DNA from: Ministeria vibrans ATCC 50519
Taxonomy: Eukaryota > Protista > Filasterea
Assembly: GCA_943704425.1 (NCBI GenBank)
Contig: CALSCP010001260.1
Coordinates: 15,862 to 71,916, forward strand
Direction: 5' to 3'
Length of the DNA stretch: 56,055 nucleotides
Part shown: one piece after another, positions 1 to 56,055 of the stretch
How positions within the stretch are numbered: position 1 is the first letter of the stretch
Layout of the letters: every line of letters begins with the position of its first letter
Translations under genes and position numbers: made by a program
Notes under the pieces: generated by a model
What the model saw: only the letters and a program-made list of their open reading frames with translations
Database searches by the model: none
What the model was told of the DNA's origin: nothing

Positions 1-2
1 GT

Positions 3-1470
3 GGTGGTGGTGGTGGTGGTGGTGGTGGTGGTGGTGGTGGCGATGACAGTCACTGGGAACTAGCGTTGCGTCTTATGGCGGGCGCCAAAGGCTCTCCGCA
101 AGTGTCCCGCCGTGTTGTCGACGAACCCCCGCGCCTCAATGTAGCCCCAGAGTCGGACTGGGTCATTGACGTGAGCGAGAGTGTTGATATTAACCGGCGC
201 GAGTGGAGTGAAGGCTTCAGCGAAGGCTTTCCTCTCGAATTTCTCGACCCTGCCGCCTTTTGCTACCGTCGTCTGGTCTACGGTCGTGAACACTACATCT
301 TCTTTGTCTCCGCCAAGTATGGTGGTCCAGCGGTCGTCTCCTCTCTCTTTGATCGCCCCTCGGGCACTCTTCTCCTCCTTGCACGCCTCACTGAACACAC
401 CATCATTACGGAACTCCCCCTTGCCGCAGTTGTCAGCCACGCCATCGACGAGGGTGACCTCACCCTCCCCGGCTATGTCCACGAGAGCCTCCTTCAGCAC
501 TACAAAGCCGAGCAGCAGCAACAACAACAACAACAACACCACCACCACCATCATCATCAACAACAACAACAGCAGCAGCACAGCTTGGATCATACCGAGA
601 GCTCTGGCAATCGCTCTGGTGACTCTATTCAGTCACACCGTGAGTCGTGGTCAGGACCTTCTTCGTCTTTGGGCTCCACCGCAAGTCCTCCCATCTCTGC
701 GAGTGCATTTGCTCTGCCCGACACATCACTTCTTTTGTCCGAAATGACCCAGGAAAACGCCGCGATTCTCACACGTTCCGCCATTGGCTACACGACAGAC
801 ACCAAGCTGGAACACCTGGAGCCGGTGTCGTCGCTTTCGGCGGCCGCCGACCAAGTCCTTGACTTTGACGAGCATGTTGTCTCGCGTCAGTACAAGTTTG
901 GTGTACTCTACTGCGACAAGGGTCAAGTGAGTGAAGTGGAAATGCTTTCGAACCGCAGCCACTCGAGCACGTTTGAGGCGTTCCTATTGCTCCTCGGCGA
1001 TCGCATCAAGCTTCAGGGCTTCAAAGGCTATCGCGGTGGTCTCCAGCAAGAGGAAGAGTCCATCTACACTCGCTACTGTCAGCGCGAAATTATGTTCCAC
1101 GTTTCCACCATGATTCCTTTCACGCCAAATGATCCTCAACAGGTAATTGCATTTGTTTTACAAAAAAATTGCGACAATGACAACAATAATAATAATAATA
1201 ATCAGTAAAAAATTATTATCCGTTTTTATTTCTTATTATTATTGCTGTTATTGTTGTTGTTATTATCAGGTAGTCTCTAACACTCTTTTTTTTGTGTGTG
1301 TGTGTTCAGGTCAATCGAAAGAAGCACTTGGGCAACGACATTGTCTGCTTCGTGTACAAAGAAGACGATTCTCCCTTTGATCCCGACTCTATTCGGTGAG
1401 GCCTATCTCTTCTTTCTTGTGCTTTTTTTTCTTCTTTTTCTGACACTTTGTTCCCCTTTCTCACTTTGTA

Positions 1471-1533
<63 letters not shown>

Positions 1534-2317
1534 TTTTGCCTTTGTTTTTCCTCTCTTAGCTCACAATACTTGCACGTTTTTATTGTGGTGCGCGCCTTCC
1601 CGCAGTCATCGGGTCTGCCCGCTCGCTACACCGTGTCTGTATTGCGTCGCTCGAGCATGCCCAAGTTTGGTCCGAGTGCACCATCGCCTAATTTTGATCA
1701 TGGCCAGCCATTCCGCAACTTCCTGTTGGCCAAGGCAATGAATGCCGAGCACGCGTCACACTCGGTGCCCAAATTATTGAGTCTAAAGCATCGACGTCGT
1801 ACCCTCATGTTGCGCATGCTCGTCGGGGGATTTGCTTCGGCAGCCGCCGCCGTCGCCAAGGCTGAGCCAGAGACCAAGAAGAAGGCGGAGGAGATGTTAT
1901 CGCCTGCCAGTCGCAAATCAGCCGCCGAGCAGAGCGCTTTAACCTCTGCCGTCTCCTACGACGGCCTTCGCTCGAGTGCCAATTCTAGCGTCTTGCGTGG
2001 GTCTATCGAACGTGAGTCAACCTCCATGACTGCCATCGATGCCGTTGGTCTCTATCCGTCCTGCAACGACAGTTTTGAATCGGGTCTGCCCCGGCGTCGT
2101 CTCAGTTCGTCGCTCACCAAGAAGAATCTTGCCACATCCGTCTCACACGCCTTTCACGAGCGTCACCAATCTCGTGCCGTGGCCATTCCATCGTCGGACG
2201 AGGAGGAGTCCACTTCGCCCCAGCCACTGCGACATGTCGACTCCTCTACCACTGTCGTCAATCTCGCCTCGACCTCTACTCCATCTCCCTTGCACGTGTC
2301 CACTTCCGTTGCCCCAT

Positions 2318-2350
<33 letters not shown>

Positions 2351-3204
2351 ACGTCGCCAACGTCGCCGCCGCCGCAGCAGCAGCAGCAGTCGTCTTGCCT
2401 GCACCCACGCCCGCGCCTGTACCTGCGACAGTTGAACCTCGCAAGCGCCGCTTCTTTCACCTTGGACGATCTTCCGTGTCCGGCACTTCTGGTCATACGG
2501 GACCGTCGCGATCCAGTGCAGGCGGTGGGACTGCTCTCGACACGGACAACGATGTATATGGCATGTCGCGTGCCGTTTCCTCGTCGCCCGTGAACAAAGC
2601 GGGCCTCGGCGGCAGCCTCTCGGCGTCTTCGTACCCCTCCACTGGCTGTGGCGTTGGTAATGTAAGCCTTGGCAGCAATGCGTTGTCGACCTCGGTACTC
2701 TCGACTGTCGGTGCGAGCACCGCTCCTTTGCCCGCTTCTGGCTCCCAGGCGCCGTCGCCCACTGCGACAGACACGCACCGGCTCTCGGGTGGCTCTGAGC
2801 TTTACAAGCGCTTCATTGGTCTGTTGCCTTTTCGCGACCGCCACGTGAGCCCCAACATCGAGGAAGCGAGCGAGGCCGATGCCTCGTCGACGGTCAACGA
2901 CGAAGATGGCACCACATCGCCGCCCACCTCCCCACGTTTCCGACGCAAGAAGAGCAGCGGTGCCGTGTTGTCGCCAAAATCACGCAAGAGCTCTAGGGCC
3001 GTCGCCTTGCCCAATCGCTCGCCCTTAAGCACCTCTCGTGACAGCTCCGCCGCGTCAAGCACAACGTCGTTTGACGCTGCACAGCCAGTTCAGCGGCAAT
3101 CTAGCGACCAAGCGTCCACGTCGTCCCACCATACGCTCCTGGCGTCTTTCAACGAGACCATTGCGCTCCACTCGCAGTCGCGTCAGTCCGAAGATCTTGT
3201 TTGA
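3..3204 (+). CDS. Rap/Ran-GAP domain protein (5' partial; 3 exons visible: <3-1142, 1310-1395, 1560-3204)
   Basis: The spliced product contains RapGAP motifs YKFGVLY, F..FL.LLG..I.L.GFKGYRGGL, EIMFHVST..P, and across junctions QQ|VNRKKHLGNDIV...DSIR|SQYLHVFIVV, then FRNFLLAKAMNAE. Introns are GT-AG. The frame is open to the window edge (poly-Gly). It has poly-Q/H tracts and a long Ser-rich tail. Confidence 0.9.
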
Positions 3205-3429
3205 TCTTTTTTTTCTAATTTGTATCAGTTTGCCGTCCTATTCCCCACTGTAAGCTATCTCTCACTTTTTTTTCGCTCTCTCTTTCTCTCTCTCTCTCTT
3301 TCTCTCTCTCTTTCATTCGCTCTTCATGTCACTTTGATTCTTTCTCCCTCCTCTCTTGTACATGATTAAACAACAATAATAATTGAACTGGTACTTTTAA
3401 AAAAAACAATTGTACAAATAAGCGGGGCA

Positions 3430-5024
3430 TCACGAGTGTTGAATGTGCACAGCCTTGACATCGAGGTAGTCGTGGATGCCGAGGACGGAACCCTCGCGGC
3501 CCGAGCCGCTCTCCTTGACGCCGCCAAAAGGCGCGAGCGGGCTGCCAATGACGCCCGTGTTGACACCGACCATGCCGAAGGAGAGTGCCTCGCTCGCTCG
3601 CATCGTGCGTCCCAGATCGCGTGTGAACACGTAGGCTGCCAGACCCCAAGGTGTTGCGTTCGCTCGCGCGTACACCTCGGCCTCGTCATCGAAAGTGAAG
3701 AGTGCCGATACTGGCCCAAACGTCTCTTCGGTGCTCACCCGCATTGCGTCGTGGCACCCATCTACCACAGTGGGCACATAGAAGGTGTGTGTGCCGGCAA
3801 GACGCTCGCCACCGCAGCGCACTCGCGCACCCCGCTCCACGGCGTCGGCCACATGCGCGGCAACCTTGTCAACGGCACGCGCATTGATCAGCGGTCCAAC
3901 CGTCGTGGCCGGTGCGAATCCATCGCCGACTACCAGTTTGCTTGTTGCGGCACTGAGGCGCTGCGCGAACTCTTCGGCAATTTTGCGGTGAACAAAAATG
4001 CGATTGGCACTGATGCATGTCTGGCCTGCATTGCGGAACTTGCAGGCAATAGCGCCGGCAACGGCGACGTCGAGATCGGCGTCGTCAAACACAACGACGG
4101 GCGCATTCCCGCCAAGTTCCATGGAAACACGCTTAACGGTTGTCGCTGACTGTGCAAGCAAAATCTTCCCAACCATTGTGCTGCCGGTAAAGGAGATTTT
4201 GCGCACGCGCTCATCGTTGCAGAGTGCCTGACCGATGGAGGAGGCGCGATCACGGTCGCTCGTGACCACATTGACCACACCCGCCGGCACGCCCGCCTGC
4301 ATTGCCAGTTCGGCAAATGCCAAAGCCGACAGCGGAGTTTCTTCGGCAGGGCGCAACACCGAGGCACAGCCTGCGGCGAGGGCCGCGGCAAGTTTGCGCG
4401 CTGCCATTCCGTTAGGGAAGTTCCATGGCGTGATGAATCCGCACACGCCGACTGGTTGCCGCAGCACCATGGTCGTGCGTCCCGTCACCACAGACGGCAC
4501 TGTCATGCCATTCACGCGGAGTGCTTCGCCGGCGAAAAAGTCAATGTACGAAGCGCCATACGCGATCTCACCTCGCTAATACCAGAGTAAAATAAATTGA
4601 ATGATCATAGTTGTTATACTTCGGTTTGCCTCGTACCGCTTCCGACAAAGGTTTTCCTTGTTCTGCAGACAAAATCTGGGCCAAAGGCTCGGCATTGTCG
4701 AGGATGAGACGGTGCAGACGGGTGAGCATGCCGGCGCGTTCGGGTGCGGCGAGGCGGGCGAAGGACGCTTGCGCCTGGCTCGCAGCGCCAATTGCGTCGG
4801 TCGTCTCGTCGACGGTGCAGTGCGCAGCGTCGCTGAGTGTCGCGCCTGTTGACGGGTCGGTGATGGCGTAGGTCTGGGCGGCGTCTACAAAGCGGGGCAG
4901 GCCGTGTCAGCAGAGCAACGAGCGGGAGTGCAGATGAATGAATACGTTTCCATTCGCCATTGACCAGGTACTTTCCGTGCCTCAAAAGATTGGAGGGGAT
5001 GTTCGCAAGTTTGTTCTTGGCCAT
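3430..5024 (-). CDS. ALDH5A1: Succinate-semialdehyde dehydrogenase (ALDH family; exons 5024-4946, 4884-4637, 4575-3430)
   Basis: Motifs ITPWNFP, SFTGST, SMELGGNAP, KFRNAGQTC (catalytic Cys), EETFGP, PFGGVKESG.GREGS; junction GKPLSEA|RGEIAYGASY is typical of GabD/SSADH. Confidence 0.92.
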
Positions 5025-5271
5025 TTCAACTCGCTAGATTCTCAAGACTCAATAATGAAGAAAGGGATTAAAATAAAAATAATATAAATAACATTTATAC
5101 TTGATCGGGTTAAGTAGATGACAACCAATCGTGACAGAGTGGGTGAGTGAGTCAATGAGACAGTTAGACAGGCAGAGGTGTAGTCAGATGGTCAAATGTT
5201 GATAGGTATAATAATTATGATGGAAAAATTTGTACAAATGTTGAACTGTTTCTTTGCGGGGGTCTTTCGGA

Positions 5272-6441
5272 CTACATCTCGTCACCGTGCTCGGCCAGCT
5301 CGTGCGCATGGAGATCAGCAGCACAGCGAAACTCATCGCCGCAAATGGGACAAGAGGAGAGGGGCTGTTGCGTTTCTTGGAGAGAATGGTAGGAGGAGGA
5401 AGGAGAGAGGGACATGAGGGAGACGGGCGTGCCGCTCGAGCCTTCGTTGGACGACGACGACGACGACTCGTGTCTCGGTCGTGATGACGATAATGTGCCC
5501 CTACGCCGTGCACGCGAGCGCCTCACAAGATCTCGCGTCTCGGAGGGGGAGTGCGTGCGCAGGTGCGCTGCCACTGAGTTGTGGTGGCGGAAGCAGCGCG
5601 TGCAGCCGGGAACAGGACAGGTGAGTGGCTTCGCGCCACTGTGGATCATCTGATGGCGCCGCAGAACGCTGGCGAGAGTAAAGCTGTCGCCACAATCGTC
5701 GCAAACAAAGGGCCGCATATGAAAGTGGGCGGTAAGAACATGTAGCAAGACTTGGGTACGCGATCTGAAAGTCGTCTCCTTTTCGCACCCGCGCCAGTGG
5801 CAGCGGTGCACGCCCGTCTCAATGTGCTCCCCGACGTGTCTCTCAGCGATGTCTTGCCCATGCAGCTCAGCGCCGCACACGGTGCCGTCTGACTCCATCC
5901 AGGCACAAGTACCACTCACGGGACGCTGGGTGGCGGCGACACGTGCCGCTTTGCGTCGCTGGCGGGGTGTCATCAGCGCCGAGTCGCTCAGGCGGGAGCA
6001 ACTCGTTGTCGCTGGTGTGCCGGTAGTTGGGATCGCCATGTCGGCACGTGAGGCCGTGGCACTTGCAGTCGTGTTTGGGTGAGTATGGGCGGGAGAATGG
6101 CGCGGCAGAGGTGAGGGGTGCGAGAGGGCGGGGTTTGTTTGAAAGTGTGCGGGCGTTTGAAATGCTTCCTGGCTTCTCAGCGCATGAATGGGCGTCTTGC
6201 CGCGCTGATCAAATGTGGGGAAAGGGTAAGAGCGCATTGCAGTAGTTGTTGGAACTGGCGCGGCAGTTGTTGTCGCTCCTGGCGGAGTGTACGGGACTGG
6301 CGCAAAGTTAATCGGCGATCGTGTGACTTGAAGGTCGGGCTGCAGCAGGGGAGGCGGCGTGAAACGAGGCACGCGCGACGAGGCATGGTCAGGCGACTCT
6401 GATGGCCAAAAAAAGATGATCCAGGTGTCCATTAGAGCCAT
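5272..6441 (-). CDS. C2H2 zinc-finger transcription factor
   Basis: 389-aa ORF with consecutive C2H2 fingers (CHWRGC...H...H, CDDCG..F.....L.RH...H, linker HSGAKPL, CPVPGC..H...H) and a C-terminal finger. Start codon uncertain. Confidence 0.85.
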   Translation of the reverse strand: MALMDTWIIFFWPSESPDHASSRVPRFTPPPLLQPDLQVTRSPINFAPVPYTPPGATTTAAPVPTTTAMRSYPFPTFDQRGKTPIHALRSQEAFQTPAHFQTNPALSHPSPLPRHSPAHTHPNTTASATASRADMAIPTTGTPATTSCSRLSDSALMTPRQRRKAARVAATQRPVSGTCAWMESDGTVCGAELHGQDIAERHVGEHIETGVHRCHWRGCEKETTFRSRTQVLLHVLTAHFHMRPFVCDDCGDSFTLASVLRRHQMIHSGAKPLTCPVPGCTRCFRHHNSVAAHLRTHSPSETRDLVRRSRARRRGTLSSSRPRHESSSSSSNEGSSGTPVSLMSLSPSSSYHSLQETQQPLSSCPICGDEFRCAADLHAHELAEHGDEM

Positions 6442-7459
6442 CCGAACGCTGTGAAAGAAAACGATTGTTACTGTTGTTTTTTTTTCTCAAGGATTCTCTA
6501 GAAATTTTCTCTCAGGGGCGATAAGAAAACACACGAGCGAGCTGGAGAGTGGGCACGGCCGTCGACTCACTCGTCGGTCGGTCGGTTGATAGTGCACTCT
6601 TGCGCTGGGAGTCTGGGAGCAAAGCAGCTTGTGTGGAGGTGGATCGTGCAGTGGTGTGAAAACAAAACGGCTTTTTTGGCGAACTGGGTCGCGACGGGTG
6701 CTGGCGATTGCCAATGGTACGCGACGTCTCCCGTGCACGATAAGGACCCGATAGAGATTGTTATGTACCTTTAAGAGACCGAAAAAGCACGAAATAAGCG
6801 AAATAAAAGTGTTTGAAAGGCCATTAGAGGCGAGGTGTCAAGTAATTGCGAATGATCGGGCGAGGTGTGACTTCCGTCGATGTGCACCAGGAGAAGGTCG
6901 TGTTTCCGCCGAATTCTCTACGATGCACTCAGTAATTGTCCATTACGTGTTATCGTGCGCGATTTTGGGTGATTGCAGTCCAGATGGGCCCAAACGAGAG
7001 ATAATGGTTTTCTAAAAAAAGCGTGTGAAAATGTTGTCGCCTCAAACTTGACATAAAAATCGGCAATCACACGCTGAGTGCACCTCCATACAATGTATTT
7101 TTGGCATTTAGTTGCCTCCTAGGGTCCGGATGCGCGTGGTGGTGACCTGGGTCGGCGCAGGGGGGCTGGGCCCATTCGGCGACAGTCCGAGACGGACCTA
7201 AGATGCCTCAGTCTGGTGGAAAACACTCTTGTGGCTCTACGAGTGCCATGGTATGACTGCAATCCAAGGTATCCGAAGGAATTTGGCCTCGCCTATGGCC
7301 GTGAAAGCGGAACTTTTGAGGGTGTTAGAGTAAATTGTTCGATAAGGAAATGAAAAAAAAAAAAGGCTATCGGATAAGAGAAGAGCCTGGCGTAGCGGAC
7401 GATGCAGCCAATCATCTTGAATGGGTTGATGTGGGCTTTGAGCGCCTAGCGAGGGCAAG

Positions 7460-7820
7460 GCAGGCGACGTGAGATGTTTCGATGTGGAACGAGTGAGTCA
7501 CAGTTTGGGTTCAGGTTTGGTCAGAGCGAATATGCAAGCAAGCAAGCAAGGTGGGCAGGGGCCGGGGCAGGATGTGTCCACGACTTACTCTATGCTGGAT
7601 GAGCATGGTACGCGCCCAGTGGCGAATGACAAGCGACGTGGGATGTTTCGATCTGGGCGATACCCAAACCATTTGCGGTTTTAGTCAGGGGCGAATGTTT
7701 GGCGAATGCAAGCAAGGTGGGCTGGGGCAAGGAAGAATGCGTCCACGACTCACTCCACGCTAAATAAGCATTGTACGCCCAATGGCGAATGACAAGTGAC
7801 GTGAGAATGTTTCGATATGA
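7460..7820. repeat. Degenerate tandem repeat, ~165-170 bp period, just over 2 copies
   Basis: Recurring blocks gacgtg(a/g)gatgtttcgat (3x), gcaagcaaggtgggc (2x), gtccacgact.act (2x), tggcgaatgacaag (2x). Confidence 0.7.
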
Positions 7821-7875
7821 TGTACGTGTGTGATTCATTGTGTTGCTATGTGCTATTCGCTTGTTGTACTTGAGC

Positions 7876-9181
<1,306 letters not shown>

Positions 9182-9250
9182 TGTAGTTTGTGACAGAAAC
9201 AATGACCAAACGTCCAACACAATCAAAATTTATATGAATAATATTATTAA

Positions 9251-9293
<43 letters not shown>

Positions 9294-9479
9294 TTAAGAT
9301 GGTAAATAATTAATTGTAACTTGTAAAAGAAAAAGAAAGAAGAAGACCAATTCAATAAAAGAAAAGCGACAACACAAACAGGAAATAAAGTATGTGCCAG
9401 CTATCGTGAGAGCTCGAATATAATAGTAGTAATGATAAAAATTAATATTTTATTAACAAACGTAGGTAGGAGAAAAGAC

Positions 9480-9820
9480 TCAGACCGTTGTGGATTTGAG
9501 TACAGTGTCTTCGTCTTCGTGAGTGCACAACTGGGAACTGGTGGAGAGCATGGCGAGAAAGTCGTCGCTGACGACAGTGAGAGAATCCACGCTGGAGCGG
9601 CGGGCGGGTGGGTCAACACCGACAAAGGTCGGGGTAGAGCGTGTGATCGTGGGAAGATCACTGAGCATGGTGGACCGGGGTGGCGAGGCTTCCTTGGCCA
9701 CCCCCGCCTCCTGATCATCATTCTCCTTCTTGGTATCAGTTGTGTCCGGGAAAATCGGCCGGTGTTGGGGCATTGCACTTGTGCTATGCGACGAAAACAG
9801 ACCTGTGCAACCCAAGTGTA

Positions 9821-9874
<54 letters not shown>

Positions 9875-9922
9875 TAATATAATAATAATAATAACAATAA
9901 TAATAATAATAATAATAATAAT

Positions 9923-9954
<32 letters not shown>

Positions 9955-11795
9955 ATTGTAGTAGTATTGTACCTTTGAAACGAAGGCGGCGTCTTTGGTC
10001 GGGACTGCCAAGTGGGAGGGAGTTGAAGCTGCCCTCAAATGACTTGGGTTCGCTGTTGCTGCCCAGACTGCATCTCTCGGAGTGTACACTGCTGCATGGG
10101 GAGATGCGATTGCTGCCGCCACGACTCGCCGAGCCTGACGGCACCTGGAAGTAGGTGATGTCGTCAAGATTGACAGGACGACGGCCACCCGTCGAGCTGT
10201 AGACGGAAAGGCCGGCGCGCGCGCGTAGCGACTGGGTGGGCGAGGCTGGGGTCGACGAATAGCGCGCGCGTGGCGACTGGGTGGGCGAGGCTGGGGTCGA
10301 CGAATAATAGGTGGAACGCGAGGAGCGCAGCGGTCGTGGGCTGTATGGGTGGTGGTGGTGCGGGGTCGTGCTGGCGCTGTTGCTGCTGGTGCCGCCCATC
10401 TGGCCATCGTTGAAACTATCGACCGAATGCGTGAGACTCGAGGAGCGACACATGTGGCTCTCTGTGGGCTCGTCAAATGCCCCTTGTGAAAGCTGTGTTG
10501 CCAGACGACGCATCTCGTCGGTAGCACTCAAAACGCTCATCGAGTCTGAGTCGACAGAGTAAGACGACGCGTCGTGTGCGTTGCTTAGACCGCCAGACAG
10601 ACTGCGGCGGCTGTCGGGCGTCGCGGGTTTGCTTGTGGGAAGCAACAGAAACTCTTGCAAGGCTCTGTCAATGGCCTCAAACCAACTGTCGCGGACTGGA
10701 GCAGACTCAAACCTTACGAAGATCTTACAGTCGCCCGGCAAGCGCAGTTCTAAAGCTGCGCATGCTACCAAAACACATTCTTCGGTGACCTGGCAGCGCA
10801 TCACGTCTCGTATTGCAATTGAATACAGTGGTGGGGATTTGTCAGAAGTCTACGTATGAAGACCATGTGGTGATCAGAAGTGGTAAATGAATTATTTTGG
10901 CTTTTTGCTATTTTTGCGTGATATTTAAACTTGAGTCACGCCCCAAATGCAACCAAAATGAAAAAATCGCATTAAAAGACCCATTTGTGACACAGTTCAC
11001 AGTTCACACTTCACAGTTGTACACCAAAGGTGAAAGACGGTCAGAGTTACAAATATTGACGCGTGAGTGAAGCGACACAAAAAACCTTAACTACTCACGA
11101 ACGACTGACACGGTTACAACGAGGTCACACCACAGTCATGACATAATAATGTCCGAACTGTGAGCATTACGCAGGATAGTCATACAGCGTCGCACTTGCA
11201 GGGTATGCCGAGTGCTTCGGCAACGCGTAAGAAGGCAGAACAGTATTTTTAGGGAATCGCTTCTTTTTCAACGTCACAGGGTTGCCACGAGGAAGCGACA
11301 CGAGCCAACACGAAACAGGCAGAAATCATGTGGAACCGCCAGCTATTGGCTCATAATTGACTGGTTGCATGGGTAGGGAGTGTTGCAGGGAGAGGGATGC
11401 GATACTCATTACTCTCTCTTGCCACAAGAAAAACGTTCGAGAAACGACCAAATTTCTTTTGGTTCGAATTTTGTTTTACTCCGTACCTCGCTTCGCCGGT
11501 AAAAAGCGAGTCCCTTGGACGTAAGTACAAGGTACCGTTTGTGCCAGAGGCCTGGAGAGGCAACATCTTCAAGGTCAACATATCCCTGGTGCACTACAGC
11601 GCCGCCAAGGTGGATGGGATGCTGCGCGGAAGCATGACAGAGTCGCCAGAAACGCGGTATTTTGGTCGCGAGATAGGGCACGTGAGGCATGTTCGGTGCA
11701 GAGACGGTGCCAAGTGATGGCGAGTGTTTCAGTTTGCCTCTGCGTTTTTTCACAGCATCCGTCGGCTCTACGCCTGCCGAACTCCGATCCAACAT
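9480..11795 (-). CDS. PH-domain protein with Ser-rich disordered tail (exons ~11795-11487, 10849-~9973, ~9801-9480)
   Basis: VHQGYV...WHKRYLVLTSKGLAFYR|...LYSIAI..V..C...LEL...IFVRFES...RDSWFEAI is a PH fold joined by a GT-AG intron. Start uncertain. Confidence 0.7.
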
Positions 11796-12964
11796 CCCCA
11801 AGAAAATAAGCGAAAAGAAAGTTCCCAACGTTGGAAGTCGGCACCAGCACCCGCAATGATAATGTCTCTTGGGCCAAGTGGTGTAGAGTGTAGAATGTAC
11901 ACGCCCGCGGTCCAAAAAGATGTTGGTGAGAGGGATGAAAAGAGACTGACTGACTGAAATCGATCGCGTTGAAACCGCAAATTTCCAATTTTTCACAAAG
12001 CCTTCGAGTGAGATTTGAGAAGGACTCAGAACTCACTCTCAACTCAGGTCTCAGAAGTGAGAAGGGGCAATAAATGGGCATTGTGAAGTAAATGCCACAT
12101 TGTCACAGATTCGTCAAAGGGACCATCAATCAAAGGGATAACGGGTGAGGGACACATTGTCCTCTCCTACTCCACTTTGGCACTCCCATGAGTGAACCCA
12201 TCGCTCAATATATAAAACCCATGTCTTTATTGCCTCATATGAGTGATGGGCCCGATTCTCGTTTCAACACGTGTGCTTTTTGCGGTAAAGTGTATGCAAA
12301 GCATCCAACTCCCATGAGAACCAATAAGCGATTTCAATCAGCCTCGTGTCCCAACCAGTACCTGTACGGAGTAATCTGGTGCCTATCGCGCCACTTGTCT
12401 GGCTATCACTCATCAGCCAACCAGACCCACCTGTCTGGCTGTCTCTGTTCCTTCTTGATGCTTCTGTAGCCCACTATGCTTAGAAGGTGGCTCTAAGCTG
12501 TTTGCTATATTCTATTTTTGGCTTGAGTTTCGCTTGAGTCAGTCTTTTTATTCAACGTTTTATTTCCGCGCCTCCTCATCAACTCGCCCCAAGTTTCGTG
12601 TTTACTGGATAGAGTTTAGAGACTTTAGACTAAATAGACAGGCAACAGCTCGCGCCTCACAGCTGTAAGCTGTTGCAGCTGTCAGAGCACGCCCCCACTG
12701 GGGGTACGGCGTACCATTGTCACCCCACCCTGGGGATAACAATTGCACTTCCTCTTCAGAGGTTGTAGATATGGTGACTGTATCATGAATAAATCATAAA
12801 TGGGCTGTATTGTTCTCATATCTCAATGATGTTACCTCTAGCTAGAGACGAGAGACACACTAAAGATTCGATTGAGTCGGTGACTCAAATTTCATTTCAT
12901 TTAACAGAGCCGACTACTCTAGTACTCTTAAGTCTTAACCCTTTTAATACAACACTACAGCGAC

Positions 12965-14609
12965 ATGGGGAAAGAGGATGACTTGCTGCGTGCAGCGGTA
13001 GAGGGCGACGTAGCGAAAACCGAAAAACTTTTGACCAAACCTCACGGGAGCTTCTTCAAACGATCCACGGCTCGTGTCAAGGTACGTGTGCTGCACCGTG
13101 ATGGCGTGCGTGCTTTTCAAGGCGTGGGCGTGAGGGCAACAGCAGAGAAGTGCGATCCAACGAGAGCCCTCAGTCTCACGTCACTTCCGCTGTAGACGGA
13201 CGACGAAGACAAGCCGGCGGGCCCTGCGTCGCCCAAGCTGGAGCGAGTCAAGGTCACCCACATCAATGTGAACTGCACCGATGCAGACGGTACGGCTCTT
13301 CTGGAAAGTTCATCTTTGGTGCATGACTCACTTCACACTCCGACGCATCGCGATCAAAACACCCCTCTCTCGCACCGACCCACCGTCACAACGGCAATAA
13401 ATGCCCCTGGGGGCATCTTCAATGCATACGAATGCTGAGCGATGTCCCTCTACGTCTCTTATCAGTGTTTTTTTTTCGAAACCTTTTTTTTACGTGTAGG
13501 AAAAACTCCGCTGATTTTGGCTGCGCTCAACGGCCACACGCCTGTGATTGAGCTGCTGATTCGGCACGAGGCAGACGTGGCAGCTACTGACTCGACAGGC
13601 AATACTGCATTGAATCTGGCGGCGTGGCACGGGAAAACAGACGCATTGGACTTGCTGATGAAGCAGGGTGCGCAGGCACACGCCCCTTGCTCCACAGGCG
13701 ACACTGCGCTGCACTATGCCTGCCAATACGGCAAGACGTTTTGCATTTTGAAGTTGCTTCAAAACGGCGCCGAAGTGAAGCAGTAAGGCAAGGAAATAAC
13801 ATGAGAGCGGGGCAGTGATACGTCGTTTTCGTTTGTGTGCCTCTTGTGCCTGTGTGTTCTTTTTCATCCAGTGCAAACAACAATGGCGACACTGCTTTGG
13901 ATGTGGCTGCTCGCTACAAACGCAAAGAGGCCGTGGGTCTCATCATCGACGCTGACCCATCGCTTACCATCAAAGGAAAAGTATGAAAAATGACCAGCAA
14001 AAGAATTAGAAAATGATACCAAGGCACTTTAACAGGTGTTGCTGGAGAGTGCGCGAAACGGACACAAAGAGATTGTGCAGCAACTGCTGGACGCTGGAGT
14101 GGACGTGAATGCAACCGACGCCGAGACGTGGGACTCGGCTCTGCATTTGGCAGTCCGCTTCTTCCGCAAAAACGTACGTCTTACATTCGCCATTTTCTGA
14201 GGGATGTAATGAAAAAGGATGTGGTGCAGATTGTTGAGCTTCTACTGTTGTTTGGAGCCGACCCCGAGCTGAGTAACAAGGCCGGCGAGACGCCCTACAC
14301 CATTGTTGAGGCGTACAATGCAGAAAAGCCAAACGACCTTTATCCCATTATAGTCGGTACGATCAGTGTGTGTCGTTTGGCGATGCACGACATTCTCTAT
14401 TTCTATTTTTCTCTTTCTCCTTTTTTGTTTCTCTGTTCAATTACTGTGTTTCTCTTCACTTTTTTTCTGTACTCATTCATTGTGTTTCTCTCTCTCTAAC
14501 ACTTTGTTCTTTGTTTCTTTCTTTTTCTTCATTTCTTCTCTCTCTCTGTCACTTTCTTTCTTTCTCCCTCCTCTCTCTCTATCACTTTGTGTTTTTTTCC
14601 TCCTCTCTT

Positions 14610-14641
<32 letters not shown>

Positions 14642-16427
14642 CCTGTCCGTATAGGCTATCTCAATACCGATGAAAAGGACCGTGTGCTGAAACAGGCAGC
14701 AGAGCGGAACCACTCTGACGTATCTAAAAAACCTCCCACGAGACATAATCAAAAAACACTCCCTGATTCATTTTTATGTTGATAGTTAAGTGTAATTGGA
14801 AACGCAGCAAATAAATATCCATTGTAAGAACACAGAGACAGTGTGTCGATTAATAATTATAATACTAATATAATACAATTTTCTTGTTTTTAGACTGAGG
14901 GCGAAGAAAATCTGGACAAAAAACACCGATGAATTTCGCAAATCAGCCGATCTGAAACACTACGCAACAAATGTAATAGAAATTCTTCTGAATATCACTC
15001 ACTCCCTCATTGAGCTGCACTCACATTCACTTCATCGCTCTCGCTCTCGTTCTCGCTCTCACTCTCTCTTTTTTTTCTTTTGTCCTTAGGTGTTTGAGAA
15101 AGACCCTGAAGAGTATTGGCAAATGCCAAGTGCGCGCGACAATTGGATTGTGTTTGATCTGCTGAATGAGTATCGGCTTACGGGCATCGCCTTTCAAGGG
15201 TTTGACAACCAGCAGATGCCCAAGAATTGGCTTTTGGAAAGCGGTAGCGAACGCATTTCTCAATCCCTTTGTTTCTGTCTCCTCTCTCTTTCTCTTCTCT
15301 CCCTCTCTCTTTCTCTCCCTATCCCTTTGCTTTTTTTGTTTTTTTCTGCTCTTCTCGCTATCGCTTTGTGCCTTTCTTCCTCCTTCTCCTCTTTCTTTAT
15401 TTCTTTTTGTACTGACTGTCTGTCCTGTTTGTGTGGTGTGTCAGGTCCAAGTGAAAAGGGTCCGTGGAAGACCGTCTCAGTGGGAATGTGCACTGCGGAT
15501 GTGAACGACCATGTCGTTGACGACGGAGATATCGAGCAGGTCTGCGCTCTCTCACTTTGTGTCTTCATTGTTTCTTTCTCTCTTTCTTTCTCTGTTTTTT
15601 TTCTCTGTTTCTCTTTCTTTCTCCCTCCTGCTTACCGCTTTTTTGTAGGTGGATGTGCTGGGAAAGCTCCAAGAAAAGCACGGGTTTGACGGAACCTCGC
15701 GGTTCTGGCGGGTGACGCTCAAGGACAACTGGGGCGCCTTCTCAACGGTTGTGCACCGCATTGCCCTGTTTGGCGTTGATCTGAAGCTGCAAGCGTGGCT
15801 GCACCAGCTTGGCTTTGACAAGTACTTCCCGGCCTTTCTCGACGCCGGCTTTGCCCAGATGTCCGACCTGTTTGAGCTGACTAAGCCGCAGATGGAGTCA
15901 ATCATTGAGCTGCCCGGCCACCGTCGCAAGATCACGCTCGCCCTGCGCGACATTATGGAGACGCTTATTGCGGGCGAGCTGCGTGACTTGTGGTGGGGCG
16001 TGGCACCTCCAGCTCGCTGCCAGGAGAACACGCCCGTGCCGGCCTTCTCTGTGCGCGGTGCCAAGAACTGCACCGACCCCGTCGAGCTAATTGTCCATGG
16101 CTGTCCGTCAGTCACAGGCACTCTTGTGCGCTCCCTTGCCCCGAGCCAGGCCGCTCCCAATGGGCCCAGCGAGGCTGTCTTCGACGACATTGTTCTTGCT
16201 CCCGCCGGTGACTACCTTATTGAGGTTCACTCTATCGAGCGTCCGGACATTTTAGTCCGTCAAGAAGCCCCCATCAGTGTTGGTACGAACATAGCACCGC
16301 AAGTTTGTGTGCAAATACGTCAGTGTCTGAAGCTATTGCTTTTTTTTATGCTTCAGATTTTGCGCTCAAGGATGAGAAGGCTCTGGCGGCCGCCTTTGAC
16401 GACATTGACGATCTGCTCAACTTTTAA
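12965..16427 (+). CDS. ANKS1/Caskin-like ankyrin-repeat protein with galactose-binding/discoidin-like domain and SAM domain (multi-exon)
   Basis: N-terminus MGKEDDLLRAA..GD....EKLL, then NVNC.D..G.TPL..AALNGH and further ankyrin repeats. EEYWQMP...NWIVFDL...YRLTGI...PKNWLLE...PWKTV...SRFWRV is F5/8-like. WLHQLGFDKY...F...GF..M.DL..LT.......I.LPGHRRKI is a SAM domain. Stop TAA at 16425-16427. Confidence 0.85.
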
Positions 16428-16485
16428 CTTGATGTACAAACTTTGGGCCTTTACAATAATGATAATAATAATACCATACAAGTTG

Positions 16486-16885
16486 TCATTTCTTCTTTGT
16501 GAGCCGCACCAAACGAAGGTTTTCTGCTGTCTTTCGATCAATCTCAACCTTGGCCGTGCGATAGAGCTTGCTGATGTTCTTGCGCAGCGCCCCATTCTCA
16601 ATCTCCTTCACGCGCAACTACCAAGAGCAAAAGCAATCATGAGCAAACCCCGACTCTGATTCAGCGCCTCCACGCCACACTACCTGCGCCTCCAATGTCC
16701 GTATCCTCTCCTCGGCCGCTTCCAACTGCGCCTCGGCCGCCGTCATCCTCTGCTTGACCTGAACAACGACAGACAAGCGTCGCTCATGCGCCGTCCTTCG
16801 CTTTCAACCCACACACCTCATTGTAATCGGGTTCTGCGTGTCGAGGCGCAACGATATCCTCGTAAAAATCAATCTCGTCTGCCAT
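16486..16885 (-). CDS. CASP8AP2: Small 91-aa coiled-coil protein homologous to the FLASH/CASP8AP2 N-terminal domain (exons 16885-16817, 16758-16684, 16617-16486)
   Basis: Spliced product MADEIDFYEDIVAPRHAEPDYNE|VKQRMTAAEAQLEAAEERIRTLEAQ|LRVKEIENGALRKNISKLYRTAKVEIDRKTAENLRLVRLTKKK*. Two phase-0 GT-AG introns. Matches, from memory, FLASH LDLYEEI...YNDL...[23 protein letters not shown]. Not in the ORF track. Confidence 0.75.
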
Positions 16886-17213
16886 GGTGCGCAAACAACA
16901 CCAGCCTATGCGTGTGAAGCGGAAAACAAACTGACAATGGTCAAATAAGAGTAATTATTGGCAATTTGGCATTTGGCAATCTGTTCTCACTTCTCTGATT
17001 TTGTCAGATACCAATGATCAAAAAGATCAAGAGAAACACACAATCCTCTAAACTTGACTGTGATGGTACAGCATTCAAAGCGGCCTACTGGCCACTGGGT
17101 ATAGAATTAGATGTGGGCTTCTGCAGCTGAGAAAGAAAAGGAGTTCGTTTCTCTTCTCTTCTCTCTCTTTCTCTGACATTCTCGTCAAAAATTTAATACA
17201 ATCTCTTATACAT

Positions 17214-18818
17214 TTACAAGACGTGTTGCTCAACGTACGATTCCCAGTCGTACGCGCCAACTTGGCGAAGGTCAGCCACTTCGCGCTGTTTCTCCCTGCG
17301 CTTGGTTTCGAGTTCTTTGCGCTCGCCCTGCTGCAGGCCCCCAAAGCGCAACAACTTGCGCAGCACCGCCTCTTCGGTGCGCTCGCGGGCAAGCACGTCC
17401 GCCCGACGCTCGCGTAGTAGTGCACAAAGCGTCTCGCGCGCACTTGGAGACCGTGCAAGGCGTACGTCGTCCATGGTGATGCCGAGCGTGTGCTCAACCA
17501 GCTCGTCAACGTCGAGCGGGGACAGTGCGTTGCCTGGCCCGTGCGCCTCCTTGTGGACGCGCTTGGAAGTGCGCATAGACCGTCGAAACCGATTGAGCAT
17601 CTCCGGGTCGATAGAATCGGTTGAGTCGGAGCGTTGCATGGAGCGGGGTTGACTGTGCTTGCGCAGGGCCTGCACCTTCGCCGCGACGTCGGCAGCGATG
17701 TCGCTCTCGTCGTCCATGTCAGGCAGGTCGTCGAGCGACGCCGTACTTGCCTCAAGCGGAGGAGGTTGGTGGTCCGATGAGCGTGGGGCAGTGCGTGGCG
17801 AGTAGGGGACGCTCGTGTTGGTGCTGAGCGTGCGCAGCGATACTTTGTCGTTGCGACGCGACGTGTGCGGAGAGAGCGAGAAGTTGTCAAAGCTGAAGCT
17901 GAGTTCCTGATCTTGTCGTTGTTGCTCCTGTTGCTCTTGCTCCTGCTGTTGCTGTTTCTGTTGTTGTTGTTGTTGCTGTTGCTGTTGCTGTTGCTTGCGC
18001 TCTCGTCGTGGCGAGAGAAGGGTTGAGAGAGAGGCTTTGAGGGAGCGAGGGCTGCTAATAACTGTCTCATGATCAGCTGCAGTGAGAGGTGTGTCGGAGG
18101 CGGCGGACGAGACAACCGACGTGGCAGTGGAGACTGTGCTGTCACGACGCGACACGGAGGTGTGGAATCCGGTGGGGAGGTCGCTGGGATTTTCAAAGGA
18201 CTCTGGATCGTCAGGGACTGTCTTGGAGCTTTGGGAGGGCATTGAGTTGGGCGAGCGACGCATGGAGGCGCGCAGCTCAAAGCGTGGGGCGGTCATCAGG
18301 CCTGTGTCGTCGGCAGGATCGTTGGTGAAGAGCCGTCGTGCTTGCAGTTCGGGGTCGTCGTCGTTGTCGTTATTGTTGTTGCGGTGATTGTCGCGGTCGT
18401 TGCCGTTGTCGCTTTCGTCGTAGAGCCGGGTGCTGTGGAATCGTCTGATGGGGGCGCCCTGGGCATCGGAGAGAGTCAGCATGGGCGGCTGGTTGACGGC
18501 TGTTCGCTGGGGAGGGCGGGCGAGGGCAGGCGTGTCGTCGCTGCGGTTCTCGGGCGTGTCTGACAGGCGTGTGTCTCGCCTCTCTCTTCGCCACTCGACG
18601 CGCGGCGACATGGCGAACTCTTCGGACATTTCTCGATCGTAGTCACCGGCCCAGATGCTTCTGGCGCCTGACAGCCCGGAGTCGGCGCGTGTTGCCGTTG
18701 ACGACGATGCGGACGGTCGGGGTGTGCGCCGGCGACGCAGACACGCAGCGGCAACGAGCGCAGTCAGGACAACTGCTATGCCGAGTACTATGCCAGCAAC
18801 GGCGCCTGCTGAGAGCAT
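17214..18818 (-). CDS. Single-pass membrane protein with long disordered cytoplasmic region and poly-Q, function unknown
   Basis: 534-aa intronless ORF; hydrophobic segment AVAGIVLGIAVVLTALVAAACL followed by an RRRR stop-transfer; C-terminal coiled coil. Confidence 0.75.
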   Translation of the reverse strand: MLSAGAVAGIVLGIAVVLTALVAAACLRRRRTPRPSASSSTATRADSGLSGARSIWAGDYDREMSEEFAMSPRVEWRRERRDTRLSDTPENRSDDTPALARPPQRTAVNQPPMLTLSDAQGAPIRRFHSTRLYDESDNGNDRDNHRNNNNDNDDDPELQARRLFTNDPADDTGLMTAPRFELRASMRRSPNSMPSQSSKTVPDDPESFENPSDLPTGFHTSVSRRDSTVSTATSVVSSAASDTPLTAADHETVISSPRSLKASLSTLLSPRRERKQQQQQQQQQQQQKQQQQEQEQQEQQRQDQELSFSFDNFSLSPHTSRRNDKVSLRTLSTNTSVPYSPRTAPRSSDHQPPPLEASTASLDDLPDMDDESDIAADVAAKVQALRKHSQPRSMQRSDSTDSIDPEMLNRFRRSMRTSKRVHKEAHGPGNALSPLDVDELVEHTLGITMDDVRLARSPSARETLCALLRERRADVLARERTEEAVLRKLLRFGGLQQGERKELETKRREKQREVADLRQVGAYDWESYVEQHVL

Positions 18819-19086
18819 GCGAGAACGACTCAGTCAAGGTGTGAAAAAAAGTAGATGTTTAAATGTTTTCACTTTTGCACGAGTCCACTCTTATGTCTTA
18901 TTAATGAGTAATAGGCCAAAGTGACAACGTGACTACGTCAGTGACTGCACTCAACCCTCAGATGCATGAGAGGCTACGCGGATCAGTCGGGTGCGTCGTG
19001 AGTCGCGTACAAGCAAACTGTTGCAGTCCGCAAAATTCAAAAAACAAATCAAATATAAAATTATAAATCTTTTTGTTTCTTCCTCA

Positions 19087-19529
19087 ATGGTTGATTTTGA
19101 TTCAATTGATGTGTTTATCGACTGCAACGGGTGGGTTGACTACGGATCGCTGTTGAAAGTGCGCGGGACAGCCTTGCTGCCAAACATCCAACGCATTGGT
19201 GCGGTCCGTCTTGCTGATCTCGAGGCGGCCGGGCCGGACACCCTCCTGGCGTTTCTCTTGGACGCGTACAACCTGCTGTCGTTGAACCACATGTGCGAAC
19301 TGCTCGATGTGAATCCGAACTACGACAACCGCGGATTGGGCGCAAAGTAAGTGAATGAGCGAATTGGGTTTGCGTCACAAGTGAAAGTGGGGCCATTCGT
19401 TCGCAGTGCAGCGCAAGGCCTTTGTGTGCCTTGTGCGTCCCTGTGCTGCGCGTGTGTGTTGTTGTAGTCCCACTGGACACTGAGGCATGCCATTCTTCTG
19501 CGTTTTTGTTGCGCTTGTCATATTGTGGC

Positions 19530-19583
<54 letters not shown>

Positions 19584-20262
19584 ACAAGGAATGCGCATTA
19601 GGCTTCGTTCGCTTGCGTATATGTACTCTGCCGGCGTTTGTTTGCTTGGGTCTGATGGTGGTGTGTTGCTCTCACGCTCACTCCTCTCTTTCTCTTTGGT
19701 GCACTAGAATCAAATTTTTCTTTACGCACAAAGTCACAGTCGGCGGTCAGCGAATGTCCCTCTATAAGCTGGAAGGCAAAATCCGCAAGTTTGGTGACCC
19801 CAGAATACATTTCTATCTCAACTGCGCAAGGTAGGAAGATGACGAAATCACTGTTGGACATGATCATATCTGTGTGCTTGGTAGTCGGTCGTGTCCGCGA
19901 CTCCGAAAGGGTTTTGTGACGGCAAAAACACTCAACAGTGTCCTGGATGTAAGCACACCTTGTACTCACTGCTCAACTCACTTCCTACGATAATCGCACC
20001 ACTGACTCCCACGCGCATGAATGACTAGGAGAGCACGCGCGACTTCATCAACAGACAAGGAGGCGTGGAGTACACGGCGCGCGAGTACAAGGCGGCGCAC
20101 CTGCGCGTATCGAGCATCTTCAAGTGGTACCGCAAGGACCTGCCCCATGGCGACATCTGCGCCTTTGTCCGTCGCTTCTATGACCGCGGTGAACTCACTC
20201 CCCCCATGAAGGTCAAGTATCTCAAGTACGACTGGTCCAAGAACGACCTGCCCACTTCGTAG
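19087..20262 (+). CDS. DUF547 domain protein (about 4 exons)
   Basis: Motifs G.VDY..L, LAF..DAYN, VGG..MSL..LE..IR..GDPRIHF.LNCAS.SCP.L, VSSIFKWY..D, YL.YDWS.N are characteristic of DUF547. Confidence 0.85.
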
Positions 20263-20473
20263 CCGCTCGTGCGTGCCCTGTGCGTCGGTCGCGGGGTTAT
20301 TAGTATTATAATTAAAATATTTACTATTGTTATTATGATGGTTATTATATTGGTATGACTGGTATGTTCTCGTCCTCAAACCAAACGTGAGACAATCTCG
20401 GTCACCATCCGCCGTAGCTTTTGGTCCCGCCCAATGGGAGTGCGGAGCAGGGTGGTTGTTCGGAAAGAAGAAG

Positions 20474-21790
20474 TTAGAGATGTCTTCTCTGAAAGTAGTC
20501 GAGAGCGGCGACTGTCCAAAGCTGCACGCGCGATCCAAGCGGGCGGTGAGCACCCGCAAGGCGCTCGGGGAACGGGTGGTCATCGGGGAGCTGGCGCAGA
20601 ACAGACGCGACCCGTGCAGCGACTTGAGCGCAGTGGGCGAGTTCCCAGCGCTGTGCCGCTGCATGGATGAACGCTTGCTCAAAGGGCCACACTGTGTTGG
20701 CGTGGTAGCCGTCGACAAGCCCGATTGCATCGTGCGCCGACATTGGACGGTAGCCCAGCCGCGTCTCTAACATCCTTGTAGCGTTTTCCACCTTTGATAT
20801 TGCCCCGGTCGGCACATCGCTCTCCTCCAGAAAGTACAGTGCAAACAGCTGATCGGTGGTCGCGTCGCGTCCCGCAAACACCCCAAACTCATCCCGACCC
20901 GTCACGAAGCGCGACAATTCGGCATCCCACAGGTGATCCACGAGTCCTCGCTGCATAGCACGTATCGTAGAACCAAGTTCGACGGCACGTTCCGGCAACA
21001 GCGTCTGAGCGACGCGCAGGGCCGCCAAAGCCTGAGCGTGGACCAGCAAATACACGGCCGGGTAGACAGGCTCGCCGCGCGCACGAGACGCCAACAAAGA
21101 GTCCTTCCAGTAGGTGACCAACAAAGCAAAGTGCTTGGCGCCACCGGCAAGCTCGGGCGACTCAAAGTACACCAGGGAGTCGTCAGTGGCACCTGCACCC
21201 TTGGCTGGACGCAAATGTCTCAAGATGTAATCCACGGCGCGCAATAAGTGCGGTCTGAGACGCTCAATGAGCCGCTCGAAGCGAGAGTGCTGAGAAGCAA
21301 GGCGGCCAGCCACAATGAGAAAGAGTGGGGTGGTGTCGCAGGCGGAGAAGGTCGTGCGCAACGATGGACGCGACTTCAATTGCTGTCCGGGCCACTCGTG
21401 AAAGATCTTGCCGGGCTCCTCGCCAGTGAGAGCGTCTTCCTTGCTGCCCTGGTGGCGTGCAATCCACTCCAGCGTTGTCGAGGCGAGCTGGTGGTGCTGT
21501 TGGCTTTCGGGGGAGTCGTCGACGAGGAGCAGGAGCGAGTACAGGGCGTCGCGGGCGAACACGCGAGGAAACACGGGCAGACCGGCACGCGGAATGCCTT
21601 CGGGCGTAAGCAGCTGGCGAAGGGCGCCGTCGACGGTGGTCGCCGGAGTGAAGGGGCTCGCGTGACGGTCGCGAAAGGGAGCGAGAACCACGGAGGTGAT
21701 CGTCGCCGGACCAACCATGCCAATGGGGATGATCAGCGCGATCGCGACAAATGCAACCGGGAGCAGAAGTGAAAATGACATCCCAGCCAT
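20474..21790 (-). CDS. Amylo-alpha-1,6-glucosidase/glycogen-debranching-like (alpha/alpha)6 glycosidase, bacterial type, with N-terminal hydrophobic segment
   Basis: Intronless 438-aa ORF; AGLP.F...F.RD, HQG...D..TGEEPGKIFHE, D.TPLF, WKDS, YH..TVWP motifs of the bacterial GDE_C-like family. Confidence 0.8.
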   Translation of the reverse strand: MAGMSFSLLLPVAFVAIALIIPIGMVGPATITSVVLAPFRDRHASPFTPATTVDGALRQLLTPEGIPRAGLPVFPRVFARDALYSLLLLVDDSPESQQHHQLASTTLEWIARHQGSKEDALTGEEPGKIFHEWPGQQLKSRPSLRTTFSACDTTPLFLIVAGRLASQHSRFERLIERLRPHLLRAVDYILRHLRPAKGAGATDDSLVYFESPELAGGAKHFALLVTYWKDSLLASRARGEPVYPAVYLLVHAQALAALRVAQTLLPERAVELGSTIRAMQRGLVDHLWDAELSRFVTGRDEFGVFAGRDATTDQLFALYFLEESDVPTGAISKVENATRMLETRLGYRPMSAHDAIGLVDGYHANTVWPFEQAFIHAAAQRWELAHCAQVAARVASVLRQLPDDHPFPERLAGAHRPLGSRVQLWTVAALDYFQRRHL

Positions 21791-21890
21791 GGTGGGGGCC
21801 GTCGAGCTAGCAAAATTTCTTAACTATTCTGTGACTATTCTTATGTAATTATAAATTATTTTATTTTACTATTATTATTCATTTTATTCA

Positions 21891-24834
21891 ATGGCAAATC
21901 ACGTCGCAGACAAGATTGCTCTGTCGCTGACTGGGGCTGACGATCTTGAGAAAGCCGTTTACAAGGTGGGGCCCACTACATACTTATATATAATTATATT
22001 GTGTGTGTGTGTTTTTTTTCGAAAGTAATGAGTCGTTTTTGAAAAAAAAAAACAGAAAGCGAAATTGTAACCAAAAGCCCCTTTTGCTTTATTTGAGTGT
22101 AGGCGACCAACGCGGATGTCGTTCGTCCTAAGAAGAAGCATGTGACGCGTAAGGGAAGCGAGAAGGGGCAATAAGTGGGAGAGGAGAAAGAGAGGGAGAG
22201 AGAGAGAGAGAGCACTGTTGAGTGTGGGGCACTCCAGCCCGCTTGGCTGGCGGCGCAGGCGTCCTCGGTGCCGATGCAGGGCGGGGTGGGGCCCGTGGGT
22301 TTGGATCCGGGGTGGAATGGAGGGCGTTGGATGGGGGTTTTTCCGACGCGGGTGCGTAACGATGAGATGTGTGTGTAGACTGCGTTGATCTGATCCGGGC
22401 GCGCCACTCGGTCGAGCGCATCATTCAGCTGACGCTTCGCCGTCTGCACGACACCCACTGGGTGTGTGTGCTCAAGGCCCTGACGTTGCTGCACCACTTT
22501 ATTCGCGAGGGCGGCACCATGTAAGAGACATGATTGTATTGTTGTGTGTCTTCTTTCTCTTTGTTCAATAAATTGTTGTTTGTTTGTTTCCTCCGGTGTG
22601 TTCCTGTTTCATTTTTTTTGTTTGTTGTCGTTTGTTTGTTTTTTTCCTCTGGTGTATATGATATGATGTCGTTTGTTTTCCCATCTTGTCAATGTGATCT
22701 TGTCAATGTGACCTGTGATGCGCGCGCTCACGTCTCATTAGGTTCCTGGACACCCTTTTGCGCGAGCGCGGTCGAGTTGAAGTGTCCATGTTCAGCGACC
22801 AGAGCAGTCTTGAAGGTACGACACACGCAGACACGAAGAGTCGGTGTTTGTCTTTCGCTAAGCGGTTCTTTTGGGGGGGTGCTGTTCCACTGCACAGCAC
22901 AAGACATGTCGCGCGTCATCCACCATTACAGCGCCTTTCTTCAAGCGCGCATTGACTCGTACCGTCGCAATGCCATTGACTTCCCGGCCCTGACGCTCAA
23001 CGAGACGATGCAGCAGTTGCACGAAATGGCAATTGGCGATGAGATCAAGCGCGTGAAAGAAATGCAAGCGCTCTTTGTGCTTACGCTTAAAACGGAGGTA
23101 CGACAAAGTGATATAGAGAAACGCGACGCGCACGCTCACATGCGACCATGGAGTTCAGTTTGTGTGGGAGCAGCTGTGCAATGAGCCGGCAGTGTATGCT
23201 TTTCTGCTAACGCTCAAGGACGCCACTCGGCTCTTCGTCGCCATCAACAACTCCGTCATCACCCTCCTCGGTACTCCATTTAGGGGCGTTTACCTTGCTG
23301 ATCCTCTGTTGTTCTCTCTCTCTCTCTCTCCTTTTTTCTCTTTCTCTTTTCTTCTTTCTTTCTGTATAGAATCGTTCTTTACGTTGAAACTTGACTCTGC
23401 TCGAGATGTGTATCACATTTATCGGGATTTTGCAACGCAGACAGAGCAGACTGTGAAACTGCTAGACCTGTCGAAGCAGATTCGACTTGAAGACTATGCG
23501 GACATGAGACGCCAGAAAGAGCTTCCGGAGATCAAAAGCGTATCAACACTGAGAGAAGAGAGAGACAAAGAGAGATGAGTGTGTGTGTCTGTCTGTCTGT
23601 GTATGTGTCTGTGTCTGTTTGTGTGTCTAATGCGTCTGTTGTACGTAGGTTCCTGAGCAGCTGCTGCACGCATTGCAGACCCATATTGAGCATCAGGAAG
23701 AGAATCTTGCGGCTGAGCGCAAGGCCAGCACCCAAGTTCCAATGTAGGGCACACATCTGTCGATCATTTGTCTGCGCCACTTCTGACCTGTCACTTCTTT
23801 CTCGTTTTCTTTCACTCTCTCGCCCTTAGCCAAAAATTCTCCATTCCCGCGCCGTCTGCATCCACCAACACTCGTCGACAAGTAACAACAGTCCAGTCAT
23901 GCCCATACCCACACTCATACCATCTAACGCTTACCTGTATTCAGACGGACTCGCACGACAGCTCGTCACTGTTGATGTTTGCTCCCCCGCCCAGCAACAC
24001 CATCAAGTCCCGTGTGGGTTCGGCTGCTGCGCTCGCTGTTGTCGCCGCCCCTGTTCCCGCAGCTGCTGCTGTTCGTGCACCTGTCGAAGAAGACGACGAT
24101 CCTTTCTTGGCTCTCTCTCGCGAGCGCATCCAACAGGGCTCGTCAGCTAGTCTGAGTGCGTCGCCCGCCGTGCCGCCCGCCGCCGCCACCCTGTCCCTTG
24201 TGCACAGTCTCCAGTCACTCACTGTCGATGACTTTGATCCACTGCGCTCGTCTGCGTCCGGTTCAGGCCTTGCGCTTCCTTCCGTCTCTCCTCTTCTCGT
24301 TCCCCAGCCCGGCAAGGCCGACTACAACGATGCTCACTTTGCCTCCGTCTCTCCAAAGGTAAATCACCCAACCGACAGCAAACTGCCATCTCGACTTATG
24401 AGTACTGCCGTGTAGCCCCCTCGCACTGTGTCGCCTCTACCACCACAGCAGCACCAGCAGCAGCAACAACAACAACAGGCGTACGCCGGGTCAGTGTTCC
24501 ACCCTCACGTATGCTTTCTGCACTGTATTTTGTCGTGTCTCTTCTCACCTTCTTCTTCTATTTCTAGGGTGTCCCTGCAGCAGCGGCCACGTGGAGTGCA
24601 CACACGGTGCATCACCCTATGCCCTCGGCGACGCCCGCCTACAACAACATCCCTGCTCGCCCCGCCGAGCCCCACATCCCCGCCTTTCACGTCCAGCAGC
24701 AGTACCAGCCCCCCTTCCCGCAACATCAGCCCCAGGCCTACCAGCCCCAATCCTTCCCACAGATGCCTCCCCAGCAGCAGCATCAGCAGCAGCAACAACA
24801 ACAACAGTCTGCCCCCGATCCATTCGGCTGGTAG
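21891..24834 (+). CDS. PICALM: ANTH-domain clathrin assembly protein (PICALM/AP180-like; multi-exon)
   Basis: LEKAVYK|ATN.D...PKKKHV, RL....WV..LKAL..LH..IREG, DMS..I.HYS.FL, AFLLTLKD..RLF...N..VI.LL..FF. Low-complexity tail with DPF motifs ending DPFGW*. Confidence 0.85.
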
Positions 24835-25000
24835 ACTTTATAGAGACAAAACAAGTTCAGTACAAGCGGTCCCGAACCAAAGAAAACACAAACAATCCCC
24901 ATTCGTTCTGGATGCTCTCTCTCTCTCTCAAGTTTCTTGCTATATCTTTTTCTCGTCGTTCTCTCTTTACTGAAACACACACATGATCCTCACTTTCGCA

Positions 25001-25699
25001 TCACTTTGCGGCAGCAGACGCAGCCTCAACAGCGGCGGGCTGCTGCATGCGACGACGACGCTCGCGCACATCCCAATTGTACACGCGTGATGAATTCACC
25101 TGCAGCGTTGTGATTTGTTCTCGCACAAAAAGCATGTCTGTCTTGGTCTTCTCAACGGATTCCTTGGCGCTATTCAGGTTCTTTGTAAGCAGTGCGATGG
25201 CATCCTCCACGGTATACTCCAACATGACGTTGGCCTGTCAAAGAAACGAATATGCGTTAAGAATGAGGCGCCCTCGCATATCCATGTGACGTACGCCAAG
25301 CCACAGGTTCACGCTCTCCGTCGGTTTGATGGTAGCCATCGTGTAGAGGGTGTCGTTGAGCTCGAAGCGTGCGTGGATCTCTTCGTTGGACTCCTTCAGC
25401 ATCTTGCACGCCTCCAGACTGGCCGTAATCTCCGGCACCTTGAGACAGACAGACAGACAGACAGAGCGTGTGAGAGAGAGAGCGAGGCCGTGAGCAGCCG
25501 CGGACTGCCCGATGGAGCGCGTCCAACCGTTACCTTGTCTGTGAGCGCTGCGAGCTTTGCCAGAAGTGATCTCTCGACGACGTTGTAGCGCGTTTGCGAA
25601 TCGCTCAGTCCTTGTAATGCCTTTTCGGCAGATCCTTCGTAGTGCTCGTTGATGTACTTGTTCACATCGTCCTACAGCAGCCAAAACAAAAACGGTGAG

Positions 25700-25761
<62 letters not shown>

Positions 25762-25832
25762 AGCTGTTGTACAATGAAGCGTGCCCTGGGAACACCGCTA
25801 ACTTGTGTGGAGGAATCTGAGCTGTCGGCCAT
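25001..25832 (-). CDS. VBP1: Prefoldin subunit 3 (multi-exon)
   Basis: GVPRARF, DV..YI, K|VPEI..SL, FELNDTLY..A.I, VNLWLG|ANVMLEY.VEDA..LL.KN, D..F.REQITT.QVN.SRVYNWDV. Confidence 0.92.
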
Positions 25833-26040
25833 ATTGAACAAAAGAATGAAGATAAAACTGTATTAATAATTGCGATCAGTTAGTTTTTGTTTCGGTTTAC
25901 ACAATCACCGATTCACCGTGTGTGTGTGCGCGTGTGTGTCACTGTGTGTGTGGTAGACGGGGCGCCATTCGTAGGCTGGCGTTGACGCGTTTTGCCTTGG
26001 TTGGGTGACTTTTGCTGCTTTGGGTGTTTGAAGAACAACA

Positions 26041-27361
26041 ATGAGCTGCCTGAACTCCCTGCCGGATGAACTGGTCGTGGGAGTGCTTGCGTATCTACCG
26101 CTGGAGGACTTGATGCAGGTGCGGGCGGTCTCTCGGCGATTTCGTGCGGTGGCTAGCGACTCATTGCTTTGGCGGCGCGTTCGCATTGTCGCCATTGACG
26201 CAACGCGCTATCCCGACGGCTGGAGGGCGGTCGCGGAACAGTGCTGTCGAGCGCAGACACAACACTTGTCGTTTGAGGCACACGATCTCACGCCTGCGAC
26301 ACTCGAGCCGTTCTTGAGCGAATCGTTGCGCACGCTTGACGTGCGCCGTTGCCAGGCCATCACGGACGAAGCCCTCTTTCTCATTGGCGCACACTGTCCT
26401 CAACTGGACGAACTCAACTTGGAGTGGACCAACGTGAGCGATCCGGACGCTCTTTTGCTTGTACCGCCGCTGCGTCGTCTCACACTGCGAAACTGCGATG
26501 AACTGAAGCACGGGCGACGACTGTGTGAGAATCTGATACGCCATCACGCCGCACGGCTCACCCATCTCGACTTGATGTGCGTGACTCGCTACGACGAGAT
26601 CTCTGACGACGACGTAGTACAGCTTGTTGGGGCGTGCACTGGGCTTCGGGGGCTCATGCTTGACGGTGACGGTCTCACCGACGTGTCACTCTGCGCCATT
26701 GCCTCCCTCTTGCCCCAACTCACGGATCTCCGCGTGAGCTTTTGCTCGGAATTTAGCAATGCTGGAATTAATACACTTGCGCAACAATCAGAGCAGCAGC
26801 TACGGCGGCTTCAGCTGCGCAAGTGCACCTTACTGAACTCGCTGTCGCTCTCCCGACTGCTCTATGCCAACGCAAGTGTGGGTGCCCTGCGCTATCTTGA
26901 CCTGGCCGAGTGCGAGCTGTTTGACGACGAAGGGTGCGAGGCAATTGCTTTCGCGTGTCCGCAGCTGACGTGCTGCATTCTTTCGTGGTGCACGGTACGA
27001 CGTGTATTTAGAAGACTATGAAAGCACATTCTCATCAAGTGCACACATGATGTAGGAAGTGACGGACAAGGGACTGGGTGTGGTCGTAACGCGGTGTGCT
27101 GCACTGGATCACATTGACGTGACCGGACTGAAGCGCATTAGCGACGCATCGATTAGCTTGACGGTCGTGCATCTCAAGTGCTTGCGGTTCCTGTCGTGTC
27201 AGTCGTGCAATGCTGTCACAAACGCTGCGCTGGAACGAGTGGCAGCGCACTTTGAAGGGTCGACAGTAATCGAGTACTACGGCGAGGATGTGTTGTGTGG
27301 GACCTTGTCCTACTTGGGCCGTGTTTACTGGGACTTTGACGAGGAGGAGTACAAGAAATAA
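26041..27361 (+). CDS. F-box/LRR (FBXL) protein, 2 exons
   Basis: F-box LNSLPDELVVGVLAYL...DL..V..VSRRF..VA.D..LW followed by cysteine-containing LRRs; intron at ~26994-27056. Confidence 0.9.
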
Positions 27362-27651
27362 CCGTGGAATTGTATATAATAATTATTTTACTGTAATAAT
27401 AATAATAAAAATTGTGTAAAAATTAGAAGAAAAAGAATCAACGCAACTCATTTATGAATGATACATTAATATAAATTAGATTATTAGAAGAAGAAGAATA
27501 CAACCGTCAACCCATTTATAATGATACATTGATAAAAATTAAAAATTTAATGGATCTTCTGATTTAATAAAAATAATAATAATAATAATAATAAAATAAA
27601 ATAAAAATAATAAAAATAAAAAAAAGTTGTCAGAAAAGGCAAAAAAAAATG

Positions 27652-27746
27652 TGACGACTGTGGGATTCGAACCCACGCCCACGAATGGATCACGATACTC
27701 AAGATATTCCTGAACGTGACGCCTTAGACCGCTCGGCCAAATCGTC
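27652..27746 (-). tRNA. tRNA-Leu(CAG) with 13-nt intron
   Basis: Reverse complement GACGATT TGGCCGAGCGGTCTAAGGCG TCACG TT CAG G [AATATCTTGAGTA] T CGTGA TCCATTCGTGGGC GTGGGTTCGAATCCCAC AGTCGTC A. Long variable arm, intron at the canonical 37/38 position, followed by a T-run Pol III terminator. Confidence 0.93.
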
Positions 27747-28210
27747 GTTTTATGTTGACCTGCGAACAGGCCGATGGAATAGTTGGGCCAAAATGTGCTA
27801 TTCAATTCTATTTTGGTTTGAATATTATATTTACTCGTAAACTTACCGGTAGTCAAGTATACTGAGTACACTCCTAATGCTTGCAGTAAAAGTGGTTAGT
27901 GCTAAGCGCACACTAACGAATAAGGTTGGCGGAATCGTGTTTCACTTGAATGACTCTCTCAAGTGTCGACTCACTCGACTCAGAGCCAGTCGAGTGGGTC
28001 GACTGTACACTGTACAGACTACAGACTCAGACTGTACTCACTGTACTAGTGTGCTTCTATTTAGTATTCTGAGTATTTCTCTTAGGAAACGTCATATCGA
28101 TTATCGAATTATCAATCCAAGATTACACGAGGGTTCACACAACTCCTCGTAATGAATAACTAATGATTAATGCCAATTTAGTATTAATTGTTCGCCCCTT
28201 CTCTCTGACG

Positions 28211-29742
28211 ATGCGCATCTGTCTCTTTGGGCTTGGATATATTGGCACTGTCAATGCCGCGTGTCTGGCGGGTCCGCTGGGCCACACTGTGGTCGGGGTG
28301 GACGTAAGCGCTTCGCGTGTTAGCACCATTAATGCAGGCCGCTCGCCGTTTGCATTTGAGGCGCGGACCGATGAGCTCATTGCCGCGGCAGTGAAGGAGG
28401 GTCGCTTGCGCGCCACGACAGACCCCCTTGAGGCCCTTAGCGACCCCGATCTAGACGTGATCATAGTCTGTGTTTCGGCACCTCCTCGACATCCCCTTGG
28501 CTACACCGTGGCGCTCTCGCCGTCGCCCATTGACACATCGTGTCTGGAGGATACTATTCGATCGATCCGTCGGGGACTTGTCGCTCGTCTTGACACCACC
28601 AAAGACTCAGCCAAATTGCCCATTCCCGTCTTAAATCGCTGCACCTGCGCCCCCAACGACCACGCAAGACTAACCCAGCTGCTGTTGCGCGAACCCGTCG
28701 ACGATTCCACCCCGACCGACGTCGACCCAGTGCCCCTGACCGCCTACGTTTGCCATCCCGAGTTTCTTCGCGAGGGCAATTCCGTCTCTGATTTCCTCGA
28801 CGCCCCACGGCTTGTCTTTGGCTACGATCAAGGCGCACCGGCCGTGCTACACACGCGCGACGTCTGCGTGTCCCTTTCTGCTGGGTTACCTGGTGAGATC
28901 AGCCTCCTACAGATTCACCCCACCGTCAATGCTGTGTTTTGTAACATGCTCCAATTGTGCTTGGTTGAGTAGGTCAACAGTTCTTCATGTCCATTGGCGA
29001 CGCATCCGTTGTAAAGCTCGCCGACAATTGGTTTCATGCACTCAAAGTGACATTTGCCAACGAGGTGGGTGGCATTTGCCACGCGTGGAGACTCAATGGG
29101 GCTCGTGTGATGGAGTGTCTTGCAGCCGACCCCGTCCTCAACTGTTCCCGTGCCTACTTGCGTCCCGGTCTGCCCTTTGGTGGGAGCTGTCTGCCAAAGG
29201 ACGTTGCGTGTATGCGTGACGCTGTGTGTGTCGGTGATGAGAGTGGAGAGGCGGCGGCGACAGGGGCGGCGCTCCAACCTCCTCGCTTTCTGCTGACCGG
29301 TGTGGTGGACTCTAACCAGGCGCAGATGCGTCGTATTGTGGTGCGTGCGGGCGCGTCGCTCTCTGCCGAACGCCCTCGCATGCTTTTTGTCGGTATTGCC
29401 TTCAAGTGTGGCACTTCCGACTTGCGTGGCAGTCCGCTCGTCGAACTTGCCCTTGAAACCCTCGCCGCCTACCCTCACGCACGTCTGGCGCTCTTCGACG
29501 CGTGTGTTGCGCCCGCCGAGCTTCCCGCTGCGCTTAGCAGCGACTCGGAACGGGTCACGTACCACACATCCATTAACGACATGCCTGAAGATGGCGCCGT
29601 GGCTCTTATTGGCCACAAGCTCTCGCACAACGACGCCCTGGCACTAGTCTCTCGTCTTGCCCACTGTCGTCTCGTTCTCGACTTTGTCAATCAGCGCGAG
29701 CTGCACGACCTTGACGGCTACGACGGCGCCTACTGGAATTGA
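28211..29742 (+). CDS. algD: GDP-mannose 6-dehydrogenase-like (AlgD subfamily of UDP-glucose/GDP-mannose dehydrogenases); exons 28211-28892, 28973-29742
   Basis: MRICLFGLGYIG.V.A.CL...GH.VVGVDVS......IN.G.SP, PEFLREG, K...N.FHALKVTFANE.G, D..LN.SR.YLRPG..FGGSCLPKDV, AFK.GTSDLR.SP.VELA, C-terminal G..W. Confidence 0.85.
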
Positions 29743-29842
29743 ACGCTATAACTGTTTACATACCAAATGACTGTAAGAGGCCTTTTCATTCTGAGTACAC
29801 TTGCAAGTGAGTTTCATTGGGACATAAAAATTAAGACTGCAT

Positions 29843-30046
29843 TTTTGATCATGTGTTCTCCCGCTGTGAGCTATGGAGAAGGAAACTATACTGTAGTCAT
29901 TCACTCACTCAATGCAGCTAAGTAGGCAAGTAATACGAAGTGAAACATTTGATCATGTTCTTCCGGTGTACGTCACTGAAGAAGGAAACTGTGTGTAAAA
30001 CTGACTATAAACGCTGTAGTCATTCAGTCACTGTCTGTCGCTAAGT
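29843..30046. repeat. Degenerate direct duplication (~105 bp period) upstream of the small coiled-coil gene
   Basis: ttgatcatgt...gaaggaaact...ctgtagtcattca.tcact...gctaagt occurs twice. Confidence 0.65.
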
Positions 30047-30140
30047 CAAAGACTAAAGATATTATTAAGATAAAAGATCAATATTTTTGAAAATTGAATC
30101 ATAGTTTCTTCAACCCCTCTGCCATAGTATCTTAGTCAAC

Positions 30141-30494
30141 ATGTCCGATCATACTGAAGCAGTGCAGGCACGCCGGGAGGAGATGGACAGTCAGGAGGCG
30201 ACTCGCAAAGAGACAATCGTCGCGGAGCAGTCACAAAAACTCGAGGCGGCCGCTGAGCGCAAGAAGGAGGCGTTGGCAGCGACCGCTGATCAGGCAACCG
30301 TTGGCCATGCGGACGCGGTTGCGGCACGTCACGCAGCGTTGGATGCTGACAAGTGCGAGAAAAATCGAAAAACACTCGAAGTCGAAGAACAACGACAGAA
30401 GGCGGCGGCGAAGCTGAAGAAGAGTGCAGACGATGCAAAGGCAGCGCAGGCGGCGGCGGCCGACCATTCGGAGCGCGTACATTCAGGGCACTAG
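30141..30494 (+). CDS. Small charged helical protein, stathmin-like
   Basis: 117-aa Ala/Glu/Lys-rich ORF; QKLEAAAERKK resembles stathmin KKLEAAEERRK; internal repeats ending in H..AV/RV. Confidence 0.55.
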   Translation: MSDHTEAVQARREEMDSQEATRKETIVAEQSQKLEAAAERKKEALAATADQATVGHADAVAARHAALDADKCEKNRKTLEVEEQRQKAAAKLKKSADDAKAAQAAAADHSERVHSGH

Positions 30495-30713
30495 TCGAAG
30501 TGCGAACTTTTCTGTTTACTTACTATACTATACATCATTACTTTCCAATCATCTTACGAGAATTAAAAAAAAAAAAAAACTTCGCTCTCTCAGTTCGCTG
30601 TTGATAACAACAGTCAGGAAGGAAGCCCCTTTTTTGGTGTGTGTTTCACATAATTATTTGATGATGGAAGAAATGATAAAAATGCGATCGCGCTTTATCC
30701 TCTCTCTCTCTCT

Positions 30714-31568
30714 TCACTCTTTCACTCCACACCCCCATCGGTACAAGTATATATCTCCGCTGTTGACCATTCCCGCAGTCCAGTCCTTCCAAATACGCCC
30801 CACAAGCGTAGACTGAAATGTGTTGGCAGGGTCCAGCTCTTGCAGTCGATGCCGCAGCTCAACCGCAGTCAGACATTCTTCGCCCTCACGGAAGGCCCGC
30901 CGGTCGGGACCCAGTGCGAGGACCAGCAGCTCAGTCATGCGCGTCTTGCTGCGATCTGCTGTGGTGAATGCTTTGGTGTCTTTGAGTGCGCTTGTGATGA
31001 GTAGGCGCGCATAGGCACCCCGTTGAGCGGGAGGCACTGCTGGAGTGCGCCGAGTGGGCAGTGATGGTGTGAGGTCCTCGTCGGGCTCAATGAACACGCC
31101 ACTGTTGCAGAAGTCGCAGAACACCAACGCATTGCCACCCAGCCAGAACACGTCTTCCTGGAGGATCGTATTGAGATTGCGTAGAGTCAGGCGCGACAGA
31201 CGACCGCTCACTGTCGCGCGTGCGTCACTCAGCAACAGCCCGCCAGCGCCATCCTCTGCTCCATGTCCAATCAGATGCACAATCAACAGCGATTCCTGTC
31301 CAGCAATCGATCCTGCTCTCATTGCCAGTTGATGCATGGCGTCCACAATCTGACTCCGGACCACCCGATCGCCTTTCTTCCAGTCCACCACACTCTCCAC
31401 ATCGCACCCTCGCGCCTTCCACACATCCTGGAGTAGTCGAGCACTCTCACGCACGCCTCGCAAGTCATTATAGTTCTGAAGCGCAGTGTTGCCCGACGAC
31501 TGGTAGCGACTCACTCCCACGATCAGCACAGACACATGCGAGTAGATGCCAGGAACTAACAAGAAAAC

Positions 31569-31601
<33 letters not shown>

Positions 31602-34600
31602 TATAATAGTGAATGTCAGAAAGAAAAAAATTAACTAACCGTTCCGTTTCACCCACCACTTGTGAAGATTTAGATTGCACACCAGAGCCTGCCCAGTGCG
31701 ACGCACAAGCTCTGCTCTCACCACGTCTCCGTCTCGGTATCGCTCAGGGTGTTTGGCGACACTTTCGGGAAGGAAGAGTGGACGGAATGCGTCGGTGGGG
31801 TGTGCGGGTACCACCACAGCAGAGCCGCGCCAACCCCACCGCAGAGTGCGCGTCGACTCACACACAGTCTCGGCCAACTTCGTCCACGTCGCCCCGCACC
31901 TGCCTGGCGCCTCACTCAGCAATTCCACACGAATGAACCGCTCGTTGCTGCTGAGTCGAAGTCGCACAGGGACACATCCGTCCATGGCAAGTGCATTGGT
32001 GCATCGTTGAGTCGCTTCGATGGGACTGTCAGGCGGACATGCGCGCCACAGTGCCACCACCACCAGATGAAATGTGGCGAGGGACACGGGAAGCACCTCC
32101 CAGTCGCCGGCGGCACTGCTTATCATCTGGTAGAGGAACAGAACAGCAGGGGCGGGCGAGGCGCTGGAGGAGAAGGAAGCGTCGTCGGGCAGCAGCATGG
32201 GCACCAACAGCAAGTCCCCGTGACGCCTCGCCAGACTCAGGTGCTCCAGACACTCCATGAACGTGCCAACGTCACCCACATCACCGCCACAGAGTAGGGG
32301 GTCCTCGCTGTCTTTGGCTGCCGTCCACACGAGCCACTCCGCCGCTTCGAGGGGAAATCCCGCCGCAGACGTTGTGCGCGACTCGTCCAGTCTTTGTAGG
32401 ATTTTCTCTGTGCGGGTCAGATCGGAAGCACGACCCGCCTCGACGACTTTCTTGAGCATGTCCAGGGCGCGGGTGCTTGACGCCTGTCCCCATTGCGCCA
32501 TCACCACCGAGCAGAGCAGTTCTAGCGCCGCAATCAGATGAGGGATGTCAAAGACGACCGTGTCCGTCTCGCGCACATCTTGAGACGTCGCGTTCTCACG
32601 GCACACCACAATGTCCGCGGCGGACTCCAGATAGGGTACCAATTCAGTGCGAATCATTGAGTCGTCCAAAACCAACGAAGAGAGAGTGATGCGAGGGTCG
32701 TCGTTGAGAACGAGTGAGCCCAGATCTGACACGCGCGACATGAGAGCAATCTTCTTCTCTCGTGCGCGGCGCCCAATCAAGTCTTGCGCACACACATACT
32801 CCATGGGTAGAGTACGCGGGCGCACAGCATCATGCATCGCCTTTGAAAGTTGTCCTAGTCCAATCCTTTTCTTGCTGCCAACTGCAAAGAACGCGAGGGG
32901 GGTGGGGGCGCTTGGTCGCATGAGGTGATTACCCAAGACCACGCCGACAAGCCGGAAGATCGCATCTGAGACTCTCTGGAGGAGAGCGGCTGGGGCTGTG
33001 TCGTTGGGAAAAGTGTCGAGGTGGGTGGCGACGATGATGACTTTGAAGTAGGAGTGCTTTGTGTCGGGGACTTGGTGCATGATCATGTGCGCCCACTTGG
33101 AAATGTGCTCGTACTGGCGCTGGGCGGTCGTTGGGTCAGACATGGCGAAGAGATCAAAGACGATGAGGTAGAGGGACTCGGAGCCCATGAAAAGGGCCGG
33201 GAGGGAGTCAAACATCGCTTCGCCTGAGAGGGAGAACATGAAGAGTTGAGCACAAGGTAAAGAAAAAGAAAATGAGAGTATAAGGGAAAGAAACCAAAAG
33301 TAGAGAGACATCAAGGGAGGATAGAAAAGGGACAAAGATACAGAGAAAGTTCAAGGTTCAAGACTCGGAGAGCGAGAGAAATAGTGTGCGCGTGCTTAGT
33401 GTATCGTTAGTGTGTGTGCTTAGTGTGACTAGTGTGTGAGTTTAGTGTGTATGTGTGTTAAGTGTGCGTGTGTGCTTAGTGTGTGTGAGTGTGCTTAGTG
33501 CTTAGTGCGTTGAGTGTGCGCTTAGTGTGCGGGTGTGCTTAGTGTGCGGGTGTGCTGTGTGCATAGTGTGTGTGTGTTTAGCGTGTGTGAGTGTGTCCAA
33601 GTGCGTACGCTTAGTGCTTAGTGCGTGTGCTCAGTATGCTTAGTGTGTGCATGTGCATGGGAAGAGGTACAGACCAGAAAACAGCAAAAAGAAAGTCAAA
33701 GATGAAAAAAAAATACGCATACCGGCAAAGTCAAAGGTCTCAAGGTCGATGTGGCCCTCGCGCAAGTCAGACTTGAGAAGAGTAAGAACGGTTTGCATAG
33801 TGGCGCTGATGATATGCGGCTGCGTGGGTGTCTCTTTTTCCATGAGAGAGGGAGTCGGGACTCGGATGTGCGGTGAGCAGCGCGTAGCAGGCGGGTTTGA
33901 CGATGAGGAGGGGGATGCCGAACGTGTTGCTTGTGGAGCGGGTGTCAGGGAGTTATTGTCCTGTGCGACAGCCGCATCAGTCACTCCGCTCTCCTCCGGC
34001 ACTGAGATGAGACTTGCTACGTGAAACTCGTCCTGGGGCACTGACTTGAAAAGACCTGTACGGCCATCGAAGGTCATGCGTAGTCGCTTCATGCGGGTCG
34101 CCACTGAGCGATCCATTAGGTTGGGGAGAGAGTTACCCTGCAGGGCCGCAAACAGAGCAGTCTTGCCGGCAAGGACAGCACCCAGAGAGAGTAATTTGAT
34201 TGAGCGGTGATGAACAGAGCCACGCTGGAGAGCAGCATGAAATGCACATTGATACGGGTCTATTATCACAGGTTAAGTCAAAAACAATTCAGGCTTAAAT
34301 TCAGGACCTTTCGCGGCTTCGAACTGCACAAAAAACGCCTTTGAAGCTTTCTTCCATTGCGCGCGGTCTGCAATCCACAACGTCATGACAAAGCAATCGA
34401 CACAACCCTACTTACCAACTAGAAAAGGTTCATTTGCGCATTGTGAGTGTTTTTCAAACTTACCAACTAAGAAAATGCAAAGAACATCACAAGAGTGCAA
34501 ACCACAGTCCAAATCAGTCACTCACAATTTCTCACTATTCACAAACTTACCAACTACGACAATGCAAAGAACATCACAAGAATGCAAATCACAATCCAAA

Positions 34601-36990
34601 TCAGTCACTCACAATTTCTCACTATTCACAAAACTTACCCCCTAAGACAATGCAAAGAACATCACAAGAATGCAAATCACAGTTCAAATCAGTCACTCAC
34701 AATTTCTCACTATTCACAAACTTACCAACTAAGACAATGCGAAGAACATCACAAGAGTGCAAAACACAGTCCAAATCAGTCACTCACAATTTTTCACTAT
34801 TCACAAAACTTACATTCTAAGACAATGCAAAGAACATCACAAGAGTGCAAACCACAGTCCAAATCAGTCACTCACAATTTCTCACTATTCACAAAACTTA
34901 CCAACTACGACAATGCAAAGAACATCACAAGAATGCAAATCATAGTCCAAATCAGTCACTCACGATTTCTCACTATTCACAAAACTTACATTCTAAGACA
35001 ATGCAAAGAACATCACAAGAATGCAAATCACAGTCCAAATCAGTCACTCACAATTTCTCACTATTCACAAAACTTACCACCTAAGAAAGACAATGCAAAG
35101 AACATCACAAGAGTGCAAATCACAGGCCAAATCAGTCACTCACAATTTCTCACTATTCACAAAACTTACCCTCTTAGACAATGCAAAGAACATCACAAGA
35201 GTGCAAACCACAGTCCAAATCAGTCACTCACAATTCCTCACTAATCACAAAACTTACTCGCTAAGACAATGCAAAGAACATCACAAGAGTGCAAATCACA
35301 GTCCAAATCAGTCACTCACAATTCCTCACTAATCACAAAACTTACTCGCTAAGACAATGCAAAGAACATCACAAGAGTGCAAACCACAGTCCAAATCAGT
35401 CACTCACAATTTCTCACTATTCACAAAACTTACTCCCTAAGACAATGCAAAGAACATCACAAGAGTGCAAATCACAGTCCAAATCAGTCACTCACAATTT
35501 CTCACTATTCAAAAAACTTACATTCTAAGACAATGCAAAAAACATCACAAGAGTGCAAATCACAGTCCAAATCAGTCACTCACAATTTCTCACTATTCAC
35601 AAAACTTACCACCTAAGAAAGACAATGCAAAGAACATCACAAGAGTGCAAACCACAGGCCAAATCAGTCACTCACAATTTCTCACTATTCACAAAACTTA
35701 CTCCCTAAGACAATGCAAAGAACATCACAAGAGTGCAAACCACAGTCCAAATCAGTCACTCACAATTTCTCACTATTCACAAAACTTACCAACTAAGACA
35801 ATGCAAAGAACATCACAAGAGTGCAAATCACAGTCCAAATCAGTCANNNNNNNNNNNNNNNNNNNNNNNNNNNNCTCCCTAAGACAATGCAAAGAACATC
35901 ACAAGAGTGCAAACCACAGTCCAAATCAGTCACTCACAATTTCTCACTATTCACAAAACTTACTCCCTAAGACAATGCAAAGAACATCACAAGAGTGCAA
36001 ATCACAGTCCAAATCAGTCACTCACGATTCCTCACTATTCACAAAACTTACCAACTAAGACAATGCAAAGAACATCACAAGAGTGCAAATCACAGTCCAA
36101 ATCAGTCACTCACAATTTCTCACTATTCACAAAACTTACTCCCTAAGACAATGCAAAGAACATCACAAGAGTGCAAACCACAGGCCAAATCAGTCACTCA
36201 CAATTTCTCACTATTCACAAAACTTACCAACTAAGGCAATGCAAAGAACATCACAAGAGTGCAAATCACATTCCAAATCAGTCACTCACAATTTCTCACT
36301 ATTCACAAAACTTACTCCCTAACATAACGAGCCAGAGTAGCGAATCAATACAAACTCGTGTCAGGTATACAGTCAAATAGCCCATATATCAACATAGAGA
36401 ATCTTACAGTCTACAGAGAGGTCAGGTCGTTAGAGAATTTCAAACGAGCATTTCCTCTTACAAACTGCAAACCACACAACGCCACCGATTCAAGCAAAAT
36501 AAAAATACGTTAGAACAGAACACTATCCATGATCAAGCAAGTCACGAACCTCCTACAGACAAGTTTATTGTTTTAGTTCGCGTCGACCAAACCAAACCGA
36601 CTTTCGCTTTACTGGCACAGAGATTGTTGAGAGACGGCGCGAATCCCTTATTCCCTTTATACGTAATTTCCTCCAGGTGGTCTCGCAACTGCAGAATGGC
36701 TGTTGGGAGCGTCCTGAGCTGGCAATTCCCGACGTCAAGCAACTTCGTCCCGAAAAACAGTCGACCCGTGAGAACCACTCGCCTTTCTCCCCCCTTTCCC
36801 ATACCTTAAGCTTCTTGAACTCTCCGATCCAGTCGGGAAGCACGCGAAGCGGGTTGCCTGTCAGCAGCAATTCCTGTAGAGTATCGGCAAGAACACGAAT
36901 TTCGTCTGAGAGAGAAGTGAGCCCCATCTCCCTCAGGTTTAAGGAATGGGACATTTGGGCTTCATGAATGCGTTCCTGTATAGAAGGCAT
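30714..36990 (-). CDS. Roco-family protein: LRR - microexon-encoded linker - Roc GTPase - COR-like - caspase-like (peptidase C14) domain
   Basis: Exons 36990-36805 and 36742-36602 encode LRRs; ~26 3-nt exons follow. A short exon (34323- or 34367-34308) leads to 34259-33723 (IKLLSLG...AGKT P-loop ... ETFDFAG|), then 33223-31640 (SLYLIVFDL, IIVATHLD, COR-like), then 31555-30714 (VLIVGVSRY, IVHLIGHG, VFCDFCNSG His-Cys dyad). All joins are GT-AG and frame-consistent. Confidence 0.85.
33385..33655. repeat. Degenerate (GT-rich, cttagtgtg) minisatellite within a Roco intron
   Basis: Repeated gcttagtgtg/ttagtgtg units interspersed with (gt)n. Confidence 0.75.
34455..36320 (-). repeat. Tandem array of ~88-bp units (at least 21; assembly gap 35847-35874); each unit is an ~85-nt intron plus a 3-nt exon
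   Basis: Minus-strand unit: gtaagttttgtgaatagtgagaaattgtgagtgactgatttggactgtg(a/g)tttgcactcttgtgatgttctttgcattgtcttag|NNN|. The triplet varies (TTG, GGA, AAT, GTG, CGA, GGG, AGG); the rest is nearly invariant. Confidence 0.92.
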
Positions 36991-37982
36991 GTCTATGTGA
37001 CAAAGAAACTGAGAAAGATATAACTGATAAGTGATAACTGATTAAATACGTAATAAATGATCGATACAAACCAGACCTTGTTTATTATTAATTTTCTTTT
37101 TTATGTCCCTCTCAGGATATGGTGTGTCTGGTGCCTATCGCGTCACTTGTCTGGTCAATGGTCATCATCCAACCTGTGCTCGCTTTTTTTTATGCTCCTG
37201 TAGCTTAACAAGTGGTTCTGAGGTGTTTGTGATTGTGATTGATAATCCCCTGTGACCCTGCCAGTGGACTGCTTTGAGAAACAATGTTCGGTTTGAGAAA
37301 ACAACTCTATTGGTTTGTACGTTCTAAGCTCGAGTATTCTTGAAGGCCGCTGCATGCTTTTTTTTGCCGCTGCATGCTTGCAAGGTTCAACAGACACCTT
37401 ATGGTGTCAGACATAAGCTTTCACTCGAGGTATGGCGTACCATTGCGATTGCCTCACTCGATAGCGACGAGACAGCACTCTGACCTGCCATTGTTCTCCT
37501 ATGTTATCTGTAGAGTTTTGGTTGAGCTTGCAAGGCGATCTCATATTGGCTGTGTTTTTGTGTAGTGACTGTATCATAAAGGTGTGCGTGTGGGAGTTTG
37601 CCTTTAGCGCGGAAATTAAAATACGCACACTAATACGGCTCGTCTCGGGCAAACCGCGCGTCCCCGTCCCAAATGCTTGCCATTCTCATGCTCTGTCTCT
37701 TACGGCAGTTCAAGGTGGTGCCGCTAAAAAAAATCAATAATAATGATGCTTCGCATATTATTGATTTTTTCCGCTGGGCGACGACGTCTGCCACCTTCGT
37801 ACTGCTCCGTGTTGTTTAATTATTAAACTTTCAGGTGACTTTCATTGATATAAGCCAACATAAGACCCTCAGTCTTGATGAAGTTTTCAATACAACACTG
37901 CCTGTCACTAGCAGCATTGCTGACTGAGAAAACCCGACGCACCCATCTCTTTCACACCCAGCCTGACATGTAGGCGATCTGT

Positions 37983-38660
37983 ATGGCATTGTGGTATAGC
38001 AACCCCGTCCAGGAGCTGGTCATCTGGACGGACAATGAGGCGGCAAGGAAGGCAGCCAATCAGCTGCTCACGGACGCCGCAGAGCACATGGACGACAGGA
38101 CAAGAAGGCCGCCGGATGAAGGCGGCTCAAGGGCGGCGCTACGGCAGGCCCCTGTGACAACAGCCCTCCTGTGAAGAGCAGCGCAGCAGCGTTGCGCTCC
38201 GACCCGAGTGGAGCACGTGAAGGCACACGTACAGCCTCCAACTCGACAGGAAGAGGCGTGGAACAACAGGGCAGACGCACTGGCCAGACGACGGGCTCGC
38301 ACAGTCCCGCTGGAGCCGGACATGCTTCCCATTGGCGCGATGATTGCTTCGAGTAGACTGATGATGTACACTTGTGTGGCACGCGATGACGGCAGAATGA
38401 CACTCGCGATCGACGAGCCCATTTCGGACAAGCTGACGGCGAACCTTGAGCGGCGTTTGTGGAGGCAGTGGGGCCAATATATATTACAAGGCACGGTGGT
38501 GCGCGGCGGTGGGTTGCGGGCTCTTCCCGACAAAGCGAAGGTTCTGACTTTAATCTGTTGTATGACAGTCTACCGGTAGCGAGCGTAGAGGGCCTTGCGC
38601 AGTCGACAGCATGTAAGTACTGTGCGACAGTGGAGACCACCGCGCACATCTTTGAGTACG
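37983..38660 (+). mobile_element. Degenerate retrotransposon fragment (RNase H C-terminal half plus Cys/His knuckle)
   Basis: LVIWTDN, EHVKAH, WNNRADALAR (RNase H), interrupted by an in-frame TGA at 38172-38174; frameshifted CKYC...ETTAHIF resembles the non-LTR C-terminal zinc motif. Confidence 0.7.
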
Positions 38661-38701
38661 GTGCCCAACCCTTCTTACTCCAACTGCTCGTGTGCGGAAG
38701 G

Positions 38702-38900
38702 GTTTTTTTTTTGGAAGTCCTAGGGCAAAACCTTCATTGTACAAGACAATCTAGCCATCCGAAGTGGCTGCTTCACCCCCGCATGAGCCGAAACGGATAT
38801 CCCGAGAGATTTTTTTTTTGGAAAACCTAGGATGAAAGCTTCATTGTACAAGACAATCTAGTCCTCCGAAGCGGCTGCTCCATCCCCGCATGGGCCGAAA
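38702..38900 (-). repeat. Two tandem ~110-bp copies of a poly(A)-tailed element end
   Basis: ttttttttggaa..cctagg...aaa.cttcattgtacaagacaatctag...ccgaag.ggctgct.ca.ccccgcatg.gccgaaa occurs twice; the same end motif is at 40265-40310. Confidence 0.7.
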
Positions 38901-40106
38901 TGCAGAGCCATTCACCCAAGCAAGTAAGCCCTGAGGCGTTCACTTCCTGAGTGGCGCCACATGGGCCGATCATTAAGGTCGGTCAGGAATGAGTGTGATG
39001 ACCAACCCGCCCTTTTTTAATTAAACTTTCAGGTGACTTTCATTGATACAACAAGCCAACATAATCTTGATTACAACACTGTCTATCTAGTACTAGACCA
39101 ACCCGCCCTGCACTTGGTGTCTAGTTGTTAACAGGTCGTCGGCCGTGACGCGTCGCAACCCAGCCTACGCTCGCAAAGATGCAGTAGCGGCTGCGAAGTA
39201 GGTCCTAGAGGCGGCGTATGAGCACTACAGGGAGTGGCAACGGCACCAGCAGAGCCCCTGCAGGATGTCTGCTGCCTGTTACTGGTGTTTTTATTTCCTA
39301 TTAATTCATCTTTTTCTGTTTTTCCTTCAATTATTTCCCTTCCCCTTTTCGCATTATCCTTTTTCCTCTTTCCTTCTCCCATTTTCATGCGAGTTGTTAT
39401 TAATTATTAGCTGCTGAGCGTTTAATCGGTTCACTGTGCCTTTTTTCAGGTAACCTTTTATTGCAAGGTTATGCGGTGGTGAAGCAGCCGGTGCGGGTTT
39501 AATCGATTAGATTGCGAATGAAGCTTTTGCTATTAACAAACCATAGCTATGAAAATGAGCTGTGACGAACTCAAATGTTCCCCATATGAAGTGCCATCTC
39601 TGCAGATCCCTCGCGCACGTCCGGACATAGGGCTTGCGCATTTAATTAATTAAATATTTCCATATGCACATCCTCGATCAAATGGCAAATAATTATGTTG
39701 TATTTCGCATTATACAATGTTTATATTGAAATTGTTTGTGATATATTTCGCGCAATATCAACGACGGCAATTATTATGTAATTGAATCGCTATGAGAGGC
39801 GAAATAATTCTAAGTATTTGTTTAGACACGGCTTATAATTAATTATTGACAATCACTAAACGTTTCAAAATCGCCTGACTTGCTTGCTGTGTTCCTAATT
39901 GGGGTTAACCCTAGGGGTGCATGCAGTCTAATTAGCCACAGACTAAGTACTTACTACTCTACGTAAATTTAAATAGCTTTGCCTGAGGGAACTTCAAAAA
40001 AGAGGCGGTGAAAAACGCTCAAGAGTAGTTGTTGCAACGTACCAACCAACCAGAACCATGCCAAAAGGAATGGAAACTAGTGATGCTCCGGCCAACAAAA
40101 TGAGAG

Positions 40107-40172
<66 letters not shown>

Positions 40173-40207
40173 AAAAAGAGAGAGAGAGAAAAAAAAAAAA
40201 AAGAAAA

Positions 40208-40251
<44 letters not shown>

Positions 40252-40264
40252 CTGTTGTTGTTGC

Positions 40265-40790
40265 TTTTTTTTTCGAAGTCCTAGGTCAAAAGCTTCATTG
40301 TACAGGACAGCTGTTGTTGTTGCTTGCTGGGCTGCACGTTCAAAAATATGCACTGTAGTGTCTGTCATCACGCAGTATTTGCAAGTTGCAGACCTCCCGA
40401 ATCCTCGAGGTCTTTGAGCTGTACACTGGCTGTCGGTAAGATGCTCCTCGCCAGTCTGACCGGGAATGTTTGCATAAAGGCGTTCGACCCAGTGCCGCAC
40501 ACACTACAGTTCCTGGTCCCAATGTCGAACCACCGTGCCCTGCGCTCTGTGCTGCTCCTATTCTCACGAGACAGATGTCACTCATGGCCCGAGTTAGGTT
40601 GTTTGACATGCTCATCGAGGACTCAGAGTCTGATTCTATTGCCCGCGCCTCATAGGTATACGTACATCTGCATCCAACTTAACAAGATCATGACGCCCAT
40701 CGTCAGCACGTGCTGCTCGATAGGGGCTGCACAAGCCTGGGTCGCAAGTGTTGTTCCAAACTTTCAATTGCTGTGTGCCTTGACGTGATC
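40265..40790 (-). mobile_element. Second diverged, decayed copy of the same retroelement 3' end
   Basis: CKYCVMTDTTVHIFE matches CKYCATVETTAHIFE of the first copy; ends ...gtacaatgaagcttttgacctaggacttcg-A9, followed by microsatellites. Confidence 0.6.
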
Positions 40791-41072
40791 TACCCGCGTC
40801 GGTGTGTGATGTTTGTGTTATTTATTTTCAAAGAGTGATTGTGGAGTAAGAGAGATGAATGCCTCAGTGCTGCTACTAATACACAGCGCTGTATTATATA
40901 GTCGTATATTGACTTGTATCAATAAAGGCTTAATTAAAAAGTTACTTTAAAAGAACGAGATTGAAAGTTCAATAGAGAATAGTGAGAAATAAAAATGATA
41001 TTCACACCACAAAACAAAACAAAACAAAACTGCAAAACAAAGTAGGAGCTCATGCATGCGCCAAAAGTTTTT

Positions 41073-44000
41073 TCAACAGCATCTAACGTACTCCTCGCGC
41101 AGCGCCACATACTGGAAAAATTTAAGAAGGGTGGAGGAGCACGAGAGAAGAATCTCAACGACGAGCACGAAAGCTTGAATAGCCACAATGAAGAAGGTGA
41201 AGAAATCCTCAGAGAAAAAGTCGCGCTCCATTTGTTGCGGGACAGAGGGATCCTGGAACATGGGGGCGGTAGCATTGAAATGGCCGAGATGCAGCATGTC
41301 GCCGAGAGTGACGGTGAAGAGTAACACGACCGCAATGGTATTAATGACAAGCATGATGAACAGCATGTGACGACGGTACTTCACAAGACCCTGATGGATC
41401 AACTTCTTCTCCTTAAGCGTGCTCACCTGACGCAGCGTAGCGCACTTGCTGGTCGCAACGGCAAACGCCGGCTTGAGCGACTCGTTGTACGTGCACAGTA
41501 GCTGTCGGCTTGTTGGCTCATGATCAGCCCCACTCCACGCGACCTTCGTGTCTGGCTCCGCGCCAAGCACACACAGAAAGACAAAGGGCGCATCAATGGT
41601 CATCGACGCCACATCTCGACTACCCTCTTGCAAGAACAGATCCACTTGCTCCGGCTCGACCTCTTCGATAGCAGTGAAGAGAGCCACACCGTCAGGCTGC
41701 GCGAGCTCCAGGGCCGTCGCGTCCACCTGCGCGCTTGTCTCCGGCGTCTGCTCCTGCAACTCCACCACACGCGCCGCCTCAGCCGATGCGGTCAAGTCGG
41801 TTCCACAGCAAAGCAGGTAGTGACGGAGCCAGCGGAAGACAGTGCTCGACGAAATGCGCTCGCGCTCACGCGAGTTGCAGCCCAAAAAGTACGGAATAGA
41901 TGAGAAAACGGACTCGTAGAAGCCGAGCGAGTCATCGTCAAGGTCTTGCGGGGCTTGCTGCAACTGCTGCTGCTTGACCGTCTCGCGTGTGCCCCACGAC
42001 TGCTCAATCATGTTGCACATGGCGTAAATGGGCAGGATCATAAAGGAGAAGGGAATGAGAGGGATGAAGGGAATGCCATACAAAATGAGATAGGCATGTT
42101 TCGGATGGAGCAGTGCGGCGAGCAGAAACACTGCACACAGAAGATAAAAGAAGAGAGCGGCAGGCGCATACGGACGGTACGTAAAGCTCACAATGAGACC
42201 CAAAAAGGCCACAACCATGAGAAAGCCAAGCACAAGCGACCACAGAATGGTGGCAAATTCGCGGATCTTCTTGCCATTCTTGTTGGCGGGCAGTGTCACA
42301 AGCAGCACTGCATACATAAACGTAATAACAGAAATGCTCACGCCCAGTGCGACTTCATTAGCGCCGTGCCACACGCTCGGAAGACCCGCTGAGAGCAGCA
42401 GAATCGTAATGGCCTATCGGGTTGAGAAGGAAAAAAAAGTCAGCAAAAAGAACACCAACACGACAAAAACAATCATAATACCAATAATAAAACAATGAAA
42501 TAAATGAAGTGAAGAGCAAAAAACAACAACAACAATAATAATGATAATAATAATAATAATAATTATTATTATTATTATAATTAACTATTATTATTATGAC
42601 AATACAATAATTATTATACATTAAAATCAACAACAATACAGGAAGAGCGCACATTGATCAATGAGAAATCAGTTTGTTTTGTTTGTCTTACGGGAGAGAG
42701 CATTGAGATCCAAAAGACGATACCCTGAAAAACGATAAAGGGCCAAGTAATTGAGGGGTTCTGATGGACGAGACGACTGGCATTGGACATCATGTCGAGG
42801 GTGTTGGAGATGGTTGACGCAATCCACCGCCTCTGCTGTGTAATGTACTCACTCCATGTTTCGGGGCAGTAAGTCCATGCAGTGGCACCCGGGCAGTAAG
42901 TGGTGCGCCCCCCCGCGAAGAGCAAGAGCAGCGTGAGTCGCCGATCTTCGCCCATTTCATAGTTGAGGAAGTACGTGGGAACGTCTGGCATGCACGCAGA
43001 GTATTCAGTAAGAACCTAGAAGTAAAAATTGAATTAGTAACAAAAACAAAAAAATATAAAAAATTCATTATTAAAATAATAATAATAATAAAGAATACAC
43101 AATTATTACATTTGTTTTGTCAAAGAGAAAGAGAAAGAGAGAGAGGAAAGAAAAAAACAAGAAAGAGAGAGGAGTGAAAAAGATATAGAGTCGCAAATGT
43201 AAGACCCCTTTTTTTTCTTGTTTTTTTTTCGCTTTTTTAATAAAATACTTACTGCGTCGAGTCCTTTGAAGCGATACATGGAAAAGGCACCGGGAAGACA
43301 CAGACAGGAGCCACTGATGGACTCGGCGTTTTTCATCAACCACTGTGACATAGCATAGCTAAACTTCTGCAGCGAACCAATCATGCCAGAGGAGCCTCGC
43401 GTGCGAGGCATGACAGAGCCACACACGCCTTGAAGGTCTGCGTCAATGTCAAGCTTCTCTTTGAGCAGCCCCACATCGCGTGGTTTGAATGCCATGTCAG
43501 CGTCAAAGAACAGCACATAGACATTGTCGGGTGCGATCCCTTTGCCCCGTAGCTTCATTGCTTCCACGCGTTCTCGCAGTGTGTGCAAGAGCAACACTTG
43601 ACTCCACCGTTTACCGCGCTATCCCAAACAAAACAAAACAAATATTATTAGTACAATTTTATTTTGCTATATTGCCAAGATACACACACAAAGACAATTC
43701 AGAGAATTACAACCCCCCCCCCCAAAAAAACAACAAAAAAAAAAACCGAAACAAAAACAAATAACTACACAAATACAATAAAATTTAATAATGTCATCAC
43801 ATACAAAGAACAAGTAAAACAAACACCAGCTAATAAAACATTTTTTTACCCTCCAACGCCCTTGGTACTCCTCGTTGAGCTTGTAGTGCACGACGTACAG
43901 CGCGCCGCCCGGCAAGAGGTACGTCTCACGAATGCCGTACCAAGGCGTAATGCTCTGGCTCGATCGTTTGATGTCCGGTTGCTTCTCAAGGACCATCTGC

Positions 44001-46354
44001 AGTCGGCGACCAACCTCAGAGACGCGTAGAGAGCCGTCCTTCTTGTCGGGGATCAACTCAGCACCATTGTCAAACAGCACGTTGAATTCCATCAAAGGAG
44101 GTTCCTTCGATTTATTTCTGCGCGCCAGAAGATACTTATCCGTTAAGCGAGCTTTGGCCAATTCGTAGACACTGTTGAACGACGTCGCAATCTCAAATGT
44201 CGACTAAAACACAAAAGGTGAGACAATTTTTGAAATGGATGTGCACAACTCAAACCTCGTTGTAGTAGCCGTTAAAGCCAACGATGAGGGTGCGCGGAAC
44301 ATTGTCTATTTTCACTCGCTGAAGCGCCATGCCGGTGTTTGAATTGGAGGACGCGGGTCGGGTAGGGGACGTCGGGGGCTGACCGAGCGGCCGACTGAGT
44401 GGCTGACTTCCGGCAGGGTGCTTGTTCTTCAGTAACTCGGACTTTATCACCAACACGCTCTGTTCGTCGGAGCGAGAGTCTTGTCTAGGCGTCAGGCTTG
44501 TACTTGTGCTGGGTCCGCTGTCGTCGTCGGCAGCGTCGTTGTCGTCGTCAGATAGACTGCCAAAAGAAGCTTCTTCGTCAATCGACTGCGCGAGAAGCCC
44601 CGACGACGAACGACACGGGCGGGCAGGCGCGACAATAGGCTGAACACTGCAACTGGTGGTCGCAAGGTCGTCAGGAGGGTCATCTCCAAAGATGGTCATG
44701 AGAAGGGTCTTGGAGAAGGTCCGCTTGCGCACGTCGCTGTCGGCCGACGGGGCACGACTCGAGCGGCTCATACCAAGAGCGCTGGCGGCCACTACTGCGT
44801 CGGGCTCGTCGACAAGCCTGTGGTACTGGGCACTGCTTGTGTCGTCTTCGTTGGCGGAAAGCATTGAAAGAGTTTCCTCAATGTCCGAGTGCTTGTTCTT
44901 GCGCGTCTTTTGAATCTCCCTGTCGTTCTCGCGCAACACAATGTTGAACAAAAGTCGCGCATAGCTGCAAAAAAGGATAAAAAGATATAATTTATTTATT
45001 ATTATGCATTATTATCTTAGTTATCTTACACGTCGATGGAGAAAGTGGCCGGATTGAAAAAGTATCGATGGGCTCGAGCGGTGACTTGGGACGAACGACG
45101 CCACATGGCCGGAGTGAGGAAGAAGAAAAGCACGGCGAGACAAACAATGAAAGGCAGTGCAGTCATGTAGTAGGAAGAGGGCGCCGCCTTGTCAACGCAC
45201 TGCAGACCGGATGGCCAAGGAAAGGGCAGCTCGCAGTTGTAGGCCATAATTGTCATGGCAAGAGCTGCTCCCTCAATCATGGGTAGTGTCAGCAGTTCAA
45301 TGTTGAGACGAGTTGCCATGGCAGCCTATATAATTATAAAGAAAGAAATTAATACAATAATAGGGTGCGGATAATAAAAATAATAATAGTAAAAAATAAT
45401 ACTACGAATAATAAGAAACATAATATTAATATTATTATTTCTTACGTAGGAAAGACAGTAGATGGCAAAGGGTCCGAATGAAGCCATCATGAAGAGGGGG
45501 AAAAAGGCATGAGAGGGGCTGAATTCTTTGAGGCTGTTCCACATCTCGGCTGCGTCAAATTGAGCTTCAGAGTGCAACTGAACCATCACCGAGGGTAGCA
45601 CAAGGATAAGAATTAAGTCAAGGGTGCTGCGAAAGAGAAGAGTACTGTAGCGCTTGCGCATGGCCAATTGGTGGGGACTTCGCACGGCGTTCTCGACGTA
45701 GCCGACGCCCAGAAGAAGCATGGCGATGGGTGCCTCCCACAGGGACGTGTGAGGAAGGCGCTTCGTGTAGTACGGTTCGGTAATAAGAAGAGCAAGACCG
45801 GCAACAAAGCAAGCAAGGTTGAAAAAGGCCCGAATCTTCATGTTTTGGTCAAAGAAGACAACGAAGGAGACAAAGGCGGGCAAAATAAAAATACCCGCGG
45901 GAACAATCATGCCAAAAAATGCACGGACGTCTGGCAGAACAATCACCACAAGCATGCTGAGTCCAACAGACTTGCCCACGGCAACGATTGTGAGCTGAAT
46001 GTAGTCGCGAGGCGTGAGAGCTTCCGTTGAATCGCGAGAGTATTTGTAGAACAAAGGGTGGGCGCTCAGGGGAATAACATTGTCCACAAAACCATCCGTC
46101 TTAATCTTAAATGGCCTGTTCGGCGCGCGTCTACCGTACTTGTGGTACTGGTGCAAGTTGGTGAAGAAGGTCAGGAGCGCAGAGATCATCAGTGCGAGGA
46201 CAAGGAGGGCCATTGCCAAGGGCGATTGGTCGGTCTGCTTGCCGGCGATGTCCACAAGATAATAAGAGTACATCATCGTGAAAAAGACGGTCGCTACCAT
46301 GCACAGGTGCAGTACAATCCCGTACAAGATGCGAGATGTCACGCGGCCGTTCAT
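41073..46354 (-). CDS. CHS: Chitin synthase (GT2), metazoan-like architecture with N-terminal multi-TM region; multi-exon, start uncertain
   Basis: TPWYG, GKRWSQV, FFDAD, G.CG.V.P, QKFSYA...W..K.AES..G...CLPGAFS.YR, MGEDR.L, TYCPE.W.EY..QQRRW..ST..N, SWGTRE, with flanking TM helices. Confidence 0.9.
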
Positions 46355-46945
46355 TTTTTGTTCTCCTACAAAGGTATAAATAAATTTTATTTTCCCCTCA
46401 TTTTCACGCAAATGGGGCGGTACGCAAGTAGCCACATCACGCATGTACGCACGCTCTATCTTGATTCTACGATTCTAGGCGGGTTGGGTGGCAAGGGGCA
46501 AAGGGAAAGAAAGAAAAAGAAACTTTTGCAATTTGGACGAATTCTCGTCTCTTTTTTGTCAACAAAAAAAGATCCGAGAAGCAGATGAGACGAATAGCGG
46601 TGCGTGGACGTTGAATCGACGGTGATTAAACTATGAATATAATACAATGGGATATTCTGGAAAGTGGGGAACACGCGCGTAGATAATAGAAAAGCGGAAG
46701 AATTTAAAAAAGAGACGATTTTTTTTTAACATTTCAGAGTTCAGCGAGATGAATGATTTGACAACTGACAAGTACGTTCCACTTTGGAATGTGTAAAATA
46801 TATGTTGAAGGCTTACCAAATGATTCTCGCGTCAAAAAGAAAGAGAAAAAAAAAAGTAAGACAGAGTGAATTCAATTGGATTAACATTTAACCCAAGCTT
46901 GGTAAATTGTAAATTGTAATACACTTTTTTCTTCAAAAAAGTAAA

Positions 46946-47665
46946 ATGAAGGTCGCTGTCGCCCTGCTTGGTCTTGTCGCTTGCTGCTTTGGCTCAGTGC
47001 CAAGCTTTAATATTGGCATTACGGCGTGTCGGTGAGTTTTTGTTCAGTTTTTGTGGACATCATTTTTTGCTGTCGAGTCGTCACGGACAACCTCGCTGGC
47101 TTGCTCGTGTGCCAAATCGTGTGCGTACATTGTAATGGTGCTGGTGGTGCCGCACGTCCGCCTTTAACGTGGGGGATGACCCCCGTTTCTTAAGAGAGCG
47201 ACCGACGAAGAACCAATGTTTTTTCCTTGGGGGGTTGTTTTTTTTGCTTTGCTCTTTTTTCGTTCTTTGGCGAGCGTGCAGACATGCGCAAACCGGTGTA
47301 GAAACTGGGAGTTCATTGGTTGTGGGAAGCTGCGAGAACAAGCAAGCGTCGTTTGAGAATTGTCTTCTTTTAGAATGGAGGCGTATTGCACCGGCGACAC
47401 TGTCAGCGTGACGGCCAGCACAGGCACGGCGCACACATACCAGCGCAATCGTGTTGTTGTGCTGAGCACGGGGTTCAGCTATGTGTCTGTGGACGCGAGC
47501 ATCGTCGCGACAGCAGCCGTCAGCTCGAGTACTCCGGTGGCGCTCGTGCAAAACTCTGGCACAGGTACGGTGATGAAAGTCACAGCGCAGCGTGACAGCT
47601 CGCCTGTGAACACGTGTGCATTCGTTGACAATGCTGAGCAGGCCTTGTCTGTTGGAGTTTCAACG
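46946..47665 (+). CDS. Secreted protein of unknown function, first two exons (46946-47031, 47374-47665); 3' end unresolved
   Basis: Signal peptide MKVAVALLGLVACCFG; GT-AG intron; beta-rich second exon ending at donor gtaaga. Confidence 0.55.
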
Positions 47666-48471
47666 GTAAGAGTATATTTACATTTTCAGCCAGCAGGGAT
47701 AAACGAAGGATATTCTGTAGGTGTTTGGCTCGGCGACATGCACTCCTCTCGCTTTCAAGACAATCATCACCTAAACATCAAATCTCAGGACTCAATGTTG
47801 CAAGCAATACACGTTGCGGGAGTTTGCGTTTTTTAGTAGAGTCGTTTTTTTTGGAATGTTGTCGTCTCGAAGTCGTCTCGTTTTAGCTAAGTGCCTCATG
47901 CCATGGGGTTTCTTGCGGGTTGGGGGCTTGTGGGCAAGGGTGATACATTGATGTACTAGCCACAACTCTATGACAGCTCTCCGTGTTGCTGTTGCTGTTG
48001 ATGCTAACCCAAACCCTAACCCCTGACGGAACCAATGACGCACCGTCCTGGTAAAGTCGGGAGCGTTGAATTGACGTTGAATAGCAAAGGCGGCGCGTTC
48101 CAGCAGGCTACGTAGTACAAGGCTAAAGCAACACCCAGCCTTTTTGAATGATACAGCCACCACGTGAAAACACAGCCCCAGCAGAGACCGCCTTGCAAAC
48201 CCCGAAGTAAAACAGTGCAGTATTGCATTCGAAGTGCAGTGGGGGAGTGCATCCTTCTCGCTTGCTCTCTGAACAGTCCCCCTGGCCTCTGCTGGGATCA
48301 ACAAACTGGTCGCCAGTCCATTGAGTCCATTTCGACGCTCCTGTATTTTATGCTTATGAAAGCGTGTTGTCTGTGGAGTCAGCTGTTTGCGATGTCGCGT
48401 TTTGAATTTGAGACAAGCCTGGAATTTTTTTATATACTTTTTTAATTTTTTTCATTCTTCAAAAAAGTAAA

Positions 48472-49191
48472 ATGAAGGTCGCTGTCGCCCTGCTTGGTCT
48501 TGTCGCTTGCTGCTTTGGCTCAGTGCCAAGCTTTAATATTGGCATTACGGCGTGTCGGTGAGTTTTTGTTCAGTTTTTGTGGACATCATTTTTTGCTGTC
48601 GAGTCGTCACGGACAACCTCGCTGGCTTGCTCGTGTGCCAAATCGTGTGCGTACATTGTAATGGTGCTGGTGGTGCCGCACGTCCGCCTTTAACGTGGGG
48701 GATGACCCCCGTTTCTTAAGAGAGCGACCGACGAAGAACCAATGTTTTTTCCTTGGGGGGTTGTTTTTTTTGCTTTGCTCTTTTTTCGTTCTTTGGCGAG
48801 CGTGCAGACATGCGCAAACCGGTGTAGAAACTGGGAGTTCATTGGTTGTGGGAAGCTGCGAGAACAAGCAAGCGTCGTTTGAGAATTGTCTTCTTTTAGA
48901 ATGGAGGCGTATTGCACCGGCGACACTGTCAGCGTGACGGCCAGCACAGGCACGGCGCACACATACCAGCGCAATCGTGTTGTTGTGCTGAGCACGGGGT
49001 TCAGCTATGTGTCTGTGGACGCGAGCATCGTCGCGACAGCAGCCGTCAGCTCGAGTACTCCGGTGGCGCTCGTGCAAAACTCTGGCACAGGTACGGTGAT
49101 GAAAGTCACAGCGCAGCGTGACAGCTCGCCTGTGAACACGTGTGCATTCGTTGACAATGCTGAGCAGGCCTTGTCTGTTGGAGTTTCAACG
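48472..49191 (+). CDS. Identical duplicate of the secreted-protein exons (offset 1526 bp)
   Basis: Sequence appears identical to 46946-47665 including the intron; lies next to an N gap. Confidence 0.4.
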
Positions 49192-50587
49192 GTAAGAGTA
49201 TATTTACATTTTCAGCCAGCAGGGATAAACGAAGGATATTCTGTAGGTGTTTGGCTCGGCGACATGCACTCCTCTCGCTTTCAAGACAATCATCACCTAA
49301 ACATCAAATCTCAGGACTCAGNNNNNNNNNNNNNNNNNNNNNNNNNNNNNNNNNNNNNNNNNNNNNNNNNNNNNNNNNNNNNNNNNNNNNNNNNNNNNNN
49401 NNNNNNNNNNNNNNNNNNNTTCAGCCAGCAGGGATAAACGAAGGATATTCTGTAGGTGTTTGGCTCGGCGACATGCACTCCTCTCGCTTTCAAGACAATC
49501 ATCACCTAAACATCAAATCTCAGGACTCAGTGTTGCAAGCAATACACGTTGCGGGAGTTTGCGTTTTTTAGTAGAGTTGTTTTTAGTGATCGACATTAAT
49601 ATTGAGACGCACCATCTTCAAGTGGTGCAGAAAATATGAAAAAAACAAACAATTTATGAAAACAAACACCACAAACCGACAAATGCCGCGACATTGAACC
49701 AACCCTTCCGTCAGTAAGTAACCTCAGTGACATCACTGATCACCGTCATATACTACTCATTCACATACATAAAATACAGAACGGATGTGCTCTATTGCAT
49801 TTATAATTGGAATTTGGAGGTCAATTTCCGGTCAATTGGGAGCCATCAATCATGGGATGTTCTATCAGCTGCAGTAGTGAGAAAAATCATACGTCAATGA
49901 AACAATCAAAAGCCAGGACTCTAGTCTCTAATCACCAAAGTGACTAAACTCTAAAGGAAGCTCTAAACAGTACCCACGTCCCTATCCCACACACAAGATA
50001 CAAGTGAAGGCTCAAAGCACATTCTTTGTCTCCAGGACCCAAAAAAAAAAAACAGAAAAGAAAAAAAAAACATTGAAAGCAAAAAAAAAGAAAGTGTGCG
50101 ACACCCCCCGTTCACATCTGGTCTCCCACGATATTACTTGCGAAGGCTTGCACGAGCTTAACTTGAGTGTTCGGAAGAGAACTCGTGTTTCCTCGTGAAT
50201 ATGGACGCACAAGACCCAAATGGGCCTTTTTTGCATCAAATCCTCATTTTGTGTGCTTTGCGTCGCATATCTCAAAGACGTATGAGTATGATCCTACAGA
50301 ACTACGGATAACAACTTTACAGGTCTAAGAGGAAAGAAAGACAACTACAAGTTACAAGTGAAAGCACTGAAGTATACCACTCCGTACTTAGTCCAAAAGA
50401 ACTGAAGTAAATGAAGTTTGGCTCACTGATCCCTGTCTGAGTCTCTGAAACAGACTCAGAGAGTGTTTGAAACCGAGTCACCTGTCACTCAGTCTTGTAA
50501 GCGTGGGGTGATGTTTTTGGTGTGTTTTTGGTATTAATTAATATCATTTTTTTTTCCAATAGGTTTAATATTATTTTATAATTTATT

Positions 50588-53500
50588 ATGCTCTTCCTCT
50601 TGCTACTGGCACTTCTTGCGACGCCCTCCTTTATCTCTGGCGACAATTGTGCACCAGAGCGACCAGCCAGGGCTCGCGTGACTGCATTTGCATGGCCAAC
50701 GGCACTGGCAGGCGGCGAGACAGTCACTTTTGACGCGAAAATTTCAAACCCGCCACTCAGTGCCGACGCCAGTGACGTAGTTGTCGAAGTCATCCTGCCA
50801 CAACTATTTGGCGGGCTACTTTCAACACATGTTGAGGCGCCGGCGGTCGAAGACTCGTCTGTTCACGAAGATCTTCGGCAACGTCGAGTCGTTTTTCGAA
50901 TGGGGGCTCTCGTCGCTCGCCAAAGCGTCCATGTTCGAGTGCAGGCGACCGCATTGCCTGCAGCGTCGATTGGGCCGTTTTTTAAAGCACCCCGCTACAC
51001 CATCGTCGTGCCCGTGTCGCTTGCCTACACGGTCAATGGCAGTGCGGTCGTTTCGGGCGACATAGCCACCATTTCGCTGCGTCGCCTTTCGCCGTCTTCT
51101 TCCTCCTCACCGAGCCCCCCCTCGCGTGTTTCTGAGACCTACACGCGTGGTATGCTTGCTCACGAACGCGCCGTGGTTGTATGCGCACGCGACGCGTTAG
51201 ACTGGAATGCGGGCTTTTGCTCCGTGTCCCGCAACAATGGCTCGCTATTCACGCCTATCAGCAGCACGGTGGGCGTTGTCATTGGCTACGATGCTGACGC
51301 GGACGTACTTTACGGTGTCGACACGAATGGTCAGGCGTACGTGCGCAGCGACGACGGAGGCACGACCTTTTACGGTATCACTCTTGACGAGTGGACCAGC
51401 GCCGCGACAAACCTCGTCGATGTGCTCCCTCTCACAAGTTTTCCCGCCAGCGCAACACTCTTTGCGGGCACCACAACGTGGAGAGGTACAACCGCGGGGC
51501 AGATCACAGTGCAACAGCAAGGCGACAGCGTGGCACGCATCGCTCTGGCTAGTTTTGATTCGTGTCTCGCATCCTCGTCGTCGTCGTCGTTGTGTGATCC
51601 CAATCGCAATGTGTGTGCCAATGGTGGGACATGTCTCGAAACGAACTCGGGCCTTGCATGTTTGTGCGACGTGGGCCTCACTGGCACTTACTGTACCGAG
51701 CCTATCGAGTGCGCCTCTGGCGATCCCTGTCCTTGCCCCAACTCGTGGGCGCCCGTTGACATCTCGCCGACCGTGCGTGTCTGCCACGAGCTTGATGAGT
51801 GCAGCTCGAGTCCGTGCAACGCCGGCGAATGCTTTGATCTACTCGGCGCGTTCACTTGCTTGTGTCCCTGTGGCTCGAACAACACCGATGTGTGCGACCC
51901 CATCCCGGATCCGTGTCTCACGTTGCCCTGCCTCAACAACGGGACGTGCTTGCGTATTGCCGAGACTGCCGAGTTTATGTGCACGTGTGCCGCGGGCTTT
52001 ACGGGCGTTTCATGCATTGAAAACATCGACGAGTGTGCGTCGCTGCCGTGTGCGAACGGTGCGAGTTGTGAGGACCAAATCGACGGATTTACCTGCGTGT
52101 GTGCCAGTGGCTTTGGCGGCATAGTGTGTGCCTTGGACGTGGACGAGTGCGCGTCGTCGCCGTGCAGCAACGGCGCAACATGCGTTGACGGTATTGATGG
52201 CTTTGCATGTGCCTGTGCTGCGGGATTTTTTGGCGACGAGTGCGTCTCCGATGTCGACGAGTGTGCGTCGTCGCCCTGCGAGAACAACGGCGTGTGCTCT
52301 CAGGGACCAAACAACTTTTTGTGCGCTTGCGTCGTTGGCTTTACGGGCGCCCGGTGTGACGCCGACATCGACGAATGTGCTTCGTCACCATGTGAAAATG
52401 GAGCAACGTGCATTAATAGTGGGACTGCGGGACAATTTGAGTGTGCCTGTGCGGCGGGTTACACGGGCATCACCTGCGTTGAGGACGTCGACGAGTGTGC
52501 TTCAATGCCGTGCCATCCGACCGCAACGTGCACCGACACGACTGCAGCACCGGTGTGCGTGTGTCCGTCGGGGCGCACGGGGAGCGATTGTTTTGGTGAC
52601 ATTGACGAGTGTGCGTCGTCGCCGTGCCACGTTACCTCGTTGGGCTGCACCGATCTGTTGGACGCGTTCACTTGTAGCTGCGTGGCGGGTCGCGCGGGCG
52701 CCACGTGCGACGTGGACATTGACGAATGTGCCTCGTCGCCGTGTCACCCAACCAACACACTTGCGTGCATGGATCAGCTGAACGAGTTTGTCTGTGAGTG
52801 TGTCGCGGGCTACACTGGTGTTGAATGCGACGCTGAGATTGCCGAGTGTGCTTCCTGCCCATGCGCCAACGGCGCAACCTGCGTTGACGGCGTCAACTCG
52901 TTTCAGTGCGAATGTGCGTCGGGGTTCACCGGCGCAGACTGTTTGCTCGACATTGACGAGTGTGTGTCGCAGCCGTGTGTGAACGGAGCAACGTGCACGG
53001 ACGACGTGGACCGTTACGTATGCGACTGCCTTCCTGGATTTACCGGTGCTCAGTGCAGTCGGAATATCGACGAGTGCGTCTCGTCACCGTGCCTCAACGG
53101 CGCCACCTGCATCGACAATATCAATGGATTTGTTTGTACGTGTGCCGCGGGGTTCTCTGGCGCGCAATGTGTCGCGGACATTGACGAGTGTGCCTCGTCC
53201 CCGTGCGACAATGGCGCCGCTTGTCAAGACACCACCGCCGGCTACGAGTGTACCTGTGTTGCAGGCTACACGGGTGCTGAGTGTGAGCAAGATATCGATG
53301 AGTGTGCGTCGTTGCCGTGCGAGAACGGAGCCACATGCACCCAAACTGCCGCAGTGAATGCTTTTGTGTGCACGTGTGCGGCGGGGTTTACCGGGAGCGT
53401 CTGCGACTTGAACATCAACGAGTGTCTTTCGCAGCCATGTCTCAGCGGGGGCACCTGCAACGACGGCATGGCTGCATTTGGCTGCTCCTGCGCATCGGGC

Positions 53501-56055
53501 TTCACAGGCGCCCGATGCGAGACCAACGTTGACGACTGTGCCTCGTCTCCATGTGTCAACGGTGCAACCTGTGACGATGGCATTGGCTCCTTTGCGTGCG
53601 ACTGCATCCCCGGTCTGACGGGCGTCGTGTGCGACGAGGACATTGGCGAGTGTGCGTCGATGCCGTGTCAGAATGGCGCGACTTGTCGCGACGGACTCGC
53701 GTTGTTCACATGCGATTGTACCGATGGATACGAGGGAACAGAGTGTGCCCAAGAGATTGATGAGTGTGCGTCGTTGCCCTGCATCAACGGGGCAACGTGC
53801 ATCGACAACGTTGCGTTGTTTTCATGCACCTGTGCCCCCGGGTTTACTGGAAGCCAGTGTGCCGTTGACGTGGACGAGTGTGTGTCGGCTCCGTGCGCTA
53901 ATGGGGCCACATGCCAAGACGGTGTTGCCGATTTTGTGTGTTTGTGTGCTGCGGGATTCACTGGCGTAGACTGCGCCGTGGACATTGACGAGTGTGCCTC
54001 ATCACCCTGTCTCAACAGTGGCTCGTGCCAGCAGATCGTTGCCAACAGTTTTAGGTGTCTATGTGCGGCGTTCTTTACGGGCAGCATGTGCGAGACCAAC
54101 GCGGACCCGTGTTTGTCATCGCCCTGTGAGAACGGTGGTGTGTGCGGCTCTCGCCCGGCCCTTGGCAATCTGTTGGTCAGCTCCTATGTGGATCTTGACG
54201 TTGAGCTGATGGCAACCAACAGTCTGGTGGGCTACCGGTTTACGACGGAAAGCTCGGTGAGTGTCGTGGCACTGGGCATGCACTTGTCACAATCGTCCAC
54301 CTTCTTGGGTACCCTTGTCGTCGGCTTGCTTGTCGACGACGGCGCCTCCGTGCTCTCGCAGGTGACGGTGGGCGCAGACGAGAACGAAGATTTTTCGCGG
54401 GACGGAAGCGCGTCGCAGCGCAATCTTTTGACGTATCTGGAGGCGCCAGTGCGTCTTGACGCGGGCGTTACGTACCTCCTCATGGCGGCCATTACGTCGC
54501 CCGCGCGCACCATCGAACGTATCGCGCGCACCGATGCGACTTTCTCGGCCCCTTTCAACTTTGTCAATTCGTTTCAGGCGTTTCCGCCAACAGTCGAGCT
54601 TGGTCCGCCAACGGGGGCCTTTCCCAACCTGCAACAAACCTCGACACTCTTTCTCGGTCCGAATTTAGTGACACTCGACGAGACGGCGGGCAGCTTGCAA
54701 ACGTGTGTATGTGCCGATGGCTACAGCGGGCTGCAATGTCAGACCGACACGGATGAGTGTGCATCGAGTCCTTGTGAAAATTCGGGTGTGTGCACGGATT
54801 TGATTGATGGTTTCAGCTGCGCGTGTGTGCCCGGGTTTACGGGTACGTTGTGTGCGGTAGATGTGAGCGAGTGTGCGTCGAGTCCGTGTGAGAATGGCGG
54901 TGTATGTGCCGATTTAATTGACGGCTACTCGTGCGCATGTGTGTCTGGGTTCACCGGTTCCACATGTGCTGAGGACGTGGACGAGTGCATGTCGAGTCCG
55001 TGTGAGAATTCGGGCGTGTGTACTGATCTGGTTGACAACTTTAGCTGTGCATGTGCGCCCGGCTTTACGGGTACGTTGTGTGCGGTAGATGCGGACGAGT
55101 GTGTGTCCAGTCCATGTGAGAATGGAGGCACATGTGCCGACTTGATTGACGGCTATCGATGTGCCTGCCTTACTGGCTTCACTGGAACGCACTGCAATGG
55201 TGAGGTTGACGAATGCATGTCGAGTCCGTGTCGCAACGGAGGCACATGTAACGACATTGTTTCCGAGTTTACGTGCACCTGTTTGACCGGGTTTGCCGGT
55301 GTTGTGTGCGAGACGGAAATAAATGAGTGTGCCTCGAGTCCTTGTGCTAACGGAGGCACCTGTTTGGACACTGTGGGTGCTTACTCGTGTGCCTGTGCTT
55401 TTGGGTGGACGGATGATCAATGTCTGTCAAACATTGACGAGTGTGCGTCGAGTCCGTGTGCCAACGCAGGTACATGCGTGGATGCCGTGGATGGGTTCTC
55501 GTGTATGTGCGCCTCGGGGTGGTTTGGCACACAGTGCCTGTCGAATACGAACGAGTGTGGATCGAGTCCGTGCCAGAACGGTGCGACATGCAACGACGAT
55601 GTCAACATGTTCAGCTGCGTGTGTCCGGCCGGCTTCAACGGTGAGCTGTGTGAGGTGGACACTGACGAGTGCGAGTCGAGTCCGTGTGCCAACGCAGGTA
55701 CATGTGTGGATGCCGTGGATGGGTTCTCGTGTATGTGTGCCTCGGGGTGGTTTGGCATACAGTGTCTGTCGAATACGGACGAGTGTGGATCGAGTCCGTG
55801 CCAGAACGGTGCGACATGCAACGACGATGTCAACATGTTCAGCTGCGTGTGTCCGGCCGGCTTCAACGGTGAGCTGTGTGAGGTGGACACTGACGAGTGC
55901 GAGTCGAGTCCGTGTGCCAACGCAGGTACATGTGTGGATGCCGTGGATGGGTTCTCGTGTATGTGTGCTTCGGGGTGGTTTGGCACACAGTGTCTGTCGA
56001 ATACGGACGAGTGTGGATCGAGTCCGTGCCAGAACGGTGCGACATGCAACGACGA
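50588..56055 (+). CDS. Giant secreted/cell-surface protein with more than 30 calcium-binding EGF repeats (Notch/fibropellin-like); 3' partial, apparently intronless here
   Basis: ATG at 50588 with signal peptide MLFLLLLALLATPSFISG and an Ig/DUF11-like N-terminal region. Tandem D(I/V)DEC.S.PC.NG.TC.D....F.C.C..GF.G..C repeats follow in the same frame to the window edge (over 1800 codons; absent from the ORF track because it has no stop). Confidence 0.9.
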   Translation, partial: MLFLLLLALLATPSFISGDNCAPERPARARVTAFAWPTALAGGETVTFDAKISNPPLSADASDVVVEVILPQLFGGLLSTHVEAPAVEDSSVHEDLRQRRVVFRMGALVARQSVHVRVQATALPAASIGPFFKAPRYTIVVPVSLAYTVNGSAVVSGDIATISLRRLSPSSSSSPSPPSRVSETYTRGMLAHERAVVVCARDALDWNAGFCSVSRNNGSLFTPISSTVGVVIGYDADADVLYGVDTNGQAYVRSDDGGTTFYGITLDEWTSAATNLVDVLPLTSFPASATLFAGTTTWRGTTAGQITVQQQGDSVARIALASFDSCLASSSSSSLCDPNRNVCANGGTCLETNSGLACLCDVGLTGTYCTEPIECASGDPCPCPNSWAPVDISPTVRVCHELDECSSSPCNAGECFDLLGAFTCLCPCGSNNTDVCDPIPDPCLTLPCLNNGTCLRIAETAEFMCTCAAGFTGVSCIENIDECASLPCANGASCEDQIDGFTCVCASGFGGIVCALDVDECASSPCSNGATCVDGIDGFACACAAGFFGDECVSDVDECASSPCENNGVCSQGPNNFLCACVVGFTGARCDADIDECASSPCENGATCINSGTAGQFECACAAGYTGITCVEDVDECASMPCHPTATCTDTTAAPVCVCPSGRTGSDCFGDIDECASSPCHVTSLGCTDLLDAFTCSCVAGRAGATCDVDIDECASSPCHPTNTLACMDQLNEFVCECVAGYTGVECDAEIAECASCPCANGATCVDGVNSFQCECASGFTGADCLLDIDECVSQPCVNGATCTDDVDRYVCDCLPGFTGAQCSRNIDECVSSPCLNGATCIDNINGFVCTCAAGFSGAQCVADIDECASSPCDNGAACQDTTAGYECTCVAGYTGAECEQDIDECASLPCENGATCTQTAAVNAFVCTCAAGFTGSVCDLNINECLSQPCLSGGTCNDGMAAFGCSCASGFTGARCETNVDDCASSPCVNGATCDDGIGSFACDCIPGLTGVVCDEDIGECASMPCQNGATCRDGLALFTCDCTDGYEGTECAQEIDECASLPCINGATCIDNVALFSCTCAPGFTGSQCAVDVDECVSAPCANGATCQDGVADFVCLCAAGFTGVDCAVDIDECASSPCLNSGSCQQIVANSFRCLCAAFFTGSMCETNADPCLSSPCENGGVCGSRPALGNLLVSSYVDLDVELMATNSLVGYRFTTESSVSVVALGMHLSQSSTFLGTLVVGLLVDDGASVLSQVTVGADENEDFSRDGSASQRNLLTYLEAPVRLDAGVTYLLMAAITSPARTIERIARTDATFSAPFNFVNSFQAFPPTVELGPPTGAFPNLQQTSTLFLGPNLVTLDETAGSLQTCVCADGYSGLQCQTDTDECASSPCENSGVCTDLIDGFSCACVPGFTGTLCAVDVSECASSPCENGGVCADLIDGYSCACVSGFTGSTCAEDVDECMSSPCENSGVCTDLVDNFSCACAPGFTGTLCAVDADECVSSPCENGGTCADLIDGYRCACLTGFTGTHCNGEVDECMSSPCRNGGTCNDIVSEFTCTCLTGFAGVVCETEINECASSPCANGGTCLDTVGAYSCACAFGWTDDQCLSNIDECASSPCANAGTCVDAVDGFSCMCASGWFGTQCLSNTNECGSSPCQNGATCNDDVNMFSCVCPAGFNGELCEVDTDECESSPCANAGTCVDAVDGFSCMCASGWFGIQCLSNTDECGSSPCQNGATCNDDVNMFSCVCPAGFNGELCEVDTDECESSPCANAGTCVDAVDGFSCMCASGWFGTQCLSNTDECGSSPCQNGATCND
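55430..56055 (+). repeat. 228-bp near-identical tandem repeat (two EGF modules per unit), about 2.7 copies visible
   Basis: gacgagtg.g.gtcgagtccgtgtgccaacgcaggtacatg.gtggatgccgtggatgggttctcg recurs at a 228-bp period. Confidence 0.9.

Follow-up and report, generated by a model that had tools for sequence, protein, structure and literature searches.

Does the minus strand from 36990 to 30714 of the window (the whole 56,055-nucleotide stretch of Ministeria vibrans DNA analyzed here) encode a single protein in which leucine-rich repeats (LRRs), a Roc-COR GTPase and a caspase-like protease are joined, and if so, what might such a protein do? A preliminary description of this locus had placed these elements in one gene; the motifs quoted in it are all present, at base-exact coordinates. 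In our model, one open frame of 1,138-1,139 codons runs across canonical GT-AG introns, six in number and mutually compatible in phase. The seven kinds of exon, from 5' to 3', are two LRR exons, an array of 3-nt exons, a 60-nt exon, the N-terminal half of Roc, the C-terminal half of Roc with COR, and the protease, located as follows.

36805..36990, minus strand: exon 1, start codon and first two LRRs (ORF from ATG; donor AAG/GTATGG)
36804-36743, minus strand: intron 1, 62 nt (its removal keeps the LRR period across the exon 1/2 junction)
36613..36742, minus strand: exon 2, with LRR 3 and part of LRR 4; phase 1 at its end (proposed donor CA/GTAAAG)
34416..36552, minus strand: candidate 3-nt exon array, 26-27 units, each CTTAG/ ... 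/GTAAGT (from a listing of AG-NNN-GTAAGT sites)
34308..34367, minus strand: linker exon, 60 nt, phase 1 in and out (GT-AG borders)
33723..34259, minus strand: Roc N-half exon, with GAVLAGKT, the switch-I Thr, a variable Ser/Thr/Pro-rich insert and DFAG
33224..33722, minus strand: Roc-splitting intron, 499 nt, phase 1, after DFAG (borders GTATGC...CTCAG)
31640..33223, minus strand: exon of the Roc C-half (THLD), COR-A and COR-B
31556..31639, minus strand: COR/protease intron, 84 nt, phase 1, holding (ATT)13 (borders GTTAGT...GTTAG)
30714..31555, minus strand: last exon, protease domain of caspase-like type (clan CD, C14-like); stop codon TGA at 30716-30714

Phase is consistent from exon 2 through the 3-nt units and the 60-nt exon to the Roc exon. 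At the far end, removal of the intron 31639-31556 restores the frame and creates the junction ...KRN/VPGIYSH, and unspliced read-through from the COR exon meets a stop two codons into the 84-nt intron. The first in-frame ATG occurs not before residue 52 in the Roc exon and not before residue 76 in the protease exon; thus, neither exon could begin a protein with an intact domain. Every exon of the window copy is open, its splice sites are all canonical, and its catalytic and GTP-binding motifs are intact. We consider it highly probable, as a predicted gene model and domain assignment, that 36990-30714 holds a single, undamaged spliced gene whose product has ~1,138 residues. All searches and folds that bear on the domains were run exon by exon and not on the joined spliced protein.

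The protease exon was examined by motif, fold and profile. The His-Cys dyad that had been noticed earlier is indeed in place, with H100 (IGHG) at 31265-31263 and C152 (DFCNSG) at 31109-31107. The AF2 model of the exon (pLDDT 84.6, pTM 0.89) has H100 after the strand 91-101 and C152 after the strand 144-152; when submitted to Foldseek, it retrieved MALT1, caspase-8/-9 and metacaspases as the leading matches (best E 4e-7; 199 PDB matches at E <= 1e-3). In the family profile alignment, the two residues fall on the His and the catalytic Cys (Cys139) of Arabidopsis metacaspase-4, and the position aligned to C152 is Ala in PDB 6w8r (C139A). Across 14 paralogues the His is invariant and the Cys is found in 13; paralogue L011 carries an altered Cys motif, CDCGNGG. 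The Asp two residues before the Cys is also invariant (DFCNSG, compared with DSCHSG of metacaspases), which suggests cleavage after a basic residue. The Pfam model PF00656 (Peptidase_C14) did not match the window's own protease exon; it matched 10 of the 14 paralogues (best E 5.6e-10), one of them above the gathering score (21.8 vs 21.4), and CHAT matched 8 of the 14, by which measure the predicted domain is nearer to Peptidase_C14 than to CHAT. A remote HMMER search of 1.84 billion proteins with the family profile returned bona fide C14 proteins with E values between 1e-9 and 1e-4, the nearest proteins outside the family standing at E 1e-9. Single-sequence phmmer against PDB sequences retrieved noise only, e.g., tubulin and designed repeat proteins.

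The Roc-COR module, likewise proposed in the preliminary description, was borne out by the GTPase motifs in the paralogues and by the Roco-type fold of the COR exon. K36 of the P-loop GAVLAGKT lies at 34164-34162, DFAG ends at 33723, and ATHLD, containing the G4 motif THLD, is at 33026-33015. When the Roc N-half was aligned over 21 paralogues, the P-loop G-x4-G-K with its T/S position and DFAG showed little or no variation, and the switch-I Thr was kept in at least 90%; over 15 paralogues of the Roc C-half, the T-H-x-D core was similarly invariant or nearly so. The stretches DFAG-E-x-F-x-S...FM and GTHLD align to the Roc domain of LRRK2. Pfam PF08477 (Roc), with the domain searched in intron-split halves and with an insert of ~100 residues, scored 12-19 bits against a gathering threshold of 27, and its match to the window's own Roc N-half exon was weak (E 0.028). 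The insert is variable, ranging from 70 to 110 residues; the 499-nt intron contains imperfect CA-rich repeats of 17-24 nt (TRF), and the paralogues have an intron at the equal position. The AF2 model of the Roc C-half and COR exon (pLDDT 81.6) found Roco proteins in all of its top 26 Foldseek matches, over 340-540 columns; these included LRRK1 (2e-8), LRRK2, C. tepidum Roc-COR, and the COR-only structure 3dpt_B (E 3.3e-5), the sequence identity to the LRRK1/2 and C. tepidum Roco matches being 10-14%. The ESM Atlas placed the exon with COR-A/Roc clusters (0.96), and the Pfam COR models found no match in the exons. Overall, structure prediction, run by exon, returned both the C14 and the Roco folds that had been anticipated. 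The HMMER/InterPro check gave a divided answer, in that the family profile and 10 of 14 paralogues matched C14, while Pfam was blind to the C14 domain of the window copy and left Roc below threshold.

The LRR region is the weakest part of the assignment. Once the intron 36804-36743 is removed, three repeats fit the consensus LxxLxLxxN/CxLxxLP with a 24-residue spacing, in keeping with the LRRs reported earlier; on the Pfam side, the LRR exons matched LRR_14 alone, at E 0.08. A Sclerostin match (20.8 bits vs 27) was rejected as spurious, as its ORF reads through intron 1. LRR exon 1 has ten paralogous copies (57-80% identity); one lies 1.3 kb upstream of a paralogue, C1049, that is 73% identical. 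This paralogue contains an LRR exon, an array of the same kind, the 60-nt exon and Roc in matching order on one strand, and in its 60-nt exon only the frame used here shows conservation of the protein sequence. Among paralogues, LRR exon 1 (75-80%) is more conserved than the core domains, a pattern unlike that of a fast-evolving sensor. The same type of exon 1 also heads genes on the same contig that lack a Roc-COR-caspase match.

Between the LRRs and the linker exon, the array includes an 88-nt tandem repeat at 34456-36322 (21 copies by TRF), and this layout recurs upstream of Roc in the C1049 paralogue. The linker may include ~26 candidate single-codon exons, and we infer that such an array could diversify the protein. 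A gap of 28 N (35847-35874), flanked by ...CTTAG GGA G and TGACTGATTTGG..., interrupts the intron-like portion of a single 88-nt unit, at a place where a full unit has 30 nt. Unit spacing across it is 86 nt instead of 88, which indicates that the flanks fit the repeat register if a single unit spans the gap, or a single unit with further complete units added. None of the core exons touches the gap, and since every candidate array exon is 3 nt long, the frame is independent of the gap's content.

At least 40 family members, including the window copy, were counted in this 30-Mb genome, some of them in tandem clusters. At a minimum of 33 loci the COR exon lies 48-110 nt upstream of the caspase exon on one strand, and a phase-1 intron of 51-84 nt occupies the COR/protease position in 21 of the 22 loci checked. 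Judged from match coordinates only, the N-termini of most paralogues have WD40 exons in place of LRRs, and at least 15 other paralogues have such exons upstream on the same strand. Metagenome relatives at 63% identity match the layout of COR-protease. A word search with the protease exon retrieved nothing but short metagenome fragments, eight in all, from the same lineage; a similar search of protein collections with a 1,044-residue paralogue recovered no full-length relative, and the spliced COR-protease junction, sought as an exact string, had no match in metagenome and metatranscriptome contigs. None of the ten remote C14 matches examined had Roc-COR, and when the Roc-COR profile was aligned by hhalign with the N-terminal part of one of them, P0094, which carries no annotation there, no relation emerged. 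The ORFs downstream of three caspase-less paralogues contained no Pfam domain. Two paralogues, L013 and L014, were considered as intron-less fusions and rejected, their continuous ORFs more likely holding in-frame introns; an assembly gap lies upstream of L014. Taken together, fold, profile, intron phase and family context back the joining of LRR, Roc, COR and a C14-like protease in one gene. Of the two outcomes that would have spoken against such a gene, neither occurred: profile and fold searches back both C14 and Roc-COR, and the adjacency and shared intron place the caspase exon in one predicted unit with Roc-COR.

Pfam searches of all exons revealed no NACHT or NB-ARC domain; in its proposed working the protein is NLR-like, but it is not an NLR. 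A separate neighbor gene of one paralogue carries NB-ARC. The gasdermin model PF04598 had no match in the genome and none in the control genomes either, which makes that search uninformative.

Several rival explanations have to be weighed against the single-gene model. Retention of the COR/protease intron, with its stop two codons in, would yield a Roc-COR protein without protease, and the caspase-like exon might then be thought to form a transcript of its own; this is very improbable, given the in-frame 84-nt GT-AG intron, the recurrence of the arrangement in at least 33 loci (phase 1 in 21 of 22), and a first in-frame Met at residue 76, past the first strand of the fold. At the other end, the LRR exons and the 88-nt array could be another upstream gene or non-coding, with transcription starting nearer the Roc exon. 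The ~2.2 kb of repeat that separates LRR exon 2 from the 60-nt exon, the status of the exon-2 donor as a proposed one, and the occurrence of the exon-1 type in other genes of the contig all favor this; it is nonetheless improbable, as neither the Roc nor the 60-nt exon has a usable start codon, the phases agree from exon 2 through Roc, and the C1049 paralogue repeats the order on one strand. The window copy might also be an unexpressed or decaying family member. Its near-identical copies C1664 and C312 are indeed damaged, C1664 having a 3.6-kb insertion and no Roc N-half, and C312 a protease exon broken into two frames; recent duplicates of this family do decay. Against this stand the open exons, canonical splice sites and intact motifs of the window copy itself, and there is little likelihood that it is such a relic.

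A different kind of rival accepts the gene model and disputes its use: the product could be a housekeeping or developmental signaling protease, or a silent pseudo-caspase scaffold of the c-FLIP type. The good conservation of the LRR exon among paralogues would fit a role outside defense, as would the failure to find a gasdermin-like substrate gene, uninformative as that search was, and the CDCGNGG motif of L011 would fit a silent protease. However, the invariant His and the Cys in 13 of 14 paralogues speak for catalysis, and the 40 or more copies, the tandem clusters, the two sensor types and the presence of bacterial proteins of like design in defense systems speak for conflict; this rival is judged to be somewhat unlikely. 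On balance, a spliced LRR-linker-Roc-COR-protease gene working by a GTPase-gated protease mechanism is probably the best overall explanation.

By this mechanism, the repeat domain would sense a ligand or some cellular state, and Roc-COR would act as a nucleotide-dependent switch and dimerization device, as in LRRK2 and the C. tepidum Roco protein. A change of the switch would bring together or release the protease domains, leading to proximity activation of the kind seen in caspases and MALT1, and the protease would then cut a substrate. High copy number, clustering in tandem and a pair of alternative sensors usually mark conflict-driven receptor families. Considering copy number, clustering, the exchange of sensors and the similarly built bacterial systems, we infer defense or regulated cell death to be the likeliest function, although the chance that it is the actual one is close to even.

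How does this architecture compare with known systems? The preliminary description had implied that the effector was novel, and this did not hold: LRR-Roc-COR-caspase proteins exist in bacteria (PMC8195603), as does Roc-COR-CHAT in Runella (bioRxiv 10.1101/2021.06.07.447441). Among the bacterial LRR-AP-GTPase(Roc)-COR proteins, caspase is one of ~24 C-terminal effectors, and there are several paralogues per genome (Kaur, Iyer, Burroughs, Aravind 2021, PMC8195603). Going by published descriptions, the domain order on one polypeptide is alike; the bacterial systems are prokaryotic and intron-less and vary in effector, whereas the Ministeria genes are spliced, with a near-constant effector and a variable sensor (LRR/WD40). 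The Roc-COR-CHAT protease of Runella zeae cleaves, after Leu, a gasdermin encoded by the neighboring gene, and triggers cell death (Johnson et al., bioRxiv 10.1101/2021.06.07.447441). It likewise combines Roc-COR with a C-terminal clan-CD caspase-like protease having a His/Cys dyad; it is, however, of the CHAT type with an adjoining gasdermin, while the Ministeria domain is nearer to C14. In our literature search, no report of a eukaryotic LRR-Roc-COR-caspase protein was found, the design having been described so far only in bacterial defense systems.

The closest structural counterparts over the Roc C-half, COR-A and COR-B are LRRK1/LRRK2 and the C. tepidum Roco protein, which also have LRRs in front. 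LRRK2-like motifs are recognizable here (DFAG followed by ...FM), THLD replacing NKxD; the effector of those proteins is a kinase or none, and here it is a protease, with a variable Roc insert in addition. The LRR-ROCO proteins of brown algae form a large family with N-terminal exon tinkering, have been proposed as immune receptors, and share the LRR-Roc-COR order (PMC11378527). In those algae every LRR occupies an entire exon, subject to shuffling or alternative splicing, and a caspase is not mentioned (PMC11378527); the Ministeria gene has candidate 3-nt exons instead, and a protease after COR. With metacaspases, orthocaspases and MALT1 (C14), the protease has in common the caspase-hemoglobinase fold, with His and then Cys after consecutive strands, and it has the metacaspase-like DxCxSG motif; the branch is very divergent, and PF00656 missed the window copy.

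The apoptosome and the inflammasome rely on Apaf-1 or an NLR, a STAND ATPase switch and a separate, recruited caspase. The logic is alike, namely a WD40 or LRR sensor, an NTPase switch and a proximity-activated caspase-type protease, as an analogy and not as membership; the Ministeria protein differs in having a Ras-like GTPase for its switch and in carrying the protease on its own chain. The fullest version of this idea is a GTPase-gated, single-chain counterpart of the apoptosome/inflammasome, with more than 40 receptors swappable between LRR and WD40 and ~26 single-codon exons variably included to tune or diversify the LRR subtype; taken as a whole, we regard it as unlikely.

Roco proteins have been studied mainly via LRRK2, and there is continuing debate on the way in which Roc-COR governs an output domain. 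A caspase-like output in a eukaryotic Roco family would offer a second, easily assayed read-out of the Roc-COR switch. The occurrence in a eukaryote of a design that bacteria use against invaders would also bear on the reuse of conflict modules in cell-death and immune machinery. The tie to candidate 3-nt exon arrays would make this gene a test case for the function of such arrays, and the size of the family, together with the swap of LRR and WD40 sensors, marks it as a candidate receptor repertoire in a protist.

The DNA of the window is eukaryotic and was judged not to be human; its introns are short, with GT-AG borders, and a single gene is read on the minus strand from 36990 to 30714. Its parts are as follows.

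Parts of the gene (window coordinates)
36990-36805, minus strand: exon 1, starts with ATG and codes for two LRRs
36804-36743, minus strand: intron 1
36742-36613, minus strand: exon 2, more LRRs, phase 1 at its end
36552-34416, minus strand: 26-27 candidate 3-nt exons
34367-34308, minus strand: 60-nt exon, phase 1 in and phase 1 out
34259-33723, minus strand: exon of the Roc N-half
33722-33224, minus strand: intron after the Roc N-half, 499 nt, with CA-rich repeats
33223-31640, minus strand: exon of the Roc C-half and COR
31639-31556, minus strand: COR-protease intron, 84 nt, containing (ATT)13
31555-30717, minus strand: protease exon, with the stop codon at 30716-30714

All introns of this model have GT...AG borders, the junction phases are mutually compatible throughout, and the spliced sum is 1,138 or 1,139 codons. 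Searches and folds were run exon by exon, each exon separately, and the genome searched was the 29.7-Mb assembly of 2,860 contigs, the window lying on contig C1260. A Pfam Sclerostin match at 36568-36990 stays below the threshold (20.8 bits, with 27 required) and was judged spurious; its ORF runs through intron 1.

Pfam scored the Roc domain weakly (12-19 bits, the cut-off being 27), partly because an intron divides the domain after DFAG. The motifs GAVLAGKT, DFAG and THLD are nonetheless invariant or nearly so among the paralogues (21 for the N-half, 15 for the C-half), at least 90% of which retain the switch-I Thr. Between the switch-I region and DFAG (window 33780-34030), the Roc domain contains an insert that is 70-110 residues long, rich in Ser/Thr/Pro, variable, and unalignable among paralogues. 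The LRRK2 Roc domain accounted for six of the seven best PDB matches of the Roc C-half profile; despite the weak E-values (about 0.5-1.2), DFAG...FM and GTHLD line up. The Roc C-half/COR exon (529 residues) yielded an AlphaFold model with a pLDDT of 81.6, and all 26 of its best Foldseek matches were Roco proteins, among them LRRK1 (2e-8), the isolated COR domain 3dpt (3.3e-5), LRRK2, C. tepidum Roc-COR and M. barkeri Roco2. In the ESM Atlas, this exon falls in COR-A/Roc clusters (0.96).

The window's own last exon had no Pfam match, and phmmer of this exon against PDB sequences returned only noise. It has, however, at least 60 matches in the genome, about 36 of them full length, and in an alignment of 14 copies the dyad is conserved as His100 in 14 and Cys152 in 13. 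Peptidase_C14 was matched by 10 of these 14 copies (best E 5.6e-10) and CHAT by eight. Arabidopsis metacaspase-4 and Geobacter GSU0716 were the best PDB sequences for the protease profile, aligning His on His and Cys on Cys; in a C139A mutant entry, Ala occupies the position aligned to the protease Cys. The AlphaFold model (pLDDT 84.6, pTM 0.89) gave 199 Foldseek matches at E <= 1e-3, and its structural matches comprise MALT1, caspase-9, caspase-8, CED-3 and the metacaspases of yeast, trypanosome and plant. A HMMER search of 1.84 billion representatives retrieved 241 proteins at E <= 1e-3; ten matches at E <= 1e-30 were short metagenome fragments of the same lineage, followed by a wide gap and then by matches at E 1e-9 to 1e-4. 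Ten remote matches were examined: nine were true Peptidase_C14 proteins, some also bearing WD40, STAND-kinase or HEAT parts, and the tenth (P0012) was a fragment of the family without a Pfam match; Roc-COR was found in none of the ten. The Atlas grouped the protease exon with bacterial caspase-family clusters.

Several observations bear on whether these exons make up one gene. At 33 loci or more, the COR exon adjoins the protease exon on the same strand with 48-110 nt between them, and in 21 of 22 loci a phase-1 GT-AG intron of 51-84 nt reopens the frame, the junction being of the type ...WWVK...|...GIYSH. Relatives of 63% identity with the same layout occur on metagenome contigs from two ENA samples. 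The first in-frame Met of the protease exon is residue 76, past the first strand of the fold, and the Roc exon and the 60-nt exon both lack a usable start codon. Further upstream, a 73% paralogue on contig C1049 has the order LRR exon 1, CTTAG-NNN-GTAAG array, 60-nt exon and Roc; its 60-nt exon, 3' of the array, is conserved at the protein level in the same frame as the window's. That array (locus L020, 3990-4593) lies 5' of Roc; it retains CTTAG-NNN-GTAAG, but its intron-like unit has diverged. A search for transcript evidence was negative: the spliced COR-protease junction had no match in metagenome or metatranscriptome contigs. A protease exon was absent within 1.5 kb downstream at three Roc-COR loci, L026 (C491), L030 (C986) and L039 (C437), where the 3' ORFs had no Pfam domain. 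Overall, the LRR-Roc-COR-caspase architecture proposed in the preliminary description was borne out by motifs, folds, profiles and paralogue layout.

The window gene belongs to the LRR subtype, a minority of its family; in at least 15 paralogues, the exons directly upstream, on the same strand, code for WD40 repeats, and the Roc N-half exon lies 5' of the COR exon in every locus checked. LRR exon 1 has 10 paralogues, several on contigs without a Roc-COR-caspase match, which suggests that the N-terminal module is shared. Several contigs of the assembly (G000) carry more than one member (C1441 has three, at intervals of about 25 kb, and C883 and C1339 have two each), and this clustering suggests local duplication. 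The closest copies, at about 93% protein identity, both look damaged: at L017 (1014-7657, C1664) a 3.6-kb insertion separates the Roc intron from the COR exon and the Roc N-half was not seen, and on C312 (3892-4805) the match to the protease exon is split into two pieces in different frames. Locus L013 (313-9676, C2822) has three long ORFs on one strand, 36 and 108 nt apart, which code in order for LRR_8, for Roc, NB-ARC and DUF7779, and for a Roc-COR-C14 paralogue; it is either a receptor-like gene cluster or a single giant gene. At L016 (6169-9939, C2643), the N-terminus of a 1,256-residue ORF, itself without a Pfam match, is about 30% identical to the N-terminal half of the caspase-like domain; the protease-like part may lie at the opposite end of that protein. 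A contig ORF in Logan SRR23272272 (L044) differs from the C1049 protease exon at about 3 of 295 residues, near enough to point to the same or a sister organism in that run; more distant relatives occur in ENA samples ERZ23497041 and ERZ23497376.

The array itself includes an 88-nt tandem repeat (34456-36322, 21 copies, 89% matches), whose minus-strand unit is CTTAG, three variable bases, GTAAGT and about 80 conserved bases. Each unit at window 34416-36552 (minus strand) offers a 3' splice site, a variable triplet and a consensus 5' splice site, and the 26-27 triplets, read in the phase of the flanking exons (phase 1), contain no stop and stay open. The candidate TTT at 36354-36352 may be false, as judged from its weak splice sites and a neighboring intron that would be only 33 nt. 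An assembly gap of 28 Ns (35847-35874) lies within the repeat, starting one base past a triplet (GGA then g) and stopping at TGACTGATTTGG, where an intact unit has 30 bases. Since the triplet-to-triplet distance over the gap is 86 as against 88 elsewhere, the sequence on its two sides keeps the register of one unit (within 2 bases), or of one plus whole hidden units. The gap overlaps no core exon, and because every candidate array exon is 3 nt long, it could not change the frame. The microexon array may diversify the protein.

A literature search turned up no eukaryotic Roco protein reported to have a caspase-like output. In bacterial LRR-AP-GTPase-COR proteins, the C-terminal effector is one of about 24 kinds, caspase included (Kaur et al., PMC8195603), and the gasdermin-activating protease of Runella is a Roc-COR-CHAT protein (Johnson et al., bioRxiv 10.1101/2021.06.07.447441). 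Brown algae possess big LRR-ROCO families that are proposed immune receptors (PMC11378527). The window gene may have a role in immunity or cell death.

Follow-up and report, generated by a model that had tools for sequence, protein, structure and literature searches.

A tandem array of three-nucleotide exons in a putative LRR-GTPase gene of Ministeria vibrans

Results

Exons flanking the array

The window, a 56,055-nt stretch of DNA from Ministeria vibrans ATCC 50519, carries on its minus strand a gene in which LRR-coding exons precede an exon with a GTPase P-loop, with an array of short tandem units between them. Its exons were located with the help of contigs from public assemblies of three runs from three studies (X1, X2, and X9), which we infer to be RNA-like from intron-less joints that are missing in a DNA-like run (X17). 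An exon coding for two LRRs (36805–36991), contained in X1 record 5 and X2 record 20 and with a weak Pfam LRR match, is followed by a GT..AG intron of 62 nt (36743–36804) and by the last LRR exon (36613–36742, 130 nt). The pattern LxxLxLxxNxL can be read in both exons, with Pfam LRR matches only at E about 0.1. The last LRR exon ends in phase 1 with ..AAT CTC TGT GCC A|GTAAAG. The first-pass annotation had placed this end at 36602, which is incorrect; the donor at 36613 is conserved in paralogs as GTGCAA|GTAAGA, and in contigs the match to the genome stops at 36612/36613, where a string of microexons comes next.

Downstream of the array lies a 60-nt exon (34308–34367), (G)AC CGC GCG CAA TGG AAG .. 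GCG AAA G, coding for D-RAQWKKASKAFFVQFEAAK, which is present in RNA contigs (X1 record 2 and X9 record 25 cover 34308–34368), conserved in paralogs, and in phase 1 at both entry and exit. Its acceptor had been listed earlier as an alternative to a favoured 16-nt exon; it is the alternative that is used, and the 16-nt exon is not. The following exon (33723–34259; RNA-like contigs 33722/33748–34259) contains the P-loop LGAVLAGKTAL and would be the start of a Roc-like domain. Pfam Roc matches this exon (E = 0.028, profile positions 31–84) and the next ORF (31635–33335; E = 0.084, positions 63–119), in both cases below the gathering score, and these two weak matches cover complementary profile positions on consecutive exons. 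Neither Pfam nor PDB gave a match to a COR domain in the 566-aa ORF 31635–33335, whose homologs are unnamed metagenome proteins. The weak Roc matches and the P-loop thus make "Roco" a weakly suggested label for this gene.

Layout of the array

Reading of splice motifs on the minus strand reveals 26 AG|NNN|GT units between 34416 and 36552, a lower bound (at least 26), as an assembly gap interrupts the array. Microexon 1, GAG (36550–36552), follows a 60-nt intron (36553–36612) and has the weak donor GTTCGT; it is AAG in paralogs, in which the context tgtag|RAG|gtt is conserved. Microexon 2, TTT (36462–36464; TTT or TCT in paralogs), comes after a unique 85-nt intron, and microexon 3, ACT (36408–36410), after a unique 51-nt intron (36411–36461). 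The repeated core (34464–36318) has 22 visible microexons according to motif reading and mRNA strings: GGA TTG GGA TTG GGA GGA on the 5′ side of the gap, and TTG GGA GTG AAT GGA CGA CGA AGG GTG AAT TTG AAT TTG GGG TTG TTG past it. The last microexon, TTG (34416–34418), is preceded by a 45-nt intron (34419–34463) and followed by a unique 48-nt intron (34368–34415). The triplets and their order are as first annotated (GAG 36552, TTT 36464, ACT 36410, GGA 36318 ... TTG 34466, TTG 34418), and a recount agrees on seven types of triplet within the array, none of them a stop.

In the core, each unit of 80–92 bp comprises a short intron (GTAAGT .. pyrimidine tract .. YAG) and three exonic bases. These introns measure 84–89 nt and are about 95% identical, and the unique introns flanking the core measure 45–89 nt. 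Tandem Repeats Finder (TRF) describes the same region as an 88-bp tandem array (34456–36322, 21.2 copies, 89% matches) with an additional higher-order period of 356 bp. The units have the form YAG|NNN|GTAAGT, and the acceptor rule of the first-pass annotation holds, with AAG only at the AGG unit at 35172. Both splice sites are present wherever they are readable in the 26 visible units, the donor of the unit at 35878 being inside the gap. A count of YAG-NNN-GTAAG across the window gave 23 sites on the minus strand and a single one on the plus strand. Searches of the array introns for RNA family matches and for a structure signal found neither.

The assembly gap (35847–35874, 28 N, without strand) falls within one intron unit and is bordered by "GGA g" on one side and "tgactgatttgg" on the other; a single unit would require 30 bases here, vs. 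the 28 N present. An X1 contig entering from the 5′ side leaves the assembly exactly at the gap, reading GGA GGA and then CGA G.. where the assembly past the gap has TTG, and therefore continuity across the gap is unsupported. Since 116 letters of this contig (up to 39 triplets) are unplaced, the gap probably hides several further units. The frame is independent of the number of missing units, provided that each contributes 3 nt, as both flanks are in phase 1.

Microexons in RNA-like contigs

Contigs from X1, X2, and X9 have joints with GT..AG ends at the two ordinary introns nearby, 34260–34307 (34259 to 34308, skipping 48) and 36743–36804 (36742 to 36805), and X17 has none of these joints and none in the array. 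At the 3′ edge, an X1 contig of depth 150 (33748–34259/34308–34368) extends into AGG GTG AAT TTG AAT TTG GGG TTG TTG TT(G), matching the last ten genomic triplets at 29/29 letters, fused to the 60-nt exon. The same string of ten triplets is found in X9, and contigs of both runs read ..TTG TTG TTG|ACCGCG at the border between the last microexon and the 60-nt exon. At the 5′ edge, an X1 contig (36991–36805/36742–36613) reads ..GCCA GAG TTT ACT.. and extends through (G)AG TTT ACT GGA TTG GGA TTG GGA GGA, so that the first nine triplets match at 26/26 letters up to the gap, fused to the last LRR exon. X9 has a joint from 36551/2 to 36612/3, and X2 has a loose end CTGTGCCA|GAG as well as a joint from 36410 to 36462 with GT..AG ends (skipping 51). 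Therefore, as had been claimed from the genomic letters, the triplets are exons, including GAG with its weak donor, they fall under the 30-nt limit for spliced exons classed as microexons, and ordered strings of them are joined to both flanking exons among these three runs.

Joints that take out single small introns (51 nt, 60 nt) are seen in the contigs, and X2 and X9 also contain forms in which the 48-nt intron 34368–34415 is retained. Such contigs, with one or two introns retained beside spliced neighbors, look like splicing intermediates. A paralog (C2647) is represented in X9 by an intron tail followed by TTG AGG AGG AAT GG, which is its own triplet order. No single contig spans the whole array in the three RNA-like runs, and none joins 36613 directly to 34367. 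X2 carries another organism label and a different triplet series; this series and the departure of X1 at the gap could each reflect strain differences, hidden units, or exon skipping. Taken together, the contigs show that the tandem units of this region contain genuine 3-nt exons, whose triplets are joined in genomic order in RNA.

Reading frame

At the end of the 130-nt LRR exon, 1 nt of an incomplete codon remains, and the first 2 nt of the 60-nt exon complete a codon. Because the LRR exon ends at 36613 and the exon 34367–34308 is used, all microexons are in phase 1, and each codon is therefore split, position 1 coming from one microexon and positions 2 and 3 from the one after it. The phase-0 peptide proposed by the first-pass annotation is thus wrong, and its claim that any subset of exons is stop-free fails in phase 1, where a joint between AAT and AGG, for instance, creates T|AG. 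It follows from the exon phases that the predicted peptide is ..NLCA-RVYWIGIGR..GSEWTTKGEFEFGVVV-DRAQWK.., in which the array would encode 26 or more residues (RVYWIGIGR..GSEWTTKGEFEFGVVV) as a linker from the LRR domain to the Roc-like GTPase.

Over 219 microexons of the paralogous loci, phase 1 has one stop, in the 5′-truncated copy C312, vs. 4.4 expected from shuffles (P = 0.035), and phase 2 has 13 vs. 13.5 expected. Stop statistics cannot by themselves settle the frame, because phase 0 is stop-free as well. The paralog differences TTT/TCT, ACT/ATT, and TCT/TTT are synonymous in phase 1 (GTT/GTC, TAC/TAT, and TTC/TTT), and it is only in this phase that paralogs differ in their first microexons by no more than synonymous or conservative changes (K/R-V-Y/F-W). 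The preserved frame, the depletion of phase-1 stops, and the synonymous paralog differences point indirectly to translation of the putative linker.

Paralogous arrays

BLAST and pattern searches recovered about 15 loci in the assembly with the same module, in the order last LRR exon, RAG, TTT/TCT, ACT/TTT/ATT/TCT, array, TTG TTG, and RAQWK exon. Some of the host genes are LRR-Roc genes and one is an LRR-kinase gene, with a coiled-coil plus a protein kinase downstream. The arrays hold 13–45 triplets in series unrelated between loci, and the ends of the segment are conserved (K/R-V-Y/F-W ... V-V-D/G-R-A-Q/R-W-K). Microexon length at these loci is exactly 3 nt in 219/219 cases, with unit lengths from 62 to 95; the only 5-nt unit found is in C2854, one of several truncated copies of the module (C312, C2854, C173, C2596, and C1600). 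Inside the arrays, no triplet ends in AG. Genome-wide, 188 pairs of YAG-NNN-GTAAG sites lie 57–86 nt apart; the control, a reversed pattern, gave 0 and 1.

The earlier observation that variation is concentrated in the triplet is borne out, with a per-site diversity of 0.64–0.78 in the triplets vs. 0.02–0.29 at the intron ends. The triplets are near saturation (about 30% identical), and intron identity is 94–99% within arrays and 84–89% between 88-bp arrays. A search for the 88-bp unit away from genes or in either orientation, suggested with the first-pass annotation, found copies only in the gene module and always in gene orientation, isolated matches being truncated array ends. A plain non-coding satellite was rejected as a description: the copies are tandem, but all are gene-bound and gene-oriented, with exons in RNA.

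Discussion

Proposed origin and function of the array

We consider it very probable that the region is a spliced array of real 3-nt exons, coding for a phase-1 linker and evolving via its near-identical introns. The short introns would probably be recognized individually (intron definition), each removal leaving 3 nt behind, and duplication or unequal recombination inside the near-identical introns might lengthen and shorten the array, in which case each gain or loss would amount to one codon without a frameshift. Selection for diversity, or at least tolerance of it, could maintain the differences among triplets alongside homogeneous introns, and candidate receptor proteins would as a result contain a variable segment that evolves fast.

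Several other explanations have to be weighed against this one. Removal of all 2.2 kb as a single intron, a plain minisatellite in which the splice-like motifs are incidental, would agree with the ordinary tandem repeat reported by TRF and with the fact that joining 36613 directly to 34367 would keep the frame; however, such a joint is missing from the three RNA-like runs, in which several contigs have ordered triplets instead, and splice sites with exact 3-nt spacing recur in all 219 units across diverged intron families, which makes this explanation extremely improbable. Only slightly less remote is an introner-like mobile intron that entered an existing exon again and again. The hallmark of introners is the presence of near-identical introns at many sites, but here the copies are only head-to-tail within one paralogous gene module, never single in unrelated genes, and the 356-bp period shows that blocks were duplicated.

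Alternatively, the microexons might be spliced into a nonfunctional product, the transcripts being by-products of a gene family that is decaying or not translated, with triplets drifting neutrally. The number of truncated module copies would fit such decay, as would the low complexity of the encoded peptide, whose translation is only predicted. We regard this as improbable, since the frame is preserved from the LRR exons to the P-loop exon, phase 1 is depleted of stops, the segment ends are conserved with synonymous changes, and intact copies never deviate from 3 nt, a length broken in one truncated copy; moreover, neutral drift would not leave triplets that are about 30% identical beside introns that are 95–99% identical. 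Combinatorial skipping of microexons, the mechanism put forward in the first-pass annotation, would give many isoforms per gene and somatic, Dscam-like diversity. The frame survives any skip, and, compared with the window, the X2 series is missing single triplets (AGG AAT.. for AGG GTG AAT..; AAT GGA TTG). However, X2 has its other organism label and also a substitution (GGG>GGA), so that strain differences explain its series equally well; the last ten triplets are complete and ordered in X1 and X9; some skips in phase 1 make stops; and isoform mixtures are not measurable from assembled contigs. Skipping on this scale is thus unlikely, less so than the other alternatives.

Beyond the spliced, linker-coding array itself, it is possible, as a tentative suggestion, that the arrays serve specifically to generate diversity in candidate immune receptors and would rewrite a peptide residue by residue, with the frame always kept. 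The coding segment would then be stored as a satellite of phase-1 cassettes, each an intron plus 3 nt, with every residue set by two neighboring cassettes, and would change through unequal recombination at the identical introns and perhaps also through regulated skipping.

Comparison with known systems

No description of such an architecture, a run of 3-nt exons in the form of a satellite, was found in the literature. At the ratchet points of Drosophila, a long stretch of intron is removed stepwise, and an acceptor almost abuts a strong GTAAGT donor; AG and GT are juxtaposed with no exonic base between them, and nothing is left in the mRNA. By contrast, 3 nt stay at each step here, and the 3-nt spacing in all 219 units rules out a recursive splice site, i.e., a zero-length exon.

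Schistosome micro-exon genes (MEGs) have exons of 3–81 bp (PMC10526429) and resemble the array in their runs of very short symmetric exons, frame-safe inclusion, and variable products. However, most of a MEG consists of microexons of mixed size, separated by long unrelated introns of up to 5 kb, and the products are small secreted proteins, whereas here up to 45 consecutive exons are exactly 3 nt long, the tandem introns are near-identical (77–89 nt), and the array forms an inner part of an LRR-GTPase or LRR-kinase gene for a large multidomain protein. The array has no sequence relationship to MEGs and falls outside the definition of that family. Single 3-nt microexons in animals, e.g., in cytohesin-1 and RPS24 (PMC6314551, PMC11162997), likewise have canonical splice sites and are included in mRNA to add one residue, but they are isolated, regulated cassettes with long introns rather than arrays of tens. 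The snoRNA host genes SNORD115/116 (PMC3413130) are tandem arrays of intron/exon units and also satellite-like, each unit being one intron and one short exon; there, however, the product is a snoRNA in the intron and the exons are non-coding, whereas the exons of the array are in frame within a coding sequence.

In brown algae, ROCO and NB-ARC-TPR genes contain cassettes of 72-bp exons in phase 2, each coding for one whole LRR (PMC3341825, PMC11378527); these two papers do not mention microexons. The ROCO genes are probably of the same kind, LRR plus Roc-like GTPase, and both families share with our loci tandem in-phase cassettes, proposed exon shuffling, and diversity of candidate receptors. 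By contrast, the cassette here is 3 nt, in phase 1, and placed after the LRR domain. Membership of the gene in the brown-algal shuffled-LRR subgroup was rejected, as its two RNA-supported LRR exons are at least 187 nt and 130 nt long, with phase-0 and phase-1 introns.

Implications

The array, in which a predicted stretch of protein is written three bases per repeat unit, shows that a spliceosome is able to process tens of consecutive 3-nt exons, far past the known isolated ones, and it lends itself to tests of intron definition and of the sequence in which introns are removed. For LRR-GTPase and LRR-kinase families, previously proposed as fast-evolving receptors, it would represent a second, more extreme cassette system, in which the unit of change is a single residue. 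The public proteins retrieved for this gene family are unspliced fragments without the microexon segment, and therefore these receptor-like proteins are wrong in current protein sets. Masking of satellites would conceal similar arrays elsewhere, and, given the matches in unrelated metagenome contigs, a broader survey would be worthwhile. Three such contigs (L034, L059, and L058) have 11–19 consecutive AG|NNN|GTAAG units with variable triplets, and judging from this motif the architecture may have originated independently in unrelated eukaryotes.

Structure of the Microexon Array

The array occupies positions 34416-36552 on the minus strand, where 26 visible microexons were counted. On that strand a repeat unit opens with GTAAGT and closes with a pyrimidine tract and TAG (AAG in one unit), and the spacing from acceptor to next donor is exactly 3 bases throughout, in agreement with the unit anatomy, the triplets and their order as listed in the first-pass annotation. 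TRF places an array of 88-bp units at 34456-36322 (21.2 copies), with a higher-order period of 356 bp. The window has 23 occurrences of YAG-NNN-GTAAG on the gene strand vs. one on the opposite strand. A scan of the whole 29.7-Mb assembly, as had been suggested, found 188 instances of two such sites at a distance of 57-86 nt, while the reversed pattern used as a control gave counts of 0 and 1; the pattern is far beyond chance.

Splicing of the Microexons

Four public sequencing runs were compared over 33300-37050. Three of them (X1, X2, and X9, from three studies and under three organism labels) contain GT..AG joints at the ordinary introns 34260-34307 and 36743-36804, whereas the fourth, X17, has neither joint and its contigs span introns and exons alike. 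We therefore take the former three as RNA and X17 as DNA, a status presumed from the intron-less joints.

The array is a real, expressed feature whose microexons are spliced together in genomic sequence. One X1 contig, at depth 150, joins 33748-34259 to 34308-34368 and continues with 29 letters that, reverse-complemented, read AGG GTG AAT TTG AAT TTG GGG TTG TTG TT; in a local comparison with short read ends they agree exactly (29/29) with the last ten triplets of the genome and their order. X9 carries an identical string. A second X1 contig joins 36991-36805 to 36742-36613, followed by (G)AG TTT ACT GGA TTG GGA TTG GGA GGA, matching the genomic triplets at 26/26 letters up to the assembly gap, and individual joints excise the introns before GAG (60 nt) and between TTT and ACT (51 nt). 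These strings bear out the proposal that the microexons are real spliced exons. The first-pass annotation had also stated that an LRR exon joined downstream without any triplets would speak against it, and no direct 36613-to-34367 joint was found among the contigs of X1, X2, and X9.

Several X2 and X9 contigs retain one or two introns with the neighbors already spliced (single introns at 35226-35168 and 34415-34368, minus strand), and look like splicing intermediates. Judging from these partly spliced contigs, the introns of the array are not removed in strict 5' to 3' order. A loose end in X9 consists of an intron tail of a related 80-bp family followed by TTG AGG AGG AAT GG, which is the triplet order of a paralogous array on contig C2647; thus, at least two loci are expressed as spliced triplets.

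The gap, a run of N at 35847-35874, lies within one intron unit, where one unit would require 30 bases and the N count is 28. The X1 contig entering it from the 5' side reads GGA GGA, then CGA G.., while the assembly after the gap reads TTG, and the same contig has 116 letters without a place on the window, equivalent to up to 39 triplets. Because of this departure and the unplaced letters, we do not regard the array as continuous across the gap, and several units have probably been collapsed there. The frame is independent of the number of hidden units, provided that each adds 3 nt.

Exon Boundaries and Reading Frame

RNA contigs place the end of the last, 130-nt LRR exon at 36613 (..TGT GCC A|GTAAAG, minus strand) rather than at 36602 as first annotated, and this donor is conserved in the paralogs as GTGCAA|GTAAGA. 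The exon following the array also had to be redrawn, as a 60-nt exon at 34367-34308, with a 48-nt intron and then a P-loop exon (from 34259) downstream of it, all on the minus strand. The 130-nt exon leaves one codon base and the 60-nt exon opens with two codon-completing bases, and therefore all microexons are read in phase 1, with the first base of each codon from one microexon and the other two from the next; the frame originally proposed is corrected to this phase. The peptide predicted from this frame reads ..NNLCA-RVYWIGIGR..[gap]..GSEWTTKGEFEFGVVV-DRAQWKKASKAFFVQFEAAKDPYQCAF..LGAVLAGKT.

Among 219 microexons from nine arrays, 1 stop was observed in phase 1 vs. 4.4 expected from shuffled triplet order (P=0.035), compared with 13 observed vs. 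13.5 expected in phase 2. The sole phase-1 stop lies in a 5'-truncated copy on C312, where GAT GAT gives T|GA. Across paralogs the first residues are K/R-V-Y/F-W, and the differences TTT/TCT, ACT/ATT, and TCT/TTT are synonymous in phase 1 and radical in phase 0. Stop depletion and paralog conservation lend independent support to phase 1. Phase 0 is likewise without stops, none of the 32 triplet types being a stop, yet this is weak evidence for a frame: by our own estimate, made by triplet type, the chance is roughly 0.14, and the result arises partly because the arrays avoid triplets with a terminal AG, as these would provide a competing acceptor.

A Gene Module Shared by Paralogs

About 15 locations in the assembly carry the 88-bp unit or an 80-bp relative, the two being about 78% identical. 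Occurrence of the unit elsewhere independent of genes, which had been named as evidence against the microexon reading, is not what we found, as all intact copies are built alike. They consist, in order, of the last LRR exon (ending ..NLCA) and three microexons (RAG, TTT/TCT, and ACT/TTT/ATT/TCT), whose introns are unique and conserved. A repeated core follows, which brings the triplet total to 13 to 45, and after it come one or two TTG microexons, whose short introns are again unique, and an exon starting (A/G)CC.. that codes for RAQWK-like residues. Judged from this shared anatomy, the array unit is a gene module and not a free satellite. Isolated matches on C173, C2596, C2854, C2414, C1251, and C1600 are either truncated copies or the ends of arrays that meet a gap or a contig end. 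The only unit deviating from 3 nt, a 5-nt CATGG (AG|CATGG|GTAAG), belongs to the truncated copy C2854:6679-6996, consistent with decay in a dead copy. The 5' flank of this remnant is substituted by another repeat. In the 5'-truncated C312 copy, the TTG microexon at 8586-8588 has a GC donor (GCAAGA).

A P-loop exon lies downstream of the array in the window gene and on C312, C1049, and C73; Pfam Roc matches in this region are weak and split over two exons. On C915 (1-8257), an 80-bp-family array of 43 microexons (1599-4889) separates an LRR exon from a coiled coil (QQRLE), after which comes a protein kinase domain (ORFs 5297-7813; Pfam Pkinase E=2.6e-19). The module is therefore common to genes with different effector domains, and the region downstream on C43 is probably of the same coiled coil and kinase type. 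C73, a 7-kb contig, carries two array-bearing paralogs head to tail (4601-7252 and 1-437, minus strand), the first with at least 34 microexons and continuing off the contig end.

Variation and Possible Origin

Intron identity inside one array is 94-99%, whereas the 88-bp-family arrays differ from one another by 11-16%, and thus each was expanded or homogenised separately. Per-site diversity of the triplets is 0.64-0.78 at all three positions, near the maximum, vs. 0.02-0.29 at intron ends, where indel shifts account for much of it, and unit length ranges from 62 to 95 nt vs. an exon constant at 3 nt. Variation is thus concentrated in the triplet, as the first-pass annotation held, and neutral decay of a satellite cannot yield such a contrast. 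Two further ideas on the introns were rejected: a snoRNA or other RNA in the intron, as Rfam at permissive thresholds returned no match over 34300-36700, and an intron secondary structure that would bring the splice sites together, as the predicted folds of five introns did not surpass those of shuffled sequences (z of -1.9 to +0.6).

X2, whose organism label differs, reads ..TTG AGG AAT TTG AAT TTG GGA TTG TTG TTG in place of the ..CGA AGG GTG AAT TTG AAT TTG GGG TTG TTG TTG of the window, while the flanking exons differ at only about 4/867 positions. This hints that the array changes faster than its surroundings, although strain differences and exon skipping look alike in contigs.

From what is known of splicing, such short introns with strong sites would be recognized by intron definition and removed one by one, so that the upstream exon would lengthen by 3 nt per step. 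Duplication and reshuffling of cassettes via recombination in the identical introns would fit the pattern of variation, with selection perhaps keeping or driving the triplets apart, and the segment might form a variable surface or a linker that connects the LRR domain to the effector domain and varies in sequence.

Occurrence Elsewhere and Relation to Known Systems

Querying protein representatives with the P-loop exon for transcript-derived proteins containing the segment returned only short unspliced fragments, the LRR-ORF query for homologous proteins returned two unspliced genomic ORFs and no spliced segment, and PDB sequence searches gave no useful match. Upstream, the contigs that encode the closest foreign homologs (44-63% identity) have WD40 repeats or only a short stretch of sequence, without an array. 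For the region after the P-loop the closest ones, on two ENA metagenome scaffolds (L025 and L026), reach 61-63% identity; WD40 repeats were called upstream in place of LRRs, without a microexon array. In metagenome contigs scanned with a generic three-site pattern, the triplet was invariant in the majority of matches, which were satellites. Runs of 11-19 consecutive AG|NNN|GTAAG units, 58-95 nt apart, with variable and stop-free triplets, are present in a few contigs of clearly different organisms: JAAGOD010070760.1 (66-1379, minus strand, GC 0.33), Ga0105054_10104496 (3-1262, plus strand, GC 0.57), in which intron bodies have diverged and splice sites are conserved, and WNEZ01390701.1 (413-1148, minus strand, GC 0.27). 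These may be independent 3-nt microexon arrays, and they suggest that such an architecture may not be confined to the genome studied here.

Isolated 3-nt microexons are recorded in animals and plants. Schistosome micro-exon genes have exons of 3-81 bp and long introns (PMC10526429), and brown-algal ROCO genes have 72-bp LRR exons in phase 2 (PMC11378527); microexons are unmentioned in the brown-algal ROCO papers (PMC3341825, PMC11378527) and in a large brown-alga genome preprint. Full-text literature on microexon arrays or tandemly repeated introns yielded snoRNA host genes only, and the literature searched does not describe any run of tens of 3-nt exons set in satellite-like introns, which is not proof of absence. 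As far as can be told, the array is an extreme, undescribed variant of microexon architecture.

Neighboring Gene

A UDP-glucose/GDP-mannose dehydrogenase gene neighbors the array gene; as context, both it and the family of the array gene would suit a brown alga or a relative. Two adjoining ORFs at 28163-29742 on the plus strand match the Pfam UDP-glucose/GDP-mannose dehydrogenase N-terminal and central domains (E=1.6e-25 and 1.2e-17), and probably represent one intron-split gene.
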